A stretch of 60,829 nt of DNA from Algicola sp. (GCA_013216025.1 JABSOG010000010.1:1-60829); one strand, 5' to 3'; positions 1 through 60,829 are shown, counted from the stretch's first letter. Notes: generated by a model from the letters alone, not told the origin. A program made the numbers and translations.

Positions 1-65
1 CAAACACAGCCGCTTCAGTGCTCAGGTATGTCATTGAGTTATTAATCGCATCATCCTAGCAATTA

Positions 66-94
66 AAAAGGCAGCTTGTTGGCTGCCTTTTTTG
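66..94 (+). terminator. Rho-independent terminator-like hairpin
   Basis: Stem aaggcagc (68-75) pairs with gctgcctt (82-89), 6-nt loop, followed by a T-run. The preceding A-run makes it potentially bidirectional. Confidence 0.55.
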
Positions 95-224
95 TGCGAA
101 CGCATAAAAAGTGGTGAAATCGAGTGCGAACTAGTTAAAATTTATGTGAACGCATAAAAATTGACGTACATGGAGGCTGTCGCAAAAGTTAATTTGGATC
201 ACCGTAGCTTGCATTTTAATCGTT

Positions 225-1574
225 TTAATAAGTCCCATATTTTTTTAGAAACGAGTCAAAATCATCCAGGGCAACGCATTGTTGTCTGATGTTATAATCG
301 AACAGTTTTAATTTGTTGATGGCGTAATTCACCTTTTGTTCAAGCTTTGCAGCATCAAAATTTTTGCCTTGTAGTTTAGCTTCTAAAAAGAGCACTTCTT
401 TATCGATATCATTGATTGCAACTATGTCTATTTCGTTATGCCCCTTGCGATCCCAAAAACTGCCGATTCGATTGAATCGCATAGACTCTTTTAATATTTG
501 ACTCACCAGATGTTCAAATTCGCGACCTGCAAAACTGTCGAAGTCCCTTTCAATGATCTTCAAAATATAATGGGTGTTTTTCATTTCGACTGCGCTGCGG
601 TTTTTATAGATAAAACGAAACCAAAAACGCAAAAAGGCATCATTAATTTGGTAATGATGGCCTCTGGCACCGGGTTTGGCGTCTATTGAGTGGAATTTTT
701 TAACCAAATCGAATGTTGTCACCAGATTGTCTAGGGTTTCGTTTACCTGAATACCAATATAAGATTCGATCTGTGGTTTGGTGTTATTGCCAGAGGCGAT
801 TGCGCCTAAAATGTCAAAATAAGTCCTGTGCTCTTGCGAAAAATCATCAATCAGTCGATGCTTCCCTTCATCAAGCAAGGGCGAGAATTCACTCATCAAC
901 TGTTGGATTACGTTTTTTGAGGCGGTTGTGTTGGTCAACCATTCGAGGTATTTAGGAATACCGCCAGATAAGCACCACCAAGTCAGAAACTCTTTGGCGG
1001 TATACCTTTGTTCGTCAATCAATAATTCGCGTATGAATGATGGGGCAAGTGGCTTGATGTGAAAATAGTGATCATGGCGATTGAATAAAGGCTCGTCATC
1101 GTCTTTAAATATTTTAGTCATTAAAGAGTATATAGAGCCACTGGTGACCAAATGCATCTGAGCGCGCTGCCTGTATTTATCCCATAGATTTTGAAGGTCG
1201 GAATAAAAGCTAGCGTTAATATGCCTAATGTCTTGAAATTCATCAATAATCACTGTGATTGGATGAACGGTGGCGTGATCCAGTAAAAATTCCATAATGT
1301 CTATCAGTGAGTCAGGTGAGAAGAATTTTGCATTACACTCGATACGGATGATTTCAGCAAATTCTTGTACCAATACCTTCTCTGACTTTTTGCTGATAAA
1401 GAAATAAATATGTTTGGTATTTTTAAATGCTTCGTTTATCAGTCTTGTTTTACCGACCCTTCTAAATCCGACAAGTACAGATAAGCTGGATAATCCTTTA
1501 TTGGTATTCTGGCTAATTTGACGAAGCGTCTGTAGCTCTTGACTGCGGTTATAGAATTTTTTCATATGCTGCAC
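225..1574 (-). CDS. Stand-alone AAA ATPase of the archaeal-ATPase/DUF234 type
   Basis: 449-aa ORF. Walker A GFRRVGKT near the N-terminus, Walker B-like VIIDEFQ. The C-terminal half resembles the DUF234 region (family recalled from memory). Confidence 0.75.
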   Translation of the reverse strand: MQHMKKFYNRSQELQTLRQISQNTNKGLSSLSVLVGFRRVGKTRLINEAFKNTKHIYFFISKKSEKVLVQEFAEIIRIECNAKFFSPDSLIDIMEFLLDHATVHPITVIIDEFQDIRHINASFYSDLQNLWDKYRQRAQMHLVTSGSIYSLMTKIFKDDDEPLFNRHDHYFHIKPLAPSFIRELLIDEQRYTAKEFLTWWCLSGGIPKYLEWLTNTTASKNVIQQLMSEFSPLLDEGKHRLIDDFSQEHRTYFDILGAIASGNNTKPQIESYIGIQVNETLDNLVTTFDLVKKFHSIDAKPGARGHHYQINDAFLRFWFRFIYKNRSAVEMKNTHYILKIIERDFDSFAGREFEHLVSQILKESMRFNRIGSFWDRKGHNEIDIVAINDIDKEVLFLEAKLQGKNFDAAKLEQKVNYAINKLKLFDYNIRQQCVALDDFDSFLKKYGTY

Positions 1575-1778
1575 TGCCTGCGACCAAATAGAGTTAAGAT
1601 TGTCTCTCAGTAACTATCATAGTCATTACTATCATAGTTACTACTATGATAGTTCAAACAACGATAGAAAACACTGTAAACCAATAACCCCCACTTTTGT
1701 TCATCAGGCTGATGGGCAAGACAGTTCGGGTAATGTCATTTTTCCATCAAAACCAAAACTTGATAGATTGATGACAAA

Positions 1779-1806
1779 ACAAAAAAAGCAGCCCTAAGGC
1801 TGCTTT
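1779..1806 (-). terminator. Rho-independent terminator downstream of the M16 peptidase pair
   Basis: Stem agcagcc / ggctgct with loop ctaa. On the minus strand it is followed by a T7 run. Confidence 0.6.
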
Positions 1807-1808
1807 AT

Positions 1809-1856
1809 GTACATGGATGTACGGTATCCTGAAAATGCATGGAGCATATTTTCAGG
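1809..1856. repeat. Two small hairpin repeats of the CATGGATG-core family
   Basis: gtaca-tgga-tgtac at 1809-1822 and cctgaaaatgc-atgga-gcatattttcagg at 1828-1856. Same architecture as 4894-4924. Confidence 0.6.
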
Positions 1857-1900
1857 GCTTGTTCATATAAAAGCCTTCCGTCGTTTTGGAAGGATATTAT

Positions 1901-3316
1901 TTACATAGTCTTAAAACCAACATCCTTGATATTAACCTGCTTGACCTGGCCATACTTGCTGACCTTGTCTTTAATATCTTCGGCTTTACCCACCAACACA
2001 AATTGGAGGTTTTCTTTGGGGAAATACTGGCTGATGATCTTTTTGGCTTTGGCGGTGGTCAATGAGTTAACTTGCTGCTCGAAACCATTGATAAAGCTTT
2101 CGTCAAAACCGTAACCAAACATCGATACCAACAGGTTGGCCAATTGGGTTGAAGTTTCGTATTTAGGTGGAAACTGACCTTTGACATACGCTTTGGCCGA
2201 GGCCAAGGTTTTTTCGTCTACGCCTTTTTCCCACAAACGGTTGTACGTTTTCAATGCCAAGTCAATCGCTTCAACCGTAGTACTGGTTTTGGTGAAAGAT
2301 GAGATTGAGAAAGTACCCGACTGACCAAAAGTATTGAAGCTGCTGCGGGCACCGTAAGTCAAACCGGCGTTAACACGCAGTTCGTCGTTTAACCATGAGG
2401 TGAATCGACCACCCAAAATGGTGTTGATCACGCTAATGGCAACAAAATCTGGGTTAGAACGCTTAACGCCTTTGCCACCAATCAAAAAGCGAGTTTCGAT
2501 GGCGTCAGACTTGTCGACCAGCAACACGTTGGATTTTTTGAAGTTTTTGGCCACTGCGGGTTGGTCGAATTGAGCTTTTTTACTGTTTTTCCAACCGCTG
2601 AACAGCGCTTTTAAACGAATGAGCATCGATTTACTGTCAAAATCACCAGTCACGATAACCGCTGAGTATTGCGGCTGGTACCAGGTTTTGTGAAACGCTT
2701 TTAAATCGTTCAACAAAATAGACTGGACGCTTTTGGCATCACCACCGATTGCCGAGCCATAACCGTGATCACCAAATATCATTTTGTTGAAGTAGGTGTT
2801 GATAACGGACCGAGGGCTCTCTTTTTGTTGCTCTAAACGCAGCATGTAACGCGTTTTGTATTTGTCGAACTCGATTTTGTCAAAACGTGGCGATATCACG
2901 ATGTCACGAATGATGCCCAACACTTTGGCCTGATCTTTACTGGCAAACGAAGATGAAATAGTCGACAGCTCAACACCACCTCGGGTGCCAAGGTTAGCAC
3001 CGATAAAATCGAGTGCTTCTTCGATTTCAGTTTTGGTTTGCTGCTCGGTGGCCAGTTCCATGTTGGCAATGGTCATGCGATTCAAACCGGGTTTGGCACC
3101 ATCTTGCACTGCGCCTGCTTTTACCACCAAGTTAACGTCAATCAACGGCACTTCGTGTTGTTCCATCAGGTAGATGGTCAATCCGTTATCTAATTTTAGT
3201 TTTTGGTACTCTGGTAAAGTGTATCCTGCATGAGCGGCCAGTGATAAAGTCAAAGTTGACAGCGCCACCGTGCCTGTGACGAGAGTAGCGGTGAGCTTTT
3301 TAATAATCGTTTTCAT
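1901..3316 (-). CDS. M16 (pitrilysin/insulinase) family peptidase, non-catalytic partner subunit, secreted
   Basis: 471 aa with an N-terminal signal peptide ending AAHA. M16-like length and layout but no HxxEH motif. Its start overlaps the upstream M16 gene by 17 nt, and GGAGG precedes the ATG. Confidence 0.8.
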   Translation of the reverse strand: MKTIIKKLTATLVTGTVALSTLTLSLAAHAGYTLPEYQKLKLDNGLTIYLMEQHEVPLIDVNLVVKAGAVQDGAKPGLNRMTIANMELATEQQTKTEIEEALDFIGANLGTRGGVELSTISSSFASKDQAKVLGIIRDIVISPRFDKIEFDKYKTRYMLRLEQQKESPRSVINTYFNKMIFGDHGYGSAIGGDAKSVQSILLNDLKAFHKTWYQPQYSAVIVTGDFDSKSMLIRLKALFSGWKNSKKAQFDQPAVAKNFKKSNVLLVDKSDAIETRFLIGGKGVKRSNPDFVAISVINTILGGRFTSWLNDELRVNAGLTYGARSSFNTFGQSGTFSISSFTKTSTTVEAIDLALKTYNRLWEKGVDEKTLASAKAYVKGQFPPKYETSTQLANLLVSMFGYGFDESFINGFEQQVNSLTTAKAKKIISQYFPKENLQFVLVGKAEDIKDKVSKYGQVKQVNIKDVGFKTM

Positions 3317-4634
3317 TAGTGTCCTCCTTTGAAGACAATATGCCGACGGTTCGGTTTGATTTTTTCAAGTAGGTTTTGGCTACGCGTTGAATGTCATCCA
3401 AGGTGACTTTGGCGTAAGCCTCGGTAGCATTAAACAATTCGTGGTAATCACCAAAGAATGTTTCGTATGTACCGATGGTATTGGCTTTGCCGTTGATGGT
3501 TGCCATATTGCGGTAAAAACCCACTGTTTTGCGGTTTTTGACTTTTTGCAGTTCTTTTTCGGTAACACCTTCTTTAATCACTTTATTGATTTCAGTGATA
3601 AAGGCTCTTTCCATTTTTTGCGCTGAAACGTCTTTGGCTGCAACGCCGTAAACGTAAAACAAATTGGGGTCAAATGCTTCGGGCATATAAGTAAAGATAT
3701 CGGTGGCGATCTGCGCGTCAACCAGGCCTTTGTATAGTCGCGAACTATTGCCGCTAGACAGAATATCGTTAAGAATATCCAGTGCGTAATAGTCTTCATG
3801 GCTGGTGGCTGGAATGTGATAGGCCATCAACATGTTGGGCGTCGACACTGATTTCTTTTGCAAGTAAACCCGGCGCTCGCCTTTTTGTTCAGGTTCTACT
3901 GTGTGCACTTTGGCAGGCGCTGGCTGGGCTGGAATGGGTTCAAAATACTGTTCTGACAGCTGTTTTACTTGGGCGAATTTTACGTCACCGGCAATAACCA
4001 CTATCGCGTTGTTGGGGGCGTAGTAGGTTTTGTAAAAGTCTTGCAGGTCTTTGAGTGCCCAGTTTTCGATGTCAGACTGGTGTCCGATGACAGACCAGCT
4101 GTAGGGGTGGGCTCTAAATGCCGCACTTTTCACTTCTTCTTGAATGGCGCGAAAGTTACTGTTCTCAAGGCCGGTGCTTCGCTCAGATGTGACCACGCCA
4201 CGCTCACTTTCAACCATTTTTTCGTCAATGGCCAAATCGCGGATACGGTCGGCTTCAAGGTCAAATATCACTTCAATGGTGTCAGCAGGGAACCAATCGG
4301 TGTATACGGTGAGGTTTTCGGTGGTGTAGGCGTTATTCGCGCCACCGTTGGCTTCCATGGTGCGGTCAAACATTTTTGGGCCGTATTTCTTTGCGCCGTT
4401 GAACATCATGTGTTCGAAGAAGTGAGATAATCCGGTGATGCCAGGACGCTCATTGCGCGATCCGACTTTCCAGAAGATATACATATTGGCATTGGGAATA
4501 GAATTATCTTCCAGTACCAAGATTTTCATGCCGTTTTTTAAGGTAAAGCTTTGGATGTCTTCGGCGGTAGTTGCTTGCACGTTGGCGGCAATCAATCCAC
4601 AGCCTAAGGCGATTGCCTTGAATAGTGGCTTCAT
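3300..4634 (-). CDS. M16 family zinc peptidase, catalytic subunit, secreted
   Basis: Inverted zinc motif HFFEH within GLSHFFEHMMFNG, plus a signal peptide. Start moved to M21 of the listed ORF (MKPLFKAIALG), which has an aaggg SD. Confidence 0.85.
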   Translation of the reverse strand: MKPLFKAIALGCGLIAANVQATTAEDIQSFTLKNGMKILVLEDNSIPNANMYIFWKVGSRNERPGITGLSHFFEHMMFNGAKKYGPKMFDRTMEANGGANNAYTTENLTVYTDWFPADTIEVIFDLEADRIRDLAIDEKMVESERGVVTSERSTGLENSNFRAIQEEVKSAAFRAHPYSWSVIGHQSDIENWALKDLQDFYKTYYAPNNAIVVIAGDVKFAQVKQLSEQYFEPIPAQPAPAKVHTVEPEQKGERRVYLQKKSVSTPNMLMAYHIPATSHEDYYALDILNDILSSGNSSRLYKGLVDAQIATDIFTYMPEAFDPNLFYVYGVAAKDVSAQKMERAFITEINKVIKEGVTEKELQKVKNRKTVGFYRNMATINGKANTIGTYETFFGDYHELFNATEAYAKVTLDDIQRVAKTYLKKSNRTVGILSSKEDTNENDY

Positions 4635-4893
4635 GGTGGCCCTTATTTTGCTGAATACTATTTTGGTGGCTGGCATTTTACAGCGAAACCACACAATTAA
4701 TAGCCAAAAACTGTAAGAACTTATAAATTACCCAAAAATATATCGACGTTGATGGGGTATAGGTAGTGCTCATCGAAATGTCCAACTATCAGAAACGGAT
4801 TTTGTTGGGCACTGACTATGCGGTACACGGATGTGCCGGGTTTTCAACTTGTTGAAAACTAAACGAAGTTCCACTTGCTTGAACGCAGTGCCT

Positions 4894-4924
4894 CCTGAAA
4901 TCTCACATGGATGTGAGTTTCAGG
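4894..4924. repeat. Hairpin repeat, CCTGAAA...TGGA...TTTCAGG family
   Basis: cctgaaatctcaca-tgga-tgtgagtttcagg. The outer arms match the 1828-1856 copy and the inner stem differs but stays complementary. A second palindrome, gttttcaac-tt-gttgaaaac, lies at 4840-4859. Confidence 0.6.
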
Positions 4925-4948
4925 ACGATAACTAGGTAGACCGAAACG

Positions 4949-4976
4949 AAAAAAGAGGCTCTGTGGCCTCTTTTTT
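4949..4976 (-). terminator. Bidirectional rho-independent terminator
   Basis: Stem aaaagaggc / gcctctttt with A-run and T-run on either side, immediately 3' of the 5002-5316 gene. Confidence 0.65.
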
Positions 4977-5001
4977 GTAAAAAATAACAGGTGACTAGCG
5001 T

Positions 5002-5316
5002 TTAACTGCCAACAACTGTGCCACCGGCATCACCACATTCGTCTACAGTTGTTGAGAAATAAATCCAGTGAATGGTTCGTTTGCATGATTCGTCTTCAGG
5101 ACTGCAATAACCCTGGTTACCAGGGGTGTTTGCTATCCGGCAAGTGATCATTCCCGGCTCAAACTCGCCTTCACGCAATGACATTTCAATCGGATGGTTT
5201 TGGATGAAGTCTGCTCTTGAATTTACTGGAGCGGCATAACTGTCTGAGGGGGACAAAATGCCTGCCATAAACAATACAAGGGCAATCATGACTGGAGTGA
5301 TTAAAGTTTTTTGCAT
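5002..5316 (-). CDS. Small secreted Cys-containing protein, family A, copy 1
   Basis: Start at internal M18 (MQKTLITPVM, SD aggaag). Sec signal ending SYA. Mature C-terminus ITCRI..YCSPEDESCK..IYFSTTVDECGDAGGTVVGS is paralogous to 5533-5835. Confidence 0.7.
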   Translation of the reverse strand: MQKTLITPVMIALVLFMAGILSPSDSYAAPVNSRADFIQNHPIEMSLREGEFEPGMITCRIANTPGNQGYCSPEDESCKRTIHWIYFSTTVDECGDAGGTVVGS

Positions 5317-5456
5317 TTTTACTTCCTGAATAAATAGTCTAAATAAATTGTCAAAAATCCGGCTCAAGGCTGTTTATCTATAGCTCAAGGCTGTTTACCT
5401 AATGGCTTGTACTGCTACTTGTCAGACTCAAGCTTAAGCCCGCCAGTGCCAAATTC

Positions 5457-5481
5457 GGTATCAAAATCCGTGCATTTTTTT
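5457..5481 (-). promoter_or_regulatory. Conserved 25-bp upstream box of family A genes, copy 1
   Basis: ggtatcaaaatccgtgcattttttt is identical to 5935-5959. It lies about 140 nt upstream of the 5316 start codon. Confidence 0.45.
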
Positions 5482-5532
5482 ACGTTTTGAGCACGTTTTG
5501 GTAAAAACTACGTTAAATCGGTCAAATAACGG

Positions 5533-5835
5533 TTAAAGGCCGACAATATCACCACCAAGAAGGTGACATTGCTCTTTGCTGGTTTTGAAGTAAATATAAG
5601 CACCATGGGTCTTGCAAGATTCATCTTCGACACTGCAATAGGTGATATTTTCACCTGTCTTGAGTATTCGGCAGGTTATGACTATTGACTCGGCAGCGGT
5701 GCCATCAATCGATTCGTTTGATATATTAGTGTTGTCGGGCTTGTTCTCGTCAGCAAAACTGCTTAATGGTGTGAATGCACTGCCCAGTAGTAATACAAGG
5801 CTAAGGGCTGTTGGTTTAATAAAGGTTTTTTGCAT
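5533..5835 (-). CDS. Small secreted Cys-containing protein, family A, copy 2
   Basis: 100 aa, signal peptide ending SFA. Conserved ITCRILK..YCSVEDESCK..IYFKTSKEQCHLLGGDIVGL. SD aggaa. Confidence 0.7.
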   Translation of the reverse strand: MQKTFIKPTALSLVLLLGSAFTPLSSFADENKPDNTNISNESIDGTAAESIVITCRILKTGENITYCSVEDESCKTHGAYIYFKTSKEQCHLLGGDIVGL

Positions 5836-5934
5836 TTTTGTAATTCCTGAATAAAATTAAGAAAATCCTGAAGTTTTTACTTGTCGCTTCCACTGCTTGT
5901 TGAGATGAAGTGTAGAAGCTGATGAGACAAAATA

Positions 5935-5959
5935 GGTATCAAAATCCGTGCATTTTTTT
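5935..5959 (-). promoter_or_regulatory. Conserved 25-bp upstream box of family A genes, copy 2
   Basis: Identical 25-mer to 5457-5481, about 100 nt upstream of the 5835 start. Confidence 0.45.
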
Positions 5960-6081
5960 GTCATTTAAGAACGTTGTGTTACAAAAAACGCCTAAATGTT
6001 GCATTTTAATTGCTTGAGTGGTGCGGATCAACTTACAATAATATAAGTAATATCAACTGGTTAGTATAGCCTGGGGCCTCT

Positions 6082-9000
6082 ATGTTGAGCACAGAAAAAC
6101 AATTTACGATTTTTTGTCATTTCTATGACCTTTTTACTTCAACATTACTACAAAAATTATTTATTGTCGGGTTGCTGGGATTTGTTTTGCCGCAAAGTGT
6201 CTTCGCTGGCAACGCTCTGGGGGCAGACTTAGTTAACCCTGGACCTGTGGTTGAGCAGATTAAAAGGGTTAGCGGCCAGAGTATTGTCGGGGTAAATCAT
6301 TTGTTACAAGATAGCTCGGGTTTTATCTGGCTGGCCACCGATGATGGTTTGTTGCGGTTTGACGGATATTCGATTAAACGCTTTGCCCATGACAGGCTCA
6401 ATCCCAACAGTTTGCCGCATAATACGGTTAAGGCGATGGTTGAAGATGACAGCGGTTATGTTTGGTTGATCACTTATGGGGGTGGCTTGAGCCGTTTGAC
6501 TTTAAAAACCAACCGATTCGATAATTTTTTCTATAACAAAGATGACGCAGCCACCCTCGACAGCAATTGGTTGAGCAGTATTGCTTTGGCCCAAGACAAT
6601 CAATTGTGGATTGGCTCTAGCCGGGGTATTAATTTGTTTGACCGCAATACGCTGACCAATCAACGCCTAGATCTTAAATTACAGCCAACCACCAGAATCG
6701 ACCGCAATACCATTCAGGCCCTTTATCAGGATAACGCTAGGCGATTGTGGTTTTCGGTCAAGGCCAAGGGATTGTTTATGGTCGAGTTAGACAGCAATAA
6801 AAGCCATCGCTTTGAACACGATGCCATTGATGTCCATTCGTTGGATTCGAATTTGGTCACCAATATTACTCAAGCAGGCAATGGTGATGTGTGGATAGGG
6901 ACTTTGCGAGGGGTTAACCGCTTTAATTCGCGACAACAAAATTTCGAACGATTTATTATTCCGACCAAGAGCAATAATCCCACCAAACAGGTGACAGTCA
7001 CCAGTTTGTTGTATGACAGTGCCGGGCGATTGTGGATTGGCAGCTTATATAATGGGGTTAGTGTGCTGTTATCCGGGGCGAAAAAGATAATTGGCATCAA
7101 TCAGGGGTCAAATGCGTTTGATTCACTCAGTGCGGTCAACATTAAACACATCATACAAGATATGTCGGGCACCCTTTGGTTTGCCACGGTACAAAGTGGT
7201 TTGGTGAAACTCAAAGATCAGGCGATGTTATTTGAGCATCATTTGGGCGCTATCAATGCGGGTGTCAGAATACGCTCGATTTATGCCGACAGCCAAGGCA
7301 AAGTTTGGCTGGGTGCACTGACCGGTCTTTATGGTTATGACGCTGGCCTGCAACAATTTAAGCCAGTATTACCAGATGTCGGTATTGTCACTGCGATCAC
7401 CGAAGATAAAGATCATCAAATAGTGATGAACGTGGACGATAAGGGGATTTTAAAATATAACCCAATGAGTGGCAGTGTGATGCCCTATGCCGATAACGGC
7501 GCGGTGATGCCATCGAACAATTTACATAGTTTGACGTTAGACAGCGATGGTACATTGTGGGCCGGACTGTATCGTTCTGATGACAATATCGCCGGTTTGT
7601 TCAGTTATAACAAAAGCCAGGGAAAATATGTGCAGCACTTCAACCAGTTTACGGTCGAAACCATCTTACCCCTTGAAAACCAAGTGTTGGTCGGTACCCG
7701 CCGTAATGGTTTGCGGGTGATGGACCGTGCAACTGGCCAATGGTCAGTGATCCGCGACGACCATCATGATCTCAACCGGATTTGGCAAATCTTCCAAGAT
7801 TCTGCCGGGCGAATTTGGGTGGCCAGTAATGTATCGGGTTTGGTCTTGTTGGATTTACCCACTCAAAAGATGCCTTTTTTCACCGACGAACAAGGATTGC
7901 CGGTCAATACCGTTAGAGCGGTGAGTGAAGATCAACAGGGCATGTTATGGCTGGGCACCACCAAAGGCATTGTTAAATTTGACCCTGAGTCATTTGAAGT
8001 TGCTGTTTTTATTGGGCAAGATGGTTTGAGGGTGGATTCGGTTTATCCGCGTATGAGTACCGTGACTCCCTCTGGCGATATCATTATGGCCAACGCCAGT
8101 GCCGTCAGCCGTTTTTCACCGGCAGCGCTGGTGGCAACCCAAGCCAAAAAGGCCAAGAGATTGCCGTTATTGTTGTCTCAATTTAAGTTGTTTAATCAGC
8201 CAGTGCCGATTGGCCTGTCGGGTTCTCCCTTATCGGCGACCATCAATCACACCAATACCCTAACCTTGTCTTATTTGGATTACTGGTTTTCGATTGCTTT
8301 TGCGAGCAGCGATCACAATAACGGTGAGCGCATACGTTATGCCTGGAAAATGGAAGGCCTGACAAGTCAGTGGGTCGAAACCGACAGCAACAACCGGGTG
8401 GCTTCTTTTATTTCAGCCCCGGCGGGGGACTATACCTTTAAGGTTAAAGCCAGCAACGCCGATGGACAATTTGGTGATGACTATCGAGCGGTGTCGATCA
8501 CCATTACTCCGCCGTTGTGGCAAACTTGGCAGGCCAAACTGATTTATACCTTGGCGGCACTCGCCTTTATTTATATGCTTTATTACTATCGTACGCGTTC
8601 ATTGGTCAACCGGGCCAAGGTGCTCGAACACAGTGTGAAAGCGCGCACGGCCACGATTAATCAATTGATGACCCGTAAAGAACAGATTTTTGCCAATATT
8701 TCTCACGAATTCAAAACGCCGTTGACGTTAATATTGACCCCGCTGGAGTCGGTGCTGAGCACTGAGTTACAAAGTGGGGCACGCAGTAAAATCAAAATGG
8801 CCATTCGTAACGGTCAAAGGTTGTTGCGCATGGTAGAGCAGTTGTTAGAACTGTCTCGTCTTGATACCTTCACTGAGCAAAAAAGCCACTACTATTCATT
8901 GCAACAAACGTTGTCGGTATTGCTAACTTCGTTCGAACCGCTGTTGCAAGACAAGCAGTTGATCATGGACTGTCCGTCTTTTGATGATGTGGTGGTGCCC

Positions 9001-10317
9001 TCAACAGCCGATGCGCTTGAAATGATATTGATTAATCTTATCTCTAACGCCATTAAATACACCCCGGCCAACGGCAAATTGAGCATTATTGTAGAGCCAG
9101 AGCTAGAGAAAAGCAGCGTCTGTATTACCGTCATTGATACCGGTATTGGTATTAGCGAGCAAGACCAACAACTGGTTTTTAACCGTTTCACCCGGGCTGA
9201 GATTGTTCACGACGAAAATATTCCCGGTGCCGGTATTGGTTTGGCGCTGGTTAAAGAGTTGGTCGAAAGCCTTGATGGCCAAATAACCCTGCAAAGTACG
9301 TTGAACGAGGGCAGTCGTTTTATCGTCACGTTGCCGATAAATACCGCTGGAGATGTTGCGTTTGAGCTGGACAACGGCTTGACCAATACATCTTTGCACG
9401 AAATTGAAAGTCTTGGCACTGTCGTTGGCGCTGTCGTTGGCGCTGTTATTGGATCGGAGGTTGGCAATAGGGCACCGGAGGTCGTTCAAAGTAGCATCGA
9501 CAGCCAAGGCGCAACAGGTAAACCCACCATTTTGTTGATTGATGACAATGCCGACATGTTGGTTTTACTTGAAGATACTTTGGCCCAGGGTTTTGCTTGT
9601 TTGCGTGCCAACAACGGCGAAGATGGGCTGAAACTGGCGATAGCGCAAATTCCTGATTTGATCATTTGTGATGTGATGATGCCGGGGATCAGTGGTTATG
9701 AGGTGGCAAAACGATTGAAACTTGAACAACTGACGGTGCATATTCCCATTGTGTTGTTGACCGCTAAAGGCGATATCGACTCTCGCATGGAAGGTTGGAA
9801 GCAAGAAGTAGATGATTATTTGGCCAAACCTTTCCACCCGGCCGAGTTAAGAATGAGAGTCGACAGTTTGCTGTCGATTCGTAAATTGCTGAAAAAACGC
9901 TTCAATCGGGTGGTCGAAGTGCCAGCGGCCATAACTGGGGGGTTAGTTGCGCCGGGACAACCCCAGACACCCGCCAGTGTGGTCAGCGACAAAGACCGAC
10001 AATTTATCGAACAATTTAATGCAGTGCTGGATAAAAACTACGCCAATCCAGATTTCAGTCGTGAACAAGCAGCCATTCAAATGCATGTGGGCGATCATCA
10101 ACTGTATCGCAAGCTCAGCGCCTTGCTCGAAGACACCTTTACCGACATATTAAGGGAGCACCGACTTAATATTTCAATTGAACTGTTTAAAACCGGGCTG
10201 CAAATTGGTCAAATTGCCGAACAAGTGGGTTTTACTTCGACCCCTTATTTTAGTAAATGCTTTAAAGCACGTTACGGTAATACGCCCAAACAGTATCAAA
10301 AAGAGTTGTTGCGATAG
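6082..10317 (+). CDS. Hybrid two-component system protein: periplasmic beta-propeller/Y_Y_Y sensor, TM, HisKA-HATPase kinase, receiver, AraC-type HTH
   Basis: 1411 aa. Repeated DxxGxxWxGT propeller repeats and a TM segment (LIYTLAALAFIYMLYYY). H-box NISHEFKTPL; N and G boxes (NLISNAIKYTP, DTGIGI, GAGIGLALV). Receiver ILLIDDNADM..DLIICDVMMPG..LTAK. C-terminal AraC HTH (GFTSTPYFSKCFKARYGNTPKQY). Confidence 0.9.
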   Translation: MLSTEKQFTIFCHFYDLFTSTLLQKLFIVGLLGFVLPQSVFAGNALGADLVNPGPVVEQIKRVSGQSIVGVNHLLQDSSGFIWLATDDGLLRFDGYSIKRFAHDRLNPNSLPHNTVKAMVEDDSGYVWLITYGGGLSRLTLKTNRFDNFFYNKDDAATLDSNWLSSIALAQDNQLWIGSSRGINLFDRNTLTNQRLDLKLQPTTRIDRNTIQALYQDNARRLWFSVKAKGLFMVELDSNKSHRFEHDAIDVHSLDSNLVTNITQAGNGDVWIGTLRGVNRFNSRQQNFERFIIPTKSNNPTKQVTVTSLLYDSAGRLWIGSLYNGVSVLLSGAKKIIGINQGSNAFDSLSAVNIKHIIQDMSGTLWFATVQSGLVKLKDQAMLFEHHLGAINAGVRIRSIYADSQGKVWLGALTGLYGYDAGLQQFKPVLPDVGIVTAITEDKDHQIVMNVDDKGILKYNPMSGSVMPYADNGAVMPSNNLHSLTLDSDGTLWAGLYRSDDNIAGLFSYNKSQGKYVQHFNQFTVETILPLENQVLVGTRRNGLRVMDRATGQWSVIRDDHHDLNRIWQIFQDSAGRIWVASNVSGLVLLDLPTQKMPFFTDEQGLPVNTVRAVSEDQQGMLWLGTTKGIVKFDPESFEVAVFIGQDGLRVDSVYPRMSTVTPSGDIIMANASAVSRFSPAALVATQAKKAKRLPLLLSQFKLFNQPVPIGLSGSPLSATINHTNTLTLSYLDYWFSIAFASSDHNNGERIRYAWKMEGLTSQWVETDSNNRVASFISAPAGDYTFKVKASNADGQFGDDYRAVSITITPPLWQTWQAKLIYTLAALAFIYMLYYYRTRSLVNRAKVLEHSVKARTATINQLMTRKEQIFANISHEFKTPLTLILTPLESVLSTELQSGARSKIKMAIRNGQRLLRMVEQLLELSRLDTFTEQKSHYYSLQQTLSVLLTSFEPLLQDKQLIMDCPSFDDVVVPSTADALEMILINLISNAIKYTPANGKLSIIVEPELEKSSVCITVIDTGIGISEQDQQLVFNRFTRAEIVHDENIPGAGIGLALVKELVESLDGQITLQSTLNEGSRFIVTLPINTAGDVAFELDNGLTNTSLHEIESLGTVVGAVVGAVIGSEVGNRAPEVVQSSIDSQGATGKPTILLIDDNADMLVLLEDTLAQGFACLRANNGEDGLKLAIAQIPDLIICDVMMPGISGYEVAKRLKLEQLTVHIPIVLLTAKGDIDSRMEGWKQEVDDYLAKPFHPAELRMRVDSLLSIRKLLKKRFNRVVEVPAAITGGLVAPGQPQTPASVVSDKDRQFIEQFNAVLDKNYANPDFSREQAAIQMHVGDHQLYRKLSALLEDTFTDILREHRLNISIELFKTGLQIGQIAEQVGFTSTPYFSKCFKARYGNTPKQYQKELLR

Positions 10318-10528
10318 ATCTGCTTCGCATTTCTATATGTGCTGCTTCGCAGCGGTAGGAAAAGATGGGGTTGTTTGGGTCTCAACGGTTTTCTTATGCT
10401 GGTTTTTATACCCTGAGAACCAATACTGTCACCCTGCCTACAAAATTGTGTCACTCTCAATACATAAAAAATATTAATCCTTTGAAACCTAACGTTTTTA
10501 TTTTATCTTTTGTTGTTTTTTCGCTTAT

Positions 10529-10556
10529 TTGACTCCAATTAAAAACGCCTTAAACT
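10529..10556 (+). promoter_or_regulatory. Candidate sigma70 promoter of family B gene, copy 1
   Basis: TTGACT-N16-TAAACT, conserved base-for-base in hexamers and spacing in copy 2 (11867-11894). It would give a leader of roughly 105 nt. Confidence 0.4.
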
Positions 10557-10667
10557 GGCTATCCATACCAACAAGCAACTTGCTTAACCGGTTTAGCTTT
10601 AACAGATAACGGTCGATTAAACGGCCATAAAAAACAACTTATATATAAATATAACAAAGGCGAATTC

Positions 10668-10973
10668 ATGAAATTCTTTACCAAGAAGACATTAACAAAA
10701 TTGGTTGCAGTCACCGCATTGGCTGTTTCAGTGACCGCAATGGCGTTGCCAGATACAGAGCGCACTAGAATTTATTACTCAGATGCCTCTCACACCACTG
10801 TTGTTGGTGAGAAACTGACCGTAATGTGTGGCATAGGTATCGTCAACATTCAGCTTTGGGGTTCTACCAGCAGCAATTCAGTTCTCTTGACTGAAAGCTG
10901 TGGCGGCGATGACCATGACTCGGGCAATGAACCCCCAATTCACTGCGACTTTTTCCGTGACCCGTTCTGCTAA
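10668..10973 (+). CDS. Small secreted Cys-containing protein, family B, copy 1 (possibly DUF6289-like)
   Basis: 101 aa, signal peptide ending AMA. Mature protein has RIYYSDASHTT.VGE...MCGIG..N.QLWG.TSS...ESC...IHCDFFRDPFC. The YYSDA..T..VG..C.G...WG pattern resembles DUF6289 as I recall it. Confidence 0.7.
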   Translation: MKFFTKKTLTKLVAVTALAVSVTAMALPDTERTRIYYSDASHTTVVGEKLTVMCGIGIVNIQLWGSTSSNSVLLTESCGGDDHDSGNEPPIHCDFFRDPFC

Positions 10974-11030
10974 ATCGAGCTTGTACTGAAAAATGCCATG
11001 ACAGCACGATATAGTGTTGTTGTGATGCAT

Positions 11031-11068
11031 AATGCCGCTAAACAGATTGCTCTGTTGGCGGCATTTTT
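11031..11068 (+). terminator. Possible terminator hairpin
   Basis: aatgccgc / gcggcatt stem with a long (19-nt) loop, then TTTTT. Confidence 0.35.
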
Positions 11069-11096
11069 GGTTCCATGTGTGCCACATCTTTGGTTG

Positions 11097-11720
11097 CTAT
11101 CGCTTGGTACTCACCACTGCTAACCATGGCTGCTCGGCAAAGGGGACTCCTTCCGGCCGATAATAGTGCTCAATCACCGTAAATCCAGCTGCGTTAAGGT
11201 ATTGTTGTGTCGCTTCGAATTCGATATAACAGCCATAACGTTGGCCTGACCATCCTTCGGCATTACCCCTGGGGTTTGATGAAAACAAGACACCACCGGG
11301 GCGCAAAGTCTGGTGCAGTGCCAGCAAAACAGCGGGTAATTCTTGACTGGGTATATGGAACAGTGAAGCGTTGGCAAATATACCATCAAACCTTTCCTTG
11401 GGCAGTGATAACGATAAGAATTGTTGATGGAGTATTTCGCAACCGGTATAACTTAAAGCCATATCGCAAAACGCCTTACTGCCGTCTAATCCAACGGGTC
11501 GATGACCCTGCGATTTAAAATAGTGAATATCTCTACCGGGGCCGCAACCAAAATCCAAGATATCCAGCGATTTTCCATCCGGAAACTGTCGTAAAAATGC
11601 ATGATAGTTTTGTTTCACATCATGATCTTTGGTGCCATGCCAAAAGGACGAAGCATTGTTGTCGTAATGGCTCAGAGTCACCTTTTCGATATTATCCAAT
11701 TGCGTTTTTTGTATTTTCAT
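11097..11720 (-). CDS. Class I SAM-dependent methyltransferase
   Basis: 207 aa. Motif I ILDFGCGPGRD and post-I and motif II-like segments (DGIFANASLFH, PGGVLF). Confidence 0.85.
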   Translation of the reverse strand: MKIQKTQLDNIEKVTLSHYDNNASSFWHGTKDHDVKQNYHAFLRQFPDGKSLDILDFGCGPGRDIHYFKSQGHRPVGLDGSKAFCDMALSYTGCEILHQQFLSLSLPKERFDGIFANASLFHIPSQELPAVLLALHQTLRPGGVLFSSNPRGNAEGWSGQRYGCYIEFEATQQYLNAAGFTVIEHYYRPEGVPFAEQPWLAVVSTKR

Positions 11721-11866
11721 AGACCTCTTTATTCAATTGGTTGTTATATTCTCAGGGCAATAACTGTCATCCAGACTACAAAATTGTGTCACTCTCAATA
11801 CACAAAAACTGTTAATTAATTGAAATGTAACGTTTTTATTTTACCTTTTGTTGTTTTTTCGCTTGT

Positions 11867-11894
11867 TTGACTCCAATTAAAATTTCCTTAAACT
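11867..11894 (+). promoter_or_regulatory. Candidate sigma70 promoter of family B gene, copy 2
   Basis: TTGACT-N16-TAAACT, same as copy 1. Confidence 0.4.
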
Positions 11895-11998
11895 GGCTAT
11901 CCATACCAACAAGCAACTTGCTTAACCGGTTCAGAATTAACAGATAACGGTCAATTAAACGGCCACAGAAAACAACTTAAATAAACAAGGGCATACTC

Positions 11999-12304
11999 AT
12001 GAAATTATTTACCAAGAAGACATTAACAAAATTGGTTGCAGTCACCGCGATGGCCGTTTCAGTTACCGCAATGGCGTTGCCAGATACAGAGCGCACCAGA
12101 ATCTATTATTCAGATGCTGCTCACACCACCACTGTTGGTGAACGATTGGTTGTTATGTGTGGCATTGGTGTGGTTAATCATCAACTTTGGGGCACAACCA
12201 GTAGCTACTACGAGACTACTACAGAAAGTTGTAGCGGCAGTACTGGTGGCCCAGGTAATGAAGACCCGATTCACTGTGATTACTTCCGAGACATCTTCTG
12301 CTAA
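11999..12304 (+). CDS. Small secreted Cys-containing protein, family B, copy 2
   Basis: 101 aa. The N-terminal 60 aa are nearly identical to copy 1. The central region diverges (SYYETTTESCSGSTGGPGNED versus SNSVLLTESCGGDDHDSGNEP). C-terminus IHCDYFRDIFC. Confidence 0.7.
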   Translation: MKLFTKKTLTKLVAVTAMAVSVTAMALPDTERTRIYYSDAAHTTTVGERLVVMCGIGVVNHQLWGTTSSYYETTTESCSGSTGGPGNEDPIHCDYFRDIFC

Positions 12305-12332
12305 ACCAAAATAGCGCTAGCGCAAAACGTCT

Positions 12333-12366
12333 AAAACACCACAGCACCGTTGCTGTGGTGTTTTTG
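12333..12366 (+). terminator. Rho-independent terminator between convergent genes
   Basis: Perfect 10-bp stem caccacagca / tgctgtggtg, loop ccgt, then TTTTT. The A-run upstream allows function for the convergent FHA gene too. Confidence 0.7.
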
Positions 12367-12368
12367 TA

Positions 12369-13337
12369 TTATAAAGCAATATTCTTACTTTTATCGGAAC
12401 TTCCGGTTAGGGTGGCATCGGTTTCAATCTGCAAGTTTTCGTACACAAGGCGAATTGCCTCATGATGAATCTCAAACATCTGTGGCACGATTAAATTGTG
12501 TGGTAGGGCTTGGATCACTTGCTTTCTGAGTAGGTAGATTTGAATGTTGACCTGGGTTTCATCACTTTTGAGCAATGCGGCCAAATGTGACTTTTCGAGC
12601 CAGCCTTGCTGCCCCTGATTTAAACCACTGTGGTTATCGGCAATCCGCTGACGGGCCAATAACAGTAATAATTGGTGGTGATTCTTTTCACCCAAATCAA
12701 AGCATTGACTGTCTATGTTAAGCGCTAATGAGACTTGTTCTTCGTTTTTACTGACTTTGAAAGACACGACGATATCAGATGCTGCGGCTGTGGCTTGGGT
12801 ATCGATTCGCACGGTTTCAAGACAGCTGGTTGCTTCATTAAAACACCAGATATTACCCGGAAAGCCAATTCTGTCTCCATTGGTTAATATTGTGGTGCCA
12901 GTTGAGCTTTCGCATACCCAAAGTCCACCAGGGGCTTGATAAAGGGTCATTTGAGGTGTTTTTTCGTCGGGTAAAACCGCGATATCTTGCAACACAATTA
13001 TTGGCGTGCCAGCGGTTTGCGGGATTAACATGCTTTTGGGTGGGTCGATATCTTTGACGGTCCAGTTTTCACTGTCCAAACCGGCAAATTGTAATCGGTC
13101 CTCGACCTTTAATACCAAATTGGCGTTTTGATGGGCGCGAGTGCCATTAATATAGGTGCCGTTGCTACTGTTATCTTGCAACGACCAAAACTCTCCATCC
13201 CAGGTAATTGTGGCGTGAACCCGGGACGCTTTGGGATTATTCAATACGGTGTTTGATGACGTAGGGTGGCGGCCAAAGATGTGCAGGGCTAGTAGATTGA
13301 CAGTTTGGTCTGTTTGCAGGTTGAGTAAACTTGCCAT
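12369..13337 (-). CDS. FHA domain protein with a C-terminal OmpR/PhoB-like winged-helix region
   Basis: Start at M24 (MASLLNL). FHA motifs GRHP..N..L.....SR.HA.I......W.L.D.SSNGT.ING. The C-terminus HHQLLLLLARQ...GW.....L..LL......VNIQIYLLRKQV resembles the trans_reg_C pattern (inference). Confidence 0.7.
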   Translation of the reverse strand: MASLLNLQTDQTVNLLALHIFGRHPTSSNTVLNNPKASRVHATITWDGEFWSLQDNSSNGTYINGTRAHQNANLVLKVEDRLQFAGLDSENWTVKDIDPPKSMLIPQTAGTPIIVLQDIAVLPDEKTPQMTLYQAPGGLWVCESSTGTTILTNGDRIGFPGNIWCFNEATSCLETVRIDTQATAAASDIVVSFKVSKNEEQVSLALNIDSQCFDLGEKNHHQLLLLLARQRIADNHSGLNQGQQGWLEKSHLAALLKSDETQVNIQIYLLRKQVIQALPHNLIVPQMFEIHHEAIRLVYENLQIETDATLTGSSDKSKNIAL

Positions 13338-13830
13338 GGTATTTCTTTCTCTTGTGTGCGGTGACTCGCATGAATGGTTGTTGTCAAGTGTGCGCTTTGA
13401 CGGCAAAAATCGGTGACAGGCCTTTGTTAGTGTGTAATATAGCGCCAGTTTCGAAAAGCTGCAATATAACTTTGACTAAAGCGCTCAACAGCTTGGTTAC
13501 CTTTTTTATTCGCTTTCATACTAACTCTAGTCTGAAATAACGATTTATCCCGTTGTTTTTTTTGTTATGGGTTCTAACACGCAGCGGTACGTTGAGATTC
13601 CTTCTAAAGATAGGGAGCGCTCATTTTACCACAGCATGGCCTATACGGTACTTTGGTATGCCCCTAAATGACATGGTTGTCTTAATGACAGTGGTGCACT
13701 AATTAATTTATCGCATTTCACCGATTTTGCTTGTGGTTGCGGTTGGGGTTTTCTATGCTACAGGTAGCAATTTTTATTATGCTCATCGGTAATATTAACC
13801 ATTGAGTAAAACGGTTATGGAGAATAACAA

Positions 13831-14376
13831 ATGGCGTTTGAAATTAAATTTGAGCTGCAGGACAGCGATTTGGACTATTTTCGGGAGGTGATGCGCAAAG
13901 CACTTGCCGGCGCGGAAAGGTTAGAAGAATCGGCGATTTTGGAAAAAGCAGGTCAGCTTTCTGGCGAAGTGAAAGGCACTGTGCCTGAGTTTGTCAGCTT
14001 GCGATTGAAAAAACTGGACACTTTGATTGCGATGATCAAAGACGAAGAATGGAAAATTCCTGACGAAGAGCGTCGTGATGTTTTGGGCGCATTGGCTTAT
14101 TTCAGCGATCCGCTGGATTTGGTCCCTGATCATATCCCAGTACTGGGTTTCCTCGATGATGCAATCATGATTGAATTAGTGGTTGAAGAATTGGCCGGTG
14201 ATGTTGAAGCGTACGAAGAGTTTTGCGAATACCGCATCCGCGAAGTAGGTCGTCGTGGCGATGACACCATTACCCGCGAAGAGTGGCTGGCCGACAAGCG
14301 TCGTGAATTGCATTCTCGTATGCGTAACCGTCGTAGCGGTCGTAGTGCCCGTGGTCGTAGACGTTTATTTAGATAA
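13831..14376 (+). CDS. YkvA/DUF1232 family protein with an Arg-rich tail
   Basis: 181 aa. DLVPDHIPVLGFLDDAIMIELV is the DUF1232 signature. C-terminus RNRRSGRSARGRRRLFR. Confidence 0.7.
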   Translation: MAFEIKFELQDSDLDYFREVMRKALAGAERLEESAILEKAGQLSGEVKGTVPEFVSLRLKKLDTLIAMIKDEEWKIPDEERRDVLGALAYFSDPLDLVPDHIPVLGFLDDAIMIELVVEELAGDVEAYEEFCEYRIREVGRRGDDTITREEWLADKRRELHSRMRNRRSGRSARGRRRLFR

Positions 14377-14399
14377 ATCTGCTTCGCGGTTTTAGATAT

Positions 14400-14430
14400 A
14401 AAAAATGACCTTAACAGGTCATTTTTTTTG
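14400..14430 (+). terminator. Rho-independent terminator
   Basis: aatgacc / ggtcatt stem, 6-nt loop, T8 run. Confidence 0.65.
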
Positions 14431-14439
14431 GTTGTGGGG

Positions 14440-15010
14440 TGGTCGACGAAGTCGTGGGTGGTTGTCGGTGTCGTCGCTGTCGCGACGAAGGGGGGCGGAC
14501 GGACTTTCAGAATTTGAGAGCCAGAGCATTGATAGCAAGTCATCAGACACGCCACAAGTACATCCATGTAAGCTCGGCCAAAACATCCATGTTTTGGACG
14601 GTCTGCTGACTTGCTACCAAAGCTCTAAACACAAATTCTGGATGTCCTTAAAAAGAAAAAAGCCACCACCCACCCCGACCGCCGCCCTCGATATTACTCC
14701 GTAATATCAACAACAACGTTGTTAAAGAAAAGGCGCAGCCGCGCCGAAGGCATTTTGCTGCTTCGCAGCACAGCTAAGCTGTAATTTTCTTTTTTAGCAA
14801 CAACGTATGTTGCCATTTGGGTGGCGGCCGGGGAGGATGGTGGCTTTTCTTCCTCAGCACGAGCGCCAAGGTTTGATGTAAAGTCTGGGACTCGGTGAGC
14901 ATACCGTCCAAAACATGGATGTTTTGGCCGAGCCCCATGGATGGGTTTATGCGTGTCTGCTCATCGAGTCCCGGACTTTGCGCTTAGAGCCTTGGTTTCG
15001 TGCTCACCCC
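14440..15010. repeat. About 570-bp intergenic mosaic of nested inverted repeats (REP/MITE-like)
   Basis: Perfect 31-bp inverted repeat, 14572-14602 versus 14903-14933. Further arms: 14657-14688 versus 14819-14848, 14544-14569 versus 14934-14959, and 14879-14901 versus 14958-14980. Contains several CATGGATG-core hairpins. Confidence 0.8.
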
Positions 15011-15050
15011 CTTTGCTTGTACACCGCCAGCGGTGTACAACACCAATAAC

Positions 15051-15368
15051 CTACTTTGATTTGGCAAAATCAATCAACTCTTCAGCCACTTTCTGCTTAA
15101 TTATGATCTTGTCCTCTTCAGGAATATCATATCGCGCCGACAGTGCGGCCAATTCTTCATCGTTAAGATAAAACGTCAAACGCTGACGGGTTTTTTTCGA
15201 TTTGACTTCAAGGCCGAGGATTTTACGTATCATGTCTGATGGTGTCAGATCGGCATCGATGGCTTTCTTTTTGATCTTTTTTTGCACCTGGGTGCTCAAA
15301 TCAAAGGCCAGTTGGGTGGCCCTGATCGCCGGTTTTTGCTTTTCCCATTTGTCTGTTTGGTTGGCCAC
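15051..15368 (-). CDS. Small ribbon-helix-helix-like protein, last gene of the Psp-like operon
   Basis: 105 aa. LAFDLSTQVQKKIKKKAIDADLTPSDMIRKILGL fits a beta-strand/helix/helix CopG-like pattern (inference). A 3-nt gap separates it from the upstream gene. Confidence 0.5.
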   Translation of the reverse strand: MANQTDKWEKQKPAIRATQLAFDLSTQVQKKIKKKAIDADLTPSDMIRKILGLEVKSKKTRQRLTFYLNDEELAALSARYDIPEEDKIIIKQKVAEELIDFAKSK

Positions 15369-15371
15369 GGT

Positions 15372-16007
15372 TTAATTCCCCGGAAACAAATCGACAATAT
15401 CACTTAATGGTCGTGTCAGGGTTAGCGAGATATCGGTTTCGCCATCGTCCCATACTTCTATGTTGACTGAGAAGTTGTCATCCGGGCTGCTCAAATTGAT
15501 GCATTCAACCGGCTCACCGCCGTCTTCAACATCTTTGGGCACGGTACGACCCCGGTAATCTTCCTCGTAATAATACCCGGTGCTGGGGTGTGATTCTTGA
15601 ACATAGCTGGTGGTGGTCCAGCGTTCAAAACCATCCACATCATTTATCCGCTTGATGGTGACTAAATCGTCAGAGTCAAAAATTTCGGCAAACTGGTCGA
15701 GATCAAACAGCGCTTCGACTTCACTGCGCTGGATTTTAATGCTGAAATTGGCGAACTCTTCACCATCGTTGTTTTCAACCACTAAAAATATCGAACCGCC
15801 GGTGTCACCCTTGAGCACGTATTCATACTCGGTTTCATATTCGTATTGGTAAGTATTGACGTCGATGAGGTGCAGCGTCTGGCCTTTGAGCTGAGGCGGC
15901 AAGGCAAATGAATCAATCATTTGCAGCATATCGCCTTTTTTCAAATCTTTGGGATGCTCTAAAACGCGTACCGGTTCGGCTTTTTTCTTGAAAAATTTAC
16001 TAAACAT
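15372..16007 (-). CDS. Acidic cytoplasmic protein, YjfK-like (DUF2491/DUF4178-type)
   Basis: Start at M8 (MFSKFFKKK, SD aggagag). Its position after a PspA/YjfJ homologue mirrors E. coli yjfIJK. Family assignment is from memory of the N-terminus and context. Confidence 0.55.
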   Translation of the reverse strand: MFSKFFKKKAEPVRVLEHPKDLKKGDMLQMIDSFALPPQLKGQTLHLIDVNTYQYEYETEYEYVLKGDTGGSIFLVVENNDGEEFANFSIKIQRSEVEALFDLDQFAEIFDSDDLVTIKRINDVDGFERWTTTSYVQESHPSTGYYYEEDYRGRTVPKDVEDGGEPVECINLSSPDDNFSVNIEVWDDGETDISLTLTRPLSDIVDLFPGN

Positions 16008-16020
16008 AATCTCTCCTGCA

Positions 16021-16050
16021 AAAAACACAAAAGCACTCCGAAGAGTGCAT
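16021..16050 (-). terminator. Intra-operon hairpin/attenuator after the pspA-like gene
   Basis: gcactc-cgaa-gagtgc, followed on the minus strand by ttttgtgtttttt. It lies just upstream of the SD of the next gene. Confidence 0.4.
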
Positions 16051-16081
16051 TTTGGAGGTTTAAGTTTTACTTAAACCTTAC

Positions 16082-16771
16082 TTAGCCTTTTTTGGCTTTG
16101 AGGCGCGCAAGGATATCGCTGCCCTTGGACTTGGTATCGCCGATACCTGCTGCTGCCATGCGGTCTTTTAAGTCTGTACCGTTCTCTTCGTTGTCCAGCG
16201 TTTTAGCGGCGGCCAACTGGTCGTTGCGGTCTGCTTGACGTTGCTTGATACGCTCAAGTGACGCTTTGGCTGAACCCATTGAAGAGTTGTTGCTGGCCAG
16301 CGTACTATTCACTGCCATTGTCGCTTTTTGTACGCTTTCTGTGGTTTTTACCATCGACAGCTGACGCTGGTTTTCTTTGATGGTTTTCTCCGCTTCTTTA
16401 ACCTGAGATTTCAGCGCAGTTACGCTTGTGCTGTAAGTGGCCAGTACTTCATCCAATTCCACTTTGTCGTTTTCGAATTCAGCAATTTTTTCAGCAATTT
16501 CCATTGCCATGGCTTCGTCGCCTTTCTCTAAAGCTTGACCGGCAAAAGTTTCGTGTTCACTAATGCTGTCATTCAATGCAGTCACTTTACGTTTGGTCTG
16601 CATTTCTTTGGCCATGACTTCAGTCAGGTTTTTCTTGGCGTTGGTCAGCGCGTTTTGTGCATCGGCAATTTCTTGCTCGAATATACGGATGCCGTTGGCA
16701 TCAACAATAGCCTCACCTGCTTCACGGGCGCCGCCTTTAAGTGCGGTAAAGATCTTAGATAAAATGCTCAT
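16082..16771 (-). CDS. PspA/IM30 family protein (YjfJ-like)
   Basis: 229 aa, all coiled-coil. N-terminus MSILSKIFTALKGGAREAGEAIVDANGIRIFEQEI is typical of PspA/IM30. SD gaggg. Confidence 0.85.
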   Translation of the reverse strand: MSILSKIFTALKGGAREAGEAIVDANGIRIFEQEIADAQNALTNAKKNLTEVMAKEMQTKRKVTALNDSISEHETFAGQALEKGDEAMAMEIAEKIAEFENDKVELDEVLATYSTSVTALKSQVKEAEKTIKENQRQLSMVKTTESVQKATMAVNSTLASNNSSMGSAKASLERIKQRQADRNDQLAAAKTLDNEENGTDLKDRMAAAGIGDTKSKGSDILARLKAKKG

Positions 16772-16791
16772 AATGTACCCTCGTATTTAAA

Positions 16792-17196
16792 TTATTTCAA
16801 AAATTCTTCAATGGCTTCCAATGCATCGATGGCATTGTCTGCCAAGGTAACTAATTCATGGGCAATGTCGTCAAAGCTTGAATTGACTGACAAAGAACCG
16901 AAAATAGAATACTTGTCTTCGATGATGGCAAATGAACTGAGCGGCATAGGCACGTTCAATTTCAATAAGGTTGAGTTTAACTCGTCGCTGACACCGTCTT
17001 TCAATTCGTTCTCGTTGAACAGATAGCTGATACACAGCATTTGCTCGTCAGTGACGGTGACAAAAATTGGCAATTCGTCAAATCCTTCTACGATCACCTG
17101 CAACACATCGTTGTCGCCAGAGATTAAAAACGACTCGAATCCGGTGCCTTCAGTTTGATGGTCGGCCAATTTAATTGATAGTTCTTGTAAATCCAT
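16792..17196 (-). CDS. YjfI family protein (DUF2170)
   Basis: PLSSFAIIEDKYSIFGSLSVNSSFDDIAHELVTLADNAIDALE matches the E. coli YjfI C-terminal pattern. Start at M12, which has a strong SD (aaggtgg). The listed ORF extends to 17229. Confidence 0.75.
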   Translation of the reverse strand: MDLQELSIKLADHQTEGTGFESFLISGDNDVLQVIVEGFDELPIFVTVTDEQMLCISYLFNENELKDGVSDELNSTLLKLNVPMPLSSFAIIEDKYSIFGSLSVNSSFDDIAHELVTLADNAIDALEAIEEFLK

Positions 17197-17282
17197 GTTG
17201 TTCCACCTTGTTGTGCTTTGAAATGACATACTATGTCATGGGTTTTAGATTACAGCATTGACATATTATGTCAACCTTAAAT

Positions 17283-19040
17283 TTAAGGTTGGGGTTGATA
17301 ATAAAGCCCCTGGTCTTTTTGCCACGCTTGATGGTGGTACTGAAAAAGCACTGAGGAGCCCAAATAGTTAACTTGTATTTCATTGATATTACTATAAAAA
17401 TTTGCCGGAAAAGCAAAAGCACCCAAAATGATCGCTGATGTTATCCAACTGTCTTCGACTGGAAAATGGCTTTGAGACTTAATTCTGTTTGAGGCACTTT
17501 GGCCAATTTTTGTGGCTATTGTCCAGCCCCATTCGCCAAATGATGGCACGTTTTGGCGGTATTGTTCGACGTGGCCAAACCCGGCCGCGCTGACGGTTTT
17601 GCCTATCGACTGAAACGCCCTTTTGGCATGATATGGCGAGGTTGACTGGATAACCATTGCACCGTCTCCTTGCAACAATCGACCGACCTTGGTGTAGAAA
17701 AAGTCACTGTAAAGCTTGTTTAAATCAGGATGACTAGGGTCAGGCAAATCGATGATGATAGTATCGAATTTGGCTTGTTGGGCGATTAACGGATTGATTT
17801 CGATAAAGGCATCACCGAGTATAACCTTGACCCTAGGGTCGCTAAACGCCTGTTCGTTCAGTGCCACCATCTGTTGGTTGATACGCTTGGCGCTCTTTCC
17901 TTCAAGTGAGGTGTCTTCAACTGAACCGTCTTCAATAAAGGCGCTTTCGCTAAACAGGCCAACCAAAGTGGGATCTAAATCGATTAAGGTCACCTGTTTG
18001 GGATTCCATTTGAGTACGTTGCGCAGTGCTAAACCATCGCCGCCGCCAATTAATAAGATATTGTCGTGTCTTGCCGAGGCCGCCATGGCCGGGTAGACCA
18101 GCATGGCGTGGTAAATGTGTTCATCGGCGCTCGAAAACTGCAATCGACCATTGAGATATAAATCGAGTATTGGCGGTTGGTCGACCGAGATAATACGCTC
18201 GGTAACGGCGATATGCTGATAGTTGCTTTGGGTGCTTAAAATCACCTGATCTTTATACAACACGTTGGTGAATTGCTGCATCCACGACTGGCCCTTGTTG
18301 GCCAGCAGCAACAAAATCGCCAGCAGCAAAACGTGGAACAGCACAAGTGCTTTAGCCCATTTTACTTTGTCGAAGTAACGCCATAAGAATACGCAACCGG
18401 CCAACACGTTCAGCAGCGCGGTTAATACGGCCGCTTGGGTGATGTCCATCGACAGCATGAAAGTGACCCATATGGCCGCCCCAACGCCCGCACCTATGTA
18501 GTCTGCACCGTAGATAGTACCCGCGTTATTTTCTAAAAATGTGCCGTAAACCTGTTGTCGTACTCGGGCGATGAGCGGTATTTCCATACCGATTAAAAAA
18601 CCCAGCAAAAATCCGGCAAAGTAAGGGGTGAACTCTGCCATTTCTTGAAGATTGATCAGAATATTGCCATCGAGTACGGTGCCCGGCGGCAGGTTGAAAA
18701 TGTCGGTTAAAACTTGGGGCAGGGTGCCAATTAGGGCAATGAGTCCGGCGATTAATAATATCGCCGACATGCCGACCAGCGCGATAACAGCTTCGAGCCA
18801 GGCAAATGCAGTGAAAGGGTGTTTGAACAAGCGAGCGGCAAATGCGCCGATGCCCATAGAGACAATCATGATACCAATCATGGCGTAGATCGCGGTTTCG
18901 ACCGCGCCCAGCACCCGACCGGCATAGTGGGATAATAGGTATTCGTAAATCAAACCGCAGGCGGCTAACACGGCCATGATGCCGATCAGAATGACATCAT
19001 GGATGAATAACTGCCTTTTGGCGGGCATTGCTTGGTCCAT
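17283..19040 (-). CDS. Membrane-anchored polyamine aminopropyltransferase (spermidine-synthase-like)
   Basis: 585 aa. About 7 N-terminal TM helices, then the spermidine synthase fold with LLIGGGDGLALRNVLKW and IIIDLPDP motifs. Confidence 0.85.
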   Translation of the reverse strand: MDQAMPAKRQLFIHDVILIGIMAVLAACGLIYEYLLSHYAGRVLGAVETAIYAMIGIMIVSMGIGAFAARLFKHPFTAFAWLEAVIALVGMSAILLIAGLIALIGTLPQVLTDIFNLPPGTVLDGNILINLQEMAEFTPYFAGFLLGFLIGMEIPLIARVRQQVYGTFLENNAGTIYGADYIGAGVGAAIWVTFMLSMDITQAAVLTALLNVLAGCVFLWRYFDKVKWAKALVLFHVLLLAILLLLANKGQSWMQQFTNVLYKDQVILSTQSNYQHIAVTERIISVDQPPILDLYLNGRLQFSSADEHIYHAMLVYPAMAASARHDNILLIGGGDGLALRNVLKWNPKQVTLIDLDPTLVGLFSESAFIEDGSVEDTSLEGKSAKRINQQMVALNEQAFSDPRVKVILGDAFIEINPLIAQQAKFDTIIIDLPDPSHPDLNKLYSDFFYTKVGRLLQGDGAMVIQSTSPYHAKRAFQSIGKTVSAAGFGHVEQYRQNVPSFGEWGWTIATKIGQSASNRIKSQSHFPVEDSWITSAIILGAFAFPANFYSNINEIQVNYLGSSVLFQYHHQAWQKDQGLYYQPQP

Positions 19041-19067
19041 CGACTTAGCAGCGAATAAAAGTGATTA

Positions 19068-19967
19068 TTAGGTCAATAACGATGCCATTGTCAGGCCGAT
19101 GGCCAGTGCTACAGCGGCTTCTATTGCGGCTACGCCCAGGTTTTGCTGATTGTCGACTTCGTCAGACAGGTTAACGCCGGGCAAAATCATCTTCATCGCA
19201 AGTACTTTGAGCAGTGCAAATACGCCGCTGATCACAACCGCCATGATGGCCCAGTAAACGACTGCCATCCACACGTTTTCGGCATCATATGGGACAAAAC
19301 CAGACGCGGCGGTAATGGCCAAAGCGGTGCCTGTCAGATAACCGGCATAACGTAACGCCAACGCGGTATTGCCATCTTCAAGGGCTTGTTGCATACAGCT
19401 TTTGCCATCTTCGCTTTTGACTTGAAATAATTTAACCCGATATTTAGATGCCAGTGTCAGCACAATTTGTGAAACCACAAATCCGGCAACGATAATGGGC
19501 AATGCCATAAAGCCTTCGGTTTCGACCCAAATCATTGAGGCACGAATGACGATACCGACTGCAATTACGTTGCCTACATCGACGATGGCAGCGGCAAGGT
19601 TGCCCTTGGCGATTTGGTCATGCAAGGATACTTGAGACAATACCAGTTTGTCTTGTATCCAACGACCGGCGGTGATCAACACCAAACCAACGACACCAAA
19701 AACGGTCATGTTGATTGCTTCGTCGACTAATGATGCGCCAAAGTCGCCCATACTGGCACCGGTGAGCATAATCGCCAGTGCGGCAATACCACCGGCAAAT
19801 GAGACGCCAAAAGCGAAGTTGTCTTCGCTGGCAATTTCGTCAGTGGCGTGAACATTAGAGACCAGCCCCTTGACCAAACGCAGACTGACAAACAGGATAA
19901 AAATGATGACAAAATCTATGGCTAATGCCTGTAGATTCCAGAAGTTAATGTTATTAAGTAAGCTCAT
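19068..19967 (-). CDS. Multi-repeat DUF350 (YjfL-like) membrane protein
   Basis: 299 aa. Three repeats of the DUF350-type pattern (E.DNFAFGVSFAGG, IAKGNLAAAIVDVGN, LEDGNTALALRYAGY), each followed by TM segments. Confidence 0.75.
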   Translation of the reverse strand: MSLLNNINFWNLQALAIDFVIIFILFVSLRLVKGLVSNVHATDEIASEDNFAFGVSFAGGIAALAIMLTGASMGDFGASLVDEAINMTVFGVVGLVLITAGRWIQDKLVLSQVSLHDQIAKGNLAAAIVDVGNVIAVGIVIRASMIWVETEGFMALPIIVAGFVVSQIVLTLASKYRVKLFQVKSEDGKSCMQQALEDGNTALALRYAGYLTGTALAITAASGFVPYDAENVWMAVVYWAIMAVVISGVFALLKVLAMKMILPGVNLSDEVDNQQNLGVAAIEAAVALAIGLTMASLLT

Positions 19968-20036
19968 TGTTATGTATTCCTGATCTTTATTTTATTTATT
20001 ACTAACCACGACTTTATATGGGGCATTTTATACGGA

Positions 20037-20996
20037 TCACTTGCCGCGACTGCTGCCGCGTGAAGTACGTGACGAACCACTGCGAACACTGCCACTATTA
20101 GACGAAAACACCGACTTTTTGGCAAACGAACTGCGTTTTGCCGGGGTGTGGCTGGCACGGCTCAGGCTCGACGAACCGACTCGACGTTTAGAATAAGGAC
20201 CCGTGAAACTTTTACCTCGGGCAGCAAAGGATTTTTTGGTTTTGCTATACAACTTTTGCTGTGTTTGTCTTTGTTTGGGGCTTGAATAACGATTGCGACC
20301 GTAGTCGCTGTAATAGCTGTAACCTCGGTTACGTCCCCAACCGCCGTAGTCGTAGCGATTATAACCCATGACGTTGCTGAACATTGAATACATGCCATAC
20401 CAAGCCCAAAAGCTGGTGCCGCCAGAGCCCGTTTGCCAGTTGCCGTAATTGGGGTTGCCGACTAATTGACTGCCAGGCCCCTGACCTTGGGACTTGTTGG
20501 CCGACACTTCGCTTTCGCGACTGATGGCATTAATACGGGGTAAAGTGCCATCGGACATATCTGCCAATACATTGATGGGATCAGATAGGGCATCGTTAAA
20601 CAGACTGAGTTGCGCACCTTCAGAAATGGCTTGCAGTTCGTTGATCCGCTGGTTTGGGTCGGCAAAGGCCTTGGCGTTGTTCTTGGCTTGGTCAAAGCGC
20701 AACACCAAGTTACTGTAAAGTGGCCCTTTGACGGTTGCATCTTTGGCTAAATGGTCAATTAAGGCGCCCAATTCTGGCTTTTTGGCTTTTAGCGTTTCGG
20801 CATATTGCAAGAGGATGGTGGTATTGCGAATACGTTTGTCATCAAGTGCCTTTTCGAGTTGTTGCAAGGCGGCGGCGGTGGCGCGGGCCTGCTGTTCGAC
20901 AGCTTTTTGAATTTGCTCTTCTTTGGACGTACAGGCCGTCACTAACAAAGTTAGTGTGATCAGCGTCAACAAACGTTTGAGACTGGGTTTCAACAT
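20037..20996 (-). CDS. Lipoprotein with a low-complexity Gly/Ser/Arg/Tyr-rich C-terminus, first gene of the Psp-like operon
   Basis: Lipobox LLVTAC. Helical N-terminal half. C-terminal GWGRNRGYSYYSDYGRNRY...SGSSRTSRGSSRGK. Confidence 0.65.
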   Translation of the reverse strand: MLKPSLKRLLTLITLTLLVTACTSKEEQIQKAVEQQARATAAALQQLEKALDDKRIRNTTILLQYAETLKAKKPELGALIDHLAKDATVKGPLYSNLVLRFDQAKNNAKAFADPNQRINELQAISEGAQLSLFNDALSDPINVLADMSDGTLPRINAISRESEVSANKSQGQGPGSQLVGNPNYGNWQTGSGGTSFWAWYGMYSMFSNVMGYNRYDYGGWGRNRGYSYYSDYGRNRYSSPKQRQTQQKLYSKTKKSFAARGKSFTGPYSKRRVGSSSLSRASHTPAKRSSFAKKSVFSSNSGSVRSGSSRTSRGSSRGK

Positions 20997-21222
20997 TGCT
21001 TTGCCCCCATTATATTCCCCTGTGTGGTTTTTTGGCTATCGCATAGTGTGACACACAATGTCAAAGAAACACGGCTTTTTCAAGTATTATCTTGTAACAG
21101 CTGATAACAGTAGATGACCGCTAATCGCTGATAGCTTGCCGTTGAACGGATTAGTCTTCGAATTGGGATGATTCATGCTAGTTTTTAAGTTGGACGTAGA
21201 GGCGGTATCAAAAGGTATTATC

Positions 21223-21948
21223 ATGATTTTACGAGTAATTAAGTTATTTGCAATGTGTTCATTGTTGTCGATTGTGACCAGTTGCGTTAGCAATGATGTG
21301 GTTGATTACCAAGCGTTGGCACCTAGTATCAGCCAGCATCCCGGCGGCATTGTGCAAGTGTACGCTGCTCGAACATGGGGTGCAAAAGAAGCATTGGCAG
21401 TTCACACTTGGATCAGCACCAAAAAGGCTGGTGAAGACCACTACACCAGTTACGAAATCATCGGTTGGCGGTTAAGACACAACAGTTCAGCACTGGTGGT
21501 TAGAAAAACCAAACCCGACCGCGACTGGTGGGGTCACGCGCCCCAATTATTGCTCGATTACCGCAAGGACAATGCCAATGAGGTGATTGACAAAATCAGA
21601 CAAGCGGTGACCGATTATCCCTTCAAAGATACCTACCACGCTTGGCCTGGTCCAAACAGCAACACTTTCACCGCATATATAGGCAAAGAAGTGTCAGAGC
21701 TGAGGATGGATTTACCTTCAACGGCCATCGGCAAAGACTATCGCGGCATCACCTACATTGTTGGCATGTCGCCCAGCGGCACCGGCATTCAGGCTTCATT
21801 TTTTGGTTTACTCAGTTTGACCTTGGGTTATGAAGAAGGGTTCGAGCTGAATATTCTGGGCTTGAATGTCGAAATCGACTTGTTTGATTTGGCTATTGAG
21901 TTGCCGGGGATTGGGCGGATAGGGCCAGATCCGGTTGAACAAGAGTAG
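21223..21948 (+). CDS. Lipoprotein, DUF3750-like
   Basis: Start at M17 (MILRVIKLFAMCSLLSIVTSC, lipobox-like). The HTWISTK....YTSYEIIGWR and NSNTFTAYIG patterns match DUF3750 as I remember it. Confidence 0.55.
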   Translation: MILRVIKLFAMCSLLSIVTSCVSNDVVDYQALAPSISQHPGGIVQVYAARTWGAKEALAVHTWISTKKAGEDHYTSYEIIGWRLRHNSSALVVRKTKPDRDWWGHAPQLLLDYRKDNANEVIDKIRQAVTDYPFKDTYHAWPGPNSNTFTAYIGKEVSELRMDLPSTAIGKDYRGITYIVGMSPSGTGIQASFFGLLSLTLGYEEGFELNILGLNVEIDLFDLAIELPGIGRIGPDPVEQE

Positions 21949-21958
21949 TTGCGAGAGG

Positions 21959-22030
21959 CCAGATATCTTATTTAACCTCGAAGCCAACGCTTTTGAGGCT
22001 AGGTATTTGGCACAAAATAACACCGTTTGA
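21959..22030 (+). repeat. Left direct repeat of the defence islet, a truncated relic of a higA-like 3' end
   Basis: 72 nt reading PDILFNLEANAFEARYLAQNNTV-stop. The first 30 nt are identical to 28773-28802, with a 6-nt in-frame deletion and a few substitutions after that. Confidence 0.8.
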
Positions 22031-22064
22031 CAATACGCCGCTGCCCCAGATATTTTACTTTGGT

Positions 22065-22092
22065 TTGGCACCTTCCTTATAACCTGTATAAT
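22065..22092 (+). promoter_or_regulatory. Candidate sigma70 promoter of the SIR2-ATPase/HNH operon
   Basis: TTGGCA-N16-TATAAT, ending 38 nt upstream of the ATG at 22130. Confidence 0.45.
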
Positions 22093-22129
22093 GCCAGCAT
22101 AATCATAACGCCATGAGACGGTATACCTG

Positions 22130-24751
22130 ATGGATGCTGTAAAAATCCCTGCAAGTTTAAAGCTGGCTTTGCAAAACCGCACGCTGGTGCCTTTTGTTGG
22201 TGCTGGGTCGTCGCTCTCTGTATTAAACAAGGTTACCGGTAGGTCACTGTTTCCCAGTTTTTCTCAATTATTTCATGCAGCGGCAGACGAACTTGAGAGG
22301 GAGCAGAAAACTTCAGCAGCAAGCGCTATCCGTGCCAGCTTGGACTACATGGAAGAAGATTCTTTTATCAGGGCTGGAAAAATAGCCCAAAAAGAGATGG
22401 GAAAACCCCAATGGGAACAGTTTTTAAAACAACATCTTGATCCAGAGCAAAGCGATAGTGATCCAGAAAGTATGGATATTGCCAAAACAGTCTGGCAATT
22501 GGGCAGTAAGCTAGTTGTCACCATGAACTACGATAAAGTGTTGGATTGGAGTTGTCCTGCACATTGGCAAGATGACTTGATACATTGGTCAACTGAAACC
22601 TCATTTGACCGCATGCGGGCACTGGGAGTTGCTTTTCAGCACCCTACAGTGTGGCACCTGAATGGCCAAATTGGTGATGTAGATAAAGCCATCATGTCAC
22701 CTTATGAGGATCGGGGCGGACTGTCCGGGTTAAGCAGTTTGCTCAGCACACGTTCGTTATTGTTTATTGGTTTTGGCTTTTCGGATATTGTTTTTAATCA
22801 GCAACTTAAACTCAGTGAAGGTAATGGCCGCAAACACTACGCACTGATTCATGCCCGGCAACAGCAAGCGATTGATGACCTTGAGTTACCGCTCGAAACC
22901 CTTGTTTTTGACAATTACAGTGACTTGCCTGCGATCTTGTTACAACTGGCCAGTTTTGTCGAAGACGATAAACCCGCAGCCAATAGCACTGAGTCAACTC
23001 AAACCCGTATCACTGCTTTGGTACAAACAACACAACAAAACCCTAAACAGGCAGCACGCTTAACTGAGTTTATCGAACAGCAGGCTTCACTTATCACAGT
23101 GAATGTTGCTCAGTTAAGTGACAAACTTGCTGGTGTGCAGGTTATTTCAGAGCTGGTGACCATTGTCGATGCAGTGAATTATCAAGCTGTATTTGCGGCT
23201 ATTAATCCTTTACTCGCAGTAGTGCGAGCTAAGCGTCTACCTTTATTGATTTATTTGGCTAACCCCGTGACACCAGAAGCCCTCGCTAAAATTGAAAAAA
23301 CAATAATGCAATCTTTGCCTGATATCAGTTTTCTGTTGAAAATCGCTGATAGTGACAAACAATTTTCAGCTTATTATGCACAGATTCAAGCAGGCATTGA
23401 ATTTCAAAAAACTGTGCCTGTGGTGCGATTTAAACGATTGACCTTGCAAAATATTGGCGTGTATCAAACCCTAGATATTGAGTTTCGTGAGCGTGCCACC
23501 GTTATCATCGGTTTAAATGGCGCGGGTAAGACGACGATATTAAAAGCACTGACCTTAGCTGTGCTTGGTCCAGACAATGCCAAGATAGACCAGAGTATGG
23601 CCGGTTCGCTTTTAAGGATAACCGGCAAAAAAGACAAACAGACAATATGGGACAAACAAGCTCAAATTACGCTGGTCGCCACAAAAAATGGCAAACCCTA
23701 TGAGAACACCATTACGCTGCGTTATAACCCTGCAACAGAAATGATTGAAGCGCAGGGCAGTCGTTTTGAGGCATTGTTTTTTGGTGATCATCAACTGATT
23801 AATCTGATTTTGGGTATTGGTGAGCAACGTAATTCCAGCATCAACAAACAGCAAAGTAATGGGCTTGAGCAGTTCCATCCCAAAGTGCGTGATTTATTAC
23901 CCATCATTCGGGGTGAAGAGATCTCCTGCATTGGTCATTTTAAAGATTGGATTGGTAATCTTGAATTAGCGGCATTAAATGGCAAAACCGGTCAACGACG
24001 ATTAATCAATGTCACTTTTGCGATTTTTGCCGCGCTGATGAAAGAATCCATTCACTTTGCCGGACTCACCCAAATTGACCCGCTGGAATTATGGGTGGAA
24101 CATCAAGAACCAAAACAGTTGGTGCCTTTGCAACTGGCGAGTCAGGGTTATCAGGCCGTTATGGGTTGGGTCGGTTTCATTGTTAAGCGCATGTTTGAAG
24201 CCTACGAACGGGCCCTTGAGCCATTACAACAGCCTGCCATTATTTTCATTGATGAAATTGACCAGTTGCTGCATGTAAAGTGGCAACAGCAAATACTCAA
24301 CATTTTGGCTGACACATTTTTCCCCAATACCCAATGGATTGTGACCACCCACTCGCCAGTAGTGGTTGCGGGATTAGAGCAAGACCAGGTGATCCAATTG
24401 CTGCCAAAAAATGGCGTCATGGTGGCAGAGCACAATGAGGTTGATTTGTGGTTATGGCAATATGGCGACGTGGTTAAATACCTTTTTGGTGTGGTGCCGA
24501 TAGAACCCAAAGTCTATGAGTCACAAATTAGCGCTGATATTGCCAACATAAAACATCAAGACACGGCCACACAGCCGTTAACATCAGAGCAGCAGCAGCA
24601 ACTGCAAAAGCTTGAAGACCAGCTTAGCAAGGTGCAAAAAAGTCGAGCTTTTGTTGATAAAGTCTATAAAGAGCAACAAAACCTGCGTGCCCGAGAGCAA
24701 GAGTTGAAGGCATTAATCGAAACGCTCAACCAACAAAATCAGCAGGGTTAA
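22130..24751 (+). CDS. SIR2-like (SIR2_2 type) domain fused to an ABC/PtuA-like ATPase with a coiled-coil tail
   Basis: 873 aa. SIR2 motifs LVPFVGAGSS (aa 19-28), VVTMNYD (129-135), WHLNG (175-179), LLFIGFGFSD (210-219). ATPase motifs: Walker A GLNGAGKTT (461-469), QLASQGYQ, Walker B IIFIDEIDQLLH, VTTHSP. Q-rich coiled coil at the C-terminus. Confidence 0.8.
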   Translation: MDAVKIPASLKLALQNRTLVPFVGAGSSLSVLNKVTGRSLFPSFSQLFHAAADELEREQKTSAASAIRASLDYMEEDSFIRAGKIAQKEMGKPQWEQFLKQHLDPEQSDSDPESMDIAKTVWQLGSKLVVTMNYDKVLDWSCPAHWQDDLIHWSTETSFDRMRALGVAFQHPTVWHLNGQIGDVDKAIMSPYEDRGGLSGLSSLLSTRSLLFIGFGFSDIVFNQQLKLSEGNGRKHYALIHARQQQAIDDLELPLETLVFDNYSDLPAILLQLASFVEDDKPAANSTESTQTRITALVQTTQQNPKQAARLTEFIEQQASLITVNVAQLSDKLAGVQVISELVTIVDAVNYQAVFAAINPLLAVVRAKRLPLLIYLANPVTPEALAKIEKTIMQSLPDISFLLKIADSDKQFSAYYAQIQAGIEFQKTVPVVRFKRLTLQNIGVYQTLDIEFRERATVIIGLNGAGKTTILKALTLAVLGPDNAKIDQSMAGSLLRITGKKDKQTIWDKQAQITLVATKNGKPYENTITLRYNPATEMIEAQGSRFEALFFGDHQLINLILGIGEQRNSSINKQQSNGLEQFHPKVRDLLPIIRGEEISCIGHFKDWIGNLELAALNGKTGQRRLINVTFAIFAALMKESIHFAGLTQIDPLELWVEHQEPKQLVPLQLASQGYQAVMGWVGFIVKRMFEAYERALEPLQQPAIIFIDEIDQLLHVKWQQQILNILADTFFPNTQWIVTTHSPVVVAGLEQDQVIQLLPKNGVMVAEHNEVDLWLWQYGDVVKYLFGVVPIEPKVYESQISADIANIKHQDTATQPLTSEQQQQLQKLEDQLSKVQKSRAFVDKVYKEQQNLRAREQELKALIETLNQQNQQG

Positions 24752-24754
24752 CTC

Positions 24755-25573
24755 ATGCATTATGTGAGGCGAAGTGAGCAACCATCATTACTGACGGAAC
24801 ACCAACACGAGTGGACAACACCTTGGCTTGCCTACTTTGAATGGCAACAATCCAGCGATATTGAGCGGCCAAAAAAACCGACAACCGCACATTGGCTCAA
24901 AGAGCAAATTCGGCGCCCGTTGATTAGAGATTTTCAAAATAATTGCGGTTATTGTGGTGAGGTATTACCCACGCCCATGAGTTTTGAAAGTAAGCTTAAC
25001 TGTGATGTCGTCAGTTGGCTCAGTAAAGGAGATGTTGACCATTTTTGGCCAAAAGCCACTTATCCAGAACGGGTCTACCAATGGTTTAACTATATTTGGT
25101 GCTGTAAACCGTGTAACCAACATAAAAGAGAATTCAGCAGTAAGGTGGCATCACTGTTAAATCCTTGTGTGGCAGAGGATTGTAAAGGGGTTTTCTTTGA
25201 CAGTAGCACAGGCCGATATTGCCTGACTGCCAAATTGGTCAATGACCTGAATTGGCAGCAACGACTCGATAATAGTCAACTCTATACCATGCTAAATGCT
25301 GATGAAATATGCCACAGGCGCAGCCACGAAATAATGACATTACAAGACCGTTTTATATCGTTGGACGAGAGTATTAAGACTATCAATTTACTGGGCGGGG
25401 GCTTGCTCACTGGCGCAGCAGATGTTATTGAGAAACAACAACGCAGCCAGAAAAAAGACATTGCCGCCATCGGCAGGGTTTTAAAATACCCTGCTTACAA
25501 AAGGCTTATTACCGCACAATATCAACTGTTATTACAACAATTCCCAGCCGTTAAATCAGTGTTGGCGGGTTAG
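24755..25573 (+). CDS. HNH endonuclease, PtuB-like (TIGR02646-type pattern)
   Basis: 272 aa, starts 3 nt after the upstream stop. CGYCGE ... DVDHFWPK ... NYIWCCKPCNQHK. Confidence 0.75.
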   Translation: MHYVRRSEQPSLLTEHQHEWTTPWLAYFEWQQSSDIERPKKPTTAHWLKEQIRRPLIRDFQNNCGYCGEVLPTPMSFESKLNCDVVSWLSKGDVDHFWPKATYPERVYQWFNYIWCCKPCNQHKREFSSKVASLLNPCVAEDCKGVFFDSSTGRYCLTAKLVNDLNWQQRLDNSQLYTMLNADEICHRRSHEIMTLQDRFISLDESIKTINLLGGGLLTGAADVIEKQQRSQKKDIAAIGRVLKYPAYKRLITAQYQLLLQQFPAVKSVLAG

Positions 25574-25739
25574 GCGGCTGTTCGAGAATAGTGCGTTCAA
25601 TGACATTAAATTTAAATTACGTCTTACTGGGCTGGCGTATTAGTCCGCAGAGGCGTTGGTAATATCACCGTAATGGTGGTCATCAACGTTGTTGTACTCT
25701 TGCACAGAGCCTTACTTAATTAGGCGAATCAAGTACAAA

Positions 25740-26597
25740 TTACGCATTACCTAGGCCAAGGGCTTGAATAAAACCACCTGCACAGAATTCTTCGTTTTTA
25801 GCCAATGAACCAAGTAAAGAGGAGCGCCAGTCATTTTTCCCCATTTTCCTTGTGTAGTGTTCATCTTGTTTAATAAGCAACTCTTTTACTGCTGCTGCAT
25901 CCTTCTCTTCGCCAAAAGCCATTTCAAGCGGCACGGCTTGCCCAGTAAGCAAGATATTGATCTCTTTTTTCAACCTGTCTGAAAGTAGCACTCTGTTACA
26001 TTGAAAATTAAGCATTTGATAGACGTTTTTTTTGAGTGTTGGCGTACGGTCAATTTGAAACTCAACAGTTAGTGCGCCATCAATTATCTTGGTGAGCGCA
26101 GTTAGAAATCTTTCATCTTGCGGTACTTTGTCATAATAAGCATGAATAAAACTATTTTGAGGTGTTTCACCAGCCACAGCACGTTTTTTGTTATTACACT
26201 TGTGACACATAGGTATCAAATTACTTGAGTAGATAGCAAGTAATTCATATACAGATTCAGGAAGATGATGATCTAAGTCTTCAACAGTGCTTATACTGCA
26301 TACAGGACAACGATTTGAGGCGAGTATCAGACGAGATCTTAATGCTGCCAGCCTTCTTTTGACCTGAACTTCCTTATATCCTTCCTTTACTGCTGCTTTG
26401 GTTGCGGCAGTAAACCCCTCACCCAATAATGGCTGTTGAGCCCGACCAGCCAATTTTTCATAAAGCTCATATAGCTCTTTGATTGCCGCAACTTCTTCTT
26501 TAGTAAGTTCATATTTTGCTTTGCCATTACAATACGTCAAAGCAGTTTTGAGTTCTGCAATTGCATTTTTATTAGAGGGTAAAGGCAATGTCCACAT
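25740..26597 (-). CDS. HNH endonuclease, second PtuB-like protein
   Basis: Start at M10 (MWTLPLP), one nt after the upstream stop, with a GGGGAAGG SD. CPVCS...DLDHHLP...NLIPMCHKCNNKK. Confidence 0.75.
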   Translation of the reverse strand: MWTLPLPSNKNAIAELKTALTYCNGKAKYELTKEEVAAIKELYELYEKLAGRAQQPLLGEGFTAATKAAVKEGYKEVQVKRRLAALRSRLILASNRCPVCSISTVEDLDHHLPESVYELLAIYSSNLIPMCHKCNNKKRAVAGETPQNSFIHAYYDKVPQDERFLTALTKIIDGALTVEFQIDRTPTLKKNVYQMLNFQCNRVLLSDRLKKEINILLTGQAVPLEMAFGEEKDAAAVKELLIKQDEHYTRKMGKNDWRSSLLGSLAKNEEFCAGGFIQALGLGNA

Positions 26598-26598
26598 T

Positions 26599-28272
26599 TT
26601 ACCTTCCCCTTGAATGCTTAGCACTCGCCAATTTTGACATCAGGTATGCTCTGCCTTGCATACTCAAATCATCACTAAATACTTTTTCTATTTTCTTCAT
26701 AATCGCTTGTATATCCCAAGGTGTTGACGCTGTAAAAACAGCATGGTTATACACGGTATCCAGCACATTATGATAGTCACTTACATCGGAGGATAATTGA
26801 AAAACGTGAGAGGTAATTAGCCCAATACTTTCACCAAAAGTTTGGATCTCTGGCTCAATTATTTTTGTCAAACCTTCATGCCTGCGAATTATTCTGACAT
26901 GACGACTCAATGTTTCTTGAATGACCACAGGAGAATGGGTAGCAACAATAGCAAAAGCATTCTTTTTTTCTAACACATATCTTATTGCGTCCATCAGTAC
27001 AGCTAAAAGTGGTGGGTGCAGGTGCGTCTCAGGTTCATCAAACAAAATCAACGTTCTGGCACCTGTATGTGCGACGATATTTGTTAACGAATGCAGTACG
27101 AATTTGTGACCGGTACTAAGCTGCATAAATAATTTTTTGAAATCCATTCTTGAAATATCTGCCCAGCCACTGATATTATATTGTGCAAAAGACGGTTCCT
27201 TCGCAATAATCTGCAGTACTTTCGAAAATAATCGTTCATTCTTGTCGCTTTCAATTTTATCAATTAGTTCTACAAACTCCGCAGCTAATTGCTCAACTGG
27301 CTTCAACAAAGTAGAATTCTGCCGATCTGCAATTATGTTCTGCTCACTCAATTTGTCATTTTTGTTCATCTTGTCAGTTGCAAGAGCCGCTTTTAACTCA
27401 GCGACAACGTCTCTAATACCACAAAAAATATAACGACCAAGATGCTGCTCTAATTCTTTGGCAATTTGCACCTTTTCAGAGCGATAAATCCCCGGCACCT
27501 GAAAGCTGTCAAATGCGCTATATGAAATATTAAGAATTTTTGGAAACCCAATTCCTTTCGGTTCCAAATAGCCAACTTTTCGCAAGCTCTGATCATTGCG
27601 GTCTGCTGGGGCGGCAAAAGCGATCCTAGATATTTTTGACAATAATGTACTTTTACCACAACCATTTCGCCCAACAAGCACCATAACCCTACCGGGCAGT
27701 GATTCTTCAAACCCAATACTAGGCGCATCAAAATCCAAAGACAGCGCATGCTCCAATCCTTCAGAATGGAATTTAAAAACAGTGTCTAAATCAGGAAAGT
27801 GGCTGTACTCCTTGGAAACCACAAAAGGCGCAATAGTAAAAATGTCATCCTGCTCATCAAAGTCTCTCAACAATGACTTATTCCACCCTTCTTCATTGAT
27901 TAAATTGGCTTTATATTCTGGGTGAATCACGACATCTCTCAAAAAACTAAACAATCTGATTCTCAGTTTCTCATCAATATTGGATAATCGCTCATAATAG
28001 TCCAGAGATTGTCCAAGAGAACAATAGCTTTCGTCCAGTGTTGCTAAAGGGCCAATGTCAATTCGAAAACAAAGATCAGCTGTTTGGTCTTTTTTTAGTA
28101 TTTTGACTATTCCGATATTAACTGGTTTGCCATCGGGGGAATGTTTGGATGATAAAGTTAGGTGATATTGAGTCTTAAACGAGAAATCATTCCATTTATC
28201 CTGTGACAAATAGAAGTCATATTCAGTACTTGTTGTTATTTTTGGTGAGGGTTCCAGTACTTTTATAAACAT
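26599..28272 (-). CDS. ABC-type ATPase with a roughly 190-aa N-terminal domain of unknown function, partner of the HNH protein (Septu-like)
   Basis: 557 aa. Walker A LVGRNGCGKSTLL at about aa 200, signature-like QLSTGHK, Walker B LILFDEPETHLHP, ATHSP. Confidence 0.75.
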   Translation of the reverse strand: MFIKVLEPSPKITTSTEYDFYLSQDKWNDFSFKTQYHLTLSSKHSPDGKPVNIGIVKILKKDQTADLCFRIDIGPLATLDESYCSLGQSLDYYERLSNIDEKLRIRLFSFLRDVVIHPEYKANLINEEGWNKSLLRDFDEQDDIFTIAPFVVSKEYSHFPDLDTVFKFHSEGLEHALSLDFDAPSIGFEESLPGRVMVLVGRNGCGKSTLLSKISRIAFAAPADRNDQSLRKVGYLEPKGIGFPKILNISYSAFDSFQVPGIYRSEKVQIAKELEQHLGRYIFCGIRDVVAELKAALATDKMNKNDKLSEQNIIADRQNSTLLKPVEQLAAEFVELIDKIESDKNERLFSKVLQIIAKEPSFAQYNISGWADISRMDFKKLFMQLSTGHKFVLHSLTNIVAHTGARTLILFDEPETHLHPPLLAVLMDAIRYVLEKKNAFAIVATHSPVVIQETLSRHVRIIRRHEGLTKIIEPEIQTFGESIGLITSHVFQLSSDVSDYHNVLDTVYNHAVFTASTPWDIQAIMKKIEKVFSDDLSMQGRAYLMSKLASAKHSRGR

Positions 28273-28537
28273 GATCTAATGCCCTTTAATAATATATTAG
28301 GAGGTCAATGCTGGGGAGGGGGGGATATTAACACAATGGGTCCAAATTGCTTAGTCAAACCCCAGTGATAATTATCAATATTATATTAAACTTGGCGCAT
28401 GGCTAGTATATGTCCGATGCAGTCTTTAGTTTCCATAATCGAATATGCTAGCGATTGTGCAAGTAAAGGGCAGTTAATTTAAGCTGGTATGATGAAAATC
28501 GAGTTTACGAATAACCGACAAACCTAGGAAATTTCAA

Positions 28538-28850
28538 ATGGAAACCATTAAAAATACAACCAAAACTGTCGGTATCGATGCACTTGGCGATTTTCTTGCT
28601 CCGTCAAAAGGTGCTGGTGCTTATGTAAAACACCATTTGACAGGCAAAGAGATCAATCTATCACAAGCGGCCCAAATTCTAGGTGTTAACTTCGACTATT
28701 TTACTTTTGTTTGAGGGCAGTCGTTTGACCACCAATATGGCATCAAAGCTATACAACCACTTTGGAATTGAGCCAGATATCTTATTTAACCTCGAAGCCA
28801 AAGCCTATGCTTTTGAAGCAAGGCATTTGGCGCAAAATAACGTGGCTTAA
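28538..28850 (+). pseudogene. HigA-type (XRE HTH) antitoxin gene with a +1 frameshift
   Basis: Frame 1 reads METIKNT...LSQAAQILGV and stops at 28712. The shifted frame continues TSTILLLFEGSRLTTNMASKLYNHFGIEPDILFNLEAKAYAFEARHLAQNNVA. Together these match the HigA pattern (LGVS...GK..LT..MA.RL...FG....W.NLQ). No toxin ORF lies upstream. Confidence 0.65.
28773..28850 (+). repeat. Right direct repeat of the defence islet (3' end of the higA-like gene)
   Basis: Aligns with 21959-22030. Confidence 0.8.
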
Positions 28851-28988
28851 TCTGTCGTTGTTTAATATCTTCTGAAATTTGATTTGGCGTCAGTGCTTAA
28901 ACACGTCAAAATGCCCCTGCCAATACGCCATCAAATCAGATATTTGACGCTTTTTCATTTTTTTAAAACAATCACAGGACATTCGATT

Positions 28989-29588
28989 ATGAAAACCCTC
29001 CACAAACCCAATCTGTATTGCTGGAGCCAATTTGATGAACAGCGCAATATCGATTTTCACAGTTATCTTTGGGTTAGAGCGCAGGGTAATATCGTGTTTG
29101 ATCCCTTACCGTTGAGCGCCCACGATAAACAACACTTGAACGATTTGGGTAAACTCACGCATATCATTATTACAAACTCGGATCATGTCCGTGACGCCGA
29201 ACAATTATCCCTTGATACCGGCGCGGCAATTTATGGACCCGCAGCACAAAAAGACGATTTTCCGATAGCGTGTGGGCATTGGCTGAGTGAGGCCAAAAAC
29301 GTTGAAGATGGATTAGACGTCTATTGTATGGATGGCTCAAAAACGCCAGGTGAACTGGCTTTTGTTGTGCAGGGCGATACTTTGATCACCGGTGATCTTA
29401 TTCGCGCCCACGCCGGAGGGACGTTGTGTATGCTGCCAACAGCAAAATTACAAGATGTGGCCCAAGCGATAAACTCGGTCAAAAGACTGGCCGCAATTGA
29501 AGGTATTACAGCGATATTACCCGGTGATGGTTGGCCAATCTTTCGCGAGGGAGAGGCGGTGCTGCAAGCGTTGGTTAAAGCGATGTAA
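28989..29588 (+). CDS. MBL-fold metallo-hydrolase-like protein
   Basis: Start at M36 (MKTLHKPN, SD agga). IIITNSDHVRDA sits at the usual HxHxDH position (a variant). The later GDLI..HAGG and LPGDG motifs fit the MBL fold. Confidence 0.6.
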   Translation: MKTLHKPNLYCWSQFDEQRNIDFHSYLWVRAQGNIVFDPLPLSAHDKQHLNDLGKLTHIIITNSDHVRDAEQLSLDTGAAIYGPAAQKDDFPIACGHWLSEAKNVEDGLDVYCMDGSKTPGELAFVVQGDTLITGDLIRAHAGGTLCMLPTAKLQDVAQAINSVKRLAAIEGITAILPGDGWPIFREGEAVLQALVKAM

Positions 29589-29606
29589 TACCAATCTCCA
29601 TAATTA

Positions 29607-29642
29607 ACTGGTCTATTTTACCCGACCAAAAAGTAGACCAGT
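29607..29642. terminator. Hairpin between convergent genes
   Basis: 9-bp stem actggtcta / tagaccagt, extendable through tttt/aaaa. Confidence 0.4.
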
Positions 29643-29663
29643 AAATTAATGCGATTGGTATGA

Positions 29664-31403
29664 CTAAGCTTTTACTCTTCTATTTCTTCTGGTAGTAATG
29701 CCGCCTAACAGCAGTAAACCTAACCAATAAAAAGATATTGCGCCACCACTGCTGGTTTGCGGTGCAGGCTCTGGCGTTGGCTCTGGCTGTGGATCGGGTG
29801 TAGGATCTGGGGTTGGATCAGGAATTGGATCAGGCGTGACAACTGTTTTATCTGTGATGGTGATTGTGACACTGTCTTTACTGCCAATTAGCGCGCCACC
29901 TTGAGGGTTGGACAGCTTCACTGTAAAGGTTTTGTCTTGGCTCACATCTTTGGTCGCAATCGTAATGGTTTTACTGCTGCTGTCCTTGTCATCCCAAGTT
30001 AATGTGCCTGCCTGTAAAGTGTAATCTGTGCCAGCCGTTGCATCACCATCTTCAGTGGTAAAGTCTACGCTTATTGCTGAGTCTTGCCCGGTCACCCTGT
30101 TTACGGTGATAGTGACAGTATTCTCTTCATCTACGCTAACCTGTGATTCGTCAAATGTAACCGAACCCTCAACCAATGCGCCGTTAATACTGCCCTTGGC
30201 AAGTTCAGCAAGATAGGTCACTGATAATTGCAGGAACTTCATTGAGTGGTTAACATCATAACTGTCATCGCCAGAGGTATGAATGTTTGGGTTGCTTTGG
30301 TTGAAATTTGACTCAAATGGAAACGAAGCCGGGAATCCCAGACTGTGCCAAGAGGCATGATCAGAGCAGCCGTAACCGCAGCGCTCAAAACCATAAGCCA
30401 TTTCGGGCAGGTAGGTGTCGAGCAATTGTGTCATAAACTGATTCTGGGCGTTGTTGGTGTAATCTGAAATGAACACGATATCCAATTCGGGACTTCCCTG
30501 ATAACCTGACATGTCAAACTGGGCAACCCCCACCACATTTTTACCACTTTGCAGATAGTCTTCAGCGATTTCCTGCGAGCCACGCAGCCCAACTTCTTCT
30601 GCGGCATAACCCATGATAACTATGGTTTTGGCGGGTTTGTAATTGCTGGCGACAATGGTACTTAATGTCTCGGTAATAACAGCTATACCCGAGGCATTAT
30701 CATCAGCACCCGGAGCTTTGCCAAGGATGGATCCGCCGCCGCTGATAGAATCCAAATGTCCGCCGGTGATAACATATTCGTCAGGTGTCATGGTGCCGGT
30801 GATGGTCGCGATAACCGAAGGCTGGGCCCAGTTTGCATGATTGTACAATTGTACTGTAATGTCATCACGCCCCTGAGCGATGGTTTCCCATTTCTGTTTA
30901 ATCCATTGTGCTGATTCTTTTCCTGAATTGGACCGGTAATAGCGATTATTATAAGCCGCCAAAGCGTCGACTGTTTCAGTCATATTCTCACCAGACACTT
31001 TGTCTAGCATTGAATAAACAGTGTCACTGTTGTCAATGGTGTAATCGATGGCTTTTTGCTGTTTGGATTGGGCTTCACGCTGGTTGAAAGCCACGGCTTT
31101 TTGCAATGAATCGTGTCTAAAGTAGCCGGGACAGCGATTAAAATCTTCATGGAGTATGTGACTTAACTTGTCAATTTGAGACGCTGGGATGCTGACGGTT
31201 TGAAACGCCGAGCCTGCTGGTTGAATGGATTTTACCGGGCTGACGTCTATTGACAAACTATGGGCTTTTTTCAATTGTTTCAGTGCATCAACGCCAATTG
31301 AAATATAAGCTTTTTCTGTTGACGACTCAGAGGTTTTTGCCTCAACGAAATTTGCTTGGCCTGTCAGGGCCATTGCAAATGCTGTATAGATTAGTGTTTT
31401 CAT
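29664..31403 (-). CDS. Secreted M28 aminopeptidase with a Calx-beta domain, Pro-rich linker and GlyGly-CTERM sorting tail
   Basis: Start at M14 (MKTLIYTAF). M28 metal ligand motifs GGHLDS, GADDNASG, AAEEVGLRGS, CSDHASW. Calx-beta DGDATAGTDY. (PDPT)n linker. Tail SSGGAISFYWLGLLLLGGITTRRNRR. Confidence 0.85.
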   Translation of the reverse strand: MKTLIYTAFAMALTGQANFVEAKTSESSTEKAYISIGVDALKQLKKAHSLSIDVSPVKSIQPAGSAFQTVSIPASQIDKLSHILHEDFNRCPGYFRHDSLQKAVAFNQREAQSKQQKAIDYTIDNSDTVYSMLDKVSGENMTETVDALAAYNNRYYRSNSGKESAQWIKQKWETIAQGRDDITVQLYNHANWAQPSVIATITGTMTPDEYVITGGHLDSISGGGSILGKAPGADDNASGIAVITETLSTIVASNYKPAKTIVIMGYAAEEVGLRGSQEIAEDYLQSGKNVVGVAQFDMSGYQGSPELDIVFISDYTNNAQNQFMTQLLDTYLPEMAYGFERCGYGCSDHASWHSLGFPASFPFESNFNQSNPNIHTSGDDSYDVNHSMKFLQLSVTYLAELAKGSINGALVEGSVTFDESQVSVDEENTVTITVNRVTGQDSAISVDFTTEDGDATAGTDYTLQAGTLTWDDKDSSSKTITIATKDVSQDKTFTVKLSNPQGGALIGSKDSVTITITDKTVVTPDPIPDPTPDPTPDPQPEPTPEPAPQTSSGGAISFYWLGLLLLGGITTRRNRRVKA

Positions 31404-31700
31404 AGTTACTCCATAGACTGCGGTTGCCTGTATAAGTATCACTTTTTTAAAATGATTTCCACATTATCTTGTATCGAAAACCCTGTTCATTTCGATACTT
31501 TTGTTATGGTGTGTCCCTTGCGTTTGGTTGATATGTAAAATCACTTGCTGGGGAATAGCTTGGCCCGCCTCTTCAAAAAATTAAAAAAGCTATTTCGCCA
31601 ATTGTGCAATTAACCCAAGACTATTGCCGCAAAAAAACAGATAATTACGCCCCATAAGATCAACCCGCCGATTGCAGCGCACCACAGTGGAAACCACTCA

Positions 31701-33881
31701 ATGGAAATCAAAGTTAATTTTCTCGACAACCTCAGACTTGAAGCCAAGTTTGATGATTTTTCTGTCATCACTGACCAGCCTATTCGTTACAAGGGTGATG
31801 GCTCAGCCCCCAGTCCTTTTGATTATTTTCTGGCTTCGTCGGCCCTCTGTGCGGCGTATTTTGTCAAGGTTTACTGTGTGGCCCGTGATATTTCTACCGA
31901 CAATATCAGGCTGTCACAAAACAATATTGTTGATCCAGAAAACCGTTATAACCAAATCTTTCAAATTCAGGTTGAGCTGCCAGAGAGCCTGTCTGAAAAA
32001 GATCAAAAAGGTATCTTAAGAGCGATTGACCGCTGTACCGTGAAAAAAGTGGTGCAAACAGGCCCTGAGTTTAAAATAGACTCGGTACAAAGCCTCGAAG
32101 AAGACGCCCAAGCGATGCTTATGGGTCAGCCAGAAGGCGATACCAGCACTTATATACTCGGTAAAGACTTGCCGCTTGAACAAACCATTACCAACATGAC
32201 CGGCATTTTGGCTGATTTGGGCATGAAGATTGAAATTGCATCGTGGCGTAATATTGTGCCAAATGTGTGGTCTTTGCATATCCGCGATGCCGCATCGCCT
32301 GCATGTTTTACCAACGGTAAAGGCGCAACCAAAGAGAGCGCATTGTGCTCGGCACTCGGTGAGTTTATCGAACGTCTTAACTGTAATTTCTTTTACAATG
32401 ATCAGTTTTTTGGCCAAGAAATTGCCAACAGTGACTTTGTTCATTACCCCAACGAAAAATGGTTTAAGCCGGGACCCGATGACGCGTTGCCAACCGACAT
32501 TTTGGATGAATATTGCTTAGGCATATACGATCCCGACGGTGAACTGCGCGGTTCAAACCTAATTGATACCAACTCAGGTATGGTTGAACGTGGCATTTGC
32601 TCTATTCCTTACGTGCGTCAGTCTGACGGCGAAACCGTTTATTTTCCGTCTAACTTGATTGAGAATTTGTTTTTGAGTAACGGTATGAGTGCGGGTAATA
32701 ACTTGCATGAAGCGCAGGTGCAATGTCTGTCAGAAATTTTTGAACGTGCGGTTAAAAGACAAATCATTGAACAAGAAATTGTGTTGCCAGATGTGCCGTT
32801 AAAAGTGCTTCAAAAGTATCCTGGTATTTTAGAAGGCATTAACGCACTCGAAGCTCAAGGTTTCCCGGTGGTGATTAAAGATGCTTCATTGGGCGGCGAA
32901 TTCCCAGTGATGTGTGTGACCTTGATGAACCCCAAAACTGGTGGTGTATTTGCCTCATTCGGTGCCCACCCAAGTTTTGAAGTGGCGCTTGAGCGTAGCT
33001 TGACCGAACTGTTGCAAGGTCGTAGCTTCGAAGGTTTAAACGATGTGCCACCACCGACTTTTAACAGCATGGCGCTGACCGAGCCTGAAAACTTTGTTGA
33101 GCACTTTATTGACTCAACCGGTGTTATCTCTTGGCGCTTCTTTAGTAATAAACACGATTATGAATTTTGTGAATGGGATTTCTCAGGCACCAATGAAGCC
33201 GAAAATGCGAGTTTGATGGGCATTTTAAAAACACTGGGCAAAGAAGTGTATGTTGCCGTATTTGATGAGCTAGGGGCTACGGCTTGCCGTATTTTGGTAC
33301 CTGACTATTCAGAAGTGTATCCAGCCGAAGACTTGATTGTAGACAACACCAACAAGGCACTCGATTACCGCGAAGATATCTTAAATCTTCATGCTTTGAG
33401 TGATGATGCACTGGCCGCTTTGGTGGAGCGTTTGGAAGAGAGTCAGCAAGATAACTACACAGATATTATCACCCTGATTGGTATTGAGTTTGATGAAAAT
33501 ACCGTTTGGGGCCAAATGACCATTCTTGAACTGAAAATTCTAATCTACCTTGCTTTGGGTGCGCTTGAAGAGGCTATTGAGTTGGTAGGGGAATTCTTGC
33601 AGTACAACGACAATACTGTAGAGCGTGGTTTGTTTTATCAAGCGGTTCATGCGGTACTTGAAATCACCTTGGATGAAGAATTAGCGCTTGAAGATTTCAT
33701 TAATAACCTCAATAGAATGTTCGGTGAACAAAATATGAGTGAGGTGGTCGGCTCGGTAACTGGTGAGGTGAGATTCAGTGGCCTAACCAAAACCAGCATG
33801 AAACTCGAAGGCTTGGACAAACACCTGAGATTAATCGAGAGCTATAAAAAGCTGCATCAAGCTCGTGGGGTTAAGGTTTAA
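31701..33881 (+). CDS. OsmC domain / YcaO domain fusion protein
   Basis: 726 aa. N-terminal OsmC-like (GDGSAPSPFDYFLASSALC) region followed by a YcaO-like core and a TPR-like C-terminus. Length and order match the OsmC/YcaO family common in marine gammaproteobacteria. Confidence 0.75.
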   Translation: MEIKVNFLDNLRLEAKFDDFSVITDQPIRYKGDGSAPSPFDYFLASSALCAAYFVKVYCVARDISTDNIRLSQNNIVDPENRYNQIFQIQVELPESLSEKDQKGILRAIDRCTVKKVVQTGPEFKIDSVQSLEEDAQAMLMGQPEGDTSTYILGKDLPLEQTITNMTGILADLGMKIEIASWRNIVPNVWSLHIRDAASPACFTNGKGATKESALCSALGEFIERLNCNFFYNDQFFGQEIANSDFVHYPNEKWFKPGPDDALPTDILDEYCLGIYDPDGELRGSNLIDTNSGMVERGICSIPYVRQSDGETVYFPSNLIENLFLSNGMSAGNNLHEAQVQCLSEIFERAVKRQIIEQEIVLPDVPLKVLQKYPGILEGINALEAQGFPVVIKDASLGGEFPVMCVTLMNPKTGGVFASFGAHPSFEVALERSLTELLQGRSFEGLNDVPPPTFNSMALTEPENFVEHFIDSTGVISWRFFSNKHDYEFCEWDFSGTNEAENASLMGILKTLGKEVYVAVFDELGATACRILVPDYSEVYPAEDLIVDNTNKALDYREDILNLHALSDDALAALVERLEESQQDNYTDIITLIGIEFDENTVWGQMTILELKILIYLALGALEEAIELVGEFLQYNDNTVERGLFYQAVHAVLEITLDEELALEDFINNLNRMFGEQNMSEVVGSVTGEVRFSGLTKTSMKLEGLDKHLRLIESYKKLHQARGVKV

Positions 33882-33929
33882 TCGTCGCGGTGCATTGTTG
33901 TGACCTACGTCAAACTTGTTTATTTTGTC

Positions 33930-34089
33930 GTAAGGTGGGCAATCTTTTCTGCCCACGCGCTGCCTATTCGGCTGCAACAGGCCTCGTTGGTGAGTGACCT
34001 ACCAGCCTGCAGCTAACCCCATGATATTTTTATGGGTTTGGTGATAAACGATAAGGTCACGCGTGGGCAGAAAAGATTGCCCACCTTAC
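33930..34089. mobile_element. 160-bp MITE-like element with perfect 30-bp terminal inverted repeats
   Basis: gtaaggtgggcaatcttttctgcccacgcg (33930-33959) is the exact reverse complement of 34060-34089. Each arm also contains its own hairpin, gtgggca...tgcccac. Confidence 0.7.
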
Positions 34090-34123
34090 GCAGCAAATGG
34101 CTGGCAGCTCATCCCATAGGTAC

Positions 34124-35251
34124 CTACACAACCCCTAAAGCCTGTTCAATGTCTTGAAGTATATCGTCGAGCTTTTCGCAGCCGACACTCAAACGTACCA
34201 AACCACTCGAAACATCATCTACGCCCCAACGGCCACGCCTTTCGGCCATGGTATGCATGCCGCCAAAGCTGGTGGCTTCTACAATCATTTTTGCTTGTTG
34301 CAAAAAGTTATTGGCTTGAGTTTGCCCGCCCAAATCAAAGCTGATAATAAAACCAAAATTATGCATTTGGCGACTAGCGATCTCAAAAGAAGGGTCGGTG
34401 GTTAACCCCGGATAACGAAGGCTGATGACTTTGTTATGCTGCTGCAAATATTCGGCGATGGCTTGTGCGTTGGTGGTCATTCGCTGCAAACGCATGTCTA
34501 AACTGGCCAATCCTCGGTGTACCAGCCAAGTTTCCATTGGGCCAGGAATATTGCCCGCTAACTTGCGCCATAACGCCATGGCATCAAATAAATCTGTTCG
34601 GTTGGTGGCGACATGACCAAAAACCACATCAGAATGGCCATTGAGTGCTTTGGTGTCTGAGCACATCGAAATATCAGCGCCCAGCAGTAAAGGTTGTTGC
34701 CCTAGTGGCGTTAACGTGGTGTTGTCGACGGCCAAAATGCCATTGGCTGCGTGGACTTTGTCGGCCAGTTGTTGAATGTCAATCACGTCGAGTAGTGGGT
34801 TGCTGGGGGTTTCGATAAACACCAGCTTTATGCCGGCAAAATCTTGTTCAGCGATGGCCAGCGTTGGTACTGTTTTGACTATAACGCCGAATTTTTGCAA
34901 AAAGGTTTTGGCGTAGGCGATGGTCGGTTGGTAACCGTCATCGGCCAATAACAGGGTATCGCCACTTTCGAGCAAAGCGGTCATTATCGCTGCACTAGCT
35001 GCCATGCCAGAGGGAAAGATGATTGCCCGACCTTGTTCTAACTCGCTCAGACCTTGCTCTAACGCATCCCAGCCCGGATTATGAAACCGGCCATATTGGT
35101 AGTGCTGATTGTCTACTACACCACTGTGATGGAAGGCGCTGGCAAACACCGGACTTTGTACAAAAGGTTGACCCTGTTCAGCCTTGGAATGGCCTGCATG
35201 TACTACTGCGGAGCGAAGTGATGCCGGTTTTTGATTCGAATGATCTGACAT
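34124..35251 (-). CDS. PLP-dependent Cys/Met metabolism enzyme (cystathionine gamma-synthase/beta-lyase family)
   Basis: ATG at M5 with a gggag SD. The family pattern includes SDTKALNGHSD (PLP lysine) and SLGGMHTM-like FGGMHTMAE. Confidence 0.8.
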   Translation of the reverse strand: MSDHSNQKPASLRSAVVHAGHSKAEQGQPFVQSPVFASAFHHSGVVDNQHYQYGRFHNPGWDALEQGLSELEQGRAIIFPSGMAASAAIMTALLESGDTLLLADDGYQPTIAYAKTFLQKFGVIVKTVPTLAIAEQDFAGIKLVFIETPSNPLLDVIDIQQLADKVHAANGILAVDNTTLTPLGQQPLLLGADISMCSDTKALNGHSDVVFGHVATNRTDLFDAMALWRKLAGNIPGPMETWLVHRGLASLDMRLQRMTTNAQAIAEYLQQHNKVISLRYPGLTTDPSFEIASRQMHNFGFIISFDLGGQTQANNFLQQAKMIVEATSFGGMHTMAERRGRWGVDDVSSGLVRLSVGCEKLDDILQDIEQALGVV

Positions 35252-35377
35252 GGAAACTCCCAAAACATATAGACTATTTCTTTGCGGTCATCATATGTGA
35301 AAAGCCTAAAAAGGGCAATGTAGGGCCATGCCCCTAGGCAATTGCATCTTGCATTGTAAGGATACCATCCGTCCATG

Positions 35378-35450
35378 GATATAATTGAGCAGGATATAAT
35401 CCCGCAGATTATAATCCTACAGGATATAATCCCGCAGGATATGTACATCA
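35378..35450. promoter_or_regulatory. Five tandem 15-bp repeats with a palindromic GGATATAATCC core in a divergent promoter region
   Basis: ggatataattgagc / aggatataatcccgc / agattataatcctac / aggatataatcccgc / aggatatgtacatca. Period 15. Confidence 0.6.
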
Positions 35451-35561
35451 CGGTACAAAATAAATGGAGTTAAAACGCTAACGTTCAGATATACTCTTCT
35501 CGCTCAGTGAGTTAACTCGCTGAGTTCCAATAAAAATAATCAATAAAAATAAGAGAACATT

Positions 35562-36266
35562 ATGAAAAACCTAAAACTATCCCTACCTTGTGCCATTGCA
35601 ATCGCTACTTTGAGTGTGTCGGCTAATGCCGCTGACATTGTCTTGAACAAGGGCGAAAGCATTACCATGAGCGGGGTGCAAGGCAGCCAAACCTTTTATT
35701 CCTTTAACACGCCAGCCAATGTCGATTCGGTATCATTTTATATGGCGGGCGGTACTGGCGATGCCGATTTGATTGTTAAGTTTGGCAGCAAACCCACACA
35801 GTCGACTTATGATTGCCGTTATTTGTCCTCGAGTAACGACGAGCATTGTCTATTTGATTGGGGTCGGGCACAAACCGGCACTTATTATGTGATGATCCGG
35901 GGTTACGACGACTATGCCGATGCGTCGTTGGTCGCTGACTATTCGTTGCTAGATACACCTCCTACATCTGACAGCGGCACTGTGGCCAATGTCGATATTA
36001 ATTACCGAGAATGGGCTTATGAAACAATCGATGTGCCAGACGGCGTCACTACGTTAAGCGCTGCCATTACCGGTGGCAGCGGCGATGCCGACTTGTATCT
36101 GAACCACCAAACGGCCCCCACCAGAAACCGTTTTGATTGCCGACCATACTTGTGGGGCAATGAAGAATCCTGCACCGTCAATGCACCAGCGTCAGGCCAA
36201 TGGCATATCGGCGTGCGGGCGTATTCAACGGTGGAAGATGTCACCATTAACTGGTCTTACGAGTAG
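35562..36266 (+). CDS. Secreted protein with two pre-peptidase C-terminal (PPC) domains
   Basis: Signal peptide ending ANA. Two repeats of GGTGDADL...YDC......C......G.YY...RGY. Confidence 0.7.
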   Translation: MKNLKLSLPCAIAIATLSVSANAADIVLNKGESITMSGVQGSQTFYSFNTPANVDSVSFYMAGGTGDADLIVKFGSKPTQSTYDCRYLSSSNDEHCLFDWGRAQTGTYYVMIRGYDDYADASLVADYSLLDTPPTSDSGTVANVDINYREWAYETIDVPDGVTTLSAAITGGSGDADLYLNHQTAPTRNRFDCRPYLWGNEESCTVNAPASGQWHIGVRAYSTVEDVTINWSYE

Positions 36267-36345
36267 CGATAAAGTGGGGTCACAGAGTGTGGCCCCGATT
36301 AGTTTTAAAACACACACGGTAAAATGACGACCAAAAGCACTTTCG

Positions 36346-39030
36346 CTATGCCATTCGGCGCCTTCTAAAGCAAAGACAAATCATTAGACAACCGAACAAC
36401 CCACCAAATGAGCCGCCAAACAAGCCTGAAAGATCTTTTTTGGGTTCAGGCTCTGGCTCCGGGTCTGGTTGTTGTGGATCTGGCTGTGGGTCGGGTGCTG
36501 TAACATTAAGGGTCACCTCGGCCTGTGAGCTGGCACCTGAACTGTCCGAAACACTGAAAACAAAACTGTCGGTGCCGGTAAAACCAACGTTTGAAACATA
36601 GTCGAATTGTCCATTGTCGCCCAAAGTCAAAGTGCCGTTGGTGACATCGGTTGTCACCGAATAGCTCAAAACATCGTTGTCTGCATCGCTTGCCGACACA
36701 GTACCGGTAATATTTGTTGCCGATTGCCCTGATGCGCTGCCTGGCTCGGCAACGGGCGCATCATTCACCGCTGCTACATTAAAGGTAACGGTAAAGTTTT
36801 GAGTAGACGCCTGATTGTCTGCTGTGACCATAACGATTGTCTGGCCGTTAAAATTCGGCTGCGGCTGGTAAACCAGCGCGTTGCCTGTGAGTTCTATTTG
36901 CCCGTTAAACTCACCGGGTTGCAACACAAGATTGGTATAACGGTCGTCAATGTCGAGTTTGGCAAAAATCACAGCATCCTCATCCAGCTCAAAGGTCTGC
37001 TCGGTGACAATTTCTTTGATTGAATAGACGACCAACGAGGCTGCGAAATTCAATCCCATCAGATAGTCATCAAACACAACTATATCGCCGAGTGCCTCAT
37101 CTTGCAGTACAATATCGCTGATACGTTCAAGGGAACCATCGGCTTTTTGTTTGAAAATAGAAATCGGCGTGTCACCTGCACTGGCGATAATGAAGTCATT
37201 CCATTGGGCCAAGTCAACCAATCCATAAGCATTGTCACTATAGCTGGCGGGGACGGCAGGGGTGACATCGGCAAATTCAAAGCCGCCATCATTCAAATCA
37301 AACCTGAAGATGTGGCCAGAGTTATTATCTGACAGCAGTAAGTTATTACCGAAAATGTCCAGTCCTATAATATTGGAGTTGAAATGGTTTGTGTTGGCAA
37401 CGACCAGCGCCGTAATATCGACAGTTTGGCTGACTGCCCATTGGCCTGAATCGTTTTGTGTCATGATCACAAGTCCATCCCAACTGGCAACAAACAAACG
37501 GGTACCATCATTGACCATATGTAGCACCCTTGTGCTGCCCGTAGGACTGATATCGCCGGTTAAATCAATGGCGCTATATTTTGCTGGATCTTTGATGTCT
37601 GCAAGTGGCGCAGACCAAATTCGGGCGTTGCCACCAGTGACAAAAACGGTGTCGTTAACTATTGTGCAAGCCCAGCCGGTGATCGATTCGTCTGTAACAG
37701 TAATGGCGATGTTTGAAACGGGCGCACCGGTTATTTTGTCTATTTTGACTACCTGCCGATTACTATAGCCATAAATCCACTGTTCACTTTCGACCATACA
37801 GCTGGGGTTAAACCCGTTGAATTCAACCCTATCGAGCAAAGACGGGGCTTCGCCACTGATTAATTGCCTGAAGCTGTTTTTGCTCAGGCCAAGTGCGCCG
37901 ACATTGCCAGAACGAGAGAGAAACACATGATCCTGCGTCATATGTATGCCGCCAAAACTGGCGGGAATACTTTCAAAAGCGTTGACCGCGCCAAACTGAT
38001 TGTTCAGTAAACCTATGGTGGCAAAGCCTTTGATCCCGGTCGGCATGTTTAACGTACCGTCAAGCAATGATGATTTGCCAAATAAAAACTCGAGTTGTTC
38101 GAAAGCGTCGAGCTGCGTTGGTGCTTGAGGGTTGGCAAAATCGGCAATGACCAGCTTGGTGGGGTAGGTTAATAAAAAGGTGTTGTTTTCAAGCCATTTG
38201 AAATGCGCAATATTCTCCTCAGAATCGGCGGCTTCAAAAACCGGCTCGGTTTGCACTATTAATGTGGGTGTGGCTTGAGTCAAATCAACGGCGTAATAGC
38301 CTGAATGGGTGATACCTTTTGACCTTGACGTCATGATCAGGTTTTGCGACAGACCGATGTTGTTCATTTTAACCCCAGACTCAGCTTCGAATTGCAGGCC
38401 CGGCGTTAATGTCGCGAAATCGTCGTCGCTGGTCAGTTGGGTTAAAGCGCTGTCTTGTGTCAGCCAAAGGCTGTTTGGGCCAAGCGCAACGGCGTTGCTA
38501 ATGCCCCACTGGCTGGGTATCGGCCAAGTCGAAACGAGTTGTGGTTGCGCCGGGTCTTGAATATTAAATACATGCACCATCTCGGGATAACCGCCAACCA
38601 CAGCCAGTTTGTCGTTGTAAAATTTGAATGGTCCGCCTTTATCCATGTTGATTCTGTCGGTGACATCGATTTGACTGAGGTCGTGTTTGGTTTGAGTTAT
38701 CTGTCCATCGGTGGTGATATTAAAAAGGTGCAACTCACCTACACTCGATACCAGTGCCACCGTGTCATCAGCGCGCTTTACCATGGCCGAATTACGGGCG
38801 TATCGCAGGTTTAGTTTTAAAGTGCTTTTGAGAGACCAGTTATTATTGGTTTGTTCAAAAAGATAAAATCCACGTAAGTTGCTGCTGTAACCAAACAGGT
38901 AACCATTGACGGACACCACATCGGTTAACGGTGCTTGACCCCATTCGAACTCGGTAAAAACGTCGATTGAATTGGCAGAACAACTGATGCTGATAAATAA
39001 AAGCAGCGATAACCCGATTTTCTTAAACAT
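36346..39030 (-). CDS. Large secreted beta-propeller-like protein with a cadherin/VCBS-like Ig domain and GlyGly-CTERM-like tail
   Basis: Start at M30 (MFKKIGLSLLLF, SD aggag). C-terminal VNDAPVA...SASDADNDVLSY...GTDSFVFSV. Pro/Asp/Glu linker. Tail GGSFGGLFGCLMICLCFRRRR. Confidence 0.7.
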   Translation of the reverse strand: MFKKIGLSLLLFISISCSANSIDVFTEFEWGQAPLTDVVSVNGYLFGYSSNLRGFYLFEQTNNNWSLKSTLKLNLRYARNSAMVKRADDTVALVSSVGELHLFNITTDGQITQTKHDLSQIDVTDRINMDKGGPFKFYNDKLAVVGGYPEMVHVFNIQDPAQPQLVSTWPIPSQWGISNAVALGPNSLWLTQDSALTQLTSDDDFATLTPGLQFEAESGVKMNNIGLSQNLIMTSRSKGITHSGYYAVDLTQATPTLIVQTEPVFEAADSEENIAHFKWLENNTFLLTYPTKLVIADFANPQAPTQLDAFEQLEFLFGKSSLLDGTLNMPTGIKGFATIGLLNNQFGAVNAFESIPASFGGIHMTQDHVFLSRSGNVGALGLSKNSFRQLISGEAPSLLDRVEFNGFNPSCMVESEQWIYGYSNRQVVKIDKITGAPVSNIAITVTDESITGWACTIVNDTVFVTGGNARIWSAPLADIKDPAKYSAIDLTGDISPTGSTRVLHMVNDGTRLFVASWDGLVIMTQNDSGQWAVSQTVDITALVVANTNHFNSNIIGLDIFGNNLLLSDNNSGHIFRFDLNDGGFEFADVTPAVPASYSDNAYGLVDLAQWNDFIIASAGDTPISIFKQKADGSLERISDIVLQDEALGDIVVFDDYLMGLNFAASLVVYSIKEIVTEQTFELDEDAVIFAKLDIDDRYTNLVLQPGEFNGQIELTGNALVYQPQPNFNGQTIVMVTADNQASTQNFTVTFNVAAVNDAPVAEPGSASGQSATNITGTVSASDADNDVLSYSVTTDVTNGTLTLGDNGQFDYVSNVGFTGTDSFVFSVSDSSGASSQAEVTLNVTAPDPQPDPQQPDPEPEPEPKKDLSGLFGGSFGGLFGCLMICLCFRRRRMA

Positions 39031-39401
39031 GATTTCTCCTTGATAACGATAAATGACCCGCAAGTTGGGTGATTGTACAGTACAGCGTTTACTTTTGACA
39101 TTTGATTGGCATAGCAATAGACAAACTGGGCTTTACTGCGTTGATAGTTAGCATAATATAAACAATCAACCAAAACGCTTATTTAACTAGCCTGCTTGCA
39201 ACGGCGGTTTATGCATCTGCAGGTCTTGCGATTGCATTGTTGATACAGATGAAAAAAAGTAGCGTTCAGTAATAACTGGCAGCAGGGCCCAGTTTAGTCG
39301 CTAGGACAGTCACTTTTAGCGTGTTTTAGCTGCGAATCAAGCAATACCCACTAAACTCATATCAGCGTAGGGAATTAGTTTAATAACAGTGAGGCGTAAC
39401 G

Positions 39402-40340
39402 ATGATAAAAATACCAGTGATCGACTTAAGCAAAGCGCGTAATGGCGACATTAATGATAAAAAAGTGTTGGCAGAACAAATTAATCAAGCGTGTAAAGAG
39501 GTGGGTTTTTTTACCATCAAAGGGCATGGTATCGACAAACCTGTTTTTGACGATTTATACAAATATATCAATGCTTTTTTTGCCTTGCCACAAGACCAAA
39601 AAGAACAATGTGTGACAGACGTACAACCGTGTCATTTTCAACACAATGGTTATAGCGCACTGTTGGGCGAAAGCGCCAATGCGTTGATGGGCAAAAAGCA
39701 TTTGCCGTCAGATAGCGTTGAAAAATTCAGTAACGGCAAGTCGTTGTTAGATGATGACTTTGAGTTGCCTTTTCCGTCAGACCCCTCATGTGACGGGTTT
39801 CGGGCTGCGATGAAAGCCTACTATGAGGCATGTAGACATCTGGCGAGCATGTTGAGTGAGTTGTTTGCGCTAGCGCTGGGATTACCCGAAGATTATTTTG
39901 TCGATAAGATTGACCAGTCCGAAGATTATCTACGGCTGCATCATTATCCGGCGCTCGAACAAGGTTTGGGATTCGATCAAAGGGTGTATGAACATAAAGA
40001 CATTTCGATTCTGACCATTTTGAACGATGCCCAGCCCGGATTAGAAGTGCTGACCCCCGATGGGCAATGGGTTAAGGCCATCACCGATGAACCCGACGAG
40101 TTTATTGTTAATATCGGTGATTTTATGCAGCGCTGGACCAATGATGAGTGGCGATCAACGGTGCACCGGGTGGGTTTGAGCGCTAAAGAACGCCAATCTA
40201 TTATTTTTTTCCATTACGTTAATCCCGATACGGTATTAGAAACCTTTGACAAATTCCTCAAAGATGGCAAATCCAAATATGAACCCGTAGTGTTTGATGA
40301 ATATGTAGGGGAATTAACTCGCAAGTTATTTGGTCATTGA
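39402..40340 (+). CDS. 2-oxoglutarate/Fe(II)-dependent oxygenase (isopenicillin N synthase family)
   Basis: N-terminal IPVIDLS. HHYP...HKDISILTIL...GLEV...HRV facial-triad pattern. Confidence 0.8.
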   Translation: MIKIPVIDLSKARNGDINDKKVLAEQINQACKEVGFFTIKGHGIDKPVFDDLYKYINAFFALPQDQKEQCVTDVQPCHFQHNGYSALLGESANALMGKKHLPSDSVEKFSNGKSLLDDDFELPFPSDPSCDGFRAAMKAYYEACRHLASMLSELFALALGLPEDYFVDKIDQSEDYLRLHHYPALEQGLGFDQRVYEHKDISILTILNDAQPGLEVLTPDGQWVKAITDEPDEFIVNIGDFMQRWTNDEWRSTVHRVGLSAKERQSIIFFHYVNPDTVLETFDKFLKDGKSKYEPVVFDEYVGELTRKLFGH

Positions 40341-40412
40341 TATCACGATGTGAGGCACAACCGGATTTTTGTTACGACCTCCAAACGGACGGCCATAACA
40401 AATTAAATCAAA

Positions 40413-41648
40413 TTAACCGCGTCTTTTTCTAAACGCATAAACGCCAGCTCTGCCCAGAGTCTTAAAGAAAACGCCCCATTCACTTAAATTGGCTTTGGGT
40501 TTTTTATTGTTGGCCATTCTATCGAGCTGAAATTCGTACCAAACAATATCTAACATCGCCATTTTATCCACCGCAGCAACGCCTGTTGTCAACTTTCTTA
40601 ACTTTATGACGTGTTTGTCGTCACTCATTAACTTGTTGGGCAGGGCAGGGTCTACCGCCAATGGTCGAGCCAAACCAATAAAATCAGTGGCGCCGCTTTG
40701 CAGTGCGGTGGTCATGCCATCGGCAGAGCGAAAACCGCCGGTAACCACAACCGGAGTATCAACCAAACTACGCACTTTTTCGGCATAAGCCAAAAAATAT
40801 GCCTCGCGTTTTTGGGTGGTGGGTTTAACTTTGTGGCCAATCATTGACGGGCTTTCGTAGGTGCCGCCCGATATTTCAATCAAGTTGATGCCTGCATCGG
40901 CCAACGCTTTGACCACTTCCATCGAATCTTGTTCGGTAAATCCGCCACGCATAAAATCAGCTGAGTTGAGTTTAATGCCAATCGGAAAGTCATCACCCAC
41001 GGTTTGACGAATGGCCTGATATACGCCCAACACAAAGCGCATTCTGTTTTGCAGCGAGCCACCCCATTGGTCGGTGCGGGCGTTGTGTCTGGGTGATAAA
41101 AATTGGCTGACCAGATAACCGTGGGCACCGTGAATTTGTACGCCAGTGAATCCCGCTTCTTTCGAAAGCCGGGCGCTGGTGGCAAACTTTTCGATGATGT
41201 CGAGAATTTCTGGCTCGGTTAACGCACGTGGGGTATTAAAGCCCTTTTCAAGACCGTTTTCGAGCGAGATGGCCGAAGGGGCAACGGGTTCTTTGCTGAT
41301 AAAGTTGGGGATTTGTTTGCCCGGATGGTTCAGTTGAGTCCACAGTTGGCTGTTGTTGGTTGTGCCCGCCTGCGCCCAGCGTTTGAACGGTTCGAGATCA
41401 CTTTGGGTGTCGAGCACTACGTTTTTAGGCTCGCCAAGGGCAGTACGGTCAATCATGATATTGCCAGTGATTGCCAACCCCAAACCGCCATCGGCCCAGG
41501 TTTTGTAGAGATTCACTAACCCATGAGAAGGATCATGACTTTTGGTGCCCAACTGCTCGCTCATCGCTGATTTGAACAGCCTGTTTTTAATCACCTGGCC
41601 ATTGTTTAAAGTAAATGGCTGACTTAACTGAATGGGGTGACTCATCAT
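40413..41648 (-). CDS. NADH:flavin oxidoreductase, Old Yellow Enzyme family
   Basis: 411 aa. FKSAMSE, GVQIHGAHGYL.SQFLSP..N.R.D.WGGS motifs. Confidence 0.85.
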   Translation of the reverse strand: MMSHPIQLSQPFTLNNGQVIKNRLFKSAMSEQLGTKSHDPSHGLVNLYKTWADGGLGLAITGNIMIDRTALGEPKNVVLDTQSDLEPFKRWAQAGTTNNSQLWTQLNHPGKQIPNFISKEPVAPSAISLENGLEKGFNTPRALTEPEILDIIEKFATSARLSKEAGFTGVQIHGAHGYLVSQFLSPRHNARTDQWGGSLQNRMRFVLGVYQAIRQTVGDDFPIGIKLNSADFMRGGFTEQDSMEVVKALADAGINLIEISGGTYESPSMIGHKVKPTTQKREAYFLAYAEKVRSLVDTPVVVTGGFRSADGMTTALQSGATDFIGLARPLAVDPALPNKLMSDDKHVIKLRKLTTGVAAVDKMAMLDIVWYEFQLDRMANNKKPKANLSEWGVFFKTLGRAGVYAFRKRRG

Positions 41649-41685
41649 AATACCTTTTTTAAGTGTGAAGCTAGTATAGCCGTAC

Positions 41686-41700
41686 TAGACCGGTCGTCTA
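41686..41700. promoter_or_regulatory. Candidate TetR operator upstream of the OYE gene
   Basis: TAGACCGGTCGTCTA (palindromic outer arms TAGAC/GTCTA). The 13-nt core GACCGGTCGTCTA recurs at 42381-42393. Confidence 0.5.
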
Positions 41701-41764
41701 CTAATTAAGTTAAAAAAAACGAACAGCCGCTTGGGTATTGTTCGTTGGTCGTTTTGTTGTGCTT

Positions 41765-42367
41765 TTATGCCGTGGGTTTTAACAATCCGTCGAGCATTAA
41801 AAACAATATTTCTTTTGCCGAATCGGTGTTGCCTTCAAGCTTCATTTGCAACAAGCTGCCTTCCCAAGTCGCCCAAAATACCGCTGTTATCTGTTCTGCG
41901 TTAAAGTCATTTCGAATCTGCCCTGCATCTTGGGCTTGTTGCATTAAGGCACCAACGATGTGTTTCGACTTAACAACCGACTCAAGCATTGCGGTTTGGC
42001 ATAATTCGCTTTGGTTACCAATCTCTGCTGCGATACTGCCGATTAAACAGCCTTGCTGACAGTTTTGGCTTGAAAACTTGTCTAACATCAGGCTGTAAAC
42101 CGTTTTAAGTTGCGCCAGCGGAGATTCATCAGACTCCGCCAAATAGGCATCGAGCTGAGTCAGCAACTGATCACTGTAAACTCGAATGATCTCAGCAACA
42201 AAGGCTTCTTTGCTGGCAAAATAATGATAAAACGAACCTTTAGGCACGTTTACCGCGTCGAGTATTTGTTTAATGCCGGTACCGTGATAGCCATGTAATG
42301 ACAGCTGTTCGATACCGGTTGTGATTAACGCCTCTCGCGTCTGTTCACTGCGTTTAGGTCTGGCCAT
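41765..42367 (-). CDS. TetR/AcrR family transcriptional regulator
   Basis: Start at M27 (MARPKRSEQTREAL). HTH GYHGTGIKQILDAVNVPKGSFYHYF. Confidence 0.85.
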   Translation of the reverse strand: MARPKRSEQTREALITTGIEQLSLHGYHGTGIKQILDAVNVPKGSFYHYFASKEAFVAEIIRVYSDQLLTQLDAYLAESDESPLAQLKTVYSLMLDKFSSQNCQQGCLIGSIAAEIGNQSELCQTAMLESVVKSKHIVGALMQQAQDAGQIRNDFNAEQITAVFWATWEGSLLQMKLEGNTDSAKEILFLMLDGLLKPTA

Positions 42368-42379
42368 TCGTGCATTATA

Positions 42380-42394
42380 TGACCGGTCGTCTAG
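42380..42394. promoter_or_regulatory. Candidate TetR operator upstream of the tetR-family gene (autoregulation)
   Basis: TGACCGGTCGTCTAG, 13 nt upstream of the proposed start codon. Confidence 0.5.
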
Positions 42395-42480
42395 TAATGC
42401 AAGGTTTTCTATAAACGAGCCCGATGGTGAGCGGTAAGGTATCACCGTGTTGTGAGATTTTTTTCTTTTAAAATAACCGG

Positions 42481-43359
42481 TTACACCTCAAAATAAACCG
42501 AGTTATTACCCTCAACCAAATCTCGCTGCTGCTCAAGAATATCAACTAAAAACTCCCGGCACGCCCTGACTCTGGCGGTAGACCTGAGGTCGACATGACT
42601 CAATACCCAAATCGCCCATGTCGGCGGGGCCAACGATAAATCCAATCTGCGCAGGTCTTCATTATCATCACCTATGTAGCAGGGTAATCGGGCCAGACCC
42701 ATGTGATTTTGCACGCAGGCGAGCAAAGTTGTGATGTCGTTGGTATACATCGTTATTTTGGCATTTGGAAAGTGATCTTGAACCCAGGGCGGTTTTTCGG
42801 TGATGTCGGTCCACAGAATTACATCGTTGGGTTTGGGGTTTTTATTGAGGTATTTGACACTGCCATAAATGCCCTGACATAACGGCAGCACCTTTTTGCC
42901 AATCAAGTAATCCGGTGGTTTGGGGGTTAACCGCAGCGCAATATCGGCTTGACGTGCACCAAGGTCTGCCAGCCCCGACGAGCTGGATAACTGCAATTCA
43001 ATGCACGGATAGGCCCGGTGAAAAAGCCGAAGGTGGGGGATCACCATCCGCGAAAGTATATCGTGTGCGGCAGTTAATTTAAGTTTACCCTTCAATTGGG
43101 TGTCTAGACCAAACACCCGTCGGTCAACCGCCTGTGCTTGCTCTTCCATAACTAACGCATGTTCATAGAGGTTTTCACCAGCCTGAGTCATCGCATAGCC
43201 ATCTGCTAAACGGTCAAACAAACGGGTGCCCAAACCTTGCTCAAACGCCTGTATTCTACGGGCTACGGTGGTGTGCTTAACCCCCAGATCTCGACCGGCT
43301 CCACTGACTGTACGGGCTCGGCTTAAAGCCAGAAAATAACGTAAATCGTCCCAGTTCAT
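42481..43359 (-). CDS. LysR family transcriptional regulator
   Basis: MNWDDLRYFLALSRARTVSGAGRDLGVKHTTVARRIQAFE HTH. 292 aa. Confidence 0.9.
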   Translation of the reverse strand: MNWDDLRYFLALSRARTVSGAGRDLGVKHTTVARRIQAFEQGLGTRLFDRLADGYAMTQAGENLYEHALVMEEQAQAVDRRVFGLDTQLKGKLKLTAAHDILSRMVIPHLRLFHRAYPCIELQLSSSSGLADLGARQADIALRLTPKPPDYLIGKKVLPLCQGIYGSVKYLNKNPKPNDVILWTDITEKPPWVQDHFPNAKITMYTNDITTLLACVQNHMGLARLPCYIGDDNEDLRRLDLSLAPPTWAIWVLSHVDLRSTARVRACREFLVDILEQQRDLVEGNNSVYFEV

Positions 43360-43425
43360 TTTTATGCTCCAGTTACAACCAAGTAGAAGGGTGCGCTTCG
43401 CGCCAGGCTGTTGATTTAATCACAT

Positions 43426-43528
43426 GTAGGTCGGGTTGAGGAGCTTGCGACGAAGCCCGACATTTGCAACCCGTTGATATTATGTACAATGTCGGGCTTC
43501 CTCGCTTCGCTCCTCAACCACGACCTAC
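43426..43528. repeat. REP-like imperfect palindrome
   Basis: Arms gtaggtcgggttgaggagc..gaagcccgacat (43426-43463) and atgtcgggcttc..gctcctcaaccacgacctac (43489-43528). Each arm has an internal gtcggg...cccgac hairpin. Confidence 0.7.
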
Positions 43529-43720
43529 GATCGTCCAATCCGATTAAACCTACTACCCCATGCCGCAAAGCAAAAATCAAATAGCGGTTGTGCATTATTG
43601 CACATCAGTAGTGCTAAAACGATTATTTCCAGACCAAGGTGCACGGGGTAACATAGCGTCATCTCTTAAACAGCTGATTAAAAACAGCCGTTTAAAACCC
43701 AAATATTTAAGGATTCAATC

Positions 43721-44422
43721 ATGTGTTCAGGACAACATAATCAACTAACGCTCATTGGTCACAAGCTCTGCCCTTACGTACAGCGCACTGTTATCGCGTT
43801 AAAAGAGCTGGGTATCGCCTTTAAGCGTATCGACATCGATTTGAACAACAAACCGGCTTGGGTTAAAAAGTTGTCGCCGCTGGGCAAAGTACCGGTGCTG
43901 GTGGTTGATGACGAAACGGTTTTGTTCGAATCCTCGGTGATCAACGAATACGTCAACGAGATTGGTGGCGGCAAAATGTTGTCTGACACGCCAGTCAAAA
44001 AAGCCAAAGAACGGGCGTGGGTCGAATTCGCTTCGTCTACACTGGCCAACGTTAGCCAACTATACAACGCCAAAGACGAGTGTAGCTTTACTGATGCCGT
44101 TAACGAACTACAAGACAAATGGGTTCACCTTGAAGAAAACTTAGCTCAATCGGGCTTTTTTAATGGCGAAGACTTTTCGTTGGTGGATGCTGCCTTTGCC
44201 CCGGTATTTCGCTATTTCGACGTATTTGAAAGGTTCGGTGATTTCGATTTCACCAACCGTTTCGCCAAAATCGAACAATGGCGCAAAGCACTGGGTCAAC
44301 GCTCATCGGTTATCAATGCCGTGGGGCCAGAATATCAAGAAATGCTGACCAATTTTGTCGCGGCCAAAGAGTCATATCTTGGTGAACTGGCAAGTACCTA
44401 CATTACCGCACTGGTAACATAA
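43721..44422 (+). CDS. Glutathione S-transferase family protein
   Basis: Thioredoxin-like N-terminus (CPYVQR, GKVPVL, ESSVI.EY) plus a helical C-terminal domain. Confidence 0.8.
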   Translation: MCSGQHNQLTLIGHKLCPYVQRTVIALKELGIAFKRIDIDLNNKPAWVKKLSPLGKVPVLVVDDETVLFESSVINEYVNEIGGGKMLSDTPVKKAKERAWVEFASSTLANVSQLYNAKDECSFTDAVNELQDKWVHLEENLAQSGFFNGEDFSLVDAAFAPVFRYFDVFERFGDFDFTNRFAKIEQWRKALGQRSSVINAVGPEYQEMLTNFVAAKESYLGELASTYITALVT

Positions 44423-44446
44423 TCGAAGAATACTTGGAGAAAGACA

Positions 44447-45274
44447 ATGACAAAATTTACACAAAAATATGGTTCTTGGGCATTGGTTACCGGTGCAACT
44501 ACAGGCATTGGCCGAGCCATCAGTGAACAACTGGCTCAGCAAGGCATGAATATCGTGGCAGTTGCGCGTAACGAAGGCAATTTGCAATCGTTAAAGCAAA
44601 CCTTGCAAGATGACTATGCTGTTGACGTTAGAATCATTGCCGCCGACCTGTCTAAACCCGATGCCAACGAAATGATAGAACGGCAAAGCCAAGATTTAGA
44701 TGTTGGTTTGCTGGTGGCCAATGCAGGAGTCGAAAACACTGGGCATTTCATCGAAAACGATCAACAGGCTGAAAGTCATTTACTGGCTTTGAACGTAGTC
44801 AGCCCCATGCAGCTGAGCCATAGTTTTGCCCAACGTTTTGCCAAACGGGGCAAAGGCGGGATCTTGTTGGTGTCTAGTTTGTTTGGTTATCAGGGCGTGC
44901 CGTATTTTGCCAACTACTCAGCCAGCAAAGCTTATATTTTGTCATTGGGCGAGGCATTGAACGTTGAACTCAAACCACTGGGTATCGACGTTACGGTATT
45001 GTCACCGGGCCTGACTAATACCCCGATGGCTGCCAATATTCCGGTGGATTTCAACAAAATGCCCATCACCAAACATGCACCAGAGGTAGTGGCTAAAGTG
45101 GGTTTGAATGCGCTAGGTAGAAAAGCCACTGTAGTGCCTGGGTTCATCAACAAATTCTATGCCTGGGAAAATCGCCTTATCCCGCGCTCATGGCCGGTCA
45201 AACTGTTTAACTTCTTAATTAGCCGGGCAAAAACCGACAACTGCCCAACAACAGACTTGCAAACCCAACGCTAA
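44447..45274 (+). CDS. SDR family oxidoreductase
   Basis: TGATTGIG cofactor motif, NAG, and YSASK catalytic motif. Confidence 0.9.
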   Translation: MTKFTQKYGSWALVTGATTGIGRAISEQLAQQGMNIVAVARNEGNLQSLKQTLQDDYAVDVRIIAADLSKPDANEMIERQSQDLDVGLLVANAGVENTGHFIENDQQAESHLLALNVVSPMQLSHSFAQRFAKRGKGGILLVSSLFGYQGVPYFANYSASKAYILSLGEALNVELKPLGIDVTVLSPGLTNTPMAANIPVDFNKMPITKHAPEVVAKVGLNALGRKATVVPGFINKFYAWENRLIPRSWPVKLFNFLISRAKTDNCPTTDLQTQR

Positions 45275-45309
45275 ACAGAAGTGATAAAAGGAAACTATAA
45301 GGCACTATA

Positions 45310-46341
45310 TCAGGCTCTATTGTCAATGCGTTGTTTGGCATTGGCAATGGCTTGATTGAATTTCTGTTCGAACACTTCTTTTGACGGCAATCCCGTTAAA
45401 TACTCGGCTACATGAATGCTGCTTTTATCCAATTCTAGTAATTCAATTTGCTCTTGGTTTTTGTCTGAACATAAAATAATGCCCAGTGGCGGCAGTTCAT
45501 CAGGCTCTTGTTCGTGTTTAGCCAGCCAGCGTAGATACAGTTCCATCTGGCCTTTATACTCGGCTTTGAACCGACCGATCTTTAAATCTATGGCTACCAG
45601 TCGTTTTATTTTCCTATTATAGAATAAAAGGTCAATGTAAAAATCATCTTGCCCGATTTGCAATCGCTTTTGACGGGCGATAAAAGTGAAACCTGCGCCG
45701 AGTTCCAGCAAGAATTGCTGCATTTCGCGTAAAATAGCATCTTCGATGTCTTTTTCGAGGTAAGTGTCATTGAGCTCTAAAAAGTCGAGTACGTAAGGGT
45801 CTTTTAATATCAAATCCTCGTTGACTTTACCCTGTTCTCTGAGCTGTGTGAGTTCAAGGACTATAGTGTCTTCGGGTTTTTTCGAAATGGCCGTACGCTC
45901 AAATAGTAGCGAGTCGATGCGTTCATTCAGGGTGCGAGTTGACCAGCGTTCTTGTACGGCCATAGTTATGTAAAACTCTCTTTTGAGCGGCTCGTCAATA
46001 TAAATGAGAGACTTTAGATGCGTCCAACTCAATTGTCTCCGCACTGCGGAGACAATTTGTTCCTCTGCAAAAGATTCGGAAAATTTGAGGCAATGACGTA
46101 GCTGTTGTGAACTCCAGCCTTTACCAAATTGTACTGTAAGCGACTTTGCCAACCTTGCTATAACTTGCTTGCCATAATCTGCTCGCTCACTTTTAAGCAC
46201 TTCTTGAGAAACCCGGCAGCCAACCTGCCAATATAATAAAGTCAACTCAGCATTTACCGCCACCGCCGCACGTTGTTTTGCGCTTTGAATCAGTGCCTTA
46301 ATATCTGCTGCAAGATTGGTATCTATATTGGATTGGCTCAT
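45310..46341 (-). CDS. YhcG/DUF1016 PDDEXK nuclease family protein
   Basis: 343 aa. C-terminal YIDLLFYNRKIKRLVAIDLKIGRF..YKGQMELYL is the PD-(D/E)XK core typical of DUF1016. Confidence 0.8.
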   Translation of the reverse strand: MSQSNIDTNLAADIKALIQSAKQRAAVAVNAELTLLYWQVGCRVSQEVLKSERADYGKQVIARLAKSLTVQFGKGWSSQQLRHCLKFSESFAEEQIVSAVRRQLSWTHLKSLIYIDEPLKREFYITMAVQERWSTRTLNERIDSLLFERTAISKKPEDTIVLELTQLREQGKVNEDLILKDPYVLDFLELNDTYLEKDIEDAILREMQQFLLELGAGFTFIARQKRLQIGQDDFYIDLLFYNRKIKRLVAIDLKIGRFKAEYKGQMELYLRWLAKHEQEPDELPPLGIILCSDKNQEQIELLELDKSSIHVAEYLTGLPSKEVFEQKFNQAIANAKQRIDNRA

Positions 46342-46432
46342 GGGATATCGCCCCTATTTACTTGTGCCGTTTGGCAGCGGTAATGACAATATTACATGAT
46401 AAACTGCTGGATTAAAACCCAGTAGTTAATTG

Positions 46433-47215
46433 TCACCGATAACGGCAAATAACACGATAAAGTTTTTGATTGTCCTTGTGCGCAGCCAGTACTTTTTTCA
46501 ACCGCTGTTTGGGGATCCCATATTTCATCGCCGCAATTGCACAGGCCATGGCGGCGATGGTGTCGGTATCATTGCCATAGGCCAGCGCTTTGTTCAGAGT
46601 GCTTTCAAAGTTTTTGCCATCAATAACCGCCTGCATGGCTGGTGGCACAGATTCTACCGCTTGTAGTGAACAATTATACTTTCGCCCAGCTTCGGGCATG
46701 AGCGCTTGGAGGTAGAGTTTGGGTAAGGAGTCGAGACTTTTGCCTTGTTTTGCTAAAAATACAGCCAGTGCGATGGTTACTGCGCCTGCCACAGCCTCGG
46801 GATGTTTATGGGTGAGTTGACATTGCAAAGTGGCGAGTTTTATCACCTGCGCAGCATCTTTACCATAACAACCAATACATGCCACTCGCATGGCAGCACC
46901 ATTGCCGAACGAATCTTTACGAGTGGGTTTGTCTTGTAGAAAATCAGCTTGTCCGGCACCGTAGCCGCGTTGTGGCCCACTGAAAACCCCCTGCAATTGA
47001 ACTTTTAAGTTCTTCAAACTGTGATCGCCACTGGCCAGCCAGTTGGCAATGCCCAGTGCCTGTTCGGTATCGTCGGTGTACGGGCCAATCGCGTTGCCGG
47101 TGACCATGCGCCCTTCGTACGGGCTGCCACAGGCATCGCCGATGAGGATGCCGGTTAGCACCGTTTGGAAACGGCAGCGGCTGGTGAATTTATTGAGAAA
47201 AGAGAATAGTGTCAT
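46433..47215 (-). CDS. ADP-ribosylglycohydrolase family protein
   Basis: GDACGSPYEG, DDTEQ and GNDTDTIAAMA metal-site motifs. Confidence 0.8.
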   Translation of the reverse strand: MTLFSFLNKFTSRCRFQTVLTGILIGDACGSPYEGRMVTGNAIGPYTDDTEQALGIANWLASGDHSLKNLKVQLQGVFSGPQRGYGAGQADFLQDKPTRKDSFGNGAAMRVACIGCYGKDAAQVIKLATLQCQLTHKHPEAVAGAVTIALAVFLAKQGKSLDSLPKLYLQALMPEAGRKYNCSLQAVESVPPAMQAVIDGKNFESTLNKALAYGNDTDTIAAMACAIAAMKYGIPKQRLKKVLAAHKDNQKLYRVICRYR

Positions 47216-47276
47216 GACCTTTTAAGTATAGGCCATTCTTCTGGGGCGGTTCGTTGAGTGCAGTGGCGTGATTGTA

Positions 47277-47561
47277 TTATTTAACCCAATAATTGGGCTT
47301 TCGACGTTGATGAGAGACGGCAAGAATTAAGATGTGGTCGGGCTCTATTGAGTAGAGCAATTTGTAGGGAAACTTGTACAATCGGCATTTTCTTATATCA
47401 TCCCGTTCAATAGGTAAAGCTTTGGGATATTGAGCTACTCTAAGCGCGGCTTTTTTGACTTCTTGTTTAAATCGACTGCCCAATCCTGATTCTTTATCTT
47501 CATAGTAATCAATGGCGTCTTTCAATTCTAATTGGGCAAACCTAGCGAACAATACTTTCAT
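47277..47561 (-). CDS. Type II toxin, RelE/ParE family
   Basis: 94 aa. A....L..A..YY........RF......A...V...P.....E....IR......FPY.L.Y......I.ILAV.H.RR.P pattern. Confidence 0.8.
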   Translation of the reverse strand: MKVLFARFAQLELKDAIDYYEDKESGLGSRFKQEVKKAALRVAQYPKALPIERDDIRKCRLYKFPYKLLYSIEPDHILILAVSHQRRKPNYWVK

Positions 47562-47565
47562 GTGA

Positions 47566-47769
47566 TTACTCGGTGAATATTTCTTCCATGGGCACCGCTT
47601 CTAGCCGCCCTTCGCGGTAGGCTTTTAATCTTTTTTGAGCTTCATTAGCCCAAATATTGTCTATGGTTTGGTTGGGTTCATCAAGGCTTGCCAATAAACC
47701 TTCAATGATCACAAATCGCTCTTGTGGATCTAGCGCCAAGACTTTGTTGAGTAATTCTTTGCTGCCCAT
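47566..47769 (-). CDS. Addiction-module antitoxin (TIGR02574-like)
   Basis: 67 aa with L.L.P.ER......L..SL........IW..E...R...Y..G. A 4-nt gap separates it from the toxin gene. Confidence 0.75.
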   Translation of the reverse strand: MGSKELLNKVLALDPQERFVIIEGLLASLDEPNQTIDNIWANEAQKRLKAYREGRLEAVPMEEIFTE

Positions 47770-47911
47770 GATGATTTCTCCTGTTCTATTCTATTGAGTT
47801 TAACGTTTTGCTTCAGTCAATCAAAGTAGTTTTGGCGTTAACGATTGTCAAACCGACTAAATCCACAGCCTTGCGCACCGCATTATTTTGCCGACAAATC
47901 CCTGTAACCCA

Positions 47912-47948
47912 TCAAAAAAGGCCGCCCAGTTAAATTGGCGGCCTTTAT
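47912..47948 (-). terminator. Rho-independent terminator after metF
   Basis: 10-bp stem aaaggccgcc / ggcggccttt, followed on the minus strand by T6. Confidence 0.7.
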
Positions 47949-47982
47949 GTTTTCATGGATGGACTGTTGATTTTAAAGTCGA

Positions 47983-48927
47983 CTAAACAAATCGTTCAAT
48001 AACCTTGGCCACCGACTTGGCATCATTCATCACGTAAAAATGGACACCCGGCAGACCTGAGGCCAATAATTCATCCGTTTGTTTGATGGCGTGAGCGATG
48101 CCCAGTTCAACAACGTGTTTGGGATTTTCGAGTACTTCGTTGACAAAATCGTCTGGGAAGTTAACGTAGAAATGACGCGGGATTGACTGTAATTGTTTTA
48201 CCGAACGGATGATTTTAATGCCCGGGATGATAGGGACATTAATATCTGCCGCTTGACACTCTTTGACAAAATTGAAGTAGTTTTTGTTGTCATAAAACAT
48301 CTGGGTGGTGACATAGTCTGCGCCAGCATCAATCTTTCTTTTGAGGTTGACGATGTCGGTTTGCAGGTTTGGCGCTTCAAAGTGTTTTTCTGGATAACCG
48401 GCCACACCCACACAAAAATCGAGCTTGACACAGTCAGCTATCTCGTCAAGAAATTCACCGTTTTTAAGTTGGTTGACCTGTTCGACCAAATCACTGGCAT
48501 ATTGGTTGATCGTGCGGGTTTTGGAGATCTTTTTGTTGTAGTTGGGGCCATCGCCTTTTAACGCCAAGATGTTGTGAATGCCCAAATAATTAAGCTCTAT
48601 CAGCGCATCTTCGGTTTCTTCTTTACTGAATCCGCTGCACAACAAGTGGGTGACGGTATCGATTTTGAAGCGGTTTTGAATAACACCGCAAATGCCGATG
48701 GTACCCGGACGTTTTTTGTAAATTCGTCTTTCGACAGTGCCATCTTCACGTTCGTTGTAAAACGCACCAGAAGGATGTGAGGTTACATCAATCCATGGCG
48801 GATTGTACGGCGCTAAAATTTTAACCACATCAACAATATCTTGAATTGAACGACCCCGTGGCGGCGGCACGATTTCAAAACTGAACAGCGGGTTAGTGGC
48901 TTTGTCTATATGTTCTATAACTTTCAT
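47983..48927 (-). CDS. metF: 5,10-methylenetetrahydrofolate reductase
   Basis: 314 aa. FSFEIVPPPRG, ILALKGD, GVAGYPEKH, LKRKIDAGADY..TQ motifs. 60 nt downstream of metH. Confidence 0.85.
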   Translation of the reverse strand: MKVIEHIDKATNPLFSFEIVPPPRGRSIQDIVDVVKILAPYNPPWIDVTSHPSGAFYNEREDGTVERRIYKKRPGTIGICGVIQNRFKIDTVTHLLCSGFSKEETEDALIELNYLGIHNILALKGDGPNYNKKISKTRTINQYASDLVEQVNQLKNGEFLDEIADCVKLDFCVGVAGYPEKHFEAPNLQTDIVNLKRKIDAGADYVTTQMFYDNKNYFNFVKECQAADINVPIIPGIKIIRSVKQLQSIPRHFYVNFPDDFVNEVLENPKHVVELGIAHAIKQTDELLASGLPGVHFYVMNDAKSVAKVIERFV

Positions 48928-48987
48928 GTTGTTCTCTTGCTTGCACGTTTGATTTTAATAATTATTTTAACTTCAATTGGGTGTCGA

Positions 48988-51900
48988 TTAGGCAGCATGA
49001 CTTTGCTGTGCCTGACCCGGCTCGTAGTCCAGGTTCGAGGCCAACCAGCGCTCGGCTTCTTCGAGCGTCAATTGCGCGCGTTTGGCATAATCAATCACTT
49101 GTTCTTCGGTAATTTTTGCTACCGCAAAATATTTCGATTCGGGGTGGGCAAAATACCAACCACTAACAGCAGCCCCCGGCCACATGGCGTAACTGGTGGT
49201 CAGTTGCATCCCAATGTTCTGTTCTACATTTAACATGTTCCACAATAAGCCCTTTTCAGTGTGCTCTGGACACGCCGGATAACCCGGTGCAGGGCGAATG
49301 CCTTGATATTTTTCGCGAATAAGTGAGTCGTTATCTAAGGTTTCGTCTTTGGCATAACCCCAGTACTTGATGCGAATTTGCTGATGCAGATATTCAGCCA
49401 GCGCTTCGGCCAGACGGTCACAAATCGCTTTAAGCAAAATGCTGTTGTAGCTGTCGTGATTGGCGTCATATTGTGCAACCAGTTCATCGGCACCAAATCC
49501 GGCTGATACCGCAAAGGCACCAATATAATCTTCAATGCCTGAATGCTCTGGTGCAACATAATCGCTCAAACAGCGGTTAAATTGGCCTGCGGGTTTTTTG
49601 CTTTGTTGACGTAACTGATGAATCACCTGCTTGACCTGTGTTCGTGCTTCATCTTCATAAATGGTGATGTCGTCACCGCTTCTATTGGCCGGGAACAGGC
49701 CAAATACCGCTTTGGCACCCACTGACTTGTTGGCGATGATTTGGTCGAGCATTTCGTTGGCATCATTAAACAAATCGGTGGCGGTTTCGCCAATTAATTC
49801 GTGAGTGAGAATTTTCGGATATTTACCCGTCAGCTGCCAAGTCATGAAAAACGGGGTCCAGTCGATATATTCACGCACCGTGGCCAAACACACATCATCG
49901 AGCACGGTTACACCAAGTTGTTGTGGTTTGACTGGGGTGTAATTGTCAAAGCTTACCGGCACACCATTGGCTCTGGCTTTTTTGAGCGAGATAAGGCTTG
50001 AACGCGGGCCTTTGGCGTAGTGACGCGCCCGAACTTTGTCGTATTCTTTGTCGATGCCAGCCAAAAATTCGGCTTTTCTTTCAGACAGCAGAGTTTGTAC
50101 CACAGACACCGAACGCGAGGCGTTGGCAACGTAAACAACACCATGTTTGTAATGTTGTTGAATTTTCACTGCGGTATGGGCTTTTGAGGTGGTCGCACCG
50201 CCAATCAATAACGGAATGGTGAAACCCTGACGAGTCATTTCTTTGGCAACGTGTACCATCTCATCTAGCGATGGGGTGATAAGGCCTGACAAACCAATCA
50301 CATCGCACTTTTGTTCTATGGCGGTCTGCAAGATTTTTTCACAAGATACCATCACGCCCAAGTCGACGATTTCGTAGTTGTTGCACTGCAATACCACACC
50401 AACAATGTTTTTGCCGATGTCATGCACATCGCCTTTCACGGTTGCCATTAAGATTTTGCCGTTGGTGCTGATCTCAGTTTTTTCGAGTTCGATAAAGGGT
50501 TGTAAATGCGCCACCGCCTGCTTCATTACCCGGGCAGATTTAACCACTTGAGGCAAAAACATTTTGCCTTCGCCAAACAGGTCACCTACCACGTTCATGC
50601 CGTCCATCAAGGGCCCTTCGATAACGTGCAGTGGACGCTCGGCTTCAAGCCTTGCGGCTTCGGTATCTTCAACAATGTAGGTGTTAATACCTTTAACCAA
50701 CGAATGTTCAAGACGTTTTTTGATGGGCAATTCGCGCCAGCTCAAATCCACGGTGCTGCTGTTGGTTCCGCCTTTACCATTGTATTTTTCAGCCATGGTG
50801 AGCATTCTTTCGGTCGCGTCATCATCGCTGTTTTGAATCACGTCTTCTACCGCCAAACGCAAGTCTTCGGGGATATCGGCATAAATGGCCAATTGTCCGG
50901 CGTTGACGATACCCATGTCCATACCCTGCTTGATACAGTGATATAAGAAAACGGCGTGGATCGCCTCGCGTACGGCGTTATTGCCCCTAAATGAGAAAGA
51001 AACGTTAGACACACCGCCCGAGATCATCGCGTGTGGCAAAGTGCGTTTGATTTCGCCTGTTGCTTCAATAAAATCAACTGCGTAGTTGTTGTGTTCTTCA
51101 ATACCGGTGGCCACGGCAAAGATATTGGGGTCGAAAATAATGTCTTGTGGCGGAAAGTTCAGCTCATCCACCAGTATTTTATAAGCGCGTGTACAGATTT
51201 CTACTTTGCGTTCTTTAGTGTCTGCCTGACCCACTTCATCAAAGGCCATAACAATCACTGCCGCACCATAACGGCGCACCAATTCGGCCTGACGGCGGAA
51301 GTTGTCTTCGCCTTCTTTAAGGCTAATGGAGTTAACAATCGATTTGCCTTGAACGCATTTGAGTCCGGCTTCTAGAATGTCCCATTTCGATGAGTCAATC
51401 ATCACGGGCACTTTGGCAATGTCTGGCTCACCGGCAATTAGATTCAAAAAGCGGTGCATCGCTTCTTGCGAATCAAGCATGCCTTCATCCATGTTGATGT
51501 CGATGATCTGCGCGCCGCTTTGCACCTGTTGCAGGGCTACAGAAATAGCATCGTCGTAACGGTCTTGTTTGATCAGCTTTTTGAATTTGGCTGAGCCGGT
51601 CACGTTGGTTCGTTCACCCACGTTGACAAACAATGAGCTGTCTTCAATGGTTAATGCTTCAAGACCCGACAAACGACAGGCCACTTTAATATCGGCTTTG
51701 GCACGCGGTTTAATTCCGGCTACTACTTCGGACATACCTTGAATATGTTCTGGAGTAGTACCACAACAACCACCGACGATGTTCAACATCCCTGATTCAG
51801 CCCATTCTTTGATATGAACATTCATATCGTCAGGCATCAGGTCGTATTCGCCAAAGGCGTTGGGCAAACCGGCGTTGGGGTGAGCAGAAACAGCGCATTC

Positions 51901-52743
51901 GCTGATACGGCTTAACTCTTCAACATATTGACGTAATTCTTTGGGCCCCAATGCACAGTTCAAACCAAAGGATATCGGTTTGGCGTGGGCCAGCGAGTTG
52001 TAAAACGCTTCGGTAGTTTGACCTGACAGAGTACGGCCAGAGGCATCGGTGATGGTGCCCGAGATCATTACCGGGTAACGTTTACCTAGGTCGGCATAAA
52101 CCTGCTCGACTGCAAAAACAGCCGCTTTGGCGTTAAGGGTGTCGAATATGGTTTCGATAAGAATGATGTCTGCACCGCCTTCAATCAAAGCATGTGTTGA
52201 CTCGATATAAGCGTCTTTTAGTTCATCAAACGTGACATTACGATAAGCTGGGTCGTTCACATCTGGAGATATTGAACAAGTACGGTTTGTTGGACCAAGC
52301 ACACCGGCGACAAAACGGGGTTTGTCAGGGTTTTGTGCGGTGAACTCATCAGCAATTTCGCGGGCCAGTTTGGCCGATTCAAAGTTAATGTCTTTGCTGA
52401 TGGCTTCCATGTCGTAATCGGCCATGGCAATGGTGGTGGCGTTAAACGTATTGGTTTCGATGATATCGGCACCGGCTGCCAGGTATTGACCATGAATGTC
52501 TTTGATGGCTTCGGGCTGAGTCAATGACAATAAGTCATTGTTGCCTTTTAGGTCGCTTGGCCAGTCGGCAAAACGTTCACCACGATAATCCTGCTCAGAA
52601 AACTGATAGCTCTGGATCATAGTACCCATAGCACCATCGAGCACCAAAATACGATTGGCCAGTTGCTGCTCTAGTAAGCCAAATGACTTTGATTGCTTTG
52701 CTGTTTTATCTAAAAGTGGGTTTGTCAAAAGCCTGTACTCCAA
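48988..52743 (-). CDS. metH: Cobalamin-dependent methionine synthase
   Basis: 1251 aa. Hcy-binding [10 protein letters not shown] and GGCCGTTP, pterin-binding domain, B12-binding [11 protein letters not shown]-terminal AdoMet activation domain. Confidence 0.95.
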
Positions 52744-52839
52744 TAACCTGTTCTACGCCGATATTTACCATTGCGTTATGCAATAATTGGGTTTCAAATT
52801 ATTCACAAGAATAATAGAAACCTAAACACCTAACATTGT

Positions 52840-52855
52840 AGGCGTTTAGACGTCT
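52840..52855. promoter_or_regulatory. Candidate MetJ operator (two tandem met boxes) upstream of metH-metF
   Basis: AGGCGTTT (6/8) followed by AGACGTCT (8/8 match to the met-box consensus), about 100 nt upstream of the metH start. Confidence 0.5.
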
Positions 52856-52896
52856 AAAAGGAAGAGGCAAGCACAAACTATCTTAAATCAAGTGGA

Positions 52897-53712
52897 TTAT
52901 GACTGTGGCAAACAATTTTGTGGTAGTAACGAAGGTATTTTACCGGTTGCGTAATAGGCCAGCAGGCCAAGCCATTCTTTGGTGGCCATGTCCAAGTTAC
53001 TCAAGTGTCCAGAAAACGACCAGCTTAAAGTTAAGGAGTGGCCAGGCACAGTCCAATGATCGACAGGGTAGGGCAGCATCGGCCATTGTTGTTGGCAAAA
53101 TAGCCCGACTGAGCGTGGCATATGCCATGCGGTGGTGATCAATATCCAGTTTTCACCCTTGCTGGGTTTGACCATTTGATGGCTTAAGCTGGCATTTTCG
53201 GCAGTATTTCTCGCTTGTGTCTCAAACAGGATTTTACTGACATCCAGACCTTGGCGTTGGTACAGGCGTTTGGCGACATCCGCTTCTTTGTATTGTTGAT
53301 TAGTCAGGCTGCCAGTGCCACCGGTAAACACCAGTTTAGCCTGTGGATAGCGTCTGGCCAAATCCATAAAAGCTAAATTTCGCTCGACGCTGCCGCCAAA
53401 TTCTTCTTGCTGCCAATAATGGCTGCTAAACGCGCGCTCCGAACCGGATAAAACGATAATACCGTCGACTTTTTCAGGTAATTTGGGATTAGTGACAAAG
53501 CGTTGTTCTAGGGGGAGCAACATCCATTGTCCTATCGGTAGTATGGTGATGGAGAGCATCAGTACAGCAAACACCGAAAAGCACTTTTTGGCTGGACCAT
53601 AATGGTTACGTAACAACAAAATCCAGCCGACAAGCATCAATAATACCAAAATCGAAGAGGGCGCGACGAATACCCACAGCGATTTGGACAGCCAATAAAA
53701 CACTGTATCCAT
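52897..53712 (-). CDS. YdcF/DUF218 family membrane-anchored protein
   Basis: Two N-terminal TM helices, then a DUF218-like pattern (IIVLSG, FTGGTG, ARNT.ENA). Confidence 0.75.
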   Translation of the reverse strand: MDTVFYWLSKSLWVFVAPSSILVLLMLVGWILLLRNHYGPAKKCFSVFAVLMLSITILPIGQWMLLPLEQRFVTNPKLPEKVDGIIVLSGSERAFSSHYWQQEEFGGSVERNLAFMDLARRYPQAKLVFTGGTGSLTNQQYKEADVAKRLYQRQGLDVSKILFETQARNTAENASLSHQMVKPSKGENWILITTAWHMPRSVGLFCQQQWPMLPYPVDHWTVPGHSLTLSWSFSGHLSNLDMATKEWLGLLAYYATGKIPSLLPQNCLPQS

Positions 53713-53893
53713 TAATTTTTAACCCCAATTATTTTGTTATCAAGCGTCGTTGTCGCGTTGTTATATGCAAATGCAACGCGCGATTCTAACAAGAATAGCC
53801 TCCGGTCTGAAACAATTCGTCACTTTTTTGTGGTTGTTTGTTATCCATCCGGGTGTTTATATGGTTTATCGATGTAAAAAGGTAAGCTCAGCC

Positions 53894-54337
53894 ATGCTCA
53901 AAGCTATTAACCGGTTTTTAAAACAGCTTTCACCCGAACAACAACAGCAAACCAACCCGCAAAGTGTCGAACTGGCTACGGCTGTATTACTGTTTGAGAT
54001 CATGCGTGCTGATGACGATTTTAATGTGGCTGAACAGCTTGAAGTCAGAACTTTGTTAAAGCGGCATTTTAACTTAAGTGATGACAAAGTTGAGCAAATG
54101 GTCAACGACGCGGGGCAGCAGGCCTCGCAAGCCACCGATTATCATCAGTTTACTCGCTTAATCGTCGAACATTACAGCATTGAACAGCGCAAGGATATTG
54201 TTGAATTGTTGTGGCGAGTAGCCTATGCCGATGACAATCTCGACAGTCACGAAGAACATTTAATCCGTCGTTTGTCCGACTTACTGAGATTGCGTCACAG
54301 TGAGTTTATACAGTGTAAATTAAGAGTTTTAAAGTAA
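53894..54337 (+). CDS. TerB-like (tellurite resistance/DjlA N-terminal type) family protein
   Basis: Start at M49 of the listed ORF. Two-repeat pattern LLFEIMRADDDF...E and LLWRVAYADDNLDSHEEHLIRRL. Confidence 0.7.
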   Translation: MLKAINRFLKQLSPEQQQQTNPQSVELATAVLLFEIMRADDDFNVAEQLEVRTLLKRHFNLSDDKVEQMVNDAGQQASQATDYHQFTRLIVEHYSIEQRKDIVELLWRVAYADDNLDSHEEHLIRRLSDLLRLRHSEFIQCKLRVLK

Positions 54338-54388
54338 TTTACTTGTAAATCAATAGTTTATGTATTTATTTAACTAAAGTAACTTCCG

Positions 54389-54553
54389 TTAAGTGTCAGT
54401 ATAAGTGTCAGTTTCAACATTCAATTCAATGGTGAATTCGGGCATCACCTGATCTGCTTCATCTAATGCGGTTCTGATAGCGCTCTCAAAATCCAGTTTT
54501 GACAGCTTCATTTCGTCCAACTCGTGCTGCATCACACCGATTTTTATTTTCAT
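54389..54553 (-). CDS. Hypothetical small phage-like protein (54 aa, not in the ORF track)
   Basis: ATG preceded by a gagg SD. MKIKIGVMQHELDEMKLSKL.... Confidence 0.35.
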   Translation of the reverse strand: MKIKIGVMQHELDEMKLSKLDFESAIRTALDEADQVMPEFTIELNVETDTYTDT

Positions 54554-54571
54554 TTGGCTACCTCTATGCTG

Positions 54572-54742
54572 TTATGGTGCAACCACCGCTTTGATGTCAT
54601 CAGACGACAAACCGCTTTCAGCAACCATTTCTATAATTTCACCGGCTGCGATTAACGATGCGCGTTCGCCCATGCCGTCTTTCATTAGCAACATTCTGAT
54701 TTCCCCTTGTAGCGCCATCACTTTTTCTTGTTTTTCATTCAC
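54572..54742 (-). CDS. Hypothetical small phage-like protein (56 aa, GTG start, not in the ORF track)
   Basis: GGAG lies 8 nt upstream of the GTG. NEKQEKVMALQGEIRMLLMK.... Confidence 0.35.
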   Translation of the reverse strand: MNEKQEKVMALQGEIRMLLMKDGMGERASLIAAGEIIEMVAESGLSSDDIKAVVAP

Positions 54743-54775
54743 AATTTATTCTCCATCCAGACCGAGTCTGGGGTG

Positions 54776-54982
54776 TTATGCCGCACTAGCGGCGGTTGGG
54801 TTTGCCAATTTTTGACTCTGCGCGTGCAGCTCAACAGCAATGGTAAACGCCGTCTCAGATTTGCATAAATCACAGATGACAGAATGCTTGCCGCCATCTA
54901 CCACTTTTTCAGACGGAATGTTGCAACTCAAATGCTGCCCGCAACCATCTTTTTGGCATGTTACGTACACATGGTTTGCCAT
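54776..54982 (-). CDS. Small Cys4 zinc-ribbon-like protein
   Basis: Start at MANHVYVTCQKDGCGQ (GGAGG SD). A second Cys pair is CDLC. Confidence 0.5.
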   Translation of the reverse strand: MANHVYVTCQKDGCGQHLSCNIPSEKVVDGGKHSVICDLCKSETAFTIAVELHAQSQKLANPTAASAA

Positions 54983-55002
54983 GTTAAAGTCCTCCAATCT
55001 GG

Positions 55003-55257
55003 TTAGTCTTCGTGCGTTACAGTATCAAATAATTTTTGGGCTGCTGCTCTATCATTTACGGCCCTATCCAAAAACGGCCTAAATGCTCCACTAACGACAC
55101 GAGTCAAACCATCGATATTTTGGTATTTTTCGCCGTCTTGGTTTTCAATATCCAGCGCCCAAAGGTCATTTTTTAAAAGCTCAAGCTGCACACTTTTGCA
55201 ATAACGAGACAATGCGCTCAGCATCTGATCAACAGTAAAGCCCGAATATTTAAACAT
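55003..55257 (-). CDS. Hypothetical phage-like protein
   Basis: 84-aa ORF with an agagga SD. No recognisable motif. Confidence 0.45.
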   Translation of the reverse strand: MFKYSGFTVDQMLSALSRYCKSVQLELLKNDLWALDIENQDGEKYQNIDGLTRVVSGAFRPFLDRAVNDRAAAQKLFDTVTHED

Positions 55258-55293
55258 TATCTATCCTCTTTGGTTAGTTTCGGTGCGTATAAA

Positions 55294-55626
55294 CTAAAAT
55301 TCAGCTGATTTATGCCAAACTTCCAACACCCTACCTTTGTATTTAATATAAGCCCATGGAAGACCAATATATTTATCATATGCCAAAAGCGCATCATCAA
55401 GAGTTTCAAAATTCTCGATGTATTTAATGTCTCTTTCGTTGCCGTCATTCTTACCGGCTACCACTGTAAATTTTTTCATTGAATCCCACTGGGGTGTTTT
55501 GGCGCACTTGGCGCCATAAATGTTTAGATGGCGCCATCTTTCAAAATATGTAGCCAACTGGTTAGTTTTTCGGTTATTTAGGTAGGTACCAATGCTTTTT
55601 AATTGACCCACCAATCGATGTGGCAT
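55294..55626 (-). CDS. Hypothetical protein (start uncertain; alternative ATG at 55479)
   Basis: 110-aa ORF overlapping the upstream ORF by 53 nt. The shorter 61-aa version avoids the overlap. Confidence 0.35.
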   Translation of the reverse strand: MPHRLVGQLKSIGTYLNNRKTNQLATYFERWRHLNIYGAKCAKTPQWDSMKKFTVVAGKNDGNERDIKYIENFETLDDALLAYDKYIGLPWAYIKYKGRVLEVWHKSAEF

Positions 55627-55972
55627 TGATGATCACGCCGTCATAAATAAACTTTGGTATCCGCGAAATGTTCCACAGAAACATGATGGCAAACAAAATA
55701 GGCGCAAAGATGATCATTGTAATACGCCGCGCGAAAGCATTTTGTATTTTCGCTATGCCCGGGACCGTTGTCGTTTTGTTTTTGACCACATGCAACAACA
55801 GCCCATTAGTCCCATCTGTAGCTATTTTGGCGCTACACACAACAGGGTTGCCGGGACAATTGACCCTAATCTCTCGGTCGCCGTTTAGCCGGCGGGTGAT
55901 TGCATTTAGCTCATTGATATCCAATTTATAGCCCCTCTTTGGTTTTGCGCTATTAAACGCTACTACCCACAA
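55574..55972 (-). CDS. Hypothetical membrane protein (TTG start; alternative TTG at about 55924)
   Basis: One clear TM segment (ITMIIFAPILFAIMFLW). Start codon uncertain. Confidence 0.35.
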   Translation of the reverse strand: MWVVAFNSAKPKRGYKLDINELNAITRRLNGDREIRVNCPGNPVVCSAKIATDGTNGLLLHVVKNKTTTVPGIAKIQNAFARRITMIIFAPILFAIMFLWNISRIPKFIYDGVIINATSIGGSIKKHWYLPK

Positions 55973-56081
55973 AACCCCTTACGGGGCAATGTGGGGGCCA
56001 TCTTGTGGAGAGCAGCCTCTGGGGTGTTTTGATGCGTTTAAGCACCGTGAATTTTGTAACGTATGCGTAACGGTGACACGG

Positions 56082-57332
56082 TCACGCCGCGATTAATCCG
56101 GTACTGTCACCGGTCTTTCGATTAATCAATAAATGCTTGTGCCGGTTCACGGTTGGGCGTGACATGTTGATTTTTTTCGCTACCGTGGTCACCGTGGTTT
56201 TTTCACCGTCTGCCCGCATTTGCTTCACCGCTGCAATCAATTTATTTTCTGTCGCTGCTACCTGCTTTTTATTTGTAACGTATGCGTTTAGGGTATTGTT
56301 TTCGCTCGGCACATCGGCGGGATCAGCGTCAGGCGGTAAATACGATATCCCCATCAAATCCAAGGGCTTGTGCAAACCGAGCTGGAATATTGCGTGCTTC
56401 CACATGCGATAGTCTCGGTGGTAGAGCCGCTGGAAGCGATTAAGCCCCTTTTCAAACGCCAACCCAAACATGCAAAAGGCACACCCGGTGCGCTGCTCCG
56501 GCTCAACCAAGCGGCCTTTTTTATTTGTTACCCACTTATAGGCATCGGATATACTCAAATCAAACCGCGCTATGTATTCGGTCACATCCTCCGGGGTCCA
56601 AAACAGCATGGGGGCAGACCGGGGTTTTTTGGCATCAAACGCATTACACACCACATTTTTGCCACGCTGTCCCCCTTCTGCCGCCATAATGCCCTGAATG
56701 GATTTAAACCCGGTTTTCTTGGCGTAGGTATCTAAGGGTTCTTTTTTTAAGTGATCACAACACAATTCACTGACTTTGATGTCTGCTCGGGTCAGGTAAC
56801 GGTATTTATTGGGCAGCATGGACGCTTTGTTAAAGTCGCCATTTTTTTTGACGCCGGTATCATAAAGCCGTTTTGTTTGTGCCCAGTTAGGGTTATATTT
56901 TTCTACCGTCAATATCCGCACTTCCCGTGCCACGGTTTTACTCACCACGGCAAAGCCATCCTCTTTAATCACGCGTTCAAACGACTTTTTGGGCTTAACA
57001 ATAATCACTTCGCCGCATCGAGTGATGCGTTGGCCATCAACTACAGAGTTTAGCCCCTCGTTTTTTACCCGCCGCATAAACCGCTTAATGTCTTTCAATT
57101 CAAGGCCGGTATCGCTGAATACGGCGGGCACATCCGGATACATGGACCACACGATGTTTAACAACGTTGTGCTATCCCGCCCAGCACTCCACGCGACATA
57201 CACGTCACCGTCATGGGCTTCATACCATTGACGAATGCGCAATTTTGTCATTATAATTTTGGCGTCAAGGTCCAGACTTTGGCGCTGGGCAAACTTGGCT
57301 TTTTCAGATAGCCCCATGGGGATGGCGATCAT
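56082..57332 (-). CDS. PAPS-reductase-like PP-loop protein (IbrA/phage type) with a C-terminal HTH
   Basis: 416 aa. PP-loop variant VAWSAGRDSTT, CAFCMFG Cys motif, C-terminal TVTTVAKKINMSRPTVNRHKHLL. Confidence 0.7.
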   Translation of the reverse strand: MIAIPMGLSEKAKFAQRQSLDLDAKIIMTKLRIRQWYEAHDGDVYVAWSAGRDSTTLLNIVWSMYPDVPAVFSDTGLELKDIKRFMRRVKNEGLNSVVDGQRITRCGEVIIVKPKKSFERVIKEDGFAVVSKTVAREVRILTVEKYNPNWAQTKRLYDTGVKKNGDFNKASMLPNKYRYLTRADIKVSELCCDHLKKEPLDTYAKKTGFKSIQGIMAAEGGQRGKNVVCNAFDAKKPRSAPMLFWTPEDVTEYIARFDLSISDAYKWVTNKKGRLVEPEQRTGCAFCMFGLAFEKGLNRFQRLYHRDYRMWKHAIFQLGLHKPLDLMGISYLPPDADPADVPSENNTLNAYVTNKKQVAATENKLIAAVKQMRADGEKTTVTTVAKKINMSRPTVNRHKHLLINRKTGDSTGLIAA

Positions 57333-57412
57333 GGTTATTGTCCTTTTCGTTTACTTCTACCCACCAAGCCCGTTATATCGACAGGCTCAGTGCGGTTATG
57401 GTGCAAAAGCGA

Positions 57413-57718
57413 CTACCAATCGCCGCCAGACAATTCCGGTAACATTGGCACACCAGCTAAATTAACAGCGCGTTGTCGCTGCGGGTCTTGCCCCTGCCCT
57501 TGATGGGTTTCACCCAATATGATACAAATGCCATCATTCGCAGAGTAATAAGAGGCATCCGGGAACACCTCTTTAATACCTTTAATCGCCTCTTGTAGTT
57601 TTTTTGTGGCCCTAACATACATGGCGGCGTGCTTTGGGCAATGCTTTAACAACAAGCTTTCAGCATCTTGCTCGCCACTTTCAACGATATCGTCGACTTC
57701 ACTTTGATTAAAGGTCAT
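57413..57718 (-). CDS. Hypothetical phage-like protein
   Basis: 101-aa ORF with an aggaaaag SD. Confidence 0.45.
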   Translation of the reverse strand: MTFNQSEVDDIVESGEQDAESLLLKHCPKHAAMYVRATKKLQEAIKGIKEVFPDASYYSANDGICIILGETHQGQGQDPQRQRAVNLAGVPMLPELSGGDW

Positions 57719-57821
57719 CTTTTCCTAGCCTCATTAAATGTTTATTTATTACTGACGAAACCGCAATGAAGCGGCTCGTGGGTGTTACGGTGCAAAGTAA
57801 AACTTTACACCATATAAAGGG

Positions 57822-58061
57822 TTAACCGCCGATCACGATATCCAAACCGTCTGCCGGGTCGATTTCCAACGCATTGCAATAACGCACGTATTCAACCACG
57901 TCTAAACGCCGCTCTTGATTTTCAATCTTGCCGATGAATGAATGCGGCGTGCCAAGGATTTCAGCCAAAGAGCGCATGGTGTGGCCCTTCTCTTTACGTT
58001 TGTCCTTCAACCAAGCTGTCAACTTTACATTTTCGTCTGAAGCAACTGTTTTACCCATCAT
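57822..58061 (-). CDS. XRE/Cro-cI family HTH regulator
   Basis: Start at MMGKTVAS (SD aaaggg). HTMRSLAEILGTPHSFIGKIENQERRLDVVEY. Confidence 0.75.
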   Translation of the reverse strand: MMGKTVASDENVKLTAWLKDKRKEKGHTMRSLAEILGTPHSFIGKIENQERRLDVVEYVRYCNALEIDPADGLDIVIGG

Positions 58062-58146
58062 AATATAGCCCTTTAAAGTTAAGTGTTTTTCCACTGACTT
58101 AAGCCCAATGAAGGGCCTGAGTTGGTTATTATCGTGGTAAGTAAAG

Positions 58147-58401
58147 TTAGCCTACGGGTTCACTATAATAGTCATCAGCGTTCACATGCACCCAACTGCC
58201 ATCGGCAAATTTAAGGCTTGAAACCCCATCACTGCGGTCTGTCATCACACAAAAACCACCGGCAAATTGAATCAAGTCAAAACCTAAACTTCTATCCATT
58301 TTCTCTTTGGCAATGGTTAAACCCCTTTCCATTCTCTGGCCAAAGGTCAAATCACTGATTTTGTTTATTTTTTTAATTAACTTACTCAATTTTGCATTCA
58401 T
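58147..58401 (-). CDS. Hypothetical protein, first gene leftward of the operator array
   Basis: 84-aa ORF with an aggac SD. Confidence 0.45.
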   Translation of the reverse strand: MNAKLSKLIKKINKISDLTFGQRMERGLTIAKEKMDRSLGFDLIQFAGGFCVMTDRSDGVSSLKFADGSWVHVNADDYYSEPVG

Positions 58402-58479
58402 GATTTTTGTCCTGGTATCTGGTTAAAAGAAGCGGCTACACGATTCCCTACGTTAATGACTGCCGCTTACTGGGTGGTT

Positions 58480-58599
58480 TAAATCAACTTTGATTTACCT
58501 TGCTGTTAAATCAAAGTTGATTTAAACTAAGTGAATATTAAATCAACTTTGATTTAATTACAAGTAAAAACGGAAAATATTTAAATCATTTTTGATTTA
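58480..58599. promoter_or_regulatory. Array of four palindromic operators in a divergent promoter region
   Basis: TAAATCAA-CT-TTGATTTA at 58480-58497 and 58539-58556. The same site with centre AG is at 58507-58524. Variant TAAATCA-TTTT-TGATTTA at 58582-58599. A fifth one-mismatch copy lies at 58902-58919 inside the rightward ORF. Confidence 0.8.
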
Positions 58600-58632
58600 A
58601 ATGATTTTGTGGTTAAATGCGCAGGTGGATAG

Positions 58633-58959
58633 ATGACAATAACAGTGACAATGCCAAAAAAACCGACAGAGCACAGCGAGTTTGCGGAGAATGCCAGAAA
58701 CTATATAAAGGCATTGCGGGATAATGCCGGGGGTGCAAAACCATTTTTTGAGCTGGTGCACGATAGGGAACCCGTAAAGAATGAAAGCATCACATTCAAT
58801 AACCAAATCAATAGGGGCAATTATTCTGCCGAGTTGGTGGGGATGCTTGTGGACAAGCTTAACCTTGAGAGTGTGACCCTCGGAGAACTTTACAAGGGTT
58901 ATAAATCAAAGTTGATTCAACAGCCTGAGCAACAATTGATTGAGCAAAGCAATAAATAG
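58633..58959 (+). CDS. Hypothetical regulator-position protein, first rightward gene
   Basis: 108-aa ORF next to the operators. No clear HTH could be read. Confidence 0.45.
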   Translation: MTITVTMPKKPTEHSEFAENARNYIKALRDNAGGAKPFFELVHDREPVKNESITFNNQINRGNYSAELVGMLVDKLNLESVTLGELYKGYKSKLIQQPEQQLIEQSNK

Positions 58960-59457
58960 AAAGACCCTTCTTTTCAGATACTTACCTCATTTGCATCAAA
59001 ACAATATTTAAAAGTGTTTTGATGCAATTTCCCCCGCAAAAACGACTTGGCATAAACAGCCAGTACTATCTACAACCAATCAACTGACCTCAAACACCTC
59101 ATAACACCGTAGACCCATTCGGCGAGTACCAGGGCGCGGGGGTGGGGGTGGGCACTCAGTGCCGAGTACCGATGACCCACAATTTGGTGACTGCTAATTG
59201 TGGGTTTTGATTGTATGATTAAAGGGCGTCACACATTGACGCGACTGTTTCGGCCAGCGGAAGGCCATTTTTTTGGTTGGTAGGGGTGGGTTATGTGGCA
59301 TGATTTTTTGGATTCGAACTGGTTTTGGTTGGGGGTCGCCGTAGTGTTTGCGGCCTGCGCCACGGTGTTGTCGTTTTTTCTGTAGTCTATTTACCCTATA
59401 GCCAACAATCACCCGCTTTGGCACTATGGACGCCGATAAAAACCAAAGGAAAAAGCA

Positions 59458-59652
59458 ATGGCCACATTTTTTGTAATCGTTGAAGATAATGACGGCCATC
59501 AGCCGTTAATGCAATCAATCCCCGGTGACGGGATAAAGCCATTTATGTCGCTTTTTGAAAGTCAGGCTGAAGCGGTGGCAGGAGCAAAAGCTCAAGGCGT
59601 GGTGAGGTTTGAGGTTTTTGAGGTTGGCAAGGGGGTTAAAATCGACACCTGA
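59458..59652 (+). CDS. Hypothetical small protein
   Basis: 64 aa, SD aaagga. Confidence 0.4.
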   Translation: MATFFVIVEDNDGHQPLMQSIPGDGIKPFMSLFESQAEAVAGAKAQGVVRFEVFEVGKGVKIDT

Positions 59653-59838
59653 TGCGCTACACTCATTAAATGCCAAAATTGAGAGTCAGACACATACAAG
59701 ACCCCGGTACTGTCATGCGGGGTTATCCCAGCGGGTTGTCGCTGTGCGGGTTTCGGTATCACACCGTGCCAGCTGCTGAGTCGAGGCCGTGTAAGTTGTG
59801 CGCAAAAAAGCAGGCGCACATTGATAGAGCGGTCGCCA

Positions 59839-60105
59839 ATGAAGTGTAAACACTGTGGGCAATTGCTGTACGCGCCCATCAAATGGGTGGCATCGGATTT
59901 GATTGACTTGGGGATTGTCCACCTGAGTTGCTGGCAACAATGGTGCGCAAAAATACCCGCGTATAGCGACGACCCGAATGTGATGATGGGCGACTACTAC
60001 GACACGATGACCGGGGTTGTGCTGTCAGATTATGAAACTCGGATGCGGTTTTACAACGGCGAATGGGGCACGTTAATGCCCGTCACATATACAGCGGGTC
60101 GATAA
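59839..60105 (+). CDS. Hypothetical protein with an N-terminal CxxC
   Basis: ATG at MKCKHCGQ. The listed ORF starts at a TTG 18 nt upstream. Confidence 0.4.
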   Translation: MKCKHCGQLLYAPIKWVASDLIDLGIVHLSCWQQWCAKIPAYSDDPNVMMGDYYDTMTGVVLSDYETRMRFYNGEWGTLMPVTYTAGR

Positions 60106-60143
60106 CGCACCACTTGCGTTCCTTTTGTTGCTGAATCACCATT

Positions 60144-60350
60144 TTAGCGGTCGGCCCATTTCCCCGCACGCCTAAGCAAGCACTCAATGGCCATAGCGGT
60201 TTGTTGCTTCAAAGGCCGCTTGCGGTTCTCAATGTTCATGACCTGCTTGTAGTTACCCCACCCAAGCGCCAAGGCTAAACCGCCCTGAGACAACCCAAGT
60301 TTTTCCCGTGCCGTAACTACGCTAAGCGCTTTTTTCCGGCTTCCTCCCAT
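60144..60350 (-). CDS. XRE-family HTH protein
   Basis: LGLSQGGLALALGWGNYKQVMNIENRKRPL. Confidence 0.6.
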   Translation of the reverse strand: MGGSRKKALSVVTAREKLGLSQGGLALALGWGNYKQVMNIENRKRPLKQQTAMAIECLLRRAGKWADR

Positions 60351-60583
60351 TCGTTCAAGGGGGTTTCAACGTGATGAAAATAATCATTGGAGCCGTGAAA
60401 CTCACCGTCAGTCCAAAAGCGGCAAACCTCTAGGGTTTTCTCGGCGTCGTCATCAGATAATTCAATGTCCATACCGTTCTCAGCATAGGCTTGTAGGGCT
60501 TCAACGCTGGCTAGGTTAATAGCGCGAAATTCTTCGGCGGCAGAGTCTAAAACGGCTTCGGCAACATCAAATAAAGTGGTCAT
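60317..60583 (-). CDS. Acidic hypothetical protein upstream of the HTH gene
   Basis: Start at MTTLFDV. 34-nt overlap with the downstream HTH ORF. Confidence 0.4.
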   Translation of the reverse strand: MTTLFDVAEAVLDSAAEEFRAINLASVEALQAYAENGMDIELSDDDAEKTLEVCRFWTDGEFHGSNDYFHHVETPLNEWEEAGKKRLA

Positions 60584-60640
60584 GGTCAGTATCCTTGGGG
60601 TTTGTTTTTGTGGGGTTGTCCTCACTTCTTGATACTAACT

Positions 60641-60681
60641 ATAAGAACTTTGTTCTTAATTGTCAAGAACAAAGTTCTTAT
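60641..60681. promoter_or_regulatory. Pair of palindromic operator-like sites
   Basis: TAAGAAC-TTT-GTTCTTA (60642-60658) and AAGAAC-AAA-GTTCTT (60665-60679), about 60 nt upstream of the 60583 start. Confidence 0.65.
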
Positions 60682-60717
60682 TTCTTAAAATAAATAGAAA
60701 CGCATCACTTGCGGGGG

Positions 60718-60828
60718 TTAGCGGGCAATCGCGGCGGCCCGCGCTTTTTCAGCGTCTTCAATCGCAATCCACTTGGCCACATTGACGGCTCTTTCTTTTG
60801 CCCTCACGGCCAACTTACCGGCTCGGGT
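60718..60828 (-). CDS. C-terminal fragment of an ORF running off the window
   Basis: Open frame ...GKLAVRAKERAVNVAKWIAIEDAEKARAAAIAR-stop. Function unknown. Confidence 0.3.
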   Translation of the reverse strand, partial: TRAGKLAVRAKERAVNVAKWIAIEDAEKARAAAIAR

Positions 60829-60829
60829 G

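Follow-up and report, generated by a model that had tools for sequence, protein, structure and literature searches.

A SIR2-like domain without the canonical catalytic histidine, fused to a PtuA-type ATPase in a candidate Septu-type module of Algicola sp.

The gene pair and its islet

The window analysed here is a 60,829-nucleotide stretch of DNA from Algicola sp. (GCA_013216025.1, JABSOG010000010.1:1-60829). The features that concern us belong to an islet of four genes and its boundaries, and are as follows.

21958..22021, + strand: left islet-boundary repeat, a 3'-end remnant of a HigA/XRE-like gene (translation RPDILFNLEANAFEARYLAQNN)
22065..22092, + strand: promoter-like site TTGGCA-16-TATAAT, ~40 nt before the ATG, called by consensus match alone
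22130..24751, + strand: gene for a SIR2-like / PtuA-like ATPase fusion of 873 aa (ORF with Pfam, PADLOC and NCBIfam matches)
22139..22993, + strand: SIR2_2-type domain (aa 4-288), Gly-rich loop GAGSS and N133/D135 kept
22661..22663, + strand: AAT codon for residue 178, Asn in place of the canonical catalytic His ('HG' motif of SIR2)
22970..23044, + strand: predicted disordered linker (aa ~281-305; pLDDT <50 for aa 280-302), the putative domain-swap junction
23009..23425, + strand: middle domain (aa 294-432), aligning with the HTH-LRR-PtuA clade, to which it is common
23426..24529, + strand: PtuA-type ABC/SMC-head ATPase (aa 433-800), Walker A K467, Walker B D708/E709
24530..24748, + strand: coiled coil at the C-terminus (aa 801-873) with conserved columns from L825 to L866
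24755..25573, + strand: gene for a PtuB-type HNH protein of 272 aa
25740..28272, - strand: convergent ATPase+HNH pair (PDC-M01A 26599-28272, PDC-M01B 25740-26624, 26-nt overlap)
28538..28850, + strand: frameshifted HigA/XRE-like ORF with the right boundary repeat (28772-28841)

Both open reading frames described in the earlier note are present, separated by 3 nt between the stop of the fusion gene and the HNH frame, and every motif it quoted lies at the residues it gave. Profile and fold searches also agree with the arrangement it proposed, in which one protein joins a SIR2_2 domain to a PtuA-type ABC ATPase and the gene for a PtuB-type HNH protein is translationally coupled to it, with profile scores for the SIR2_2, ATPase and PtuA/PtuB motifs that are far beyond chance. 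The promoter-like site agrees with the consensus at 11 of 12 positions and is the top-scoring site in the region. The fusion gene itself appears confined to one lineage: searches of 5.8 to 15 billion proteins recovered three near-identical sequences, from three assemblies, and the 873-codon frame is intact in all of them.

The islet is bounded, as had been claimed, by direct repeats (D1 and D2, ~64-70 nt, 21958-22021 and 28772-28841, 85-92% identical), and contains a second ATPase+HNH pair that PADLOC recognises as PDC-M01A (2.1e-103) and PDC-M01B (1e-41). The first 58 codons of the HigA/XRE-like ORF on its right are annotated as a gene in L014. These flanking HigA-like antitoxin remnants, and the Pfam description of AAA_21 as an 'AbiEii toxin' type domain, would suit an addiction, toxin-antitoxin-like or repair function for the ATPase+HNH pair. 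We consider such a non-defence role highly improbable, given the strong PtuA and PtuB profile matches reported below, the experimental validation of Septu and retron PtuAB as defences (PMC13096335, PMC12819146), the candidate defence pair that adjoins, and the company kept by homologues, with GmrSD adjoining those of the LRR clade and SLATT and SIR2-TPR genes also found beside homologues.

The ATPase, its HNH partner and their closest relatives

Within the 873-aa protein, Pfam AAA_15, AAA_21, AAA_23 and SMC_N all score above cut-off, and the PADLOC PtuA profile matches aa 429-843 at 4.9e-43. PtuA chains in the PDB match at ~1e-18 to 9e-18 (8ee4 at 8.7e-18, and the retron PtuA chains 9vh1 and 9kjx), the solved chains aligning by sequence with the C-terminal lobe and P-loop only. 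The Walker residues K467 and D708/E709, the S671-Q675 signature (SQGYQ) and the H-loop histidine H741 (THSP) are invariant in the HTH-LRR-PtuA clade. Searches of the middle domain against Pfam, PADLOC and PDB profiles gave no match. The protein ends in a Q-rich stretch, and its coiled coil (aa 801-873) is probably the PtuB-docking region, by analogy to the Septu structure in which a PtuA hexamer holds two PtuB via the PtuA C-terminal domains and the nuclease is regulated by ATP (PMC12065111).

The HNH/zinc core of the 272-aa protein spans aa 62-126 (nt 24938-25132) and includes the motifs CGYC (64-67), DVDH (93-96) and CKPCN (117-121). Its four cysteines (C64, C67, C117, C120), together with D95-H96, N112 and N121, are invariant in the PtuB-type family. 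These motifs and the PADLOC profiles (PtuB, 1.4e-20 over aa 1-200) support assignment to PtuB; TIGR02646 falls under its cut-off at 29.8 bits, Pfam HNH matches five of six family members while the window protein itself gives weak HNH_4 and HNH_5 matches only, and the AF2 model of this protein is poor. The earlier note took PtuB to be a DNA nuclease, but DNA as its target is uncertain, as Septu and retron PtuAB bring about tRNA-Tyr cleavage in vivo as well as DNA nicking in vitro (PMC13096335, PMC12819146). E. coli Septu needs its Walker and HNH motifs alike for phage protection (PMC13096335).

The closest relatives of the pair belong to an unnamed HTH-LRR-PtuA clade, exemplified by Brumicola pallidula DSM 14239 and by Alteromonadaceae and Methylococcales MAGs, which has the same middle domain, ATPase, C-terminal coiled coil and PtuB. 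Similarity to this clade runs from aa ~293 to the end of the 873-aa protein, with an ATPase-domain identity of 0.57-0.63, and the PtuB of the window is 46-50% identical to the partners of LRR-PtuA. Spacing is also comparable: from the ATPase stop to PtuB there are 3 nt in the metagenome contigs with P0002 (L001, L002, L004) and 13 nt in Brumicola. The N-terminus of the clade is an XRE-type HTH followed by leucine-rich repeats, whereas the window protein has its SIR2-like domain there; profile search and clade alignment gave no LRR or HTH match in the window N-terminus, which matches SIR2_2 instead. Sequence comparison shows the window PtuB, and the window ATPase with its middle domain and coiled coil, to be orthologous to those of the HTH-LRR-PtuA/PtuB clade, and the HTH-LRR module to have been swapped for a SIR2_2 domain of SIR2-STAND/TPR origin.

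Among named systems, Septu type I (8EE4/8EE7/8EEA) likewise consists of two co-oriented, tightly coupled genes encoding a PtuA-type head with all motifs and a PtuB-type HNH protein with a Cys4 zinc site. Canonical PtuA is ~450-550 aa in length, whereas the window adds an N-terminal extension of ~430 aa made up of the SIR2-like and middle domains. The same family of PtuAB effector pairs occurs in retron type I-A / Septu type II (RT + ncRNA + PtuAB). ORF listing and an Rfam search found no RT ORF and no Rfam RNA in the islet, which sets type II aside, and the cut-offs for retron Ec78-type PtuA and PtuB (NF041760/NF041761) were missed, at 123.5 against 500 bits and 23.2 against 150 bits. In Lamassu with a SIR2-type LmuA, a SIR2 domain is also functionally tied to an SMC/ABC-type ATPase, but the effector LmuA is a different protein from the ATPase LmuB (LmuC being added in some systems) and there is no HNH partner. 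Identity with Lamassu was rejected, as LmuA is matched by the N-terminal domain alone and ORFs and PADLOC profiles revealed neither LmuB nor LmuC among the four genes of the islet.

The SIR2-like domain and its catalytic position

The SIR2-like domain contains the segments LVPFVGAGSS (aa 19-28), TMNYD (N133/D135), WHLNG (175-179) and LLFIGFGFSD. The earlier note had proposed checking this domain by profile and by structure, and both comparisons bear out its assignment. The Pfam SIR2_2 match is significant, at 38.4 bits against a cut-off of 24.5, and the AF2 model, which is confident across the SIR2 fold (pLDDT 83, pTM 0.79), retrieves ThsA, Avs5, DSR2 and SIR2-HerA in Foldseek at probability 1.00 (TM 0.5-0.67), with KomC also among the top matches.

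The nearest relatives by sequence are SIR2-TPR/NB-ARC (SIR2-STAND) proteins, 35-44% identical over aa 5-300, and this Avs5-like group (9JAP) is the source lineage of the domain. Its members differ from the window protein in bearing NB-ARC/STAND NTPase and TPR sensor regions, without ABC ATPase or PtuB. Similarity to them stops at ~aa 290-302, and similarity to the LRR-PtuA clade begins at ~aa 293. G24, G26, N133 and D135 agree with columns that are invariant or near-invariant in these relatives (82-85 of 85).

The residue first taken as the hallmark SIR2 histidine, His176, proved to be mis-registered. Alignment to ThsA (VYKLHGD versus VWHLNGQ), then to 27 and then to 85 relatives (WHLHG), places the canonical His at position 178. 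Unfused relatives have His there without exception (85/85), whereas the window gene encodes Asn in each of the three assemblies. Position 176 is itself variable among the 85 relatives (H 65, Y 11, K 6, Q 2, N 1). Thoeris ThsA, DSR2, SIR2-HerA and Kongming KomC share the SIR2 fold, Gly-rich loop and Asn/Asp pair with the window, but these enzymes, which have other partners or regulators (SLOG, tail-tube sensing, HerA, KomB), carry the catalytic His and depend on it. KomC H146A loses both NADase activity and defence (PMC13454610), and DSR2 H171A, at the equivalent position, was used to trap NAD+ in structures, according to the titles of those structures. The NADase activity that had been read from His176 is thereby placed in doubt; because the catalytic His is absent, the SIR2 domain probably serves regulation or sensing and not the destruction of NAD. 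His176, two residues upstream, might sit near the pocket and partly substitute for it, and Asn is able to hydrogen-bond ribose, so that residual NADase or ADP-ribosyltransferase activity is possible.

The earlier note proposed a dual-effector arrangement; in this reading one ATPase sensor governs both an active SIR2 NADase (His176 or Asn178 sufficing) and the PtuB nuclease. The SIR2_2 fold, Gly-rich loop and Asn133/Asp135 are intact, and the domain is the presumed NADase effector in the parent SIR2-STAND lineage. Lamassu provides a precedent for SIR2 effectors under SMC/ABC-type ATPases (LmuA match 3.9e-12, to the N-terminal domain only). Set against these points are Asn178, the lack of conservation at position 176 and the inactivity of KomC H146A; T132M and S216G also alter near-invariant residues of the pocket region in the window domain. 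We therefore regard an active NADase alongside the nuclease as unlikely; such a dual system is possible but less likely than a Septu variant that acts through PtuB.

The SIR2 domain is off-consensus at 9 of 50 near-invariant positions, the catalytic His among them, whereas its closest relatives depart at 0-1. This divergence, the singleton lineage and the recombination scars of the islet (a duplicated HigA-like 3' fragment and a frameshifted HigA-like gene) would be expected of a recent chimera, a SIR2 fragment grafted onto a PtuA gene and now a drifting passenger, leaving a plain Septu without its LRR sensor, or a defective one. The frame is unbroken in three assemblies, however, the model is confident over the SIR2 fold, the Gly loop and Asn/Asp pair of the NAD pocket are kept, and a strong promoter-like site lies upstream of the gene. 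We find this explanation rather unlikely, all the more so in the light of a large independent family that conserves the His-less state.

A separate fusion family and a possible role for the module

The survey of genomes that the earlier note had proposed revealed that the architecture is not unique to the window. SIR2_2 and a PtuA-like ATPase are combined in at least ~95 protein clusters (96/120 among the matches listed), from environmental bacteria and an archaeon (a Bathyarchaeota MAG). PtuB lies directly downstream in five of five sampled loci. This family shares with the window its domain order (SIR2_2, then PtuA-like ATPase), its downstream PtuB and the usual loss of the His: the catalytic position (n=79) is Tyr in 64, Phe in 6, His in 4, Ser in 3 and Lys in 2, while almost every member keeps the TNxD Asn and those aligned keep the Gly-rich loop.

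The two are of different descent. Their ATPases share an identity of 0.33 at most, and the SIR2 domains of the family are of another subfamily ('LKLYG' versus 'WHLHG'), reaching 28-52 bits only against the window-type profile. The family lacks the middle domain and often has extra TIR, EAD7, WD40, TPR or kinase modules. In a neighbour-joining tree the window protein is nested in 94 SIR2-less proteins and the remaining 73 proteins with SIR2 group apart in a clade of their own, which indicates that the window fusion arose independently.

As this separate family also replaced the His and kept the pocket, a His-less SIR2 on PtuA looks selected and not decayed, contrary to what a drifting passenger would suggest. 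The usual absence of the His likewise weighs against the dual-effector arrangement, although four members keep it, at least three of them also bearing TIR.

With about even confidence, we favour the interpretation of the locus as a Septu-type anti-phage module with PtuB as effector, in which the His-less SIR2 is a non-canonical input or assembly module in the slot of the LRR. By analogy to characterised Septu, PtuA oligomers would keep PtuB in check until phage sensing and ATP state release or activate it, and this would lead to damage to nucleic acids, whether nicked DNA or cleaved tRNA-Tyr, and to abortive infection. The SIR2-like domain, most likely non-catalytic or weakly catalytic, would gate the ATPase, and may do so by binding NAD+ or an NAD-derived ligand, by binding a phage protein or by driving oligomerisation. 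It fills the slot that is held in related PtuA proteins by LRR (a putative sensor), TPR or beta-helix repeats. Because some N-terminal PtuA fusions bear effector-type domains (TIR, EAD7), this slot is not exclusively one for sensors.

The earlier note had not recognised the fusion as a named subtype. Literature and defence-system searches found no published description or name for SIR2-PtuA with PtuB, so that part of the statement stands; the architecture is nonetheless already present in public sequences, as the cluster count above makes clear. PADLOC names two Septu types, type I (PtuAB) and type II (RT + PtuAB), and a domain-level tool of this kind would probably label the SIR2-PtuA-like fusions as Septu.

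The Septu-like pair and its domains

The window pair would constitute a Septu module with PtuB as its effector, encoded by the following features:

22065-22092: promoter-like site, strong, agreeing with the consensus at 11/12 positions
22130..24751, + strand: fusion gene, 873-aa ORF
23009-23425: middle domain of the fusion protein, ~140 aa (aa 294-432), alternating beta/alpha pattern, common to the HTH-LRR-PtuA clade
24755..25573, + strand: PtuB partner, 272-aa ORF, starting 3 nt past the fusion-gene stop

All of the motifs that the earlier note had read in the two ORFs were recovered with the residue numbers it gave, and profile searches make the domain assignments of the pair secure. The SIR2 assignment is borne out by Pfam SIR2_2 (38.4 bits over aa 128-244, cut-off 24.5) and the ABC ATPase by AAA_15, AAA_21, AAA_23 and SMC_N, which match aa 433-760. 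PADLOC PtuA models match aa 429-843 (best 4.9e-43), and solved PtuA chains from Septu (8ee4) and from the retrons Ec78/Ec83 (9vh1, 9kjx, 9e8z) match the fusion protein at ~1e-18. The partner is PtuB-like as proposed, being matched by PADLOC PtuB models at 1.4e-20, but the suggested TIGR02646 profile reached 29.8 bits, below its cut-off of 52. Every ATPase and HNH motif is intact in the pair, and the C-terminal coiled coil is conserved.

When aa 1-320 were modelled with AlphaFold2 from 27 relatives, the resulting model (pLDDT 83, pTM 0.79) agreed with the SIR2 assignment. Its best PDB matches were ThsA, Avs5 (SIR2-STAND), DSR2, FAM118B, SIR2-HerA and KomC, each with a Foldseek probability of 1.00. 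The model of the PtuB partner was built from 6 sequences only (pLDDT 65, below 55 in the HNH core), and Foldseek with this low-confidence model returned nothing at E ≤ 0.001; the sole, weak match of the PtuB family profile to the PDB was 9n69_F, a TIGR02646 protein (E = 0.1). The middle domain had no match in PADLOC, Pfam or PDB-profile searches, and is poorly conserved between the fusion protein and the LRR clade.

At the level of sequence, the pair fits the definition of Septu type I. Retron-linked PtuAB (Septu type II) can be ruled out, with no RT ORF found and with scores under the NCBIfam retron-type equivalog cut-offs (PtuA 123.5 against 500; PtuB 23.2 against 150). An Rfam search of 20-30 kb gave no match at E ≤ 0.1. 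The system is also reminiscent of Lamassu with a SIR2-type LmuA, where a SIR2 domain is likewise tied to an SMC/ABC ATPase (LmuA match 3.9e-12), but LmuB and LmuC are absent.

The missing catalytic histidine

The earlier note had taken His176 of WHLNG as the catalytic histidine of the SIR2 domain, and this proved to be in the wrong register. In the HMMER alignment to ThsA structures, VWHLNGQ of the fusion protein pairs with VYKLHGD, so the ThsA 'HG' histidine lies opposite Asn178. In sirtuins generally, the catalytic histidine is the one in 'HG'. The motif reads WHLHG in 27/27 of the closest SIR2 relatives, and position 178 is His in 85/85 unfused SIR2 relatives, among which position 176 varies (H 65, Y 11, K 6, Q 2, N 1). 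Codon 178 is AAT and Asn178 is present in 3/3 cluster members, which differ from one another by single residues elsewhere. A sequencing error at this codon is therefore ruled out, as three assemblies carry the identical AAT.

In defence SIR2 enzymes, experiments show this histidine to be important. KomC H146A abolishes both NADase activity and defence (PMC13454610), and, from their titles, several DSR2 cryo-EM entries used H171A for NAD+ trapping and one KomBC entry carries H146N. Our literature search found no paper on KomC H146N, and the H146A data were taken in its place.

The fusion protein keeps the Gly-rich loop (G24, G26) and Asn133/Asp135; the catalytic histidine, a defining feature of SIR2 NADase effectors, is absent from it. 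Based on this, it seems unlikely that the domain is an active NADase making the pair a dual effector, as originally proposed. Were the domain still an NADase, NAD+ depletion and nuclease activity would be coupled by a single protein.

Origin of the fusion and a larger family

The exact architecture of the fusion protein was confined to its own cluster in a search of 5.8 billion clustered proteins. When 1.84 billion representatives were scanned exhaustively with HMMER, no second protein scored strongly on both halves, and a scan of genome contigs (species representatives) with the single fusion protein found no relative. By these searches, the particular fusion of the window is a singleton lineage.

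The best protein matches suggest an Alteromonadales source for the window. The two portions of the fusion protein point to different parents. Over the C-terminal two-thirds (aa ~293-873), identity is 53-58% to ~785-aa proteins whose N-terminus consists of an XRE-type HTH and leucine-rich repeats; over the N-terminal third it is 35-44%, here to the SIR2 domain of ~1000-aa SIR2-TPR/NB-ARC (STAND) proteins. As these two homologies meet at aa ~290-305, within the sole low-confidence segment of the model, the fusion gene is, on this evidence, a module swap in which SIR2 has taken the place of HTH-LRR. On metagenome contigs of the closest ~785-aa relatives a PtuB homologue, 46% identical to that of the window, lies 3 nt downstream and is adjoined by a GmrSD-like gene; this arrangement recurs in a cultured isolate, Brumicola pallidula DSM 14239, where the gap is 13 nt.

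These closest relatives (loci L001, 6001-9201, and L010, 5137-8311) form an unnamed Septu variant of XRE-HTH, LRR, middle domain and PtuA ATPase, and the GmrSD-like gene beside them is of the DUF262 type. Two shorter clade members, P0012 and P0014, keep the HTH without the LRR.

Local profile searches among the HMMER-scan matches recovered weaker proteins with SIR2 and ATPase domains, which Pfam confirmed as SIR2_2 plus AAA_15/21/23, in some cases preceded by TIR or EAD7. A profile made from five SIR2_2 plus ATPase proteins then gave at least 120 clusters (family members are included in P0185-P0290), and both SIR2_2 and PtuA-type ATPase domains are present in 96/120 among the clusters listed. 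The suggestion that the fusion is undescribed stands in one respect: our literature search, whose scope excluded many subscription papers, found no description of a SIR2-PtuA fusion or named subtype. It fails in another, as the architecture is not unique. The broader class of SIR2-like domains on PtuA is recurrent and uncharacterised, and current tools probably label the large family (~95 or more clusters) as plain 'Septu'.

Hosts of this family are environmental bacteria and one Bathyarchaeota MAG. Frequent additional domains are TIR, EAD7, WD40, TPR/NB-ARC, kinase, PLD and receiver; the member P0281 has a RAMP/Cmr6-like domain. A strong PtuB homologue lies directly downstream in 5/5 sampled loci (L011, L012, L015, L016 and L017; PADLOC 7e-33 to 3e-48). 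In L017 a separate SIR2-TPR gene (7703-10093, - strand) adjoins the pair, and in L016 a SLATT_4 gene (7476-7970) follows PtuB, which hints that SIR2-PtuA/PtuB pairs occur in defence neighbourhoods or with accessory partners.

The window protein does not descend from this family: its ATPase is at most 33% identical to the family's, against 57-63% to the LRR clade. In a neighbour-joining tree from an hmmalign alignment it groups within a clade comprising 94 SIR2-less proteins, and the other 73 SIR2-bearing proteins form a clade of their own. Because this tree carries no bootstrap support, the case on descent rests mainly on the gap in identity (0.6 against 0.33).

The catalytic position is altered in the large family as well. 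Among the 79 members passing both local profiles it is mostly a conserved Tyr (64/79) in the motif 'LKLYG', otherwise Phe (6/79), His (4/79), Ser (3/79) or Lys (2/79), and the TNxD Asn is kept in nearly all. His-to-Tyr is a classic inactivating substitution in sirtuins. The histidine is found in every unfused relative (85/85) against 4/79 of the large family, and is absent from the window's lineage. This association of His loss with PtuA fusion is striking, but as it reflects about two evolutionary events it does not amount to statistical proof.

The same comparison bears on whether the SIR2 domain is a decaying passenger. The domain deviates at 9/50 columns with at least 90% conservation, including T132M (beside the pocket Asn) and S216G, and its closest SIR2 relatives at 0-1 of the same columns. 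That an independent family also arrived at the His-less condition and conserves it speaks for selection and against decay, making a passenger domain a rather unlikely explanation.

Proposed role and the surrounding islet

Septu PtuA is a hexamer carrying two PtuB. Its nuclease is under ATP regulation, and the phenotype resembles abortive infection. PtuB binds via the PtuA C-terminal domains (PMC12065111), and the Walker A/B and H-N-H motifs are each essential (PMC13096335). Upon infection tRNA-Tyr is cleaved in vivo, and purified complexes nick DNA (PMC13096335, PMC12819146). Septu is among the commonest bacterial defence systems, but little is understood of the way in which PtuA detects infection.

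Other PtuA-like ATPases have LRR, TPR or beta-helix N-termini. The window locus and its relatives show the PtuA N-terminus to be a swappable slot, open to modules of the LRR, TPR, beta-helix, TIR or SIR2 kind. Twice, and independently, SIR2 in this slot lost the catalytic histidine and kept the NAD pocket. Judged from these sequence comparisons, the SIR2-like domain of the window protein most probably serves for input or assembly without being catalytic; candidate functions are binding of NAD+ or a derivative, binding of a phage protein, and oligomerization.

More broadly, we tentatively suggest, as a possibility only, that His-less SIR2 is a recurrent, convergent input module of Septu-type ABC-ATPase/HNH immune complexes. 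The SIR2 pseudoenzyme might sense NAD+ or NAD-derived metabolites through its pocket, or might be an integrated decoy catching phage anti-SIR2 proteins; either form would couple NAD-centred warfare to PtuB nuclease activation. The window gene would then be an independent, recent re-invention through swap-out of the LRR sensor. Should the His-less SIR2 serve to sense a ligand or a protein, a SIR2 pseudoenzyme would be acting as an immune input domain, of which the literature searched apparently describes no case, and NAD metabolism would be linked to a nuclease effector.

The islet was correctly described as repeat-bounded. Direct repeats of ~64-70 nt (21958-22021 and 28772-28841) enclose four genes, flanked in turn by a DUF3750 gene and a Lactamase_B_5 gene, and the second ATPase and HNH pair was likewise confirmed (PADLOC PDC-M01A 2e-103, PDC-M01B 1e-41):

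25740-28272, - strand: second pair, convergent with the first, ORFs overlapping by 26 nt

As this pair converges on the first, the islet consists of two Septu-like modules tail to tail. With such a neighbour, and with its own fit to Septu, the fusion/PtuB pair is very improbable as a non-defence module. The same islet is present on an independent ENA metagenome scaffold. The 557-aa ATPase of the second pair also matches PtuA model PDLC00282 (2.9e-79), and the PDC-M01B match is a 294-aa HNH protein.

The bounding repeat is the 3' end of a HigA/XRE-like antitoxin gene, of which a frameshifted copy lies at the right boundary (28538-28850) and a 64-nt remnant at the left (21958-22021), directly after the DUF3750 stop. 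The repeats look like a scar left by recombination during cassette exchange here. The islet has neither an integrase nor a tRNA gene nearby, and a tRNA-site island is ruled out, with zero tRNA genes in the window.

At the window edge, 225-1574 (- strand) encodes a protein of 449 aa that combines ATPase_2 (archaeal-type ATPase) with DUF234, an architecture that at times occurs in defence or mobile contexts. The ORF at 20037-20996 (- strand; 319 aa, predicted to be lipoprotein-like), whose C-terminal half is of low complexity and rich in Ser/Arg/Gly/Tyr, has no Pfam match, and is conserved in L014, the ENA scaffold carrying the islet.
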